DNA of 63,717 bases, the filler included, from Squatina squatina (Eukaryota): the NCBI GenBank assembly GCA_031763465.1. It is 3 parts of 3 records of this genome, joined end to end, with 100 filler letters (N's around TTAATTAATTAA, not from the genome) between each part and the next. Parts side by side here need not be neighbours in the genome. Positions count along the whole stretch, not along the records: positions 16,820 to 47,274 come from JARFOE010000001.1; 2 more parts are not named here. One strand, written 5' to 3'. Both the position numbers and the translations under genes were made by a program. Below, piece after piece: positions 1 through 63,717 of this stretch. The notes under the pieces are model-generated. The model ran no database searches and was not told where the DNA came from. It saw only the letters and a list, made by a program, of their open reading frames with translations. Within the stretch, counting starts at the first letter, position 1. Every line of letters begins with the position of its first letter.

Positions 1-739
1 CTCATCATTGAGCACCTAGACAGTGAACATTGGCAGGCTATTTGATGGTGGACGTGCATGGGAAGGATCACAGCTGAGCCTGATCCATCAGTGTTTGGAT
101 GGCAGTCTGGATTTTATTAATCCTGAGGGGTTTGCTAAAACACAACAGCTTTATATATAATTCTTTTCACTGGAAAAACTCAAATGTGCCATCCTAATTG
201 TGCCTCTCCATTTCAGTTCTCCTGCCTTCCCAGTCTTTCTGGAAACAGCTCCAAGGATCCGGGGACCAGTTCCACTCATTTAATGAGGGCAAAAGCTTTG
301 GACCAGCCTGGGAACTGATCCAAACCTCCTGTCCCTGGGAAAATAAGCTACTGTTCGAGTATGCAGCATACCCTAATGGATTCACAGGATCTTCCAGAGA
401 TCAAGCATTGCATTGAATGGATCCACCCCAGAACATCTTCCAACATGGCGAGTGTCCATAGAGATGAGACAAGTAACATTTATTTATAAAAGTCAGTAAA
501 CTTTTTTTACAGCTGTATTTTTCCAATAGAGGAATGGTCGAGCACTGCACAAAAACCCAGAGACTGTAATTCCTCTTTAAGGAAAACCTTTAATGGTGAA
601 ATAACTCCCGAGTATAGACAGAATGAACCAGGACAGGGAGGAGAAATTTACAGTGGGTGTTAGACATATTAAGGTCAAGTCACTTATTGTGGGAAAGGCG
701 GTCTTGCTCCTCTTGAAATTAGCTGTACTGAGACTATGT

Positions 740-960
740 GGTTGCTTCCTCTTCTGGATGTAAAAGATCCCATGACACTATTCCAAGAAGAACACGAGTT
801 TTCCCCAGTATCCCGGCCAATACATTTATCCCTTGCCCATTAAAGCAGATTTACCATTATTTTAATGCTGTTTATGGGACCTTGCTTTGCGCAAAGTTGG
901 CTGACACGTTTCTTACATTATAATAGTGGCTACACTTTTTTTTGAAAAGTACTTCATTGT
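740..960 (+). mobile_element. Deu-domain SINE fragment (SacSINE1/AmnSINE1-like), degenerate
   Basis: GGATGTAAAAGATCCCATGACACTATT...GGGACCTTGCTTTGCGCAAAGTTGGCTG...CTACACTT aligns by eye with the copy at 21950-22265; boundaries approximate. Confidence 0.7.
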
Positions 961-1394
961 TGTGTCGAGGTAAAAATTAGAATAAAAGGGAAGGTTGGAG
1001 TTAAAGTAGCACAATAAGGCTTGCAGCTTAGTTTTTGCTTATCCCAGATAAGGACACAGGGCGGAGGCAGNNNNNNNNNNNNNNNNNNNNNNNNNNNNNN
1101 NNNNNNNNNNNNNNNNNNNNNNNNNNNNNNNNNNNNNNNNNNNNNNNNNNNNNNNNNNNNNNNNNNNNNNCGTCTAAAGTGCCTTTACGCCAGTTTCGCG
1201 CCAATTTTGCACTCGAAGTTTTACCTCGAATTGGCCGCCCTAAATGTCATAAATATTTTTCAACAATTATTATTGATTGCTGTTGATTTGTCACACCTTC
1301 ATTAAATTAGTTGGATCTCACAGAATATAGCTTTTGTGATGTAGGACCTCATAGGATACTAAATTATTTCAATAATGAGTTATGGAAAATAAAG

Positions 1395-1455
1395 TGGAAG
1401 CAAGTCATCCTCGNNNNNNNNNNTCCTCGACTCCGAGGGACTGCCTAAGAAGGAG
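1395..1455 (+). mobile_element. Probable 3' end of an RTE-type LINE (terminal stem-loop plus AAG-rich tail)
   Basis: GTGGAAGCAAGTCATCCTCG[N10]TCCTCGACTCCGAGGGACTGCCTAAGAAG with hairpin CCTCG-actc-CGAGG. Family assignment from recall only. Confidence 0.35.
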
Positions 1456-3294
1456 AAGATAGAAAATAAAATCATCCTTTTTACTAAAACAATAAGTTTG
1501 CAGTGAGGTGTTGATGATACTTTTCCTACCCCCTTCCTCTCTCCGCCATAAACATGCTGCAGTGTATGTAGCAGGGGCAAAGGGATTAAAGCACAGCTCT
1601 TCATAGATCATTACTATTGGCACCATTCATCCTGATGATAATGATGTGCACCAGCAATACACTAGTGACATCATTTCATTATGACTAAAGATAAAACATA
1701 AAGGTTCATAATTTGTGAGCACAACCTCAAAATCTATAATACTTCAACAGTAATCAACTGGTTTCATTCCAGAATATTACCATAGAGCCCCTGTTATACA
1801 TGCTGCACATGCAGTGTGGATATAGGATGGTAACTAATATACAGTGGGAACACAATACCCATGGAGCAGCAGAAAAAAAGGACCTGTGAAAGGAAACGAA
1901 TGACAAAATGAAAAGCCGTCCACTGACAGATCAAACGTTTTCAAGGAATAGAGATTCGTTACCACATTTCAAGGGTCAGAGGAATCAGTGTTCATTCAAG
2001 CAGAAAATAAGATAAAGGAAAAAGAACAATGGTAAAATCAATTTTATCTCCTTCCATGCAGTTTTAAACTGTTGGCTACATATACAAAGGCCTGGCAGTA
2101 GGATGTCTTCCTGCTGGGGTGGGTTTGTACAGTTCATCTGAAAAAAAGAATTTTAAATATGGGAATGAGGACAAAAATAATTAATATGTATTATCTATTG
2201 TCTCAAAAATGTCCAGTGTTTTTTCCTCCATCTCTTCCATTTAAAAAAAACCCATGGTAAATCAAAACCATTCCAGCATGAAGCCTACAGCTCCAATCTG
2301 TACGAAATGGTATATTTGTTAATTTCCAAAAAATATCAATCCACAATTGACCTATTAATAGTTCCCCATTTGAAACCATCTGGGACATTTTTTTTATATT
2401 ACATAATTTCCATGTCTTAGTAATTTAGGATCCACAGATTGCATCAAAACAATCACTCTTGAAAGCTAGGGTCATTACATTGTTTGTTAAAAGAAAATGG
2501 TACAAACATACCCATGCCAGTAACGTCTGGCTCCTTCAGGAGCCTGATCCAACACAGCACACTTCACTCATCATTTTAAGAGAAATTAACTTAAATGAGA
2601 TCAATTACCTCTGTAAATGATCAATTTACACAGCATATTCAGTTACTTTGAAAGACTGGAAGCATTTTTGTCAATATTTGAACTGAAAGTACCTACTACC
2701 CTGGTGTCATCCGTATTGACTGAAAGCAGAATGCAGTCTTCAAATGCTACTCAATTTAATTATCTTAGATATGCAAGAACTAGGTCACTCATTTAAAAGT
2801 CAAATTAATTGGGAAATAGCTTTGCGCTACAATGCAATGCCCATGTATTTAAATTAATGGTTTGTTCTGCTTTCTCTTGTGTGCTGCAGATTTGAACATT
2901 AAATGCTGACAAGAAATGGAACAATAAGGTCTCTTGGCCTACATAATTATCTACCAATCTGCAAAAGTATTTCATTAATATTAAAATCCATAAGAACTTA
3001 TCAAACCACAATCAAGATGAACTTGAAGTTCCAGATTTATGAAGGATCTTGGAGAAAAAAGGTCAAATTACAATTAAGGAATTTTAGCCTTAAGGTAATG
3101 TGTGTTTACCAGGTTTACAAATAAAATGACAATGTACTCACGTACAGACAATTACTGTCATTTAAATTAATTATAACTTTAGTATATACTAGTCACATGA
3201 ATATATTTGGGTTAAGTTAAATTGTACGAATTCCTTTAATTTAAAATAATTACAAAAAGAATTAGAGTAGGTTAGAAAAAAAATCTTTTAAATC

Positions 3295-3500
3295 AGGGCC
3301 TAGTTAGAATGTGGAAGTCTCTACTACAAACTGTTGTTGTCCATAAGTTCTTCTAAAAGAGAATTGGATAATTAAAAAAGAGGAATATCAAAATATGGGG
3401 AGTGAGCAGGAGAGTGGGATGAGCTGAGGTGGCTCATGTGGAAAAACAAATACTGACCGAGTTGATGGGCCAAATGGTTCATTTCTGTAACACACTATAT
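3295..3500 (+). mobile_element. CR1 LINE 3' end, degenerate
   Basis: GTTAGAATGTGGAAGTCTCT...GAGAATTGGATAA...GTTGATGGGCCAAATGG matches the CR1 RT C-terminus/3'UTR pattern also seen at 20840-21211 and 27300-27485. Confidence 0.6.
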
Positions 3501-3637
3501 AATCCTATGGATTCACTGAATTCATGTAACCTGAAAAGTGCCAAAAGATTCTAAATATTACATGTAATTTTGTGAAAAGGACCTAATGCACTCTATGACA
3601 GTTTTAGTTTTTGAAATTGGCTCTCAATGTGTACCAT

Positions 3638-4372
3638 GGGCTAGAAATTCTTCTCCTGTTGTGCCCCGTTAGCGCCTCCCAGGGGCGCTAACGGGGCGAA
3701 ACAGGACAAAATGGCGGCGAGAGGTGGCCATCTCGCCTCCGGGGAATTCACTGGGGCACAAAGGCCTTGAGCCTGGCCAGCTGAATTCTGTGGTGGGTCA
3801 CCGCGTGACGTCATAAAGACGCGCCGACCCGCATTGCGCAGCCGTAACCCCTTTTGTGGCCTGGTTGCGTCCCACGGGCAGAATTCACCGTAGGACTTGG
3901 CTGCAGCGCCAGGCAGTTGCAGCCACAGCAAAACCTGTCGCTGCAACGGCCCTCTTAAAGGAGGGGGCCTGTGTGCCTCCGGCCGCCATCTTAATTTTTC
4001 ATGATGGAGGCCCACAGCTGGATCGGGCCACCATCCCCTCGACTGGCATGCCAGCNNNNNNNNNNNNNNNNNNNNNNNNNNNNNNNNNNNNNNNNNNNNN
4101 NNNNNNNNNNNNNNNNNNNNNNNNNNNNNNNNNNNNNNNNNNNNNNNNNNNNNNNGCTGACGTCAGCGCGCAGCACGCTGACATGACGCCACTGACGTCG
4201 CTGGTGTGGCGCTGAGGCTATGCCAGCAACGTAACGTACCAGGCCAGTCGCCCCAGTTCCGCCCAGGAGCGAGGCAGACAGGGCTGTGCCTTGCTACTGC
4301 CCCGGAACAACAAATTCTGCGGCGGGTGGGGCGGCACCTCCCGCTGTTGGGGCGCTTATGAATTTCTACCCC
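3638..4372. mobile_element. GC-rich non-autonomous TIR element (PIF/Harbinger-like MITE) with 3-bp TSD
   Basis: Left end GGGCTAGAAATTC (3638-3650) and right end GAATTTCTACCCC (4360-4372) are a 12/13 inverted match, with CAT directly outside both ends. A 100-N gap lies inside. Confidence 0.65.
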
Positions 4373-7300
4373 CATTTGTTTATTTAAAAAAAAATCATTT
4401 AGTATTACAAAATTGGTTGATTTTAAAAGAAATACATAACTGAGATTTGTTCTAAATTAAATGTCATGGAAACAATTATTTGATATTCACAGCTATATCG
4501 ATCTCTCATATCCCAGTTCTCTAGTTCTGTTTCATGTTTCGCACCTAGGCTGAAACCTAGTTATTTTTAACTGTGCAATAAATATGTGCTACAATTAAGG
4601 TCTCACATGAACAAGTCCCTTGCGCTGCAATAGTTCATATCAGACTTGTCTCTAAAACCAACCTTAATGACTATAAGAGAGACAGGCAGGAACACTAAGA
4701 CGACCTTCAATAAAAACAAGAATACTGTATTGGGTACATTTCAAGATGCAGTACATCGAAGCAGTATAGATAATGGTTAGCTATCTATTCAAAGCAAATA
4801 AATAAATGAACTCCACACAAATAGATCTTACAATCCATGGCTCATCATTCACTGGTTCTATTCTTCTAGCCTCTCAGGCTGTGGTTGAAAGCTTTACTTT
4901 CAATTCAATTTAGGTCACTTGCACAAGATAGACAAGCAAAGACAGAACTTAACTGATCAGTCCCTTTGGCATGCCAGCAGCAATCATCACTAGTACTGAT
5001 CAGTTCCATGTAGTTTTAGCTTTGAACCAGGTCAGCAGCTCCAGGACTGTTAAGGACCACAAAACCAAGGCACTTTCTACAAGGAAACTCAAATTTTACA
5101 GGTCATAAATTGCTCCAGTTATGACTTATGTAGTTCTCTCACTTTTCTATTCATCAGCTGTAACCAAAATGTGCACTGCAATTTCTTGAGTTGTACTTAA
5201 AACCTAAAAGCTACCAAATGCAGCAGGTAAAGCTGAATGAGAAACAAGTGGTTGCCTAAATTGTAGCAGAGAATTGAGGAAATAATAGGAGTGATACTGA
5301 ATCCTCGCAAAATCACTGCATTTAAATAAATACAAATATAGAAGATGCAGTGAATTCAGGTTATTGCCACCAGGAAACACAGAAGCTACAGACTGCACAA
5401 TCTAAACAATGCTATATTCCTGTGACTTGGAAAAAATGCAGGACAACAGAAGGCANNNNNNNNNNNNNNNNNNNNNNNNNNNNNNNNNNNNNNNNNNNNN
5501 NNNNNNNNNNNNNNNNNNNNNNNNNNNNNNNNNNNNNNNNNNNNNNNNNNNNNNNAGCGTTATAAATAGTTGGCATAAAACTTTAACAACATTATGTTTT
5601 ACTACCACTTCAACAAACAAGCTGTAGAAAGGGACATTTTTGTACCAAATAATTTAATAGAGGGGGTACATAAAATATCAACTCAAAAAAAGTGAACAAA
5701 TATTAATAAAAATGAGTTTCCTTTATTTAAAATTGTTAATCATCACTACAACCTCCCCAAACACAGTGAAAAGCACAAGGAATTCAGCCACAGAGACGCA
5801 CCACTGATGGCTGACTTCCACAAATAACTATTCTTTCTTTATGAATATTTGCCATACAGTGTTGAATACATAAGCTTTCAATAAAAACTAGACACTTTAA
5901 AATATTAAAAAAAGCTGCACATTCAAAAAATATTACAACATAAAAAATCTGAATGGTCAAAATGATAAAAAACTAATTATACATTTCAATTTAAAATACC
6001 AAAAAATAAAATGCTGGACAGGATATTTACCCAATTATTATAATGCTGCTGAGAAAAGTAGTCTTTGCTACTTTTTAAAGTAAGGTAACAAAAATAAGCA
6101 AACAAGCACATTTTTCCTTTAGTCCATATCTAAAAATAACTTCAATTATTTATATTAGTACAAAGATCATATTCTGAATTTACAAATATCAGTAAGATAA
6201 AAGGGAATATAATAACAGTAGAAAATGACATTGTGGACAACATATTAATCTGAATGTTTGCAATTAAAAAAAATCGCATTAAAGGTTTACACTGTAAAGT
6301 TTTTTTCAGAAGTTAGAAAAAAAGTATTGCACATAACAATATGACATTAACTTTCCACAATTTACCACATTCAAGTCTTCTGTAACTTTGTAAGAAATTC
6401 TTAAAATCCAGACACAAAGAATAAATTATCAAGTCCTTCCAATGGCATTCATAAAATCCTTTCCTTCTTGAACCACAAGATCAGATTTAAAATCATGCAT
6501 TCTGCAGAGGTCTGTGTATGAGGATATATTTGCCATGCTATGGGCAAGTGAGAAATGAAATTTAACCTTTGTAAACAACTTTACAACACACAATAAACAA
6601 GTAAGTTTTGAAGTTTACATATTTTGTTTTTTTTTTGTTTACATGCATGCTTTTATTTTCTTAATCATTTCAGCCTTGCACACTATCTAGAATTGAGGTA
6701 ACTCGATGGCAGTTCAAACCGGTTTTTGTCCATTAAAAACAGGTAAATCTTTTTTAAAACCATCAAACACCTAAGAATCCATATATGTCAAAGTTTACTG
6801 CTAATTGTTCTGTGTGCATTTTGTATTGTAAATTGTGCCAGGTCAGCTACTGTACCACAGATACAGGAACTGCAAGAAAGAGTCTATATGAATATTTTCA
6901 AAGAGTATTAGCTCAAAATACAGTGTAGTATTGGAAGAAACTAGAATCCACATTTAAACAATGGGGATTGGGCTGAGATTGCAACCAGGTCCTAATATCT
7001 ACTGTATCATTACTTCAGACTTATTAACAACATCGACACCTGGAGCTGGGGAGCTGGGAGGGTTATACTTTCTACAACTATAGTTTTATTTTCTGACTCT
7101 GCAGTTTTATCAACAGCATTGCTGATCCCTAACATTCATGATATTCAAAGTTCTCTTTGCCTTCAAATGTTAAAGGAATAAAAAGAAAAGAAAATGAAAA
7201 CAAAACTGATTCTTCAACTCATTTCTTTGCACAGTTAACTATATGTGCAAATCTTTGAATAACAAACATAGAAAAACTATTCATCTCTCTTTAGATTATG

Positions 7301-8699
7301 AAAAATCGAGGTATTGGAAAAAGAGATGCCATCAGTGAAAAAAGAGAGCTTAAAAATATTAACTGTTGGAAAAAACAAGATATACAAAAGTAGTGCATAA
7401 CAAATGTTGGTATATGTATATAAAATGAAAAGGGGAACAAAAAGCCAGCTAGAGAAACAACGTACCAAAAAGTTCAAAGGCAGATTATGCTATGTAAAAA
7501 GGGAATTAACTACTAGTAGAAAAGCTATCTTTCAGTGTCAAATTTCAAAAATGTTCATTCACTACACCTACAAACATCAGAATTGGGCAGGAATGGCACA
7601 ACAGCACACCAGTACACCAAGAAAGGATGATAACCAACACTTTCTATAGCTTAAAGATTGCCACTAAGAATTACATATNNNNNNNNNNNNNNNNNNNNNN
7701 NNNNNNNNNNNNNNNNNNNNNNNNNNNNNNNNNNNNNNNNNNNNNNNNNNNNNNNNNNNNNNNNNNNNNNNNNNNNNNCCCAATTCTTGCATTGACACTG
7801 AACAAGCACAAGTATACATTGCAATCTGAATGTAAAATTTTTTGACAATATTAATACACTAAAAATAATGAATTTAGCTCAAGTTATTAACTTTCACATT
7901 TTAATACCTTTATTGCCGTGATCTTTTGAGCTATTGACATTGGAGCTGTTAGTTTGTCACCACTGTGGTCAAAACATAGATCAAATTTAAACTCTTTAAA
8001 CTTGATCATTAACAGCAAATGTCTCCATTTTGACTAGGTTTAATTCTTTAAAGCCTATTACTTCAAAGGAATAGTTACACTGCTATTATTGGTGTGTTAC
8101 TTGTGGGTCACAAGTTAGCAGTTAGCAGTGAATAATCCAGTCTTTGGTTTGCAGGAGTTTGAAGATGCTATGCACTGTATCAGAAAAAAATAGCAAGAGT
8201 AAGGAGCAATAACCTTTCACATATATAATTTAAAAAAAACTCCTAACTCTTAAATTTGGCTTATGGTTGATGATTTTAAATTTTATGTCCTCTAGTTGCG
8301 AACTTGCTGACGGGTGGATCTAGTTTACTCCATTGAATGTCTGAACACAACACAAGATTCACATCCCACCTCTGCCCTTCACATACTGTTTCTTGCAGCT
8401 GTTCATTGCCCTTTTCTCTCTTGAATTCATTTTTGAGAGGAAATTGCAGCTAGAACAGATTCTCCTGAGAGACTAACTTAAGCTGTAAAGAGTTTTGAGA
8501 AGAGCCAGCCGTTGGTAAATGCGCCACCTAGTGTGAGACACAAGAAGCCAGAATGGTCCCATGGGTGTGCCGAGTTAGCAGGGCTTTTACATTTTCCCTT
8601 GGCACCTCCCTCAGCAAGGCAGTGGGGGAAGACAGTGAGACGTCAATGCTCTGGTTTGCGAGAAAATGCGTAGGTGTGGATACTGGGATTCGACCGTGG

Positions 8700-9109
8700 T
8701 CCTGTTCACAGAAAGCAGGACAAACCCAACCTGCCCAAGTCCCACCCTATCAGCCTGCTCCTAATCATCAAAGTAATGGAAGGAATCATCAACTTTGCGG
8801 TCAAGTGGCATTTACTCAGCAATAACATGCTCAGTTCTGCCGGGACCACTCGGCTCCAGCCCTTATTACAGTCTTGGTCCAAACATGGGTAGAGAGCTGA
8901 ATTCTAGAGGCAAAGTAAAAGTAACGGTCCCTAACCTCAGATCAGCATTCAACAGAGTGTGGCACCAAGGAGCCCAAACAAAACTGAAGTCAATGGGGAT
9001 TGGAGAAAATGCTCCAGTCACTGGAGTCACAGCATGCACAAAATAAAAGTGGTTGTTGGGAGGCCATTGGTTGTTGGGGCTGTTCATTGATGATTGCAGA
9101 GTGTTCAGC
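8700..9109 (+). mobile_element. CR1/L2-group LINE reverse-transcriptase fragment, degenerate
   Basis: Translates with frameshifts to RT-like segments (AGQTQPA..YQP; SAFNRVWHQGAQTKLKSMGIG; KVVVG). Confidence 0.65.
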
Positions 9110-10214
9110 NNNNNNNNNNNNNNNNNNNNNNNNNNNNNNNNNNNNNNNNNNNNNNNNNNNNNNNNNNNNNNNNNNNNNNNNNNNNNNNNNNNNNNNNNNN
9201 NNNNNNNNNCGGATGCATAACCACCTTTGGCTGAATCACGCAATAACCACAAGGAGATAATTCCTTCAATGCAGTCCAGCACCTACATTGCCACTGCAAG
9301 GGCAGTACCACTTAAAGCCAACCTGCATAGTATACACTTATAGTGTTGTGACGCCACATGCTAACCTACAGTAACATAGAAACATGCACCTTGGCACTCT
9401 CAAACAAATTTCAGTGTTTCCTTTGTTCTATGCCATTTACATTTTCAAAATGTAACTTTTTAAACAAAAAACTTATAGGCAGAATATAAGTACTGTAGAT
9501 AATGGGAAAATGTATGAATACATAGTGCATGCAAAACAGGTGTACAAGTAAACATTCAATCATTCATACTATTCCACATAAAAATAAAATAAAAAATTCT
9601 TAGGCAGCTGAAGCCATAGCCTGTGCTACATCTAGTTGTGTTGTAATGTAGCCTTTTTCTTTGTTATTCTCTAATTCCCAGTTTACTGGAAAAGAAATAG
9701 TACTTTATCATACCATCTAAACAGCAGCAAGGCTCCTATTGTCTCTTGCAATTAAATAGCATCACTAAAAATAAAAAAATATAAATCAAGGCTACAATTG
9801 AGGTATTACTTTTTGTGTGTCAAAATGGAGAGCAAAAGCTGACACATGACAATATATTAGTAGATCAAGTCGACTTTGTAAATNNNNNNNNNNNNNNNNN
9901 NNNNNNNNNNNNNNNNNNNNNNNNNNNNNNNNNNNNNNNNNNNNNNNNNNNNNNNNNNNNNNNNNNNNNNNNNNNNNNNNNNNCCACCCCTCTTGCCGGC
10001 TTTAGCACTCCAAGGAGCTGGTAGTGCTTGATTTAGCGCTCCACTTCCTTGTTGGAGCGCTAAACTGAAAGGTTGTGTCGGCTTCACTTGCATAGTGCCT
10101 GGCAATACTTTTCCACGACTGCAAAAGTTATCGCCCCAAATGGGCGCTGCACAATTTCTCCCCCATAATGTCCAAATGGATCAAAGTCTGAGATAATCCA
10201 TGAAAACCTCGTAT

Positions 10215-10355
10215 CCTAGTGCATCAGGGGAGCCACAATAGGCAATGTGCATCTTGACTTGGTGATTTACATACAAGGAATGAAAGTTGTGGGGGTACCT
10301 TTTGAGAATAGCAACCACAGAATGATCAAGTTCAACATAATCTGTGATTGAGAAG
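10215..10355 (+). mobile_element. CR1 endonuclease-domain remnant
   Basis: Decayed EPT.GNVHLDLVI...VGVPFENSNHRMIKFNI resembles the CR1 EN motif EPTR...LDLVL...SDH. Confidence 0.5.
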
Positions 10356-10840
10356 TACCACAGACCAGCAGTCAAGCATCTAATTTCAAAATGGCTAACT
10401 TCAGATATAATTTAATTGAAAACCCAAACACAGAAGGGCCTGCAGTATAACTTCACATTAATTTTAGATTCTGTCTATACAACTATAAATGATGCTTAAA
10501 ACTGGTTCCCTAGCGCAGTTTCCTCAACATGACATTTCTCATCAAGTACGGCACCAAGCTGTGCAAGTACATGACCCAGAAATACCAATCATGCACACTG
10601 ACTGAATCTGTATTATTTCATTAAGATAAGGATCAAATATCCAGTGTTATCACAAGTCAGTCAATGCTTACAGAAAACATCAGTTTCAAATTGTTTTGAA
10701 GTGAGTTTTAGAGACATACATTTTGAAATCTGGGATGAGGCAGTAGAAGAATGCACTTATTTATTTTTCCTAGCTAGTCTGGTGTCTGCAGCCCGAGAAC
10801 ACACTTATCTTGCCACTAGAATCATGTTTAAATATTTCTT

Positions 10841-11068
10841 TTAGTTCCAACGGAAGGGAACCTGGCGTGGACGGTCTCCTCCTTCTTTCACGAGTGGCTT
10901 GTGGAACTCTCTCCCAGCACGAGAATGTATGGCAGCCCAGCAGTATTCACAGTAATACTGCAGACAGGTGACATTGGCACAGAAGAATGGAGCAAATTTC
11001 CCACCACAGCGGGTACCCTGGCATTCATCGCACAGCTGATCATCAAGGACATATGGCTTCACTTCCAC
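10841..11068 (-). CDS. CPEB4: CPEB2/3/4-family terminal coding exon (end of RRM2 plus ZZ zinc-binding domain); best fit CPEB4
   Basis: VEVKPYVLDDQLCDECQGTRCGGKFAPFFCANVTCLQYYCEYCWAAIHSRAGREFHKPLVKEGGDRPRQVPFRWN*; poly-T/AG acceptor at 11069-11070; 228 nt, phase 0. The family is certain; the paralog is inferred from DDQL, CWAA and the ARTYGRRR microexon. Confidence 0.9.
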   Translation of the reverse strand: MEVKPYVLDDQLCDECQGTRCGGKFAPFFCANVTCLQYYCEYCWAAIHSRAGREFHKPLVKEGGDRPRQVPFRWN

Positions 11069-11249
11069 CTAAAAAAAAAAAGCCCACAAGATTTCCATTA
11101 CTAGATGTTGAGATAAATATTAAACAAGCAAAAGTGCAGCAAGCTTATGCGCTGTTACATGTAATCCCTGAAACTGTTTTTCCAGATCTGCACAACATCA
11201 TATCCTGTTTTCATCAACTAAAATGAGGAGAAAATAATTAAAAGAAAGA

Positions 11250-11520
11250 CATTACATTTAATATCACATTGTCAGAATCTCCCAAAGTGCTTTAAAACTA
11301 ACATAACATTTTGAAGTGCAGTCACTTGTTATGCAGACGAATGTGACAGCCAATTTTCACAAAGCAAGGTCACTGAACTGAAAATAAATGAACAGATAAT
11401 CTGTTTTGGGGTGTCTTGGTTGAGGGAGGAATGTTGCCCAGGACACAATGAGAAGCCCCACTTGCCTTTTATGTCTAGCTGAACAGGCAGAAAGGATCTT
11501 AGTTAAATGCCCTATTGAAA
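11250..11520 (-). mobile_element. Deu-domain SINE, degenerate (in the last CPEB intron)
   Basis: Reverse-complement similarity to 21950-22265 (CCCAAAGTGCTTT...GACAGCCAATTT...GGTTGAGGGA..AATGTTG.CCAGGACAC). Confidence 0.65.
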
Positions 11521-12064
11521 AGACTAATGAGCATTTATCAATGTGACTAATTAGGCTTAAATTTCTTAATCTTACAATTTAGTCTTATTTTAGTTAAATA
11601 GTCTTAAGAGAAAACCACCACTAAAATTATTTCTAGGACTAAAATAACACTGGTTAGCATTTGGAACAGAAGGTAGAAATTGAAACAGATGTTTGAAATC
11701 TCAGCAGTTATTATTTCTCAACATTTCTTGTGGTCTTGAATTGTGTGAAAAGTGAAAATTCAACATCTTTTCAAAGACAAATTTTGATTATCTAGGACCA
11801 AAATTGGACAGCAACACCAATATTTTTTCCAGAACTAAAATCTAACTAAAATTTTGGAACAAATAAAAAACAAGACCAAACTTAGGATTTTATTTAAATG
11901 GAGAAAAGAAGCAAGACTAAAACTAGAAGTACAATTATTTCGAGGAGTAAAATACATTGGGGTAATGTGATTTTGTGCGATAGTGTAAAACCGCCAATAG
12001 CGAGTTGGCAGCCCATTTTACATCTCTTGAACCCTAACATTTTTTGAATGTTTATATATTTTCT

Positions 12065-12445
12065 TATTTATTTGTTCATGGGATGTGGGCGTCACCGGCA
12101 AGATTAGCATTTATTGCCCAACCCTAATTGCCCTCGAGAAGAACTGCTATTTTTTTTAATATAGCAGTTTTGGCACATTTCAGAGGGCAGTTAAGAGTCA
12201 ATCACATTGCTGTGGGTCTGGAGTCATATGTAGGCCTGACCGGGTAAGGACAGCAGATTTCCTTCCCTAAAAGGATATTAATTTTTTACAACAATTTGGT
12301 AGTTTCATGGTCACGATTACTGATATTAGCCTTTTTTAATTCCAGATTTAATTAACTGAATTTAAATTTCCCAGCTGCCTGGTGGGATTTGAACTCATAT
12401 ACTCTGGATTACTAGTCCAGTACCATAACCAGTATGCTACTGTAA
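12065..12445 (-). mobile_element. tRNA-derived SINE (MER131/MetaSINE-like core) with LINE-derived tail
   Basis: Minus-strand tRNA-like head (TGGTTATGGTACTGGACTAGTAATCCAGAG...GAGTTCAAATCCCACC), core TTTAGGGAAGGAAATCTGCTGTCCTTACCCGGTCAGGCCTACATATGACTCCAGACCC, and a tail similar to 46646-46748. Family name from recall. Confidence 0.65.
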
Positions 12446-12470
12446 ACAGTGTGTACTGATCAACACTTAC

Positions 12471-12652
12471 CCGTTTATCAATGTCACCATGCTGTAACTG
12501 GACAAAGCGAGCACTGATAGCAGCAATATAGCTTTGTTGATTTGAGAAAGCCACACGCCCTGCTCCTTTTGGGTACTTCAGCTCAGGGTCTGTATCAATG
12601 CCCGCATAGCAGACCCCTCCATACAGCCGATCCATGATCATAGCCAATTCAA
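12471..12652 (-). CDS. CPEB4: CPEB2/3/4-family penultimate exon (RRM2)
   Basis: (V)ELAMIMDRLYGGVCYAGIDTDPELKYPKGAGRVAFSNQQSYIAAISARFVQLQHGDIDKR; TTGCAG acceptor, GTAAGT donor; 182 nt; joins in frame to 11068. Confidence 0.92.
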
Positions 12653-15291
12653 CTGCAAGAAAAAACAAAATCCTATGCTTACAAAATAATTTCAACTTCC
12701 TTTTCCCCATGATTCAAAAAACATTACTTAATAATGCTTTTCTCCCAATTCACAACTACTACAAAAAGGACCTAGAATTAAAATTCTCCCATTTCTTTAA
12801 TACACTTTTCAAGTACTTCTTTCATTATACATTCTCTTCCAGATATGTTATAATCAATTGTTTGCCAATATGAAATTGAAAACAAAATGTGATGCAAAAC
12901 AGAAATAGTCCTTTTTCAAAAAAAAAAGTTTGCTTCTTCCTAAACCGTTTCAAAAAAAGTGGTTGAGTGTCCAAAAATTTACAGATTCAAATTCAAAGCA
13001 CACGGCTGCTTCACTCAATTTGCGAATGTTTAATCAGGCCCCAACTGGGACACTGCCTGGAAGAGTAGCCTCAACACCCTTCACAAGAGGGCTCAAATTC
13101 CGAATCTCGGTCTTGTTCATTCTTTGCATTTGCCCTCCCTCAGGACATGGGTTTATGAAAAGAAAAAAAGTGTGGAAAAATATTTGGTCAGGAACCATGA
13201 CCATTGCCCACACTGTCCAAACAAGTATGCTGAAAAATTGACATAGTAGCTGTGCGAAGAGGATCCTTGGAGATGTCTGCACACTCGACTATATTCACTA
13301 ATTTCCTGAATGACTGCAGCAACAGGAATATAGGTATTGAACATGTTTGGGAATGGAGGATGGAGGGAAGGAGGAAAGAATAAAAATAACTCTGGCTGCT
13401 GATCATTTTCTTTTTGCTANNNNNNNNNNNNNNNNNNNNNNNNNNNNNNNNNNNNNNNNNNNNNNNNNNNNNNNNNNNNNNNNNNNNNNNNNNNNNNNNN
13501 NNNNNNNNNNNNNNNNNNNGAAAAATGATAATGGCTATCTCAGTGAGTTACAAAGATCAATGGATTCCAGGGATTGATTGCCATCTTTAAATAAAGGTGT
13601 TCATAGAAAGTTAAACCACAAGAGTGATGGTCTTGATGACTCGTCATTAAAACAGAGAACTGAAATTTACAGCTTCAGATTATTCTTTGGCATCATTTTT
13701 ATAAGCATATCATGGAGATTGACTTCACTGCATTTTTTTTTTGCCATCACTGGGCATTCGTGATTGATGACAATGGATAGAAGGATTATAACAATCCCTA
13801 AATTTATCAAGAATATCACATCTGATTAAATGTATACTCCTTTTCTGGTAAAGATCAACACAAAACCAGCTCCTAGAATTCAAGATTAACGACTAAGTTC
13901 ACCTGGAGTAATTATAAACTGCATTAAGAATTTTTGAATGCAAAATTCATTTGCCATTGATTTTGCTGTTATTGTAATGGCATGGAGATAATTAATGAAC
14001 ACCTTGCTGCCAGGAATTTATTATTTTCTTGCTTTTCACTTGAATTACTTCACACAGGTTATAAAAAAGTGCTTTCGATGGCAATTATACTGCTGGTAGT
14101 GACTGCCTGCTCTTTTAAAAGCAATAATATCACTTGAAATGTCACAGATGAGCTTGAAATGGTGAATTAGAAGAAAAAGTAATTTAACATATATACATAT
14201 CTATAATTACAGACATGTCATTAATGAAAACCTAAATCTTTACAATGTCGCAGATACAATAGAAAAATATTTTCCAAGTGTTGAAACATGTGATTTTAAT
14301 AAATTATACATTTACAGAACACCAATACTGGCTATTCATGTAGAGATAAGGACAACTTTGTTTGCCTTTGTTCTTGTAACATCTTTGTGAAATGAGGCAT
14401 AAGAGAAGGAAGTTACTATCTAAGCAGTTATTTCAAGGAATGGCAATTTAAAAAATCAGCCCCAAAGGATAAAGCATTTTAGAGACAGCTGATGTTTTCT
14501 TGTGGAGATGAACAAACATTGAGATTTTTTTCTCATTGATCACAGCCGCACATGTAGTAGGGACAGTTAGTGAAATAATGAGGATAACCTGTCTGCAAAA
14601 TATCAGTGAAAGTGATTAGTTAATAATACAGAACAAAAAGGAACATCCATGAAGTAGCAGGGCAGTTTATTAGAACATTAAATCAAGTGAAAGCCATCTA
14701 TTATAGTTGTATGGTTAAACATGCCCAATAGGGATCCAAAATTGTTATAGTTAAAACCACACCAACTGGTGCTCACACCAAACTCAAAAGGGAAACTTTT
14801 AATGTCTAATTGGAAGTAGTTCAGTAGGCTCTTGAACAAACCAAACTGGAACGAGGCAGCAAGGATTGCTTTAAACTGTTTCTCCAATCAGAAAGTGTGC
14901 CTCAAATGCCTCTCCTGTATTGTTATCAAGCTGAATCATAATCCAACATTTTTTTTTTTAATATGACTACTTTGCAGTCAATAGATTGAGGAAAAAGTGA
15001 AGTCAGCTTTATGCATCTCAAAAGATAAAAAGCAGAGGTCTAGAATGAAATATAATGTACAATGAAAACATGATATGCAATTGAATATAAAAGTCTAAAT
15101 AAAATATACTTGCAGTTACATAATCCATTTCATGTTGAACTTTCTCAAAATACTTCACATAAGGAATTATTTTTTGTTTTGAAGTGCTGTGACTTAGGTT
15201 TAAAAAATGTAACATGACTAAATTACTGGCCTAGTCATTGTGCTGAAGTACTATACTATGAATACATTATAGTAATTTTTCATAGTTTTAC

Positions 15292-15315
15292 CTCGCCTTC
15301 GCCCATATGTCCTTG
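15292..15315 (-). CDS. CPEB4: 24-nt CPEB microexon encoding (A)RTYGRRR (CPEB4 neuronal microexon / B-region)
   Basis: Minus strand: gttttctttctgtttacatgcag|CAAGGACATATGGGCGAAGGCGAG|gtaaaa. Exactly 24 nt, canonical AG/GT, phase 1-1, same strand as and upstream of the other CPEB exons. Confidence 0.9.
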
Positions 15316-15939
15316 CTGCATGTAAACAGAAAGAAAACACTTCAATGATGGGAGATAAATTTATTTTCTTTATCACACCCTTGTAGAAAAAGCAATGGCA
15401 ATGCAGAGGCTGTGGTTTGTGTCATGGAAACACAATTAAAATTAGTTTCATCTTGTGTCTTCAAGGAAAGGGTGCAATTTAAATGGCTGTCACTTTAGTG
15501 AAAAAATACCTAATGTTAATACTGAAAACCCCCAACATCAGCCATCTATCGTGGTGTTAGCAAGAATGTAATACCAACAACTTCTTCAATCAGGTAGTTA
15601 CTAAACAACTTGAAAAAAATTTTTAAGAGGGAGGGGCAAAGGAAGACAGGATAAAGTGTACACCTGATAGTTAAAGATTACTTATGAACAATTAACTACA
15701 GCAAATCCCTCCTTGCTGTATTGAGTTGCTTCTTAAATGGTTTCGCCTCCATCACTCTGCCCAGGATCATTCCAAGTGCTGATCACTCTAACTTCCTGAT
15801 ATCAGTCTTAACTTTGCCTTTTATAGTTTGAACCAGTNNNNNNNNNNACCCCAGCTAGCAAATCGTAAACACAGCATGAATCAGTCACCCATTTCCTGAA
15901 ATTTACAGTACTTTTAAAAAAGATTCTAGAATAGGGCGT

Positions 15940-16390
15940 CACAAATTGCCCAGAGAAGGTGATGGACCGTTGCAGCAGTCTTGGTGAAGATGCTCCCACA
16001 ATGGTGTTAGGTAGGGAGTTCCAGGATTTTGACACAGCAACGAAGGAATGATGATGTATGTCCAAATCAGGATGTGTGACTTGGAGTGAAACATGGAAGC
16101 AATGTTGTTCCTATACACCTGCTGCTCTTTTCCTTTGAGCTGTTGGAGGTCGCAGTTTGGGAGGTGGTGCTAAAGAAATCTCGATGAGTTCCTACAGCCA
16201 CAGCAAGCCATTTTTTTTAAAATTTAAGTCAGCGTGTCGATCAAATTGACTGCTTTGTCCTGGATAGTGTCAAGTTTCTCAAGTGTTGAAGCTGCACCTA
16301 TTCAGGCAAGTGGAGAGTACAGTATCACACTCCTTCCCTGTGCCAATAGCCACAGAATACTCAGACTCTGGCCTGCTCTACCAGCCACAG
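15940..16390 (-). mobile_element. CR1/L2-group LINE 3' region, degenerate
   Basis: Minus-strand SFVAVSKSWNSLPNTIVG motif; same family as 43820-44118 and 45863-46040. Confidence 0.65.
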
Positions 16391-16719
16391 AATTTATGTA
16401 CATAAGCTTGGCCCAAAAACAGAGCACAAGCATGTCCAATTCATGCTGTTCATTAATCTATTTTAAACATTGATCTGAAAGGCACTAAAAACTGCCAACT
16501 AGTCAATCAGTACATGTTGATGCCCCTGATTGTGCACACTGTAGTGTGTATTGTACCTAACCTCAGCTTTGCCTATGTTCATATAGGAGATCTTAATCTC
16601 CTGAGGATTTAAAAAAGGTACAGCAAAAGAGGTTATATCAGACCGTCAGCTGCATGAAAACTTCCAATTAACAATGCTGTTTGCTGGGAGTAAAACTAAT
16701 GGCTCAGAAAACTTGACAT

Positions 16720-16819
16720 NNNNNNNNNNNNNNNNNNNNNNNNNNNNNNNNNNNNNNNNNNNNTTAATTAATTAANNNNNNNNNNNNNNNNNNNNNNNNN
16801 NNNNNNNNNNNNNNNNNNN
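16720..16819. other. Artificial scaffold-joining linker (N44-TTAATTAATTAA-N44)
   Basis: Palindromic 12-mer (16764-16775) with stops in all six frames, centred in an N run; identical structure at 47275-47374. Confidence 0.95.
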
Positions 16820-17100
16820 AGAGTACCCAGGCTCTGCCATGCTCTTAGTCACGGTGCTGATTTGGCTGGTCCAGCCAAATGCTAACTCCCAAAACATTGA
16901 TGGTGGTTGTGTTGGAGGGCATGGGGAGTTGGCTGGGCTTCCATCTGAGATCATTAGCCGTCACTTAAGTGGCACGAATGCTGTCAGTCATTTGTCAGCC
17001 CAATTTTGGATGGTATTCAGGTCCCATGCTCATGGACCAATTCATTAGCCGAGCAGTTGTGAGTGGAGCTGAACACTGGGATCGTTGGTGAACAGTTCCA
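16820..17100 (-). mobile_element. LINE RT/3' region fragment, degenerate
   Basis: Resembles the minus-strand LINE family at 15940-16390 (CTCTG.CC.GCTCTTAGTCACGG...TGGCTGGTCCAG). Confidence 0.5.
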
Positions 17101-17251
17101 CTCCTATCCTTACACATGCAAAATTTGTATCATGGTGCCATTGCAAACCACCATTAAACTGCAATGGCACAGAAATTATGCAATTTAAAATAAAACCTTT
17201 TAACTTTTGAAAATAGGACTTTCAGTTTCCAGTCTAATTGCATTTCTTTAG

Positions 17252-17521
<270 letters not shown>

Positions 17522-17597
17522 TAAATGCTGCCGTTACACAAGTGTGGATATATATTATATATTGAAAAATGTAATCCCTCTGTTGTCTGTCTTGTAG

Positions 17598-17771
<174 letters not shown>

Positions 17772-18244
17772 TAACTTGGTATATTACCCAAGAAGGTAGA
17801 AAGTAATTCACGAGTGTGGATGTGTTCTGCAGGCCCATGTGTAGACTCCTTTACAGTACATGCAGTTCTAGATGGCATGCTCCCAATGAGAGGATCGGGC
17901 CACCGGGACAAGGTGACTGGAAGCAAAGCCAAAAAGGGTGGATTTTGAGAAGCATTTTTAAAGGAGGATTCAGAAGTAGAAGCAGGGAGGAGATGAGGGG
18001 CCTCCTGAGGTGGGGCGAGGATACTGGCTGACTTCTCAGACCGGACATCTCTTTCCATCATTAACTTTGAATCTACAGTAGCTTTCCTTCAGCTCTGGGC
18101 GACATTACTTCGCTCCGGGCACATCAAGGATCCAATCTAGGGCCTTCATGGTCCGCACCGGTTGCACGACACTGTTTATATCTACTGAATCATCCCTGAA
18201 TTTCAAGGCTCGGTTCTAATGTTTAAACAACTTTCCTTTTGCAG

Positions 18245-18307
18245 ACATTAATGGGAGTTCGGGAGTTGAAGTTCCCCTCCTTATTTCTTGAGGAATATCT
18301 TCAGGAA
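18245..18307 (+). CDS. EIF2AK3: EIF2AK3 penultimate exon
   Basis: TLMGVRELKFPSLFLEEYLQE; ttttgcag acceptor, GTAAGT donor; 63 nt, in frame. The terminal exon was not found and presumably lies in a gap. Confidence 0.85.
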
Positions 18308-18534
18308 GTAAGTCATTGAGCATGAAATGCTATATGATCATATTTAATTTTTAATTTTACCAGATGTCTGATATTAATTTGTTTCCTTCAAGGGGTGGGG
18401 TGAGGTGGGGAAATGTAGTTTCTAAGTGGGAGTGGGTGCCTTGTGTTCAGTTCCTGGAACTTGGCTTAATTCCAACATGGAGTGGTGGGATGAAAATCCC
18501 TTTGCCAACTGTAGTTCCTTAGCATGTGTCCCTT

Positions 18535-18960
18535 CCTTCAACAACTTGCATTTATATAGCGCCTTTAATGTAGTAAAATGTTCCAAGGCGCTTCATTACC
18601 AGACAAAATTTCACAATGAGGTATTCGAATAGGTGACACAAAGCTTGATCAAAGAGGCAAGTTCTGGAGTGTCTTGAAGAAGGAGTAGGGTGCTGTTATG
18701 GAGGTTGAAGTCGGCGATCTTAGTGATGGAACGGATGTGGTCGGAAGCTTATCTTTGGGTCAGATATGAAACCAAGGTTGCGAATGGTCTGGTTCCGTCT
18801 CAGACAATTGCACGGGGAGAAGGGTGATGTCGATGGCTGGGGAATGGAGTCTGTGGAGGGGCCAATGCCAATAGCTTTGGTCTTCCCAATATTTAGTTGG
18901 AGGAAATTTCTGCTCGTCCAATACTGGATGTCAGACAAGCAGTGTGACAAATCGGAGTAG
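18535..18960 (-). mobile_element. L2-type LINE 3' fragment
   Basis: Minus strand CLSDIQYWTSRNFLQLNIGKTKAI...IRNLGFI.DP plus the tail CAACAACTTGCATTTATATAGCGCCTTTAA shared by many copies. Confidence 0.75.
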
Positions 18961-19754
18961 CGGGAAAGATGGGCACGGATTTGGTAGGTGACGACACGTT
19001 CAAGGATTTTGTCTGGAATGCACTGCCTGAAGGGGTGCTACAAGCAGATTGAACTTTTAAAAGGGAATTCCACTTCTACTTTAAAAAGGACCAATCTGCA
19101 GGGCTATGGGGAAGAGAGCAGGGGANNNNNNNNNNNNNNNNNNNNNNNNNNNNNNNNNNNNNNNNNNNNNNNNNNNNNNNNNNNNNNNNNNNNNNNNNNN
19201 NNNNNNNNNNNNNNNNNNNNNNNNNGAACAGGGACCACTGAGGACTGTGCAGCACTAGTTTATGGGGGCAATATGTAGATGGCTGTTGTTTTGTATTCAG
19301 AGGGTTCTTGTTCCCAGCAGCAGTGCTGATGTGGCTAAAGAATCCTCCAGAGAAAGAGGCAGATGAGAAACGAGTGTCTACAAACATTAACAATCACCTC
19401 AGATCTAATCACTGCAACAGATGGTCAGGACACTGCATCATTCTGCCGTTGCCTTAGCAGGTATGGCACATTTGAAGCAAATTTGCTACTATAATCTCTT
19501 ACACTTAGTTGGTTTAACTGTGTCTATATTAACGTTGTACCACTAGATTGCTTAACACCTGCAATGAAAAGAAAGTCAGACGGGATGTATAACGGGCGGC
19601 CGATTCACTACCTTCAGTTTCATGATAGCACCAAAAGTTAAAATCAGCCTTTATGATTTAAATGAAGTGTTCAAAATTAGGAAGGGTTTTGATGTGGTAA
19701 AGACAAATACATCTTTTACACTTCGAGGAGGGTCGGTAACCAGAAGTAGAATTT

Positions 19755-20397
19755 GGGCTCGAAATTTGGTGCATTTTTGCTTCCCGTAATGGGGCGCAAG
19801 TGCCTTAACGCCCAGGCGCAACACTGGCAAAGACTCCCACCATATTAGGCAGGGGCTTAGCGGCGGCGCTACGGTGTTGCGCCTCGATCTCCTGCCCCGA
19901 AAGATCGTGACGTAATCGCCGCGGGCATCGCCTCTGTTAGCGCCCCGACCCCAAAATTCAATTTCGCCCCCTGCAGCAGCACCGGCAAAAGCACTGACAG
20001 CTGCAAAGGACGCGGATCAAGCGGCCGGCTGCTACCGGGGCGAAAATTAAAGGTGAGGTAGCTGGGGTGGAGTGGGGGGAGGGGGAACTTGCCTTGTGTT
20101 TCCAGCTGCTGCTCCGTTTTCTTTTGCTTGAGTGCCGGGTTGATCGCGTGGCACCCCCACTCCCTGGTGGTCCAGGTACGTGGGTTCCTTGTCTGCAGAG
20201 TATGCAGCTTTATTCAGGGAAGAGCCCCTCATACGCAGCAGCGTTATGCACCCAGCGCTGCTGAGCCGTGTGCCCTGCTCCCACCCCCGAAAGGAAGTGG
20301 GGCGCTTGATTTTGTGCTCCACTTCCTTTCGGTAACCCCAATTTCCCTCCTCGCGAGTGCCACCGCCCAAAACGGGGTGATACCCAATTTCTCGGCC
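19755..20397. mobile_element. GC-rich Harbinger-like MITE (imperfect TIRs)
   Basis: Starts GGGCTCGAAATT and ends AATTTCTCGGCC; CpG-rich interior like 3638-4372; no TSD seen. Confidence 0.5.
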
Positions 20398-20556
20398 ACT
20401 GCAACCCAAGTTAGTCCATAAGCAACAGTGTGGGAGACTCATGAAACATATCGATTACTACTATCACTAAGGAGAAAGGAATTGGATTATCAAAGGCAAC
20501 GCAGTGGAACTGTGCTCACTGTCACACTGAATGCCGACTAAAACAGTTTCACTGAC

Positions 20557-20713
20557 CTTTTGCGAGACATCCTCTTCGGGTAGTGGTAAGGGGTGACGAC
20601 TGAACAATACCGGTCCAGGCTGATGAAACACAGGGTGACGATGGAGGCCGTGCAGAACATGACATCGAAGGAGATCCAGACTTTGCAGAACTGTCTGCCA
20701 AACATCCACATTC
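20557..20713 (-). CDS. Exon of an aminergic class A GPCR (ECL1-TM3-DRY-ICL2), subtype unassigned; 5' end lost in an N gap
   Basis: MWMFGRQFCKVWISFDVMFCTASIVTLCFISLDRYCSVVTPYHYPKRMSRK(R): WxFG, C3.25, D3.32 and DRY are present; phase-2 donor AG|GTCAGT at 20557/20556; no stops. Confidence 0.88.
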
Positions 20714-20839
20714 NNNNNNNNNNNNNAGGACCACGCAGCTTTTTCAGTGATACAAAATGGTACTTGGCTACAAGTGTCTAAAAGGACATACTTTGCCCAA
20801 AAATTGTTTCTGTTTTGGATTTTCTGAATTTGAATCACA

Positions 20840-21211
20840 CTTAAAAGGACGAAAGACCGAACAAGGCTTCTTTCCCTGGAAAAGAGGCTGAGGCGTGACC
20901 TGATAGGGGTCTTTAAAATTACAAAGGGGTTCAGTAGGGTCGATGTAGCGAAGATGTTTCCACTTGTGGGGGAAGCCCAAAACTGGGCGTCATAAATATA
21001 AGATAGTCAGTAATAAATCCAATAAGGAATCCTTTACCCAGCGAGTGTTTAGAATGTGGAATTTGCTACCACAGGGAGTGGTTGAGGCGAATAGCCGGGC
21101 TGCATTTAAGGGGGAGCTAGATAGGCAAGTGAGGTCGAAAAGAATAGAAGGATATGTTGATAGGTTGAGATGAAGTAGGGTGGAAGGAGGTTTGCGCGAA
21201 GCATAAATGCC
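20840..21211 (+). mobile_element. CR1 LINE 3' fragment
   Basis: LFSLEKRLRRDLIGVFKI...SFTQRVFRMWNLLPQGVVEA..AFKGELD is the CR1 RT C-terminus. Confidence 0.8.
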
Positions 21212-21949
21212 NNNNNNNNNNNNNNNNNNNNNNNNNNNNNNNNNNNNNNNNNNNNNNNNNNNNNNNNNNNNNNNNNNNNNNNNNNNNNNNNNNNNNNNNN
21301 NNNNNNNNNNNGCATGGCTGCCAGCAAAAGTAAAGTGAGATCATAACGGAGAGGGAGGTGAGACTTTAAAGAAGCTGAGAGACAGTTTCATGTTCATTCA
21401 GAAGCAGAGGTTGCCCTTTGATCCACTGAACAGGCCAACAAACATCACAGATCATGAGGTTATTAGCCAAGTGGATCAGATGGACCATGGAATCTCTGTC
21501 CCTTTTTAAAAACCTCAAGCGTTTGCCTTTCCCTTGACTTCTCCTCCCACTTCCTCTCTCGTGTAAACGTGCCCGTGATGAGCCTTCAGAACAGAAAGCT
21601 CCTCCTGGTTTAATATCATAGGACAAAAAAAGACCCAAGTGGGTTAAAATCTCACTGCACAAAGTTAGTGATGAATGTGTTTGCATGAAATTTCTCTGAC
21701 CAGTATGTTAAGCTGTTTATTTTGAATGGCTAGCAACCCTTATTAAAATACCAGGCCACGGATTCCCCACAAAAGTGTTAAGGTTTTCATTACTAACATC
21801 ACAGTGCAACGGCAACCCTTGTGAATATAGATGGGATTTATGTTTTTCCTCCAGCTTTCCTCTCCGATTTTCTTCCTCTTCTGACAGTGGTTTTATGTCT
21901 TGGTTAGGTTCTAGCGGGCTTGGCTACCCTCTGGTACCTTACTTGTCCA

Positions 21950-22265
21950 TCTTTCGGATGAGACGTTAAACCGAAGCTCCGTCTACTCTCTCAGGTGGAC
22001 ATAAAAGATCCCATGGCACTATTTCAAAGAGGAGCAAGGGAGATATCCCGGTGTCCTGGCCAATACTTATCCCTCAATCAACATCACCAGAAAAAACATA
22101 TTATCTGGTCATTATCACTTTGTTGTTTGTGGGAGCTTGCTGTGCGCAAATTGGCTGCCATGTTTCCTACATTACAACAGCGACTACACTTCAAAAAGTA
22201 CTTAATTGGTTGTAAAGCGCTTTGGGCATTTGGTGATCATGAAAGGCACTATATAACTGCAAACC
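21950..22265 (+). mobile_element. Deu-domain SINE (SacSINE1/AmnSINE1-like), well preserved core and tail
   Basis: CTTTCGGATGAGACGTTAAACCGA...AAAAGATCCCATGGCACTATTT...GGGAGCTTGCTGTGCGCAAATTGGCTGCC...TGTAAAGCGCTTTGGG...CACTATATAA. Confidence 0.8.
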
Positions 22266-22911
22266 TTTTTTTCTTTGTGTTTGTTTGAGTTAACCGAAAC
22301 AAACAATCACAGAGAAGAAGTATCAGTGGAATGATGTAACAGATCAGCTCATCAAGTATTAAAGGACATTAAAGAAATAAAGAGTCCATGAAAAGCTATA
22401 GTAGTGGGAAGCCGAAGGAAAATGGGAAAGATGGAAAACCTGGGGGTCAAGTTTGAAATTAAGACAGTTTTGACAATGACTTCACGAAAGGATTCTGGTC
22501 AGAATATACAGTAAAGGTAGTCCTGTATAAGTACAGCTCTAGATTTTGTAGTGCTCAGATGATGATTAATTATTTTGTTTGGGATTTTCCAATTTGTTTA
22601 AAGTGGGACTCCCTCCTCACATAATGTGGTCAGGCTGTTTATTTTGTGCACTTAAAACAAATGTTATTATGCAATAACGTGAATTAGGTGATGTAAATAA
22701 TAAGGAACGTAGAAATTCAGTGCAAAAAAAAGTTGATTTATCAAATAATTTGAATTAAGCAACTTTGGATTATGAGGAGTAAACTGTATTACATTTATCA
22801 GCTTTAAGAGACAACCCTGCTTAACTTAACTGGATTAATGCGTTGGAGACATGGGCGAGGTATTCTTCATATGTCCCACAAAAAATGGCTTGTTATCAAA
22901 ATATACTCATA

Positions 22912-23023
22912 AGACCATAAGAAGTAGGAACAGGAGTAGGCCATTCGGCCCCTCGAGCCTGCTCCACCATTCAATTGGATCATGGCTGATCCGACATTCC
23001 TCAAGTCCACCTTCCTGCCCTTT
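22912..23023 (-). mobile_element. CR1 LINE 3' terminus
   Basis: CATAAGAAGTAGGAACAGGAGTAGGCCATTCGGCCCCTCGAGCCTGCTCC; the same terminus occurs at 41435-41530 and 54360-54585. Confidence 0.75.
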
Positions 23024-23254
23024 NNNNNNNNNNNNNNNNNNNNNNNNNNNNNNNNNNNNNNNNNNNNNNNNNNNNNNNNNNNNNNNNNNNNNNNNNNNNN
23101 NNNNNNNNNNNNNNNNNNNNNNNTCTCGCTCTCCAACTGGCCTCATTGGTTACGGTCGACGTGCTTCTGAATTAAAAAGGATTGAGCGGCCCTCCAAGAT
23201 CACATGACCCCAGTTAACACCACTCTCCGAGCAACCCACCTCAATGTAAAGAAA

Positions 23255-23655
23255 GAAAGACTTGCATTTATCTAGAGCCGTTCACGACCAAGTGCTTTAC
23301 AGCCAAGAAAGTACTTTTGGAGTGTAGTCACTGTTGGAATGTGAGACACTCGGCAGCCAATTTGTGCACAGCAAGCTCCCAAAAACAGCAATGTGATAAT
23401 GACCAGATTATCTCTTTTTGCTATGTTGATTGAGGGATAAATATTGGCCAGGACACCAGNNNNNNNNNNTAGTGCTGTGAGAATCTTTTACTACCACACT
23501 CAGTTTAATGTCTCATCTGAAAGACAGCACCTCTGACAGTGCAGTACTGGTGCATCAGCCTAAGATTTTTGTGGTCAAGTCCCTGGAGTGTGAATTGAAC
23601 CCACAACCTTCTGACTCAGAGGTGAGTGTGCTACCCTCGGAGCCATAGCTGATGC
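23255..23655 (-). mobile_element. Deu-domain SINE including tRNA-like head
   Basis: Reverse complement of the 21950-22265 core plus head TCTGAGTCAGAAGGTTGTGGGTTCAATTCACACTCCAG. Confidence 0.75.
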
Positions 23656-25769
23656 TCCCAAAGACACCTTGAGACGAGTTGGAGCCACATCAAGCAGTCA
23701 CTCCTTACGTTGAGGTTTCCACCCCCCCCCCTTCCTGTTCACAGTGGCGCCGAAACCCAAAGGAAAGACTTGGGCTCAAGCCTCCGACCTCTAAAAATCC
23801 ACCTGAGGGGAGGTTTTTCAACAAGTCCCTATATGTTACAGTGGCAAAATGGGGGAGCTGAATTAATAGATTACCGGTGACTGGGACTGCTGGAGAAGTT
23901 TTACAGCACGGTACAACTTGCTGAATCTTTCCTGGAGAAAAAAAGAGAAGCTGTTTGAACAGGGCTGGCAGATTTATTTCAATGGTTCCCCCCTGGGGCT
24001 GTCTGCCTGAATGCTGAGAGGGGCCTTTCAACCTAATACGGCAATCAATCACAATTTGCCTGAAACAACAGAGGTGGTCTGAGGGATTCAGTGCCTGTTT
24101 GCCTTATCATTCGATCTGCTGGGGCTGCTTTTGTTTTACCTCAGTGAATAATCAATATGATTATCAGTGGATCTCCCCCCCCGCCCCTTGCGACAGCATA
24201 AGATGGGACCTGCTGGCTGCAAGATAGGAGCGGTAGGGTATACCATTCATACCATTACTATTTCTCAGTGGCGGTCGGTGTTTTGGGGCTGAGTGCCCAG
24301 GCCAGGGCTTGCTGGGAATGATCAGCATGGACTGGGCCCATCTATCCTCATGGCCGCAACTGCTCAAGTCCAGCTTGGAAGTNNNNNNNNNNNNNNNNNN
24401 NNNNNNNNNNNNNNNNNNNNNNNNNNNNNNNNNNNNNNNNNNNNNNNNNNNNNNNNNNNNNNNNNNNNNNNNNNNNNNNNNNGAGCTATTTGTTAGCAAA
24501 TGAAAATTCCATACGAGTTTTGCAAGCTCCTTTTCAATTTCCGTTTGCACCACTACCGGACAGAAAGGGGTAGACAATATAAGAACACCTTTATAGTTTG
24601 GAACAATTCGTGTCAAAAGTGAACTCTTGCATATTGTCAGACGGTGGTAGGTGTTGCACATCGACAGCAAGTTAGCTGTTAATATTTCTTTCCACGTCGC
24701 AGGCGTGTGATCTTTTTGTACTTGGAGTCAAAATAACCTCAGGAACAATCTAATCGGTGTATATACCTGCGGCACAGGTACATCCAAACCAGGCTGTGTC
24801 GAACGAGCTGGACTCCAGTGACCGCAGCCAACTCTTTTTAGCCAGAATCGAAAAGCTTTTAAGACATGTCAACATTTGTTTTAAATCTTTCCTCTCCGCG
24901 AAACACACCTATATTTTGTTTCTTAGATATTCCCTTGTGTTTATTTCCTCCCCCCCCCCCAAAAAAAAANNNNNNNNNNAATGATCGATTTTAACGGGGT
25001 GACAGGGGTGTTTTTTTGCAGTCGGTCACTAACCTATCTTGTTGTGGCTGTATGTGGGTTGATTACCTCCGCCGCTCCTTTCAAACCTACCCCTTTGACC
25101 AGGCTTTCGATCGCCTGTCCTGATATCTCCTTATGGGGTTCGGGGGTTAAATCAGGGCTCCCGTGTCAAGCGTCTTGGGATATTTAAAGGCGCTATGTGT
25201 GAATGCAAGTTGTTGTTTTATTTTCCTTCATATCAAATTGGGAACAAAAGCGCCTGGTTAGTCTCTGCCGATTTCCACAATGACGCCGCTCCAAAGGTGA
25301 CAGGTACAACAGGGAATTCGCTCACCCCCGCCAAGGCTGCACACTGGGGGCGACAGGTGAGAATTCAGTGAGATGACTGGCTAGGAATAGACGGTAAATG
25401 ATAGCTATACTGGAAAGGGGCGCTTCTCACTCGGACTAGCAGCATTTTCTGTACACCCCAATCATTTTAATTGTGTGATTTATGCAATAAGGTTAAAATG
25501 CTTCCATAAACTCGCTTTTTAACCAGGTGCTATAAAAGCGCACACCGATACACAGTCAGCGCCGCTCCAAGGTAAGATGTCTAACTTTGAACAGGTTGGG
25601 TAGTGTTAATAAGCTAGTGTGTGTATCCATAAAACACAGGTTTTTGTTCAAGAGACAAATTAGAAGACAGAAAATGAATCTTCTTGAATAATATATCGAT
25701 TTTAAATAAAACTCGGCTGNNNNNNNNNNAAAAGAGTTAAAATAAAATAATGGGGGAGGTGATTAAATG

Positions 25770-26176
25770 TGCTTTTCTTTTCATTGTGTGGAGAGATCGC
25801 TCCACTTTGCACAGACAGCTCTCACCGAGAAACAATGAATTGAATGAATGGCCCTCCGCTTGTCCCCTGGCGCCTGGTCGGCGATCTGTCACTCGCTCCA
25901 GTACCCTCCCCTCTCCCAGCTCCCAGCCTTCCAACTGGCTGTTTGAGAAAGGGAGAGAGAGGGAGAGAGAGAGACAGAGAGGGGGGGGGGATACAAAACT
26001 CTAAAGGACTCCCTTTGGGCCCCAGGCCATGCTGATGTGGAGATAAGGTGTATAAATAAAGGAGCTCTGGCATTTCTTCGCACCTGTTGCTGCAAGAACC
26101 TGCGAGTTGACTTTTTCTCTCTCTCTCTCCCCACCCTCCTCCTCCTCCCCTCCCCAAAGGCTTCCGGTGGTGGATT
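25770..26176 (+). promoter_or_regulatory. FOXI3: FOXI3 proximal promoter / 5'UTR
   Basis: TATAAATA at 26051-26058, about 120 nt before the ATG; AGATAA 26041-26046; GCCCCAGGC 26019-26027; GGCGCC 25869-25874; AACAATG 25831-25837. Motif matches only. Confidence 0.55.
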
Positions 26177-26762
26177 ATGAACTCTATGGGCTTGCATGAG
26201 CACCAGCATTCGAGCTCAGCCCGTCTCAGTCCCAAAAGAGCGCACGAGGTCTCCGAGATGGCAGTCTACTGCGACAACTTCAATATGCTCCACCAGCAGA
26301 ACCTCCACGTCTCCCAGAGGACGGGCAACTACGCCCTGGGGGAGTACCACGGGCCGGCCAACCCATACCTGTGGCTCAACGGCCCAGGGGGGGTCAACGC
26401 TTCCCCTCCTTACCTCCACGGCAGCAGCTCGGCCTCCTTGGTGGCCGCTTCCTACGGCTCCCCGAAGCAGTTCCTGCCCGGCTCCTCTGGTTTCGCCGGC
26501 GGCGACTTGGGCTGGCTGTCCCTCACCAGCCAAGAGGAGCTGCTCAAGCTGGTCAGGCCCCCGTACTCCTATTCCGCGCTGATCGCCATGGCCATCCAGC
26601 ACGCCCCCGAGAAGAAGCTGACTCTGAGCCAGATCTACCAGTACGTAGCCGAGAACTTCCCCTTCTACAAGAAGAGCAAGGCGGGCTGGCAGAACTCCAT
26701 CCGGCACAACCTGTCGCTCAACGACTGCTTCAAGAAAGTGCCCAGGGACGAGGACGACCCAG
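26177..26762 (+). CDS. FOXI3: Forkhead box I gene exon 1 (FOXI3/FoxI1c-type); exon 2 not found
   Basis: MNS...EMAVYCDNF...NPYLWL...[79 protein letters not shown]; phase-1 GTAAG donor at the conserved FoxI intron. Lies downstream of EIF2AK3 in the same orientation, as human FOXI3 does. Confidence 0.9.
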
Positions 26763-27299
26763 GTAAGACCAGGGTTTCACAGGAATTTATTTTACAATCA
26801 TAGGAGCAAGAGAACAGCACAGAAGGAGGCCATTCGGCCCAGCGTGCTCTTTGAGAGAGCGATCCAATTAGCTCCATTCCCCCTGCTCTTTCCCGTAGCC
26901 CTTGCACAATTTTATTCATCTGATTCACTGACCCTGGTCTGTTTTTTTAGTTTTAAAAACTCGTAGTCTAAACTCACCCTGATANNNNNNNNNNNNNNNN
27001 NNNNNNNNNNNNNNNNNNNNNNNNNNNNNNNNNNNNNNNNNNNNNNNNNNNNNNNNNNNNNNNNNNNNNNNNNNNNNNNNNNNNAGTTTTAGTTAGATTT
27101 TAGTTAGAATGAGGCTCTGATCTTTGAATTGTGCATTGTTTATATTCAGATGAATATTCGTGGTAGAACTCAATTTAAGGCTGTGAAGTGTGTAAATATA
27201 TTACGGTTGTTATAACATTGCCACCACCTGCTGGTACAATGCGGGAATACTACTTATGAACAATAAATACACAGAATATCATAAACAAGATCATTTAAA

Positions 27300-27485
27300 T
27301 CTGCGAAAGGGTGGTGGAAGCAGATTCAATAGTAACTTTCAAAAGAGAATTGGATAAATACTTAAAGGGAAAACATTTGTAGGGCTTTGGGGAGCAGAGG
27401 AGTGGGACTAGTTAGATAGCTCGTTCAAAGAGTCGTCACAATATGCCAAATGGCCTCCTGTGCTGTATCATTTTATGATTCCATA
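27300..27485 (+). mobile_element. CR1 LINE 3' end
   Basis: GGGTGGTGGAAGCAGATTCAATAGTAACTTTCAAAAGAGAATTGGATAAATAC...CCAAATGGCCTCCTGTGCTGTATCATT. Confidence 0.7.
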
Positions 27486-28039
27486 AACTAACCCCCTATC
27501 ACATGGAAGATAAACTGCAGCCACAACACTAGCACTGTACAAAGCCTGATAATGAAGTTGCATTGATATGTGTTTCTCACTGTTGGTCAATTAAATGGTT
27601 ATTTTAGAAACTGTCTCCTCTCTGAGTCGGAGGCAGGTCATTGTTGGGGTGATGCAACATTAATTATTTTTACGCTTGTCGGATCCCATGAAAAGGACGT
27701 GAAACTGGCCTGTGTTTGAAAAGACTGTGGGCAAAGACTGTGAACTGATTATGTCAAACATATTCAAAGTTTACTCTGTAGAGAGAGAGAGAGAGTTGAA
27801 AAAAGATTATGATCAACAAAGCATAACCCACACCTGCACCCCATTCATATAGAAAACTGTCGGGGTCACAGAAATTGCTACAGACACATTCTCTGCAGCC
27901 TAATGAGAGCGACTGGTGCTGGCATGTTAACCCTCTCTCCCTCTGCAGTTTTTCTGTTTCAGTAAACGGACAGTAAAATCCCACTGAATGGAGCAGAAAT
28001 GCTTCCATTTGCAATGCCCTGTCGAAACATCGCAGAGTT

Positions 28040-28187
28040 TCAGGTTCACCAGGTTGATTCCGGGTATGGAAGGGTTGTCTTATGAGGAAAGGTTGAGCAG
28101 GTTGGGCCTTTACTCATTGGAGTTTAGAAGAATGAGAGGTGATCTTATTGAAACATATAAGATTCTGAGGGGGCTTGACAGGGTAAA
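28040..28187 (+). mobile_element. CR1 LINE RT C-terminal fragment (little diverged)
   Basis: RFTRLIPGMEGLSYEERLSRLGLYSLEFRRMRGDLIETYKILRGLDRV. Confidence 0.9.
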
Positions 28188-29563
28188 NNNNNNNNNNNNN
28201 NNNNNNNNNNNNNNNNNNNNNNNNNNNNNNNNNNNNNNNNNNNNNNNNNNNNNNNNNNNNNNNNNNNNNNNNNNNNNNNNNNNNNNNCGTCACATTAACT
28301 TACCAGTTTGATTGTCAGATGCTGGCAGACCTGTGGTACATTCCTAGTGAAACCACCTCCTTAGGTGTGTCTCTGTGGCTCTTGAGGCAGCAGTGTCAAC
28401 TCATTAACCTTACGGCTCTGTTGGAGATGGGATTGTCATGGACAGCACTGCTGTAAGGCAAATGCACCAAGACTTCACCATCCAAGGGACATTAGGACCC
28501 TGAGGAAGCCACTCAGTTTGTGGTAAGTCGAATTCATTAGCGTGGCTCCATAAAGAAACCTCACGATGTTTCTCCTAATTACTTCTGACACTCGCGGAAT
28601 GACTTTGGCATCCTTCCAGATCACACTGTCACTTACGCTGCGTAATAAGCTGCTATTGTTGGCCCTTCCATCATGTTTAGATTGTTTTGTATTAACAAAG
28701 TGGGACAAGGCATTATATTTTTAAGTGAGGAAGCACAGTCCCCCTATTGTAAAAGCGTTCAATTATGAGGTCTTTTCCGGGGTACAGTGTGAGGTTAACT
28801 TAGGCTATTTCTGACTTACAAGTGGGCAAAGAAGTAGAAAAAGGATGAATGGACAACTTTTCAACAATATTTGAATATATTAAATATATGTATATACAAG
28901 AATCCAGTGGATTTAAATTATTTCCTAATTCTTCTAGCTGCCAGGATAGACAGGAAACAATAGAGAGTTCAAGGGATACGCTNNNNNNNNNNNNNNNNNN
29001 NNNNNNNNNNNNNNNNNNNNNNNNNNNNNNNNNNNNNNNNNNNNNNNNNNNNNNNNNNNNNNNNNNNNNNNNNNNNNNNNNNGTCCGGGTCTCTGGAGTG
29101 GGCCCTGAAGCCTCAGTGAGTGTGCTGCCCTGCTGAACCACTGCTGACGCCGTATGCCATAAGATTGAGTCCACACGGAGGGAAGGGCTGAGTGTTGTGG
29201 CTGGGGCGCTCCTCCATGGTATGCTGCTTCGGTACCACCAGGGGGCGCTGCTCGCCGCGGTGCATTCTGGACGAGCTGAGGGCGTTGGCCATCTACCTGT
29301 CGCCCCCTTCTGTATCGCAGTTGACCACAGTGGTGGGGGGGCGGGGGGGTGTGCGAGGGCAACGTTTTGCTAATTGCAGTGTGTCGTGGGCGAGATGAGG
29401 GCGTTGTTCATGTTCCGTCACCTTCGCTACCGCCGTTCATCATTGTAGGTTGGTGGGGCGGGCGGCGCGGCTGAGATGGTGGGGTTGGTCGGGCTGCCTC
29501 CACTGGGGCTGTAATGGCTCCCCTTCCGGTCTCTAACTCCCTCGGGCCACCTCTCGGTTTCAG

Positions 29564-29721
29564 AATCCCTGACCACCCCCCACAAGCAGTCACGCCGACG
29601 CAGCATTGTCCACGCCATCTTCTGCTGCATCTCCAGCGACAATGACGACGCCGAGCACATCGTGGTCAGCAGCAACAACAACTCCTCGCAGCTGGCTGAT
29701 GGGAAAACCAGCTCCATCAAG
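29564..29721 (+). CDS. Probable exon 2 of a CTDSP/SCP-family (small CTD phosphatase) gene, divergent
   Basis: ctctcggtttcag acceptor, AAG|GTAGG donor; 158 nt, phase 1-0; SLTTPHKQSRRRSIVHAIFCCISSDNDDAEHIVVSSNNNSSQLADGKTSSIK resembles the K.PRSR.I...LFCC...NG...K segment of CTDSP1/2/L. Confidence 0.65.
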
Positions 29722-29789
29722 GTAGGAGGCACAGCGACCCCCGGGCTTTAGAGCACAGGTTTGGAGTCGGGATAGATCTAGCTGAATTT

Positions 29790-30405
29790 ACACTAGGGGA
29801 GTGAGAGATAGGTGGGGTGGGGAAGGGAGGTGTTGTGGGGCTGAAGGAGTTTACAGAGACAGGGAGAGGGCGAGGCCATGGAGGGATTTGCAAACAAGGA
29901 TGAGAATTTTGAAACTGAATCGTTGATTAATTGGGAGCCAATGTAGGTCAGCGAGCACAGGGGTGATGGGTGAACGGGACTTGGTGTGAGTTAGGACACA
30001 GGCAGCCACATTTTGGATAACCTTAAGTTTACGTAGGGTAGAAAGTGGGAGGCCAGCCAGGAGTGCAGTGGAATATATCCTCCTTCCTCCCTATCTCTCA
30101 TGTTCTCCAGCCTCACAACTACCCCCGAGATATCTGCGCTCCTCTAATCCTGCCCTCGAGCATCCCTGATTATAATCGCACAACCTTCAGTGGCCGTGCC
30201 TTCAGTTGCCTAGGCACTAAGCTCTGGAATTCCCCCCCTCAACCTCTCTGCCTCTCTACCTCTCCTCCTTTAAGTCCTCCCTCTTTGACCAAGCTTTGGT
30301 TATCTGCCGTAATTTCTTCTTATGTGGCTTGGTCAATTTTTGCCTTATAGCACTCGTGTGAAGCATGGCACATTTCACTACGTATATAAATGCAAGCTGT
30401 TGTTG
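29790..30405. mobile_element. Two adjacent L2-type fragments in opposite orientation (- about 29790-30070; + about 30070-30405)
   Basis: First part matches minus-strand L2 (GAGGCCATGGAGGGATTTG.AAACAAGGATGAGAATTTT); second part reads GRAFSCLGTKLWNS and ends TATATAAATGCAAGCTGTTGTT. Confidence 0.7.
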
Positions 30406-30611
30406 CTATAGTAAGGACTCAAATGTAAAAATGAAAAAATAGGGGAGAGATTGAAATCTTGAGGGTTTTCACACTCTCAAGGTGGGAAATATGTAAGGAA
30501 GCAGGGTGGACNNNNNNNNNNNNNNNNNNNNNNNNNNNNNNNNNNNNNNNNNNNNNNNNNNNNNNNNNNNNNNNNNNNNNNNNNNNNNNNNNNNNNNNNN
30601 NNNNNNNNNNN

Positions 30612-32078
30612 TTGGTCAATATTTGTGGGAGGCTCCTGGGATTGAGTCAATATTTGCAGGAGTTCCTGGCAATGTGTGAATGTTTGCAGGGGTTCCTGGG
30701 AGTGTGCCAATACTTGCAGGGGTTTCTGGGAGTGTGTCAATATTGTGAGTGGTTTCAGGGAGTGTGTCAATTTCTGCATGGGTTCCTGGGAGTATGTCAA
30801 TATTTGCAGGGGTTCCCGGGAATGTGCCAATATTTGCAGGGTGTCCTGGGAGTGCGTCACTATTTGCAGGAGTTCTTGGGAGTGTGTGAATGTTTGCAGG
30901 GGTGCCCGGGAATGTGCCAAGACTTGCAGGTGTTTCTGGGAGTGTGACTATATTTGTGAGAGTTTCCTGGGAGTGTGCCAATGTTTGCAGGGGTTCCCGA
31001 GAGTGTGTCAATATTTCTGAGGTTCCTAGGACTGTGTCAATATTTGCAGGGGTTCCTGGGATTGTGTCAATATTTGTGGGAGGTTCCTGGGAGTGTGTCA
31101 ATATTTGTGCGAGTTTCCCGGGAGTGTGAATATGTTTGCAGGGGTTCCCTGGAGTGTGTCAATATTTGTGGGAGGTTCCTGGGAGTGCATCAATATTTGC
31201 GATAGGTTCCTGGGAGTGTGTCGATACTTGCAGGGGTTCCTGAGAGTGTTTCAATATTTTCAGGTGTTCTCACCAATGTGTCAATATTTGCAGGGTTTCC
31301 TGGGTGTGTGTCTATATTTGTGAGAGGTTCCTGGGATTGAGGCAATATTTGCAGTGGGTCCTGGGAGTGTGTCAAAATTTGTTGGAGGTTCCTGGAAGTG
31401 TGTCAGTAGTTGGGATAGGTTCCCTTGAGTGCCTCAATATTTGGGACAGGTTCCCAGGAATGTGCCAATATTTGCAGGGGCTCCTGGGAGTGTGTCAATA
31501 TTTGCCGGTGGTCCCTGGGAATGTGTCTATATTTGCAGGTGTTCTCACCAATGTGTCAATATTTGCCGGGGTTCCTGGAGTGTGTTGATACTTGCAGGGG
31601 TTATTGGGAGTGTCTCAATATTTGTGAGAGCTTCATGAGCGTATGTCAATATTTGCAGGTGTTCCAGGGAGTGTGTCTATATTTGTGACAGGTTCCTGGG
31701 ATTCAGTCAATATTTGCAGGGAGTCCTGGGAGTGTGTCAATATTTGAGACAGTTTCCTGGGAGTGCTTCAATATTTTCAGGGGTTCCTGTCACTGTGTCA
31801 ATGTTTGCAGGGATTCCCAGAGTGTGTCAATATTTTTGAGGTTCCCGTGAGTGTGTCAAAATTTGCAGCAGTTCCTGGGAGTGTGTCAATATTTGCAGGG
31901 GTTCCTGGGAGTGTCAATATTTGCAGGGGTTCCTGGGAGTGTGTCGATATTTGCAGGGGTTTCTGGGAGTGTGTCGATATTTGTGTGAGGTTCCCAGGAG
32001 TGTGTTGATGTTTGCAGGGGTTCCCTGGAGTGTGTCGATATTTTCCGGGGTTCCCTGGAGTGTGTCAATATTTGTGAG
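30612..32078. repeat. Minisatellite, about 30-bp unit, roughly 48 copies, N-bounded on both sides
   Basis: Consensus GTGTGTCAATATTTGCAGGGGTTCCTGGGA; generates the spurious CQYLQGFLGV and GTPANIDTLP ORFs. Confidence 0.95.
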
Positions 32079-35000
32079 NNNNNNNNNNNNNNNNNNNNNN
32101 NNNNNNNNNNNNNNNNNNNNNNNNNNNNNNNNNNNNNNNNNNNNNNNNNNNNNNNNNNNNNNNNNNNNNNNNNNNNNNTTGTTAATTGACGGCTCTCTCC
32201 TCTTTTCAGAATGTAGACTCTTTTGGTTCTTTGGTCTAATGTGTACCAATCCTGCCAGAAAATGTCAATTCTCTTTTCCTTTTCCCTTTTTGAAGAACAA
32301 TAAAGGATTTAGAGGTTTAGCACTAGTTCAGGAAGAGATCTGTGAATAATCCCTTCATTGACACTCCTCAACATTGGGAGGAAGTAACTGAGCTCTGCCA
32401 GATTGACATATCAAAGACAGCTTCTAATTATGTCATGCTGATTCTGACCCAAAGGCACACAAACTAGTCTTAATCCAAGGTCCCGGCCCCAGTAACTCTG
32501 ATGATCCTTTTTCCATCGAATACAACCCAGTTATCAGGCAATGGGCCCAGTTATATTTTATCACAAGCAATTATAAAAGGGCTTTATTCAAGTGGTGTTG
32601 TGCTCAGGTGTTTGCATCTCCAGTAATTCATTGCTAAACAGATTGGGGTAGAAATTGGCCCTTGTTGTGCCTGGTTTTTGCCTGGGATGGGAAAATGAAC
32701 CAATTCTGGGTCATACCCTCAAGCACCTGAGCTGAGTCTGCATTACAGGCGCCGCCATATTGGTACAGGCTGTTTTTCAGCCTGCCTAAAACAGATGTTG
32801 GCCCCTTCCATATGTAAATGAGGGACTAACACCTGTTTTAGGTCTTGCTGTAATTGTTTGCTGGTCAGCAGAGCAGGAGCTAGACCAGTTCCGCTTGGGA
32901 TTCACCCGACTCCATAGCATGCGTGAACAGCCACCCCACTCCCACTCCCACCCCATTGCTGCTCCAACTCCCCCTTCCCTCTTTCCAATGGGACCTTTCC
33001 TGGNNNNNNNNNNNNNNNNNNNNNNNNNNNNNNNNNNNNNNNNNNNNNNNNNNNNNNNNNNNNNNNNNNNNNNNNNNNNNNNNNNNNNNNNNNNNNNNNN
33101 NNNCTCTCTCCACAGATGTTGCCTGACCTTTCCAGCATTTCCTGTTTGTTATGCCAGCTTCTCTAGTCTATCCAGATAACTAAAGTCCCTCATCCCTCGA
33201 ACCATTGTCGTAAATCTTTTCTGCACCCTCTCTAAGGCTTTCGCATCCTTCCTAAAGTGCGGTGCCCAGAATTGGACTCAATACTCCAGTCGAGGCCGAA
33301 CCATAAAGGTTCACCATCGCAGGTGCTGAAGCCAACGGCTACTCAATACAGTTCTCAAATTGTTAAACCTTTATGGTATTTGGGACTAATTTCTTGAAAG
33401 TTAACAACTTTTAAGTTATGTACATAAGATTTAGTCAAGAGCTGCAATAAATTTAATTTGCTATTTGTAGGCCACAAGGAAATAAAATTTGTGGGACGAT
33501 GGGGGAGGGAGGTAAGAACCAGAGAATCAGATTTTAAACAACTTAAAATGAGTGGAACTCTTTAACTCACTTCCCTTTTATTTAAACATTGCCTGCAGCT
33601 CCAATGTTTTCCTTCTTCAAGTTACAGAAACTTGCTCAGCAGCATCTCACAGTCATCTGCCCTGAGCCAAGAGCACACAGCTCATGGCGGTGTTCAGCAA
33701 CTTCAAAAAGGCCGGGTGGATTAAGAGTGTTACAGAGAAAGCATTATCAAGCTTTATTTAAGAGATCGCTTTCAGTGTTACATACCTAGCTCGTCATTCC
33801 CGCTATGCAGGTTTTTCTTAAAAGGCAAACTTTATTTGCTCTAATCCACCCGTGTTTTCCTTCTGTTGTATTTTTGGGAGCTCGGGACGCACTGCTGATC
33901 TCCTCCGATCCCATCATTCTTTTGATGTCGAGCTTCCCAATCAGAGGCAGCACGTCTCAGGGCAGCAATTGATGTTGATTAGGCCTAATCAGGCACTGAT
34001 GGCTCCTCCTAATCCTATCTAAAGGAGAACAATTCACTGTATCATAATACAGAAATCTAATTAGTAGGGGCAGGGAAGCTTGTAATAGGCAGGATCAAAA
34101 GAGAATTCAAGCCAGCCCTTTGAGTTGATGTTCTACACAGCAAAAACTTTTTCATCAGATTGTGGCCCGGGTCATATAAAAACTGGCAATGGCCTGGTGG
34201 AACCCTCACCGAAACATTTCTGAGCAGATTATCCTTTTGTAAAGTGCTAGGGGCTCTTCTTCAAAGCACTGTAGCTATCATTTCCATCTGGTCAAACCTA
34301 CCTCTGGGCTTTTGATATGAAGGTTACATTAAAAAGGTCTCCAACAATCATTTGTCTGTCCTTGAAGTTCCTCAAAAGACAGTTCCACAGTGGGCCATGT
34401 GTGTACTGCTAATCAAAACCTGAAGCTGTCCAAAAGAATCGTCACTGATTCATTTGACAAAGGATGGGACCAAATGCTAAGAAACAAAGAATGAACGGAC
34501 ATTTGTATANNNNNNNNNNNNNNNNNNNNNNNNNNNNNNNNNNNNNNNNNNNNNNNNNNNNNNNNNNNNNNNNNNNNNNNNNNNNNNNNNNNNNNNNNNN
34601 NNNNNNNNNGGGCGGTAATGCCAGTGGGACGGGAGCGAATTTTGCTCCCTAAAGAGTTTCTTCCAAGACCAATTTGCCTCTGTTAATGACAAGAGTAAAT
34701 GTGGGTGGTCTAAAAAAAAGTACAACGCACACAGTCTGTGTCTACAATGTAAGGTGTATATTAAATAGAGAGCTGTGTTATATAAACAGACATCTGCACT
34801 GTCTGCCAAGTGGGGCTGTAGATTGCATATCAGTCAGTCGAACTCGAGAACAAAGTATTCAGGTGACTAATAAACAGCAACATCAAAGTCGGAGACAAAC
34901 CCACATACATTTTGTCTGCAGGAAGAAGTAATTACAGCATTGTAATTTTCAACCTCAAAATTCACGTATTTAATTGACAGTTTGACAAGCACCAGAACCC

Positions 35001-35279
35001 AAAATTCCACCGAAGTAATAATCACTAAGTAATAGGCCATTACGTGAATACAAATAAAAAGATGTTTTCTGCCTTCACACATTTGCCTTATCTATTACTT
35101 CCCAATGCTGATTATTTTTGTTATCATCTTGTGTGGAATAACATAGCATTATAACCGAGGAGAGGAAAACAACCTTTTGTTTCATTTTGTTTAGAATGCG
35201 AAGAATATCCGCTCTGATTGTAGTTAAAGATTGAAATGGGATGATTCAGATTTCAAACTGTATTCTATTATAACCCATG

Positions 35280-35462
35280 TAAACTTGAGCTCATCCAAAA
35301 CTCGGCTGCCCGTGCCCTATCTCGTACCAAGTCCCGTTCATCCACCGCCCCTGTGCACACTGACTTAGATTGGCTCCCAGTCTGGCAATGCCTCGATTTC
35401 AAAATTCTCGTCCCAGTGTTCAAATCCCTCCAGGGCCTCACCCCTCCCTATCTCTGTAACCT
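35280..35462 (+). mobile_element. L2-type LINE RT C-terminal fragment
   Basis: KLELIQNSAARALSRTKSRS...TDLDWLPVWQCLDFKILVPVFKSLQGLTPPYL. Confidence 0.8.
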
Positions 35463-36059
35463 NNNNNNNNNNNNNNNNNNNNNNNNNNNNNNNNNNNNNN
35501 NNNNNNNNNNNNNNNNNNNNNNNNNNNNNNNNNNNNNNNNNNNNNNNNNNNNNNNNNNNNNNCTCCGCTTTAACCAAAGAGGAGGGACGTTGAAACGCGC
35601 CAGTGCTACGCGGAGAAGCCGCGTAGCACTGACCAATGCACCCCAGATTCTGCCCCAACAGGAAATGAAGCGCGCAAGATTGCACTCCACTTCCTGGGAG
35701 AGGCAGTAACTGCAATTCTGCAGCCGGGCGCAGGAAATCCTGAGTCAGTTACTTTCCCCAATCTGAGCCCTGGGGAATTTCACCCCCTTAAAGTGAACAA
35801 GATGCTGTTTATTTCAGGAATAAAGATTATTTTTAAAATGCCATGGCTCTGTGCATAGCTTCACCTCTATTCTACTGCAGTCCCCAATAATGAACATCAA
35901 TGTTGCATATGTTATATGATAATAAGTATTAGCTCTGAAGGATTGCCAAGATAAGATGGTGGCACCACAGTGCAGGACTAACGTGGTTAGACAATGGATT
36001 TGGACAACAACTTTCCAAAATGCAGATTTAAGAGAATATGCCTGACCCAACAAGGAGAA

Positions 36060-36365
36060 TGAGCAACAACTTGTATTTATACAGCACCTTTAACATAGTA
36101 AAACATCTCAGGCGCTTCACAGGAGCGATTATCAAAAAAAATTGATGCCAAACCACATAAGGAGATGTTAGGACAAAAGCTTGGACAAAAAGTTAGGTTT
36201 TGAGAAGCATCTTAAAGGGGGAGAGACACAGAGAGAGGCGCAGAGGTTTAGGGAGGGAATTTCACAGCTGAGGGTCCAGTTAGCTGAAGGCACGGCCACC
36301 AATGGTGAAGCGATTAAAATCAGGGGTGCTCAAGAGGCTAGAATTGAAGGAGCGACCGGAGGATG
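36060..36365 (-). mobile_element. L2-type LINE 3' end
   Basis: Minus strand FNRFTIGGRAFS plus the shared tail CAACAACTTGTATTTATACAGCACCTTTAAC. Confidence 0.75.
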
Positions 36366-36544
36366 NNNNNNNNNNNNNNNNNNNNNNNNNNNNNNNNNNN
36401 NNNNNNNNNNNNNNNNNNNNNNNNNNNNNNNNNNNNNNNNNNNNNNNNNNNNNNNNNNNNNNNNNAAAATAGCTTCTTTGATGCTGCGTCTTTACATCTA
36501 AACATGACCAAAAACATAACATTGCCCTTTCCATTCCATTTTAG

Positions 36545-36685
36545 TTGTACTGCGAGCCACAGAGTTACCGCCCAATGAATCACGAAGATTTCAAAGAGGA
36601 TCTTCGGAAATTCCGCTTTAAGAGCAGGACATGGGCAGGTGAACGAAGCAAGAGGGAAATGTACAGCCGGCTGAAGAAGTTGTGA
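36545..36685 (+). CDS. CDC25B: CDC25 phosphatase terminal coding exon; CDC25B by synteny with AP5S1
   Basis: ccattttag acceptor; [46 protein letters not shown]; 141 nt, phase 0; not in the ORF track. Lies upstream of AP5S1 on the same strand, as in human 20p13. Confidence 0.85.
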
Positions 36686-39600
36686 AGACGATGACCTTTT
36701 GTGATGGGTGGAAGGCGTTTTTCCTCATTGAACTTCTGGGCTGGCTCCATGCCACTGTACATTAATGCCTCAGATCATTGGTTGGCAGTGGATACTGCAG
36801 TTAACTGGGATGCAGGAACGAATTTCAGCCACAGCGTGGTCTTCCATTACCTGTTCTGCACACTGTTGAGCTAGTGACGTGTGGGCAGGGACCACAGATT
36901 TAATTTTTTTCAAAAAAAACTTGTGCCAAGTACGGAGTCCACAGTGGCCACGAGTGTAAAGCCTGTGTTGATGGAAACTGATGTATAAACTTATGTAAAG
37001 GGTTGATCAACCTAATGGGTTGCTAGTTGGCTGTTTTATAGCCGTTACGTACACGTTGTGGCTGACTGGTGCATTGTTAATTCTGGTGCCGGCCAAGAGT
37101 TAATAATGCTGGAGGCTCATGGAGCTTCCTCAGCTGACTGGCTAATTACATGAATAATGACTTTAGGAGAAAAGGGAAGGGGGTGAATGAGTTTCTATAT
37201 CATCCACTTGTGATCTTCCATCATGTAAATCAGTGCTGTGAGGCCACAGTGCCAACAAATATTGGGCCTGTAGACTTTTATTTTTTTAAAAACTTACTCT
37301 AAAATGATTTAAGATCACTGCTAATTTACTTCCACTTGTTCCTGACGTGAATTGGGAGTAACGTAACTTTTGAGTTAACTTTTAAAAATAGGTTGAAATA
37401 ATCAGACTAGCTTTCACTCAAGACTCCTGGATTGTAGCTCAAGAGGTCTGTTCTGTTCATTTATTATACATCAGCCTATTTCATATTTTTCAAATGAATA
37501 GTTCTTAAAATTTGAGTGTCTTGCACAAGATGGTTAACTTTTTTTCTGATCTGCCAAATTGTTTTTTTAAAAACCACTTTGAAGTCTTGTTGCATTAACA
37601 GAACCTTCGCAGCACTTAAAATTTGGACTTGGTGCCTAGTTCTGCTGACATTCTGAACTAGAATACATTTTGTACACGATTAATTTCTGAACACGTGATG
37701 CAGAATACTTTGCACTGTGTTTTAAGAGCCAAAAGCATTGTGGCAACACTTTGATTTGTGTAGTCCACATTTTGTGCTTGGTGTTTCTTTGAAGATTTAA
37801 TATTAGTTCAATCAGGTGAATAAGTTAATGATGTATGCTGGGGTTTTGCATACAGGTTTGTTTTGCACAGGATGTGCTATAAACAGTAGGTCTGCATACT
37901 TTGCAAGTTTTAAATGGTAAAGAACATTTTTTTACTTGCTATTCCAGTGCCAAGGTAAACTTTGGATCTATTATAGGATTTTACTCTCTTTCTGGACAAT
38001 TCAAAATCATCCTATATGAATTTCCATCATTTTCATATTTTAAGTTATTTTAAAATTTTACATTCTTTTCATACACCATAGTAGAGAAACCAGATCAGTG
38101 GTAAAAATGTGAGACTAGTGACTTGAAAGGGAAGGAAAGTCTTGGGAGTTTGGCCTTAATCAATATCTTCCAGTTTAAACAGGGGGAGGGGTGATTGTGA
38201 CATGCTTTTCCTGGGGTGGGCTACCTTCATGACCATTTCAGGATACTTAACTGTTGGGTAAAGTCTTTGTTTGTGCAACTTTTAGGAAATGTTCTAAGTT
38301 TTTTCCCTCCACATAAAATGGAGAAGCAACTTGAACAAAGTTGTCCTTGCCCTGGTTTTCTCCCCCTTACTTTAAATGAGCCATGTTTAACTTCAGAGGG
38401 GTCCTCGATATGGCATTCGAGCTGAGTATCAGCACAACTTTCAGTGCTGCTAATGCAAAGGACTTTTTTTTTCCAAAAACTGACTTTCCAAAGGCTGTAG
38501 AGCCTGATTCCCACTTAACACAATAGCCCAAGTTATTTGTTTATCGTTGCCAATAGACATGAATGAAGTGTGAAATCTGGATATATGTAGTCCTGAACAT
38601 TGGGTCAATTGGCTTGTTCACCTTCCACTGTTAAGTTCCTAGTTGCAGCACTCCACATTTGAACCTACAGGGACATCCTAGCATTGTACACTTCAGCACA
38701 CCAATTTCTATCTATTTATGGGCCAACTTAACTTATTACACTACCCATAATGTATGCAAGTCTGATACCTGACCAGTCACCCCAGACTCGTACCTTTTTT
38801 CTGAATGTTTCGAGTTTGGGTGGTGCTTTCCCACCCAAGTTAGATCTTGGACTAATCTGTTTCTGTACTGCCTAAAGTGATCAACACAATGTTTTTACAT
38901 TCAATGATCCACAAGCTTGTGAAAGCATTTGTATATTGGTCATTACTGCCTTTGGAGATTGACAACCGATTGTGAACCGTGTGAAGTGAGTGAGTGGGAA
39001 GAGGGGTGCAGAGTTGGTGTGGTGTGATGCTTATTTTGCAATGTGGCTGTAATAATGCAAGTATGGTTTAATTGTATGCTGTACAGAGATGTACCTACTT
39101 TAGCCAAACTGCCTTAAGTGCAGGGAAATAAATGGCTATAGATGGGACAATCCATTTTCTTTCTATTGCATTGCCACTTCAGTCTGGGGTGAAAACTCCA
39201 GTGTACCTCATTCATCCCATAACCTGCACTAGCTTCACCGGGCCTTGTTTTCTTCTGTCAGTGCCACCCATTACTTTGGTATCACGCTGGGGAGCAGAGA
39301 GAATAGCCAGCCTCATTCCTCTACTGGAGATGCAATAGGCTAATTGCAGCATCCAAGCTGCGATGATTGGTGATGTTACAAGAGGAATCTAGAAAAAAAT
39401 GCCCCAGTTTTCTCCCGCCTTCTGCCCATGGAGCTGATGTTCACTGGGTGATATATTTCCACGAATGCTCAAGCTCATGTGTCAGCCTAGAGTGCGAATG
39501 CTGGCAGGCTATTCAACCATGGAGGGCACTGCAACTGAGCCTGATGCTTTGGCAGCATGGGTCACTGGGTCGAGGTGGTGGAGCTGATGTTATTTATCCT

Positions 39601-40004
39601 CTACCTTAAGTCCAAGGGGTGGTGAGGACAACTGAAGCACCTTTACCACTGCCCTGACAGATTTCAATCAAACTCGGCAAGACCGAGGTTGGTACTTGGA
39701 GCCTTCTGGTCTGTGTGACTGAGCAACACCTTTCACTGACTCGGCCTTTGAGGGAGCTGAGTTCTGGATTTATATAATGTGTCAGAGGCTGCCAACTAGC
39801 AAAAGAAGTTCTGACCATCTTTGGGTTGAGTGCAGTGCTTCNNNNNNNNNNNNNNNNNNNNNNNNNNNNNNNNNNNNNNNNNNNNNNNNNNNNNNNNNNN
39901 NNNNNNNNNNNNNNNNNNNNNNNNNNNNNNNNNNNNNNNNNGCACAATCGGGGCAACGTAACAACAGAATTAGTGATTGCGCTCTGCTGTGTTTTGATTT
40001 CCAG

Positions 40005-40431
40005 ACAAGTGAAGTCCTCTTGTATCCTGGTTCGACAGGCTGCAGACAAACCCCTCCCTGACCTTGGGTCTGTGATAGGCGAGGAATCGGCTGGCCCTCA
40101 GGACCCGGACCTGGGCGTGTTCCGTCTCCCCGCCGGCGACGTTTTCACGGAGGAAACGACAGTGGTGTGGATGGCAGTCCTTTCCCTGGGCTTTGCCCTG
40201 ATCTGTGACCCCTCCGAGAACCTAATGCTGGCGGAAAACACCCTGAGATTGCTGGTGAAGTATTTCACGGAGCATTTGAAACTACTGGTTCAATGCAGTG
40301 ACGTTGTGCTGAAGACTGACAGAATCGAGGCGATCGTGAATACATTTTTGCCACACGGGCAACTGATGTTTATTAACTGTTGCTTCATTCAGAGTCTGGA
40401 GAAAGAGCTGAATGCTTCAATGTTCAAGTGA
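40005..40431 (+). CDS. AP5S1: AP-5 complex subunit sigma-1, terminal coding exon
   Basis: tttccag acceptor (phase 2); QVKSSCIL...GVFRLPAGDVF.EETTVVWMAVLSLGFALICDPSENLMLAENTLRLL...DRIEAIVNTFLPHGQLMFIN..FIQSLEKEL. Confidence 0.9.
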
Positions 40432-41434
40432 TGGCGCCTGCTGTCGTCTCTACACTGCTTTTACTTTCCTGCAAGCTGCCCTTCTCTCTGCAATTTGCTC
40501 TCCCACCCTGCTGAAGATGCTGGCCTTTGCTTGTGTATAGTTCACCCAAGTGGTAGTTCTTTCAATATGAACCCGGGCNNNNNNNNNNNNNNNNNNNNNN
40601 NNNNNNNNNNNNNNNNNNNNNNNNNNNNNNNNNNNNNNNNNNNNNNNNNNNNNNNNNNNNNNNNNNNNNNNNNNNNNNCAGTAAAAACCCTGTCAGAAAT
40701 TGGTGGCGAGTGGAATGCCAGGCGAGGGTTAGACCGTGATTGGGCCCGAGGCTCAAGGCCGCCCTCTACTCTCTCGGCTCACAGGTGAAGAAATGGTCAG
40801 AGGGCTGAGGAGATGGAGCATGTCCGACTCCCATGGAAGTCGAGTCAGCACCTGCCGGAGAGATCACTGAAAATCAAGTAAAAGCCTAAAATCTGGATGA
40901 CTTACATTGTGAGCGTAAACCATGTGGAAGAATGCTGCTAAGCACATAATATATATTCAGCGATTTCCCCTGAGAGGGTTTTAACCTGTGTCTAAGCCAA
41001 CCGAGGGATAATTACAGTAATTATAAAAATTGCATTATAATTTTTGTTTGGGTACCGACTGAGGCAGGTGGATTTGCTTCCACTCTGGTTCTTTATGCAC
41101 CATCTGCTTTATTAATTACTTTTAATCCTCAAAGGACTGGTGGACTTATTTCATTTCAGCCAAGCAAGCACACTGTGCCTCATTTATAAACAGTATTCGG
41201 CAGGAACAGTGAGGTAGGGGGAGATTCGCAAGGTAAATTTTACAAGGCCCGATTTTCTGATGTGGGCCGATTATGTTCAGGCATAGGGAAACTCACAAGA
41301 GGTGCCTTTACATCTCCCACTTAATCTTTGCCCTCCCTCATCACCATGAGAAGTCCAGGTGTTGTGTAACACTAAGACTGACTTGCAAATTCAAGGATAA
41401 ATTGAACCCGGTGGGAAAATCTTTTACCCCATGG

Positions 41435-41850
41435 ACAGAAACATAGAAACATAGAAAATAGGAGCAGGAGTAGGCCATTCGGCCCTTCGGGCCTTGACTG
41501 CCATTCAACATGATCATGGCTGATCTTTCANNNNNNNNNNNNNNNNNNNNNNNNNNNNNNNNNNNNNNNNNNNNNNNNNNNNNNNNNNNNNNNNNNNNNN
41601 NNNNNNNNNNNNNNNNNNNNNNNNNNNNNNGCTCATCCAGAATTGGATGTCGGGCAAGCAGTCTGACAATTTCGAGACCGTGGAGAGGGCGAGAGAAGCG
41701 GCGGTGAGATAGAGCTGGGTGTCGTCAGCGTACACGTGGAAACTGACGGAACAGCCTTGCTTTGTTCTTGATTTCACCACCAGAGGAAATAGTTTCCCTC
41801 GATCCACCCTATCAAATCCCTTTCTCATTTTAACGACCTCGGTTAGATCC
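41435..41850 (-). mobile_element. Cluster of CR1 terminus, L2 RT and CR1 RT fragments
   Basis: CR1 tail (AGAAACAT)2...GGCCATTCGGCCC; L2 VSFHVYADDTQLYL...LSDCLPDIQFWMS (41631-41750); CR1 DLTEVVKMRKGFDRVDRGKLFPLV (41760-41850). Confidence 0.8.
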
Positions 41851-43819
41851 GAAATAGAAAGCGGGGCTCCGTGGACACTCTGGATTGAGTTTTTATATGG
41901 AGCCCGCAGACAGCAAACATGTGGGACGGGACCCACCTTGTGTTTACAGGCTGAAAGATAACAGCGGCCTTATCCTGATAGCTAAACTGTAGGCCCATAT
42001 TATCGTGGGTCTGCATCGCTGTTGGAATACAGGAGCAGGTCTTATTATACAGCGAAGGGTCAGCTGTCAGAGCAATCGGGTAATTTAATGAGAGAAAGAG
42101 GCAAACAAAGGATGTAAATAAGACTGAAAAAACTGCATTCTTCATTTATCAAATCCCGCTGAATGTCACATTTGTATCTGCCAAACTGTTTACTTCCTAA
42201 TGCCCTCAAGCTTTCCCTTTTTTTTAAAACCATCATCTTCAGTTTGTTAAATTTATTTCAAAAAGCCTCTGGACATGAAGATTTAATAGATGGCATTTTT
42301 CATACCATTCATCTGTGGGGAAAGATCCACAATTGTTGACCATTTATTCCGCACTATTCTCTTCCCCAAAGGTACAGTTTCCTGCATTTGTCATTACTTG
42401 GGGAATCTATTCCTCACTCGACGACCAGTTATTACTGATATTAATACCGGCTGNNNNNNNNNNNNNNNNNNNNNNNNNNNNNNNNNNNNNNNNNNNNNNN
42501 NNNNNNNNNNNNNNNNNNNNNNNNNNNNNNNNNNNNNNNNNNNNNNNNNNNNNTTCGGGTTAAAGAAAAAGGATGTTTTACAACTTAAAGTCTTGTACCT
42601 TGAGTCCATGAATTCTTTCTTCTCAAGTCACTGAGACAGCACAAGATTAATCCGTACTACCGCTCCTCTCCATCACTCCACTGTCCGCCCTGTCACACTG
42701 AAACAAAGTTAATCTTTTCATTGCAATTCTAATATTCAAAAAACCTTTGATTTTAAGGGAGGATTAGAGCGCCTAATTCCATGCATCCTATTTTTTGCCT
42801 TTTGTACAGTTAGGTTCATTTTAATTAAGTTTACATCTGGCACCATTTGCCCCTGTTCTTGTTTGATAGGATTCAACAGGGAGGTGATATTATATTTATC
42901 AGAAAGGAGTTTGCTGACTGTCTGATACTGAGTGATAAGCAATATCTTGAATCTTCATTAGAGCAAAACCTTCTGAAAGTCTTTCATACGAAATTGAAAC
43001 CACGGTGTGTTTTTATGATTAAAGTTGTGTCAGGTTCACCTTCAAAAATCTTTCTTTTCCATTTTAGCGCGATTATAGAAAGGACAAGCGTTTTATTTTT
43101 TTTATTTTCATCCCCTCAAGATCCTGACTCTTGTTGGGATTTGGCGCCATGGATGATCTATCGATGGACAGCTTGAGAACAACAACAACTTGGATTTCTA
43201 TAGCGCCTTTAATGTAGAAAAACGTCCGAGGCGCTTCACAGGAGCATTATCAAACAAAATTTAACACCGATTCACATAAGGAGATATTAGGAAAGANNNN
43301 NNNNNNNNNNNNNNNNNNNNNNNNNNNNNNNNNNNNNNNNNNNNNNNNNNNNNNNNNNNNNNNNNNNNNNNNNNNNNNNNNNNNNNNNNNNNNNNNCCCC
43401 TTTAATAAATCATGCATCCTTGTTCCACCATTTCATTCTCCCCGAGTTTCATAGAAAATGAAGGTCGACAGCCGAGCAACTGCAGTCAGCACAGGCCCTC
43501 AGGTAATGTGACTCACTGTGTGTCAACAGAGCATCTAAATGGCTTGATCATTTCAGGCATGTGTATTTGAACAGAGGGTTGCAAGCTTTTATTTTAACTT
43601 TGCAAGTGTAATGTATTAAACATTTAAACTGAAACTGGGTACATTTTAACATAAATCAGGTCGGTACTAGCTGTTTGCAATAAATAATTCTTTCCCTTTG
43701 AAGGTATTTTCTGTTCACCTTGCTAGAGGCAAGATTTCTTTTGGCTCAATCAGACCTTTCTCTGTCAATTGGAACCTGTGTGAGCAGGTTCTGTCCTTTC
43801 TCTGCAAAGATCCTTAAAG

Positions 43820-44118
43820 ATACCATTGTCAAATCCCCCACCATCAACATCCTGGGTAACAGCATTGACCAGAAACTTAACTGTGGCTACAAGAGCAGGT
43901 CCGAGACTGGGTATTCTGTGGTGAGTGTCTCATCTCCTGACTCCCCAAACCCTTTCCACCATCTATAAGGCACAAGTCAGGAGTGTGATGGAACACTCGC
44001 AACTTGCCTGGATGAGTGCGGCTTGATTGGCATACCATGCACCACCTTAAACATTCACTCCCTGCACCACCCACGCAGTGTGGCTGCAGTGAGTACCATC
44101 TACAAGATGCACTGCAGC
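43820..44118 (+). mobile_element. CR1/L2-group LINE RT C-terminal fragment
   Basis: SPTINILG.SIDQKLN...STIYKAQVRSVMEHS...LNIHSLHH.RSVAAVSTIYKMHC, with frameshifts. Confidence 0.7.
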
Positions 44119-44924
44119 NNNNNNNNNNNNNNNNNNNNNNNNNNNNNNNNNNNNNNNNNNNNNNNNNNNNNNNNNNNNNNNNNNNNNNNNNNNNNNNNNN
44201 NNNNNNNNNNNNNNNNNNTCATGACTGGTTGGTTTCTGCATGAAGAAGAACTTTCTGATGAAACATTCTATTTCTGAACCGAAAGCAGTGAGATCTAAAT
44301 GCAAGGTGTCTTGAACAATCAAAATGGTCTTTTGTTCAGGCTTGAGACAGTTAACGGCTTTCCACTGCAGTAAGGTGACTCCAAATTACTTCATAAATTT
44401 ATAATTTTTGTTCTTGTCACGGCTTGTTATTAATGTACTTGATTCTCAAAATTCTGGTTGTGCGAAGAGCCAAGGTTTCTCTGTTAAACAGTGTTGGCTA
44501 AAATTAAGTACATTAACATGAATATTTTAGAGCTTCTCAGAATCTGTGGCACAACCAGTATTGAAAGCAAGTCTAATGCAATAAAATTTGCTAGGGGTAT
44601 ATTATTTATGTTTGATAAAATCTGCGGCACCCCAGAGATCTCACACAATATTTCCTAAATGTATAAAGTGTCAGTGTGAAGGTTACATAGCAGTGAATCA
44701 ATTATAGCTCATTTACGTTGTCCATTTTCTGTAATATCCTGTACTTTTCCTATTATTAAGCCCTTGGGTTCAACCTTGATTATGGCTGCCTTAAATGTGG
44801 ATGTGCAATTAATACGGATTCTTTGCTTTGCTCATTACTTAGCTGTCAGGTCCAAGTCGTTGTGTGGTGTGTAATATCCCCGAGTAGCAATATGAGGAAG
44901 CACCAACCAAAGGAAAGTATGAAT

Positions 44925-45515
44925 CGCATTTACATAAGCACATTTCGTGACCTCAGGACGTCTCAGAGCACTTTACAGCCAATGAAGCACTTTTGAGGTG
45001 TAGTCACTGTTTCAATGTAGGAAAGGAGACAGCCAATATGCACACAGCAAGGTCTCACAAACAGCAATACATGTTCAGAAAATCTGTTTTAGAGATGTTA
45101 GTTGAGGGATAACCATCGGCTGGGACACCGGGAGAACTCTCCTGCTCTTCTTCGAATAGTGCCATGGGATCTTCTGCACCCTTTGGAGAGGCCAGTCAGG
45201 TAGGGTGACCAGTTCTGAAGATGGCCAAAATCAGGCTGTGCTTGCGCAGTCAGGGATCCGCCTCTCGCTCCTAGAAACCAGGGCATTTGAGCAATTTTAA
45301 GGTAAGTGTTGCGACACGGGGACATGTCCTGAAAAACTGGGCAAAACCAGGGCGTCTAGTCACCCTACGCCTGAAAGATGGCACCTCTGACAGTGCGGCA
45401 TTCCTTCAGTGTTACACTGGCAGTGTCAGCTTGGATTATGTGCTCAAGTCTCTGGAGTGTAGCTTGAAGCCACAACCTTCAGAAGCGAGAGCGTTACCAA
45501 TTGAGCCAAGGCAAT
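44925..45515 (-). mobile_element. Deu-domain SINE interrupted by a TIR element
   Basis: Tail and core at 44925-45200, head at 45368-45515; both are reverse complements of the other Deu-SINE copies. Confidence 0.75.
45201..45367. mobile_element. 167-bp MITE with hAT-Blackjack-like TIRs
   Basis: TAGGGTGACCAG (45201-45212) and CTAGTCACCCTA (45356-45367) are an 11/12 inverted match; no 8-bp TSD. Confidence 0.7.
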
Positions 45516-45862
45516 GTTAAACTGCTTCCCTACAGCACGGGAGATGGACAATTTTGGAGGACAGGTCACCTAGCCAGCTTTATATAGAAAATGTAATCTA
45601 AGCCGACACTACAAAATAGTACCAAGGGAATGCTGCATTGCTAGAGGCGCTGTCGTTCGTACGAGATGTTAAAGTGAGCTGAAATAAAAAGGGAAAACTG
45701 CAAATTCGGGAAGTCTAAAATAAAGCTGGAATTACACAGCAGGTCAGTCAGAATCTATGGAGNNNNNNNNNNNNNNNNNNNNNNNNNNNNNNNNNNNNNN
45801 NNNNNNNNNNNNNNNNNNNNNNNNNNNNNNNNNNNNNNNNNNNNNNNNNNNNNNNNNNNNNN

Positions 45863-46040
45863 AGTGCTGTAAGGGAGAGAGTTCCAGGATTTTGACCCAG
45901 TGACGATGAAGGAACGGCAATAGACTTCCAAGTCAGGATGGTGTGTAACCTGGAGGGGAACTTGGAGGTGGTGGTGTTCCCATGAGTCTGCTGCTCTTGG
46001 ACCTTCTAGGTTGTGGGTTTGAGAGGTGCTGTCGAAGAAC
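45863..46040 (-). mobile_element. CR1/L2-group LINE 3' region
   Basis: Minus strand RSFIVTGSKSWNSLP; same family as 15940-16390. The family's 3' terminus is seen at 46646-46748 (+). Confidence 0.7.
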
Positions 46041-47274
46041 TGGGTGGGTGAGTGGAGGTGATGATGTTCCAAGAGCACCAATGTCCTTTTCGGTGGTCGT
46101 GGCCACCGAAGAGCATCAGAGTGATGCTCTGAGGAACAGAGTACCCCTGTTGGAGAGACAGGGAACTCACCTAGTAGGAGACATATGGAAACAAATTTGA
46201 ATGCTATCTCCTTACAGGTCAATCCGCTAGTACCAATCCCTCATACTAATCATCTCGTGGAGAGGGAAAAAAATCGATAGCCATAAGAAGTAAATACATT
46301 TCAAAACAGATATTTCAAAGTGCTCAGTCATGTTAATTTTGATTTTATGATCCCGAGATGCTGCACTGAGTCAACTGATAAGGACCAATTTCAATATTCG
46401 ACAAGACTAAAAGTTAAATAAATAGCAGATAGCTGACAAATGTACACACACTTATCACTGATCTATACCTGCTCACCCCAAATGATGCAAGTCCTTTTGT
46501 ATTGAAAAATGGTTAGAATTGATAAGCATTGTAGCAACATTGCGGNNNNNNNNNNNNNNNNNNNNNNNNNNNNNNNNNNNNNNNNNNNNNNNNNNNNNNN
46601 NNNNNNNNNNNNNNNNNNNNNNNNNNNNNNNNNNNNNNNNNNNNNGAAGGCGTCTCCCCACCACCCTCTCGAGGGCAATTAGGGACGGGTAATAAATGCC
46701 GGCCTTGCCAGCGACGCCCACATCCTCCTGAATGACTAATAAAAAAATGAAATGTCGCACAGAGAAACTCACTCTCCCACAGAGAAGTTCACGGCAGCAG
46801 TGTACCTTTAAAGTAACGATAGAAAGCAAATTCGAGCATGAAGCTGGATTGCCTTGGAAACGTTAGGCCAAAATCTCTGCAAGTCGCATTCATTTAAAAG
46901 ACAGGCCTGCTATCAGGCTGAGCCCTGCCTCCCGGCTAATGATGACTGACCCAGGGAACAGCAGTCATCCCCATCAAATGCTTCAATAATCATTGGCAGT
47001 GACAGTTGGTGATTGAGGGTAATCTGGTGTTTAATTATACAATGCTATTTGCAGAAAATATTTAATTTAACTTTACCTATTATGTGTGATGAAGAAGACT
47101 GACTGGATAAGAAGTACTGAGCTAATCTAGTGATAAGGCTCCTTTAGGTTGCTCTGTGCATGCGACGTCATCAATCTGAAGGGAGGGGACGGAGGTTTAC
47201 TCTGTGGACTATTGTGAGCAAAACTATAAACCAATTCTTTAAGAATAGTGTTATGTATCAGGATTGATGTTTTG

Positions 47275-47374
47275 NNNNNNNNNNNNNNNNNNNNNNNNNN
47301 NNNNNNNNNNNNNNNNNNTTAATTAATTAANNNNNNNNNNNNNNNNNNNNNNNNNNNNNNNNNNNNNNNNNNNN
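47275..47374. other. Artificial scaffold-joining linker (N44-TTAATTAATTAA-N44)
   Basis: 12-mer at 47319-47330; same structure as 16720-16819. Confidence 0.95.
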
Positions 47375-50300
47375 CTGATATTCAGGTCCATTGCAGTCAG
47401 TGGAACTCAATATCAGGTGCTACGTACAGTAAGCGGCCGATCCCATACCGCCTGTCTTGCGGCACTGCTGGAGAAGGATTTCTACCCTGGGTGCTCAAAC
47501 AGTACTGAGCTCATCCCATCAACTGAAACTTAACTTCCCAGGATGCTTATATGATGTATAGATGGCAGGCAGCTTATCTGTGTTAGCACATAAACTGCAG
47601 GTCAGACTCTCGTCAACAGAGACACTTAAGCAAGGCCTTGAAATGTGGCAATTCAGGTAAGAATTACTTAAAAGGATCAGCATTGCAACATACACAACCA
47701 GCTGCCTGCATTTACTTTGCTGCAACAGGTGGCCTTAAACTGGCAGCGAATCCAAGATCCAAGATTTGTTGTGGGGCCATGCTGCTCGCACTTCCCTGGA
47801 AGTTTGGCTGCTTGTTCGAGCCAAGGCCAGGACTGCAAACCTGAAGCCTGCTCTGCTCTTGCGTTGAAGTCATGCCTCTCCACAAATGGGGAAAAATGAG
47901 ATCAGACGGGAAATGCAAAAAGTGCGAGAGATTTCCAGTCCCTGAGGGAGCTGAAACCACGACTGATCACATTTGCATAACAGATGATTCTAACACCTTT
48001 AAATGTTTCATTATGTGTGTAATGGGCTGCTGAAAAGCCGTGAATGAATAACTATTCAATGTAACTGTGCTTTTTTTTGAGAATATTTCTCTCCACTCCT
48101 ACCTAATTTATGTTATGGAGCCATCATCTCCTAATCACTGTCTTAAATTCTTGGACAGGAAATAAGGAACAGCAAGACCTCTCTCACCTCTAGCCTCTAA
48201 ATTCTTGCCACGAATAATTCTCATCTCTTTTATCAATACTNNNNNNNNNNNNNNNNNNNNNNNNNNNNNNNNNNNNNNNNNNNNNNNNNNNNNNNNNNNN
48301 NNNNNNNNNNNNNNNNNNNNNNNNNNNNNNNNNNNNNNNNGGGTTAATAAATCATCCAATGGACCTGTTGTGAGTAGGCAGTGATATTTAGTTATTCTAG
48401 TGTTCAGCAGCTACAGAGTTAACCCTGACTTAACTCGAATTGAGCAAAGCAGCTGTGGTGCAGCTGCATATAGTGTAACTGATCACTTCTATCCATTTAA
48501 TGGTAAATTTGTCATATCCTACATTTTAAGCTTTTAAGAATTCCAAGTATGTTTTGCCCACATGTAATTCCCTCTCTTATTAACACCGTGGGGGTTACTT
48601 TTACTGCTATCTGCTTCTGGCCCTCTGGCCGCACAAGTCCAAGTTTCAGGTGTTTACTGGCCATGAATTTCCAACCCAAGCTCAGGCAAGGCTTCCCGCT
48701 GGCAACGGGGACTTGTAAAATCGCTCCCTCCCCCCTACATACTGTTGATACCTATAGCCTGGGTCTCCTTCTACTACACATGCTGTTCTCAGACCAATTT
48801 TTTGAAGGCGATATGGGGACGAGAGACCTCGGAAATACAGTTGGATCCTGAGGTCACTCTCTGGATAGGGAAACCAGTGCTCCTCAAATGCACACATACA
48901 TGCACGCAGAAGGCTCTGATCACCAATAACTGAATTCTGGCCAAGGTTTAATATTATCAGAGAGCAAAGGGAATTTCTGGCTCTTTATTGGGCATAAAAA
49001 TTAAAAATAAAGTTAAAAAATGCCGCAAAGTGGTCCGTGTGGGGCCTTGTTAAATTTTGTTTAGCTGCCGCCACTGTGAAGCTGAAGTGGTGTAAGACTA
49101 TCTCCTCCAGGTGGTCTCATGCTTATCGCAAAATGCAATATCCCATCACTTCACTGATTTCAACTTCAAATTATCCAATACTTTTTGGATGGACATTGTA
49201 TCAACAAATTTTTTTGGGTGGGGTAAAGCTAGGCTAAATATGTCTGCTGCACAGTGACTATTAGAGCGGCATTTTAACCTTATAAAACGGGTGAGTTTGG
49301 ACTGTGCAGGTAATTNNNNNNNNNNNNNNNNNNNNNNNNNNNNNNNNNNNNNNNNNNNNNNNNNNNNNNNNNNNNNNNNNNNNNNNNNNNNNNNNNNNNN
49401 NNNNNNNNNNNNNNNGGTAGGTCAAAGAGGAAGAGGTAGGGATCGTGATGGCAGTGAGGGTGTGTTAGGAAGGGAGGTAAGACACCATGGGAGCATGGTG
49501 GAGGGGGAAAGTATGAGTGATTGAGGAAGGAGATGGGAAGTGAGTCTCTAAGGGCTACATTTCCTCTGAACCTCCCCACCCCACCCCCAACCCCCACCTC
49601 ACCCCCAACCCCCACCTCACCCCAACCATACCAACTGGAAAGAATTAAAAAATGACAGCGAAGGAAAAAGAAGAGTTGGCTTGGGGAAGAAAAAGGAAAA
49701 AAGAGGAAGAGGGAGAGAGAGAACCAACATGAAGACAGCAGAGGGAGGTAACGGAGAGATTCTGGCCCTGAATTTCAGTGGGGTGGTCCCAATCTCCAAC
49801 TGTAACAAATGAAGGATCAGCAGCACTTGCTGTCTAAACATCAGATGATGGAATAGTTTGAGCTATCTCAGTAGAAAGCTCATTGTCTACTGTGGAGGTG
49901 GGGGAATATCTTCCACGGTTTCAAAATGAAAAGATTCTGCCAGTAACAATTCCTTCAGTTGTTTTTCTGGCTTAGTGGCTAACATTGCAGGTATACTTCA
50001 CATCATTGAATCTTTCACAAGATTACATTCAGCCACTAACTAACCTCCTCCCAGGCCTCCCTCCTGGTTCTGGGACTGGGTGAATTCACCCTGTAACAAA
50101 GATACTCAATTGCCATTTCTTGCAATCTTGAACAATGGGCTTGCCAGTGAGATATATTGCTGGTTATTAACAAGTTCAATATTATGGCTTTGCATGGCTT
50201 ATGAGAGGTTTTCAAAGGTATTTATTGAAAGATCTAAGTGTACCTGTCCCAAATGTTGCTTCTTGTTGGCACTAGTGGCCTCTTGTGGGTGCCAACCTTA

Positions 50301-51364
50301 CCAGGTCACAGATCTTTGGGATCATGCTAAGAAGGGGCAAACGGTGCTTTGGTTTTAAAAAAAATTTCTTCAATCAAAACATTCAAAGGGCTTCTCAAAC
50401 CGATGTGCCAGACCCAGGATTAAGGTGTGACGTGGATTGGTGGCAAAAAGTAGAAATGATTTCAGGGAGGGAGGGCTCCAGCCTACACTAACCAGTCACT
50501 GAGTACTCTGGAGGGGATTCAACCTTACAACAGGCATGCCTCCCTCACGGTCTGTCACATAAGCACCTGGATTAAGCAGTTGGTGATGAGTAAATGCAGT
50601 ATGCAAGATTGAATTTAAACATTTGAAACATCAAGGTGGCTGGCACAATCTGAACTGGCCTATGTAGATCCTCCCACCTTGCTGAAAGTAGGTGCCCATC
50701 CCATAGCTGTCGAGCAATCTTTAAGACTTGGGGTGATAGATGTTGAAAAGAACTCCCTTACCTGACTGCCTAGAGCATGCTCACATATCAAGAGTTTTCT
50801 ACCTATCATCATTGGCTTGCATTGAGGCAAATAGTCTCTGCTGAAGCTCCAGATCTCCAACAGGTAGAACCATTGTTCAATGGGATTTGATCTGTGTCCA
50901 TGCTGTTTTCAGGATGCGGCAGGTAATGCCCTCACATATTTTATAATGACGTATCTCCTGATACATGCTGTCTGTCTAGAGAGAGCTCAAGCCGATGTTG
51001 ATTATTTTCCATTAATCACTTAGTAACTATCCTCTTTGGAAGGAAGTTAAGTGGGGTCTTCTGGGAATTAAGATTGCTCCAAGATAACACACCTGGTGAT
51101 GTAAATTTGGAACCAGCTTTCCAGTACCCCAGGGCACTGTGGACCAGCCAGCCTGGCTCACCAATAGAATCTGGAGGAGCAGCATAAGTCACTTAGGGTT
51201 TGGAAATCTTCCCACTTGGCTCCTGATATCCCTGCAAGCCAATGGCCTAATGAGCAGGCTGGTCTTTGATGGACAAGCAGTAGGAAATTTACTGGTGTTC
51301 TGTGCTGATACACCACATAGTGGTTTAAATTGCAGCATTGATCCTGAAAATACTCAAGAGTCTC

Positions 51365-51669
51365 TAACCAACAGCAATTATATCTTATGTTTACATAATG
51401 CCTTTAACATAGAAAATATCCCAAGGCGCTTCACAGGAAGGAGAAAAACAGATAAAGATAAGTAAAGGAAACAGATGCTGAGCTACACGAGAGCGATTAG
51501 GAGAGGTGACTGAAAGCTTGGTCGAAATGTGGGTTTTGAGTTAGAAAGGTTTAGTGTGAGAGTTTCAGAGAGTAAGACAGAGGCAGCTGAAGGCTCTGCC
51601 ACCAATGCTGAGACATAAAGAGGGTAGGATGCACAAAATACAAAAGAGGAAGAAGGCTGAGAGATGCAG
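51365..51669 (-). mobile_element. L2-type LINE 3' end, degenerate
   Basis: Shared tail ATGCCTTTAACATAGAAAATATCCCAAGGCGCTTCACAGG...AAAGCTTGGTC. Confidence 0.6.
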
Positions 51670-51911
51670 NNNNNNNNNNNNNNNNNNNNNNNNNNNNNNN
51701 NNNNNNNNNNNNNNNNNNNNNNNNNNNNNNNNNNNNNNNNNNNNNNNNNNNNNNNNNNNNNNNNNNNNNCACCCTCAAACACACCGCACTGCTGCAAGCC
51801 TCACACCCACATCTCCCAGTTTGAACACACTGCCAGCTATTCAATCGTGACAGGCGCATTATGCAAATACATAGGACCACACTCACTGAAACACTTCCCT
51901 CGCTCTTGTAG

Positions 51912-52712
51912 GACAAGTTGGCACATAACAGGAGGGAGCACGAGCTAACCGGCTGGAGAGAGGCATCACCTTAACCTGAAAGAGGAGAAGCTGTTCACCA
52001 TTATTGGAGCGGTCATCGTTGTCCCCACGGCCAATGGTGGGGCTGAAACCATCGATGATTGTGGTATCCTCACTCCTAACCTTCCTTCTTGCATCCCACT
52101 CCACTACACAATGTCAGATGGTGTAAGCATGCGCCTTTTATTTTCTCCCTTTCCCGCACCGCAACCGTAGCCTTGTGCCTTTCTCCTTTCAGATACCCAG
52201 GGACTACAGTCTGGCCAGGCAGTGGTGGCAGAGCAATAAGTGGAAGAGGAAGAAGGCAATGACGATGAAGACACAGCATTGTCACTCGATTTCACACTCG
52301 CACTCACCAGCTCAGATACTAATGCTGCGTGTCCTTTAGAGGGTAGCTTAGACATGGAATCTACACGTGAGGAGACTCCGGATACAAGTGGCCTCCAGCA
52401 AGTGGAGCGGACAAGGGTAGCGCAGGTGCCATTTCCCCAGAGGGTGAGGTCGCACATGAGTTCTGTTGCAAAGCACTTTGATGGGGCAGGCTACAGAAGA
52501 AGGCTGATGGGTATGCACAATGAACTGCTTGGTGCATTGGCAGACCTACCAGAAAGCCTGTGTGCAATGTCAAAAAGCATGGAGGAGTCTGGCACTAACC
52601 TTGCACAGGGCTTTGCACAGAGCTTGGAGCCCATCCTTTCCAGCATGGACATGATGGCAACTCCATTAGCACACTTGTGGACCCAACCATTTTGCAGCAG
52701 CTGATGGCCGAT
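51912..52712 (+). pseudogene. Decayed spliced ORF, probably the Myb/SANT-like accessory gene of a Harbinger transposon
   Basis: Exon 51912-52063 (DKLAHNRREHELTG...[frameshift]...LKEEKLFTIIG), GT-AG intron 52064-52192, then an acidic/helical exon with an in-frame TAA at 52237-52239. KLAHNRRE..TG...EE...IIG resembles the post-SANT region of NAIF1/MSANTD-like Harbinger proteins. Confidence 0.55.
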
Positions 52713-52812
52713 NNNNNNNNNNNNNNNNNNNNNNNNNNNNNNNNNNNNNNNNNNNNNNNNNNNNNNNNNNNNNNNNNNNNNNNNNNNNNNNNNNNNNNNN
52801 NNNNNNNNNNNN

Positions 52813-53645
52813 CACATGTATGTTGCTGACACCCAGCTCTACCTCTCCACCACCTTTCTTGATCTCTCCACTGATTCTGTATTGTCAGGCTGGTTGTCCA
52901 ACATCTAATCCTGGTTGAGCTCCAATTAGTCCAGTTAAACACTTGGAAGATCGAAGCCATCGTCTTTGACCCATACCACAAACTTCGATCCCTCATTACT
53001 GATTCCATCCTCCTCCCATGATCTTGGGTTGAACCAGAATGTTTGCAACCTCCGTGTCTTACTTGACACTGAGATGAGCCACATCCTCTCTCTCAAAGAC
53101 TACCTACTTCCACCTCCTGTAACATCACCCATCTCCACCCCTCCCTCAGCACAACTACTGCTGAAACTTTGGCACTTCCAGACTCGACTATTTGATGTCC
53201 CATTCACCCATCACCCCATGCTCGCTTGAACCTATATTGGCTTTGAATCTACCAATGGTTTCATTTTAATCTCATCCTTCGAATCCCTCCATGGACTTGC
53301 CCCTCTCAATCTCTAACCTCTTTTCAGCCCTACAGTACCCCCAAAGAATTCTGCGGTCCTCCAAGTCTGGCCTCTTGCGCACACCGCACTCCTTTTAACC
53401 CACCATTGGTAGCTGTGCCTTTAGCCACCTAGGCACTAAGCTCTGGAATTCCCTCCCATAACCTCTCCACCTCGCTACCTCTCGCTTCTTTAAGATGTTC
53501 CTTAAAGCCTACCTCTCGGACCATCTATCCTAATACATCCTTATGTGGCTTGGTGTCAAATTTTGTTTTGACAACACTCCTGTGAAGTGCCTTGGGTTGT
53601 TTTACTATGTTAAAAGCGCTATATAAATGCAAGTCGTTGTTATAA
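52813..53645 (+). mobile_element. L2-type LINE RT and 3' end, degenerate
   Basis: HMYVADTQLYLST...QLNTWKIEAIVF...VCNLRVLLD...IGSCAFSHLGTKLWNSLP; tail GCGCTATATAAATGCAAGTCGTTGTT. Confidence 0.8.
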
Positions 53646-53893
53646 TGTCTGCCCTATGTGACATCATTAAAATAACACGAAGTATAAATCAAACACCTTA
53701 GTTCCACAATATTGATACGCTATTCTAACTGGCATTTTTTGGAGTGGGGATGTTTCTCTTTTTTGGTATTCTCATGACTAAACCAATGTCTAATTTCAAT
53801 TATATTTTCATGGATTTTTACTTAGATTTTATATTTCTAGTACATCAGTTTTGACAAGTGAAGATTAATTGCATTTTCCTCTTTTTGTAACAG

Positions 53894-54098
53894 TGAGAAA
53901 GCCACGTTTTGATGTATCCTTAGTATGTCTAACTCAACAATTTATGGAACTTGTGAAGCAGGCTCCTGATGGTGTTCTTGACATGAATGATGTAGCAAGG
54001 ATGCTTGGGGTACGAAAGAGAAGGGTTTATGATATCACCAACGTACTGGATGGAATTCATCTTATGAGAAAAAAATCCAAAAACTTAATTGAATGGAT
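53894..54098 (+). CDS. E2F6: E2F6 DNA-binding-domain exon
   Basis: gtaacag acceptor, AT|GTAAGT donor; (V)[73 protein letters not shown] and [13 protein letters not shown] are E2F6-type; 205 nt, phase 1-2. Confidence 0.9.
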
Positions 54099-54359
54099 GT
54101 AAGTTACTATTATACATTGCTTGGTTTATTTAATAAAAATCAACGGTATTAATTGGATATACCTCTACTTCAGTTTATGTCCATTGAAAAGGTGGGCACT
54201 AAAGCACATGATATGTGATGCTTTCCTGATTTTTTTTTTCCTGAAATACCCTTGACTGGAAGTTGACATTCCTTTTACTTTGACATGAATGCAGCTACAA
54301 GTAGAAACACATTATTATTCAATGAAACCATTTGTAAACATTTTATTTGTTCTGAGTCC

Positions 54360-54585
54360 AGAACATAAAAATTAGGAGCAGGAGTAGGCCACACAGTCCC
54401 TCGAGCCTACCTCGTCATTCAGTAAGATCATGGCTGATCATTGATCTTTGACCTCAACTCCACTTTCTTGCCCTGTTTCCATATCCCTTGATTTCCCCTA
54501 GAGTCCAAAAATCTATCTCACTCTTGAATATACTCAATGACTGAGGTAGAGAATTCCAAAGATTCACAAATCTCTGAGTGAAGAA
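54360..54585 (-). mobile_element. CR1 LINE 3' terminus
   Basis: AGAACATAAAAATTAGGAGCAGGAGTAGGCCA...GGTAGAGAATTCCAAAGATTCAC...GAGTGAAGAA. Confidence 0.8.
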
Positions 54586-54685
54586 NNNNNNNNNNNNNNN
54601 NNNNNNNNNNNNNNNNNNNNNNNNNNNNNNNNNNNNNNNNNNNNNNNNNNNNNNNNNNNNNNNNNNNNNNNNNNNNNNNNNNNNN

Positions 54686-55060
54686 AGAATGCGGGCCCTG
54701 TGCCCATTCTTGGGAAGAATGGGGGCCCTGTGCCCATTTTTGGGAAGAATGCGGGCCCTGTGCCCATTTTTGGGAAGAATGCGGGCCCTGTGCCCATTCT
54801 TGGGAAGAATGGGGACCCCGTGCCCATTTCTGGGAAGAATGGGGGCCCCGTGCCCATTTTTGGGGTGGATGGGGGCCCTGTGCCCATTTGGGGTGTGGTA
54901 GCCCTGTGCCCATTTTGAGGGTGGCGGGGCTCTGTGACCATTTGGGGGGGCCCTGTGCCGATATTTGGGAAGAATGGGGGCGCTGTGCCCATTTCTGGGA
55001 AGATTGGGGGCCCTGTGCCCATTTTTGGGCCGAATGGCGTCACTGTGCCCATTTTAGGGA
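54686..55060. repeat. Minisatellite, about 30-bp unit, about 12 copies, decaying rightwards
   Basis: Consensus GAATGGGGGCCCTGTGCCCATTTTTGGGAA; generates the spurious MGTGPAFFPK and GPVPIFGKN ORFs. Confidence 0.92.
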
Positions 55061-55914
55061 GCACACTAATTTCTAGGCCGGGTTGTTTTGGGTGGAGACC
55101 CCTGATCAGAATTGTCTCCATACTATTTTTGAACTTGACCGAGGACAGGAAAGAAGATGTCCGCAGGTGCTACCATGGAGACTGGGCCAAAGATGCTGGA
55201 GAGAGAAGTCGAGAAAATGTATATGAAAACACAATAGAGTAGGTGGATTGCATGGAGAGATGGGAGCAGTTATTAGAGAAACATTGAATTTCACAGAGAT
55301 ATCACATATCGTAAGTTGACATGACAAAGAAAGAGTGAAATTCCTGTCCCTGTGAAAAAAGGTTTTGGCAAATTGACAGGCACAAGCAAAAAGTGAAAAA
55401 TACAACATTGCTAGTTAACAGAACAAAATAAATAAGCTAAATTGTGCTGAAGAGAGGATCAGAATTTCTTCAAGCTAGACAGAGAAATGGCAGTGAATCA
55501 AACAGTTGAGATAAATAATAAACGTGCAAATACTGGTTCAAATCCTAGTCTGTAAGGTGTTAACTGATCTCAGCTGAGGGAGCAATATAAGCACTACATT
55601 TGGCCTCAGAATCCCTGGTTGAGGAATGGGACAATTAGTAATTGATTCTTGTGGCACAGTGCACGTCAGGTGAAGACAGCATTGGGCTTGGCTATGATGG
55701 CTCAAGTACTGACTGTACTGACACTCACTATCGAGGCTGTGCATGATTAATGGGTGAGGTACTGGAGGGCACTCAGTGCCCGTGGAAACTGTATTCCAGC
55801 AACAGTCAGCACCTTCAAGATAGGAGGGAGAAAATAGGGGGGAAAAAAGTTGGTGGCAGTTTTGCCTTTCATGCTTTTGACATATTTGAAGTGCCTTTAA
55901 GTGTTGTCAGATGT

Positions 55915-56345
55915 CTCAGACATTCCAGCATATCAAAGCTGCACACAGCTGTTTTGCTTAAAATGCAGCTAAGTGTTTCTGTTTTAATGAAACAAGGGAG
56001 CAGTAACAGAAAACTCATTTGAATTATAATGCCATGGTTTGCTTTCACAGGCTCTGGGGAGTAATAGATGGCACTTATGTTGATATGTGCATCTCCACAG
56101 AACCCATTTCTATTCAGTAATTAGAAAGGATTGCCATTTCTGAACGTGCTGGGAATCTGTGATGCACACAATAACATCTCGTTCATATTTGCAAATGACC
56201 TAGGATCTTGACATGACATACACGTTCCAGCACAATTGTCATTTTCCATGATTTTTCTGACAGAAAATGCAATTCAAATGACACTTACATATTACAATGC
56301 CAAAATTTATAATTATTTGACATGGTACGGCTATTACCTCCTTGT
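55915..56345 (+). pseudogene. Harbinger/HARBI1-type DDE transposase remnant
   Basis: FHRLWGVIDGTYV...[frameshift]FSN*KGLPFLNVLGICDAHNNISFIFANDLGS*HD matches FP...GAIDxTH...NRKG..S.NVQ.VCD...PGS.HD. Confidence 0.75.
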
Positions 56346-57014
56346 CAAATCATTGCAAGAGCTGGAGACTGGAGTTAAATACTGAATAGATGTAGAGTAT
56401 AGTAACTAGAATTTGTAGTCGCAGTTATAAGAAGGAATGGCCAGGTAGGTTTCTGTAACCTTGAAAAAGCTCATGTGCTACTCTTCCTCTATCTGACACG
56501 AACAGTTACCATCAGTGAAGGACAAGAAGTTTCATTAGTTTTGGATGACATTATGTGCAAATTTTAATAATTAAAAAATGTCTTATTGCCATGAGTAGTC
56601 ACTATTGCTATTCTTTACTATCCCACATTATATCCTGGAACGTCAGACCCAAAACGGCACCTAAGCTTCCAATATGGTGGGCGCTCAGTATGCAGTAGAA
56701 ATGCTGCACCTGCCATATTGGTGAAGGCAGAAAAAGTTGCATTCAGGGCCTATGTCGGAAACAGATGTTAGATCCTTTGTATATTAAAATAGAGGGCTTA
56801 ACCCTTGATTGTGATTCTCTTTGTGAAATTGGACTGCCCTGAACGAAATGTGTTCTATATGCAGCCGACCCAGCTATTCTGAAAGGGACTGCTGCAGGCC
56901 GCTACCAAAAAGGTAAGTTTTTAAAAAAACTTACCTGAATGTGCAGCGGGTAGGTGCAGTAGAATACTGCTCCTGGCTTCACTGCAGTGCTGAAGCTTGT
57001 CTCCATTTGGCTAA

Positions 57015-57310
57015 ATCCTGATCATCCTCCTCCCTCTCCCAATTTCGGCCCCCCTCCCTCTCCAACTTAATGTCCCCCTCACCCTGATAGTTACTTCCTC
57101 CCTCTCCCGATCCCTTTCCCACCCCCTCTCCTGATCAATCCCCTTTCCCAATTGCTGCTCCCTCCCTCATGATCACTTCCTCCCTCTCCAAATCGCCCCT
57201 CTCTCCTGATCACTCCTCCCTCTCCAAATCATACCCCCCTCCTGATCACTCCTCCCTCTCCAAATCACCCCTCCCGATCCCACCTCCCGCTCCAAATCGC
57301 TCCGCTATCC
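57015..57310. repeat. Pyrimidine-rich tandem repeat (about 36-bp unit)
   Basis: CCTGATCACTCCTCCCTCTCCAAATC recurs at 57205 and 57241, with degenerate copies on either side. Confidence 0.75.
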
Positions 57311-59374
57311 NNNNNNNNNNNNNNNNNNNNNNNNNNNNNNNNNNNNNNNNNNNNNNNNNNNNNNNNNNNNNNNNNNNNNNNNNNNNNNNNNNNNNNNNNN
57401 NNNNNNNNNNGCTTTGGCCAAGACTTTGGCCACCTTCCCAATTCTTGCTTAATGCCTGCTACCTCAGCATCTTTTGTGAAGTGCCCCAGGCGATTGCTCC
57501 ATCTTAAAAGGAGGCAATACATAAGTGTCAGTTGTTGTTATACTATGACTCCAGGTTGCAATGCCTCGATTTTCTAACATGTTGATTTGAGTTACAGTTT
57601 GGGAATAGGCGCCACTTTTTTTCCAGTACTGTTCTTCAGTTGTTTGAATTAAGTTTGTGAATAGCAAAGATGATATGCTAATAAATAAACTGAAAGTGGG
57701 CCCCTGGACCTGATGGTATATAGCATTAAAAAATTGTTATAATACAAGGCTCTTTTTCTAATTACAGAATGTAGGAACGTTCAGTACCCTGGTACTATCC
57801 CTATGAAGACTGGTATCAGTAACAATATACTTTTTCTGCTTATTTTTATCAAACATAGTTTCAATGCTGCATTCTTTGATTGTTTTATTTGTTCCAATTT
57901 TACCGTGCCTCCCAAGTATACATTGATACCTTGCAAAATACTGAAATAGTTGAAGCTTTCTAAAATAAGAAAAAAATACTATTGTGCTAAGTATTGAACA
58001 TCCTTTTTTGAGAACCTCTATTCTTCTTCTGCTGTAAATGAACAACTTTATCTACATCACGTAACAGCCTTCAGCCAGTCTTTTTTTTTTAAAAAAAGAG
58101 CTACAAAGCTGCACAATGAACTGATTTACTGATCTGTCGCTGCATGTTCCTGCCAAACTTTTCAGTGTCTGGCAACTTCATTCTNNNNNNNNNNNNNNNN
58201 NNNNNNNNNNNNNNNNNNNNNNNNNNNNNNNNNNNNNNNNNNNNNNNNNNNNNNNNNNNNNNNNNNNNNNNNNNNNNNNNNNNNTGTTTCAAGCCAACTC
58301 CAGCAGTAGAATTTGGTTCACATTTCCACTCAATGGGCAGCTGTTCACGAGTAAATCGCGAAGAAGATACATTCATGAAAACTGACCTTATGGAAACAGT
58401 GCCGCGACTGTATTCAGACAGCTGCCTGCCAGCCTGTTGTTGACCAGTGACAGCTGGTCCAGTCAGCCACACCTTAGAAAAAATGAGATGAAATGACATT
58501 CTTAGCTCATGTCTAAGTGTGTTAAAATGGGATGAATACTTTGCATTGTGGATAAAATAGCTTGTACAGTTCTTTAGAGACTACTTTTACAGTTAATGGC
58601 TTTGTAATTGGAGACCATGATGTCTGAAAATGTTCAAACGTTCCATCTGCTAATCAGTTCTTCGTATATACAGGACAAACCAGAAGTTCTGTAATGAGCA
58701 ACTATTCTTTTTTTAGCATGGCATTTTTGTATTGTTAATGAGTTTGCTCGCAATTTTATTTTCCCTCACTCTTCCATCAGCGATTTAAAATATGTGGCCA
58801 TTCAAGTGCCTTACAAGGCAGAAGTTTTTTTTAAAAAATCACCATCTAAACGTTATATAAATATGCACTACTCATTTTATCTACCGTACATTTAGTTGAT
58901 ACCATTCTTGGGACCAGTAATGTAATATTATCAACTGAAAAGACATTAATGCTGCAATGACCAGATTTCCCTTTTCATCAATAGCTTGGTCGATGGAGTT
59001 ATTTTCCACTATCTACTGGTCTGCACCTGGTAGGAATGCAATGAAGATGCCCAGGGAGGCTGGAAATGAAAGTAATAGGGCAAATGAACTCTTTTTTTAG
59101 AAACACTGGCAAGGTGTATGATTGTGCTGTTGCACTATGTATCATTTAAACTGCAAATCTGACCTATAGATGTGTCTTACAGAGAAGTTTTGAAGTTACT
59201 CAGTGGTGGAATTCATCATAAGCTAATTGTGCATTAATGTTTAGTAATTTTATAGCTGAGTAAAGTATTAAGTGGTTGCTGATTTTTTTTGCCTACCATT
59301 CTAAAATTGCTTCCAAGACTAAATCAGTTTAAACCTGACAATGCTCTTATTGCTTGTCAACAATGCCTTAGAAT

Positions 59375-59605
59375 TACATAGAATTCTACAGCACAGAAAC
59401 AAGCTATTGGCCCAACAGGCCGAGGACAGTATTTTTGCTCCACATGAGCCTCTTTCCACCTTACTTCATCTCACCCTATCAACATAATCTGTTCTCCCTC
59501 ATGTACATATTTAGTTTCTCCTTAAATGCATCTATGCTGTTTGCCTCAAACACTCCAGGTGGTAACGAGTTCCATATTGTCACCACTCTCTGAGTAAAGA
59601 AGTTA
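59375..59605 (-). mobile_element. CR1 LINE 3' end
   Basis: ACATAGAATTCTACAGCACAGAAACAAGCTATTGGCCC...GAGTTCCATATT.TCACCACTCTCTGAGTAAAGAAG. Confidence 0.7.
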
Positions 59606-62427
59606 CTCAGTTCTAATTCTTGTTGGAGAAAGGGGATCCAATACTGCATGTAAAAGAAAAAGCAACATCCAGCAAAAGCCTACAACAACACAGCTAATGT
59701 AAGCCCTGTGTGAATGACATTTGGTACGACACAACCTCCATCTAACACAAGCCATTTTGTCGTACTGGTAATTCAAAAATAGTTCAACACTTCTTTCAGG
59801 TTTTCTCTTCATTTGTAAAACTTTCTAGTGGAAGTCAATTTTTCTTGACAAATATTACTGAAGTAGAAGATCAAATATTCAGATATCTTTGTGGCAAATG
59901 TTCTTTTAATATCAATTTTAATACTTTTATTTAATTAAATTCATAAGTTGAACCCAAGATTATGATGCCTACCATTAAGAGGTTGGAACTAAGTTGATCC
60001 AATGTGGCAGGGTCAATAAACTGATACCTGAATCAGGTATGTTGGCAATAATCCAGGCTGCTTCTCATAATTGATTAGGCAGCTTGGCTTATTGCTGGGA
60101 CCTGGACGGATAGACGTGCCACTGGGGGCTGGGATTCTTCTCTCTCAAACCCGAATAACCCTACAAGCTAATACACTAATACATAGGATGCTATGATTAG
60201 TCAACAACTCCCTTATCATTGTATCATGTGACTACCAGGATGGTAGAAGGCAAACTAGATGGTCTTGTTTCATCCAGCAATTCCTATCTTTCTAAAAGGA
60301 AGTGTCAGGGATATCCTCATTGCCCAGCTTTGTTACAGTCATGGTGGGATGAATCGGGAGGCGGATTTGCTTCCCATCACTTGTTGAGGCAGTGCTTAGT
60401 TACAGAGACACACTACAGGCCACCATTGCTTCGCATACATACACGGTCTGCATCTCATGTTGCTCGATTAAGTGGAACAGTTGTTGTAGAGACAACTGTA
60501 AAGAAAGAGGAGCCCAGCAGGAAGAGGTGCTNNNNNNNNNNNNNNNNNNNNNNNNNNNNNNNNNNNNNNNNNNNNNNNNNNNNNNNNNNNNNNNNNNNNN
60601 NNNNNNNNNNNNNNNNNNNNNNNNNNNNNNNCCTGCACTCTATTTTGGGTGTGCCCCATCATTGTATTATAAAAGATAGTGAAGCCTGGAGTATCTTGCA
60701 ATGCAGTAACCAACCTAAGTGTGGAGATAACCTGTACAAAAGTTACGACCTTGAAATTCCACCATAGGATGTTATTACATGAAGACTTAATATTTTTTTG
60801 AATTTCCTCTCTCAACTAATTTACCCAAACTGTTAATTTAAAATAAATGGAAGTCGGAAATAAAAACATAAAATGCTCGAAGTGCACTTCATTCAAATAG
60901 GTTAAAGCTCGTTCTATAAATAAATTCAGATGAACATTAAGCATTTGTATCCTTGTGTCCTATGGTGTAATTTCAAGGCCAGAATGATTTGTTACCCTTA
61001 GTTAGAGATTAGCTTGTTTGTATGTTTACACCAGAATTAAGACAGATAGCTATCTACTTGTGTAGCAATTGTTCGATTTGGTAAGAAGTGATATTGCAAT
61101 TTAATTTATTGTATGATTGTAGGAAATATCATTGCTTTTGCATTAGTTGCTCTCCCATGGATTTGCACACGGAAAATCTAGATCAAGAGTAGTCCTCAGG
61201 CAAAGTGGTATTGGAGCGTGGGTGATAATTGGACCAGGGCATGCGGATGTAATCTATTTGTCGTTCTGAAGATATATCCATTATAAATTCTTATGTCCAC
61301 ACTTATGGTGTAAACTGTAAATTTAAACTTGTTAAACTCTTAATTGCATCCTCCTGCTGCAGCACCTCCATGGGGAGAGGGGGTAAGTGGCAAGTTTTTA
61401 TAGACCGTTTCCATTACAAATGTGGAAATGAGAATTTGTTAATAAAAACTAACCGGAACATATGAACATGCAAAATTGACGTAGGTGCCTACAGATGTAA
61501 GATTTTTAATATTGATAGATAATTTAGATATAGATAATTTTGGCATTTCTGTAATGTGCAGAAATTAGATTTTAATTGAACTGTCATTTATTTTATACCT
61601 TGTTAACAGTGGTTTTATTGTGTTCCTCATGTCTTGAATTTAATGCAACTGCACTTGGGATCAGGGATTTTTTTTTATTTTCATCAGATTGGATCATTTA
61701 AAATAATGCAATGAAAAGCAATAATTTTATTTTTGTAGCTTTGTCTGTTTCACTGATGTCACTATTACTTTTTAAAAGATAATTACATGTTTTAATGGTG
61801 AACTGCCCAGAATTAGTAATAATAAGAAGCTGGGGTCGCTGTTTCAGTGTCACAGACTGAATGGGAATTACTGTTTTGTGAATAGCTTTCTTTCTGTGCA
61901 GGTCATGTAGAAAATGAAGAACAATACACACAAGCACTAGAGAANNNNNNNNNNNNNNNNNNNNNNNNNNNNNNNNNNNNNNNNNNNNNNNNNNNNNNNN
62001 NNNNNNNNNNNNNNNNNNNNNNNNNNNNNNNNNNNNNNNNNNNNCTGAAGATCATGAGTATGTAGAATCACTTATATACAGTTTGATCAATATTTATGTG
62101 GCGCTGCATGTGATAACTCCATTTCACCTATGTTGAATGTACACTCCTTTGATGTGCTCCGACCTACAATAACCCATAGTAGAGCAGATAAATACAAACT
62201 GCATTAAATACCCCAAGTGGTTCTGCAGAGTTATAAATGTTTAATGTTGAATTATAAAGAAAGAATGTGATGTGGCATTTATTAGGTACTGGTAGTTAAT
62301 GGAGTACTGTCCTGTCTTGTAACAAAAAACAGAAAATGCTGGAAACATGCAGCAGTTCAGTCAGCATCAGTGGAGAGAACAGTTTAAATTGACTACTGAG
62401 GAGTAATAAAATTATTGCTCTGTTTAG

Positions 62428-62531
62428 GATTCGCAGGTTCGTCAGAGCACAATGTACAGCTTACATCAGCCTCAGGGAAACAAAGAACATGGAACGGAAA
62501 AATGTGGGTCTCTGTATAAAAAAAGTGATGG
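62428..62531 (+). CDS. ASAP2: ASAP2 exon (BAR-PH linker and start of PH domain)
   Basis: tgtttag acceptor, GG|GTAAGT donor; DSQVRQSTMYSLHQPQGNKEHGTEKCGSLYKKSD(G); 104 nt, phase 0-2; not in the ORF track. Confidence 0.9.
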
Positions 62532-62870
62532 GTAAGTTAAGATTTTTTTTCTAATGTTGAACCACTTTTTTTTTTAAAAAGTGCTTGAAAAACTCAAGTT
62601 TATCTTGGGAACTACTCCCAAGGGGACATCCAACTCACAAAAGCAATGGTCCATCAAACCTTCCAGAAAAAACAAATATTTCTGGTCTAACCAACAGTAG
62701 TGGGGAGATTCCAACAGCTTTGGTGATGTAAGCCAATGATTTCAAATGTAGAGATTCACAAATGGTTCAAAATTATCCGCAATTCAAAACAAGTTGTATT
62801 CCCAATAAGTATAGAGACTGTGGGTAAAGTACTATATGTGCAAATTTTAATGTTAATGTATTTTTTCCAG

Positions 62871-62940
62871 AATCAGAAAAGTGTGGCAGAAAAGAAAGTG
62901 TACAGTAAAAAATGGTTATCTTACAATATCACATGGAACG
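62871..62940 (+). CDS. ASAP2: ASAP2 exon (PH domain)
   Basis: ttttccag acceptor, GTAAGT donor; IRKVWQKRKCTVKNGYLTISHGT; 70 nt, phase 2-0, in frame with the previous exon. Confidence 0.9.
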
Positions 62941-63409
62941 GTAAGTTAACAATTTTGTATTTCATATCATAGGAATTAAAGACTTTTCATATCAGCTTTC
63001 TTTTGATGAGCTCATGTCTTTTTTTTAAATTAAAATCTGCAAAGAATCTACTCTCTAGAAAGTTGGACCAGATTTCTAGTATCATCTGAGTCTCATTACT
63101 TTTATTTGAGGTAACTTTAAAACCAGTGTCTTTTCAGTTTCTTTCCTAGATTTAGAGATGTATTAGTATCTTTTCTAAAAACCAGCAATAGAAATGTTGC
63201 ATAGTAACAAGATAATTATGTGCAGTTGCATCGAGTGCAGATTGGAGTGTGTCGAGAACTGTTTGTTATAAAGTTCTGTGAAAGGAAATAGAATAAAAAC
63301 TTGAATGAAAATTTAAATCCCTTGCTTAAATAAATTAGAGCTTAATTCACTGCAGTAAATAATTGTTTAATTGAGATGCTTGAGGGGATGTATCACAGGA
63401 AATACAGTT

Positions 63410-63650
63410 GGTAACAATTTGTCTCATGAGTCAAAAGCTTGTGGGTTCAAACAGCATTTCAGGATTTGAATGTGCAATCTAGACTGACGCAGTGCAGTAC
63501 TAAGGGAGTACTGCATTGTTGCAGATGTTTGTTGGATGAGAAAACAAACCCAAAATCCTGCTTGTTCTGGTGACTCAGGTGCATGTTAAAGATCCCATGC
63601 CCATTTTTGAAGAAGAGTAAGGAATTTTCCTGAAGGCATGACCGTTTCTT
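63410..63650 (+). mobile_element. Deu-domain SINE head and core, degenerate
   Basis: GAGTCAAAAGCTTGTGGGTTCAAA...GTGCAGTACTAAGGGAGTACTGCATTGT...GGATGAGA...AAAGATCCCATG. Confidence 0.7.
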
Positions 63651-63717
63651 TTCAGCTGCGCAGTTGAGCAGCGCTCTGGAGCTTCCGCGCAGCCGGCTCA
63701 CCGGCTTTTAAATGGAA

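What the first reader, a model, noticed from the sequence alone, without database searches (positions are those of the whole stretch)
20557..20713. Hidden exon of an intron-containing aminergic GPCR that fits no standard mammalian subtype
Seen: a stop-free minus-strand exon, missed by the ORF track, encoding WMFGRQFCKVWISFDVMFCTASIVTLCFISLDRYCSVVTPYHYPKRMSRK, with a phase-2 GT donor at the end of ICL2. Established: D3.32, C3.25 and DRY mark biogenic-amine receptors, and D1-class and beta1/beta2 adrenergic receptors have intronless coding regions. Inference: the mix of beta-like SI.TLC, H2-like SLDRYC and D1-like Y.KRMS features plus this intron suggests a poorly characterised amine-receptor lineage retained in non-mammalian vertebrates. 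Its position antisense between EIF2AK3 and FOXI3 may be a scaffolding artefact.
Basis: partly seen in the sequence, partly recalled or inferred. Interest (0 to 1): 0.7.

Follow-up and report, generated by a model that had tools for sequence, protein, structure and literature searches.

The report
Orphan amine receptor missing from mammals
This is a real exon of a shark gene for an amine-sensing receptor that is kept almost unchanged from lampreys to birds and was not found in mammals; the group was already flagged as an orphan in 2015, and its signal is likely a serotonin-like or trace-amine molecule rather than histamine.

Summary
The exon is real. It is coding exon 2 (TM3 to ICL2) of an aminergic GPCR, identical (51/51 aa) to a catshark protein that RefSeq auto-names 'histamine H2 receptor-like'. 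It belongs to a tight family found in lampreys (2 genes), cartilaginous fishes (paralogues A and B), coelacanth, lungfish, bichir, sturgeon, gar, bowfin, eel, tarpon, amphibians, reptiles and birds; 0 of 67 species-named clusters are mammalian. The family is already in print as an orphan: Spielman 2015's 'Unknown' clade (exact accession match) and most likely Rinne 2019's GPR187/GPR181. Relatives' RNA-like contigs splice at the predicted donor. The position beside EIF2AK3 is likely real, not a scaffolding artefact (consecutive accessions in 4 of 11 species, same chromosome in the other 7). It is not HRH2, HTR4, HTR6, a beta or a D1 receptor: the shark has these separately. Its near-invariant pocket (Asp3.32; Ala5.42/Ser5.43/Ala5.46; Tyr6.51; Asn6.55) lacks the H2 aspartate and two catechol serines. 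Best guess: a Gs-coupled receptor for a serotonin/tryptamine-type or trace monoamine, untested. Its sister group is unresolved. New here: shark duplicates, conserved neighbour, pocket reading.

The parts
20557..20713 (-). Assembled part of coding exon 2 of the orphan aminergic receptor, paralogue A (ECL1 W, C3.25, W3.28, D3.32, DRY, ICL2)
   Evidence: (51/51 aa to P0087)
20551..20556 (-). Phase-2 splice donor GTCAGT after the AG of the ICL2 arginine
   Evidence: Sequence; RNA-like contigs of X15, X16, X17, X18 leave the window exactly at 20557 and continue with the next exon's codons
20714..20726 (-). 13-N gap that hides the acceptor and about 20 coding bases of the exon
   Evidence: DNA contigs of X1 and X2 span it with about 25 more letters than the window; RNA-like contigs give the missing codons
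17315..17482 (+). EIF2AK3 kinase-domain exon; conserved neighbour, tail to tail with the receptor
   Evidence: 98-100% to shark EIF2AK3; accession adjacency
26177..26770 (+). First exon of a forkhead gene (FoxI class by recall), head to head with the receptor
   Evidence: PF00250 E=9.2e-34; subtype and conservation of this side not tested

Best explanation
The stretch is coding exon 2 of paralogue A of a conserved orphan amine receptor of non-mammalian vertebrates, which likely binds a non-catechol aromatic monoamine (serotonin/tryptamine type or a trace amine) and likely signals through Gs and cAMP. Shown: exon, splice donor, family membership, seven-helix protein in relatives, pocket residues. 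Inferred: the amine is held by Asp3.32 with Tyr7.43/Trp7.40; the ring lies against Trp6.48, Tyr6.51, Phe6.52 and Phe45.52; polar contacts are limited to Ser5.43, Asn6.55 and Thr7.39, as in 5-HT4, 5-HT6 and TAAR-like receptors; the short third loop and long TM5 point to Gs. My odds by step: identity 0.95, Gs 0.75, ligand class 0.5.
For: Identity: 66 of 67 hits of the peptide are one family; full length, 70 of the 120 listed rows are 58-100% identical and the other 50 only 32-42%; P0016 is XP_002937327.2, listed in the 'Unknown' clade of PMC4338800. Family is one clade at 100. Selection: against paralogue B, 13 of 15 changed codons up to DRYC are silent; 13 of 14 listed positions that I checked in relatives' contigs are third codon positions. 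Splicing: 4 RNA-like runs of 3 studies leave at 20557; 2 more (2 studies, more distant) also run into the next exon. Pocket: 30 of 32 aligned family rows are identical at 24 positions; Ala5.42/Ser5.43/Ala5.46 in 104 of 104 held family proteins that cover TM5, Tyr6.51-Phe6.52-Asn6.55 in 104 of 105. Among 194 other receptors the A/S/A triad occurs in 3: two acorn-worm 5-HT4-like proteins and one TAAR-like fish receptor; HTR4 has C/S/A, HTR6 A/S/T. PMC8890504 (passages): HTR4 and TARLs respond to tryptamines, TARL1 also to phenylethylamines. Best ML tree puts the family next to HTR4/TAAR and octopamine-beta. Coupling: Y5.58 to TM6 span 56 aa against 47-76 in H2, HTR4, HTR6, beta, D1 and 112-266 in alpha2, 5-HT1, H1; predicted TM5 runs 201-243, mean pLDDT 79.9; top fold matches are beta1, H2, beta2, D1.
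Against: No ligand or coupling assay exists in what I could search. Tree support for the HTR4/TAAR neighbourhood is weak (SH-aLRT 56.5, UFBoot 91); one quick tree joined the family to all H2 receptors at 85.8; 10 of 11 constrained placements are not rejected. Human H2 is the best solved-structure match (227 bits against 204 for beta1 and 201 for 5-HT4) and shares Tyr6.51. By overall pocket score, invertebrate Dop1-type receptors tie or beat the serotonin receptors (18 of 24), although they keep three TM5 serines. Pocket residues predict amine ligands poorly. Ser5.65 and Lys5.68 differ from the Ala/Gln usual in Gs receptors (rule recalled). Exons 1, 3 and 4 of this paralogue are not in the own assembly, so intactness in this species is unproven. 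The RNA label of the runs is a tool guess and they are other species.
Confidence: 0.55

Rival explanations
1. It is a second H2-type histamine receptor, sister to the whole H2 lineage, that binds histamine without Asp5.42.
For: Best PDB match is H2; Tyr6.51/Phe6.52 and the E-x-K-A-T start of TM6 are shared; sister to HRH2 in PMC4338800 and 'near HRH2' in PMC6504862; family plus all H2 not rejected, p-AU 0.46.
Against: Asp5.42 and Thr5.46 absent in 104 of 104, while 6 of 6 vertebrate H2 rows have both; PMC4695389 (passages) names Asp5.42 as the predicted H2 imidazole contact; Asn6.55 against Phe6.55 in H2; vertebrate H2 groups with sea-urchin-type H2 at 98.9/100 without this family; family plus vertebrate H2 alone p-AU 0.030 (but 0.115 in the quick test); the shark has its own intronless HRH2.
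Confidence: 0.15
2. It is a receptor for octopamine, tyramine or a catecholamine: a surviving vertebrate offshoot of the octopamine-beta/Dop1/beta group that reads one ring hydroxyl with Ser5.43 and Asn6.55.
For: Family plus octopamine-beta is the second-best tree (delta lnL 3.2, p-AU 0.53), plus ADRB 0.37, plus Dop1-type 0.35; Trp3.28, Asn6.55, Phe7.35, Lys7.36, Thr7.39 match crab/annelid Dop1-type receptors; many RefSeq names say 'octopamine receptor-like'.
Against: Octopamine-beta, beta, D1 and Dop1 rows all have Ser5.42/Ser5.43/Ser5.46; the family has only Ser5.43. The names are automatic best-hit labels. PMC5282848 (passages) reports octopamine and tyramine receptors lost from most deuterostomes.
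Confidence: 0.2
3. It binds an amine outside the usual panel (for example a methylated or acetylated amine, agmatine or a polyamine) or works mostly by constitutive activity.
For: The combination Ala5.42/Ser5.43/Ala5.46 with Tyr6.51 and Asn6.55 occurs in none of 194 other receptors compared; long stem branch (0.5-0.7) then near stasis.
Against: All canonical amine-binding and activation motifs are intact; TAARs show that many pocket variants still bind common amines.
Confidence: 0.08
4. The window's exon is a dead or misplaced fragment in this species.
For: Only 1 of about 4 coding exons of paralogue A is assembled; the stretch is cut by 100-N gaps; the assembly holds at least one chimera in this family (L008).
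Against: 51/51 aa to a catshark protein, intact donor, conserved neighbour, flanking introns align with two relatives' contigs on both sides; the assembly has 1,152,659 contigs and drops exons of EIF2AK3 and HTR4 too.
Confidence: 0.03

Closest known systems
'Unknown' biogenic amine receptor clade of Spielman, Kumar and Wilke 2015 (PMC4338800)
   Same: Same family: their XP_002937327.2 is P0016, 94% or so to the exon (92%) and 90% to the shark protein over the 248-column core.
   Different: They had 10 sequences (birds, one frog, by accession) and proposed a tetrapod origin; the family is in lampreys, sharks, rays, chimaera and basal ray-finned fishes.
GPR187 (main text) / GPR181 (supplement table) of Rinne et al. 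2019 (PMC6504862)
   Same: Described as near HRH2, rooted by two lampreys, in gar, coelacanth, amphibian and 7 sauropsids: the same distribution as found here.
   Different: Match is by distribution only; I could not tie ENSPMAP00000006842 to a sequence. The paper's main text has no mention of sharks, lists no teleost, and uses GPR187A/B for another clade in its supplement.
Histamine H2 receptor (HRH2)
   Same: Best solved-structure score; 44-45% core identity; Tyr6.51, short ICL3.
   Different: No Asp5.42/Thr5.46, Asn6.55; introns at the end of TM2 and ICL2 where HRH2 reads through; separate gene in the same genome.
5-HT4 / TAAR-like (TARL) receptors
   Same: TM5 triad (C or A)/S/A, Phe45.52, Asn6.55; 44-50% core identity; neighbours in the best tree.
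   Different: Trp3.28, Tyr6.51, Phe7.35, Lys7.36; HTR4 introns lie in ICL1, at DR|Y and in ECL2, not at this family's sites; nesting with vertebrate HTR4+TAAR costs 20.7 lnL (p-AU 0.13).
5-HT6 receptor
   Same: Trp3.28, Ala5.42, Ser5.43, Asn6.55, Phe7.35, Thr7.39; 17-18 of 24 pocket positions.
   Different: 42% core identity; Thr5.46, Phe6.51; no ICL2 intron in the shark HTR6; not joined in the best tree.

Membership tests
Aminergic class A GPCR | Asp3.32, Cys3.25, DRY, Trp7.40/Tyr7.43, 7 helices | tested here: met
   First three in the window exon; the rest in orthologues; model with 7 helices plus H8
Spielman 'Unknown' clade / GPR187-GPR181 | Clade membership with a listed accession | tested here: met
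   XP_002937327.2 = P0016; family support 100; exon 51/51 to P0087
Spielman 'Unknown' clade / GPR187-GPR181 | Identity with Rinne's reference sequence ENSPMAP00000006842 | not testable with these tools
   No Ensembl look-up; the id is not in the supplement text; match rests on taxon spread
Paralogue A (EIF2AK3-linked) within the family | Closer to A than B copies; EIF2AK3 as neighbour | tested here: met
   48-51 of 51 aa to 12 elasmobranch A rows, 45-47 to 6 B rows; chimaera P0026, A by tree at 0.83, scores 45; neighbour
HRH2 | Asp5.42 and Thr5.46 | tested here: not met
   Ala and Ala in 104 of 104
HRH2 | Clade with vertebrate HRH2 to the exclusion of invertebrate H2 | tested here: not met
   p-AU 0.030, 0.031; 0.115 in the weaker quick test; vertebrate plus ambulacrarian H2 98.9/100
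HRH2 | No intron in TM2-ICL2 | tested here: not met
   Own HRH2 reads through both sites; this gene has introns at both
Beta-adrenergic and D1-class receptors | Ser5.42, Ser5.43, Ser5.46; intronless TM1-TM7 | tested here: not met
5-HT4 / TARL / TAAR | Nesting in the HTR4+TAAR clade; DR|Y intron (HTR4) | tested here: not met
   HTR4+TAAR+acorn-worm clade 96.7/100 without the family; DRY is mid-exon here, split in own HTR4. Sister relationship stays open
5-HT6 | Clade with HTR6 | tested here: inconclusive
   Not in the best tree, not rejected (p-AU 0.50); separate HTR6 in the same genome
Invertebrate octopamine-beta receptors | Clade membership; three TM5 serines; Tyr6.55 | tested here: not met
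   Octopamine-beta rows form their own clade at 99 and P0165 has S/S/S and Tyr6.55; sister position not rejected (p-AU 0.53)
Any ligand-defined class | Agonist profile and G-protein coupling | not testable with these tools
   Needs a cell assay

The most novel reading that the evidence does not exclude
This family is a separate bilaterian-age amine receptor type, older than the split of H2 receptors of vertebrates and sea urchins, that gives non-mammalian vertebrates a dedicated receptor for an amine not thought to have one in vertebrates (octopamine, tyramine or tryptamine), and that mammals and most teleosts lost independently.
Probability: 0.2. Interest if true: 0.75.

Novelty: new member of a known kind. 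Interest (0 to 1): 0.4.

Why it matters
A receptor whose binding pocket has barely changed from lamprey to duck (77-91% core identity to the shark protein, against 70-72% among three vertebrate HRH2 proteins) is doing something important, yet it is absent from the search results for mouse, human and zebrafish-type teleosts, which likely explains why nobody has paired it with a ligand. It is directly testable in chicken or Xenopus. It also matters for annotation: hundreds of bird entries named 'HRH2' or 'octopamine receptor' are this gene. As a discovery it is modest: the clade was flagged in 2015 and probably named in 2019.

Tried and rejected
Other exons of paralogue A: none in the window (tblastn) or the own assembly; the TM7-like hit on C922688 is a TAAR-type fragment. 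Lys7.36 with Glu2.65 as a unique cap: rejected, 14 of 194 other receptors have Lys7.36. A close invertebrate orthologue: none; best non-family hits are 32-45% identical and no invertebrate row joins the family with support; two odd rows (P0218, P0247) beside it in FastTree had 0.57 support and were left out of the 46-row set. The careful mixture-model tree did not finish (one search gave the quick tree); one search timed out and was resumed; constrained searches ran only 22 rounds, which biases their p-values low. The look-up of sequencing runs listed no holder on record as RNA and none above 0.30 share: no statement on expression in this species. A recalled chicken accession for EIF2AK3 next to the chicken receptor was not confirmed (one search found only the receptor's). 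Paper searches for a ligand or later study found none; PMC10244343 passages do not mention the clade. Earlier scan findings: nothing.

Full report
Setting. The window is a pack of three stretches; the finding lies in the second (16820-47274), which is cut by many N gaps and maps to G000:C1. The genome is an elasmobranch by its proteins and is highly fragmented (1,152,659 contigs).

On the minus strand 20711-20559 gives a stop-free 51-aa peptide with C3.25, D3.32 and DRY, followed by AG and a GTCAGT donor. It matches Pfam 7tm_1 and amine receptors of solved structure without a clear favourite. DNA contigs of two relatives align across both flanks and across the 13-N gap, with about 25 extra letters there. 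RNA-like contigs from four runs in three studies (X15, X16, X17, X18) leave the window exactly at 20557 and continue with codons for C-I-I-M; at the other end three of them continue through the missing codons towards exon 1; X19 and X20, more distant, also run into the next exon. These runs are other species and their RNA label is a guess, but none covers the intron flanks. So the exon is about 177 nt with phase-2 ends. Paralogue B in the own genome has the matching exon 1 donor and exon 3 acceptor. A bird contig protein that jumps from ICL2 to helix 8 (P0045) implies a third intron, so at least four coding exons (inference).

What it is. The peptide found 67 proteins among 67 candidates; 66 form one family, 75-98% identical over the exon, and one (P0069) does not. 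The full-length bamboo-shark protein gave 327 hits, 120 listed: 70 family rows at 58-100% and 50 others at 32-42%. Together that is 73 clusters, 67 with a species name: lampreys, chimaera, sharks, rays, coelacanth, lungfish, bichir, sturgeon, gar, bowfin, eel, tarpon, all three amphibian orders, turtles, lizards and birds. None of the 67 is a mammal and two are teleosts; only representatives' names were seen, plus the members listed, so loss in mammals and most teleosts is inferred from absence. Cartilaginous fishes have two copies, A and B, and lampreys two. The window's peptide equals the catshark A protein P0087 at 51 of 51 residues. In the own assembly B's exon 1 (L018), exon 3 (L006) and part of exon 2 (L008) were found; of A only this exon. 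The shark has separate HRH2, HTR4, HTR6, two HTR7-like, beta, D1-class, alpha, TAAR, 5-HT1, H1 and muscarinic loci (subtype labels from tree position, and recall).

Neighbourhood. The + strand exon at 17315-17482 is EIF2AK3. Of 11 species with accessions for both genes, four are consecutive: Scyliorhinus torazame (XP_072353744-750, then 751/753), S. canicula (XP_038649157/158), gar (XP_006629631/632) and Xenopus tropicalis (XENTR_v10000244/245); the other seven (five sharks, one skate, X. laevis) are not consecutive but share a chromosome of the same length; a bee-eater has both on a 56,462-base contig; an older S. torazame assembly has them on different small scaffolds. Accession order is a proxy for gene order, but it makes a scaffolding artefact unlikely. 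The forkhead side was not tested in other species.

Position in the tree. On 245-248 core columns the family is one clade at full support on a long stem. Vertebrate H2 joins sea-urchin-type H2 receptors at 98.9/100 and HTR4 joins TAARs and acorn-worm 5-HT4-like receptors at 96.7/100, both without the family. Of 11 forced placements only family plus vertebrate HRH2 is rejected (p-AU 0.030; D1 0.060, vertebrate HTR4+TAAR 0.13, the rest 0.33-0.53); a quicker two-tree test did not reject it (0.115). The best tree places it beside HTR4/TAAR and octopamine-beta with weak support; another beside all H2. So it is likely not an ohnologue of HRH2, and its sister is unknown. The 46-row set kept 46 of 237 aligned rows, chosen by me to cover each group. 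Its two introns are shared with none of the own-genome receptors fetched; D2-class genes were not fetched.

How it likely works. The pocket is nearly invariant: W3.28, D3.32, C3.36, F45.52, A5.42, S5.43, A5.46, W6.48, Y6.51, F6.52, N6.55, F7.35, K7.36, T7.39, W7.40, Y7.43. Asp3.32 marks amine binding and Asp5.42 is the predicted H2 imidazole contact (PMC4695389, passages); this family lacks it. The three TM5 serines of beta, D1, Dop1 and octopamine-beta rows (their role in catechol binding is recalled) are reduced to one. The same TM5 triad occurs in a TAAR-like and two 5-HT4-like proteins among 194 others, and such receptors respond to tryptamines and phenylethylamines (PMC8890504, passages). 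Hence a non-catechol aromatic monoamine is my best guess, at about even odds. Loop length, TM6 start, predicted long TM5 and fold neighbours resemble Gs-coupled receptors; the model leans on known structures and proves nothing about coupling. Against: H2 is the best structural-sequence match, and Dop1-type receptors score as well over the whole pocket.

What is in print. PMC4338800 (abstract and passages) describes an 'entirely unknown clade', sister to HRH2, of 10 sequences, one of which is our P0016, and suggests a 5-HT ancestry. PMC6504862 (passages and part 2 of 4 of the supplement) names a clade near HRH2 with two lampreys, gar, coelacanth, amphibian and sauropsids GPR187 in the text and, by the same counts, GPR181 in the table. 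PMC5282848 and PMC10244343 (passages) give context only. Ten searches found no ligand, expression or shark study; subscription journals are not covered, figures were not seen, and unread supplements of these papers may hold shark sequences.

Verdict. A real, correctly read exon of a known orphan clade: a new member of a known kind. Added here are the chondrichthyan duplicates, retention in eel and tarpon, the conserved EIF2AK3 neighbour, the splice confirmation and a testable ligand prediction. Interest 0.4.

Noticed in passing
L008 / L045 (G000:C46:5418142-5418579, minus): The 5' part of paralogue B's exon 2, with its acceptor, is fused in frame at LDRYC to the TM4-TM5 part of HRH2, inside the HRH2 locus. 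A relative's contig (X2 record 17) carries B exon 2 through to a normal donor, so this is likely an assembly chimera rather than a real hybrid receptor.
   Followed up: partly
L018 / L041:496-771 (G000:C4:5199.5 kb): Paralogue B's exon 1 sits on the same strand between exons of an ArfGAP gene (PF01412; SMAP type by recall), next to a 100-N gap; nesting or misplacement not resolved.
   Followed up: partly
L006:2-304 (minus): Paralogue B exon 3 of the own genome has Arg where relatives have Met in TM5 (FLIRC against FLIMC) and Gly at the N-R/W-T site; read error or decay of B.
   Followed up: no
L026 (G000:C1:23616948, about 100 kb from the exon): A second amine receptor, HTR7-like with a DR|Y intron, lies on the same scaffold, preceded by an exon that looks like an SLC4 transporter (recall).
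   Followed up: no
window 40099-40431 (+): Last exon of AP-5 complex subunit sigma-1 (PF15001, E=1.8e-40).
   Followed up: partly
window 29427-29747 (-): Frame with a CTD small phosphatase-like N-terminal motif by recall (S-I-x-H-A-I-F-C-C); no Pfam match.
   Followed up: partly
window 12450-12713 (-), first stretch of the pack: Exon that looks like the CPEB2/3/4 RRM region by recall; no Pfam match at this length. Separate stretch, not linked to the receptor.
   Followed up: partly
window 30400-32100 and 54550-55170: Low-complexity tandem repeats that give long pseudo-ORFs on both strands.
   Followed up: no
(P0035-P0037, P0072, P0075, P0079, P0083): Many bird proteins named 'HRH2 protein' belong to this family and not to HRH2; one basking-shark copy is named 5-HT4-like and one sawshark copy D5-like.
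   Followed up: yes
tree (P0116-P0136, P0143 and neighbours): A large, well-supported clade of annelid, mollusc-type and chelicerate amine receptors with S/S/S and Tyr6.55 ('invX') is separate from octopamine-beta and Dop1; mostly unnamed, identity not worked out.
   Followed up: no
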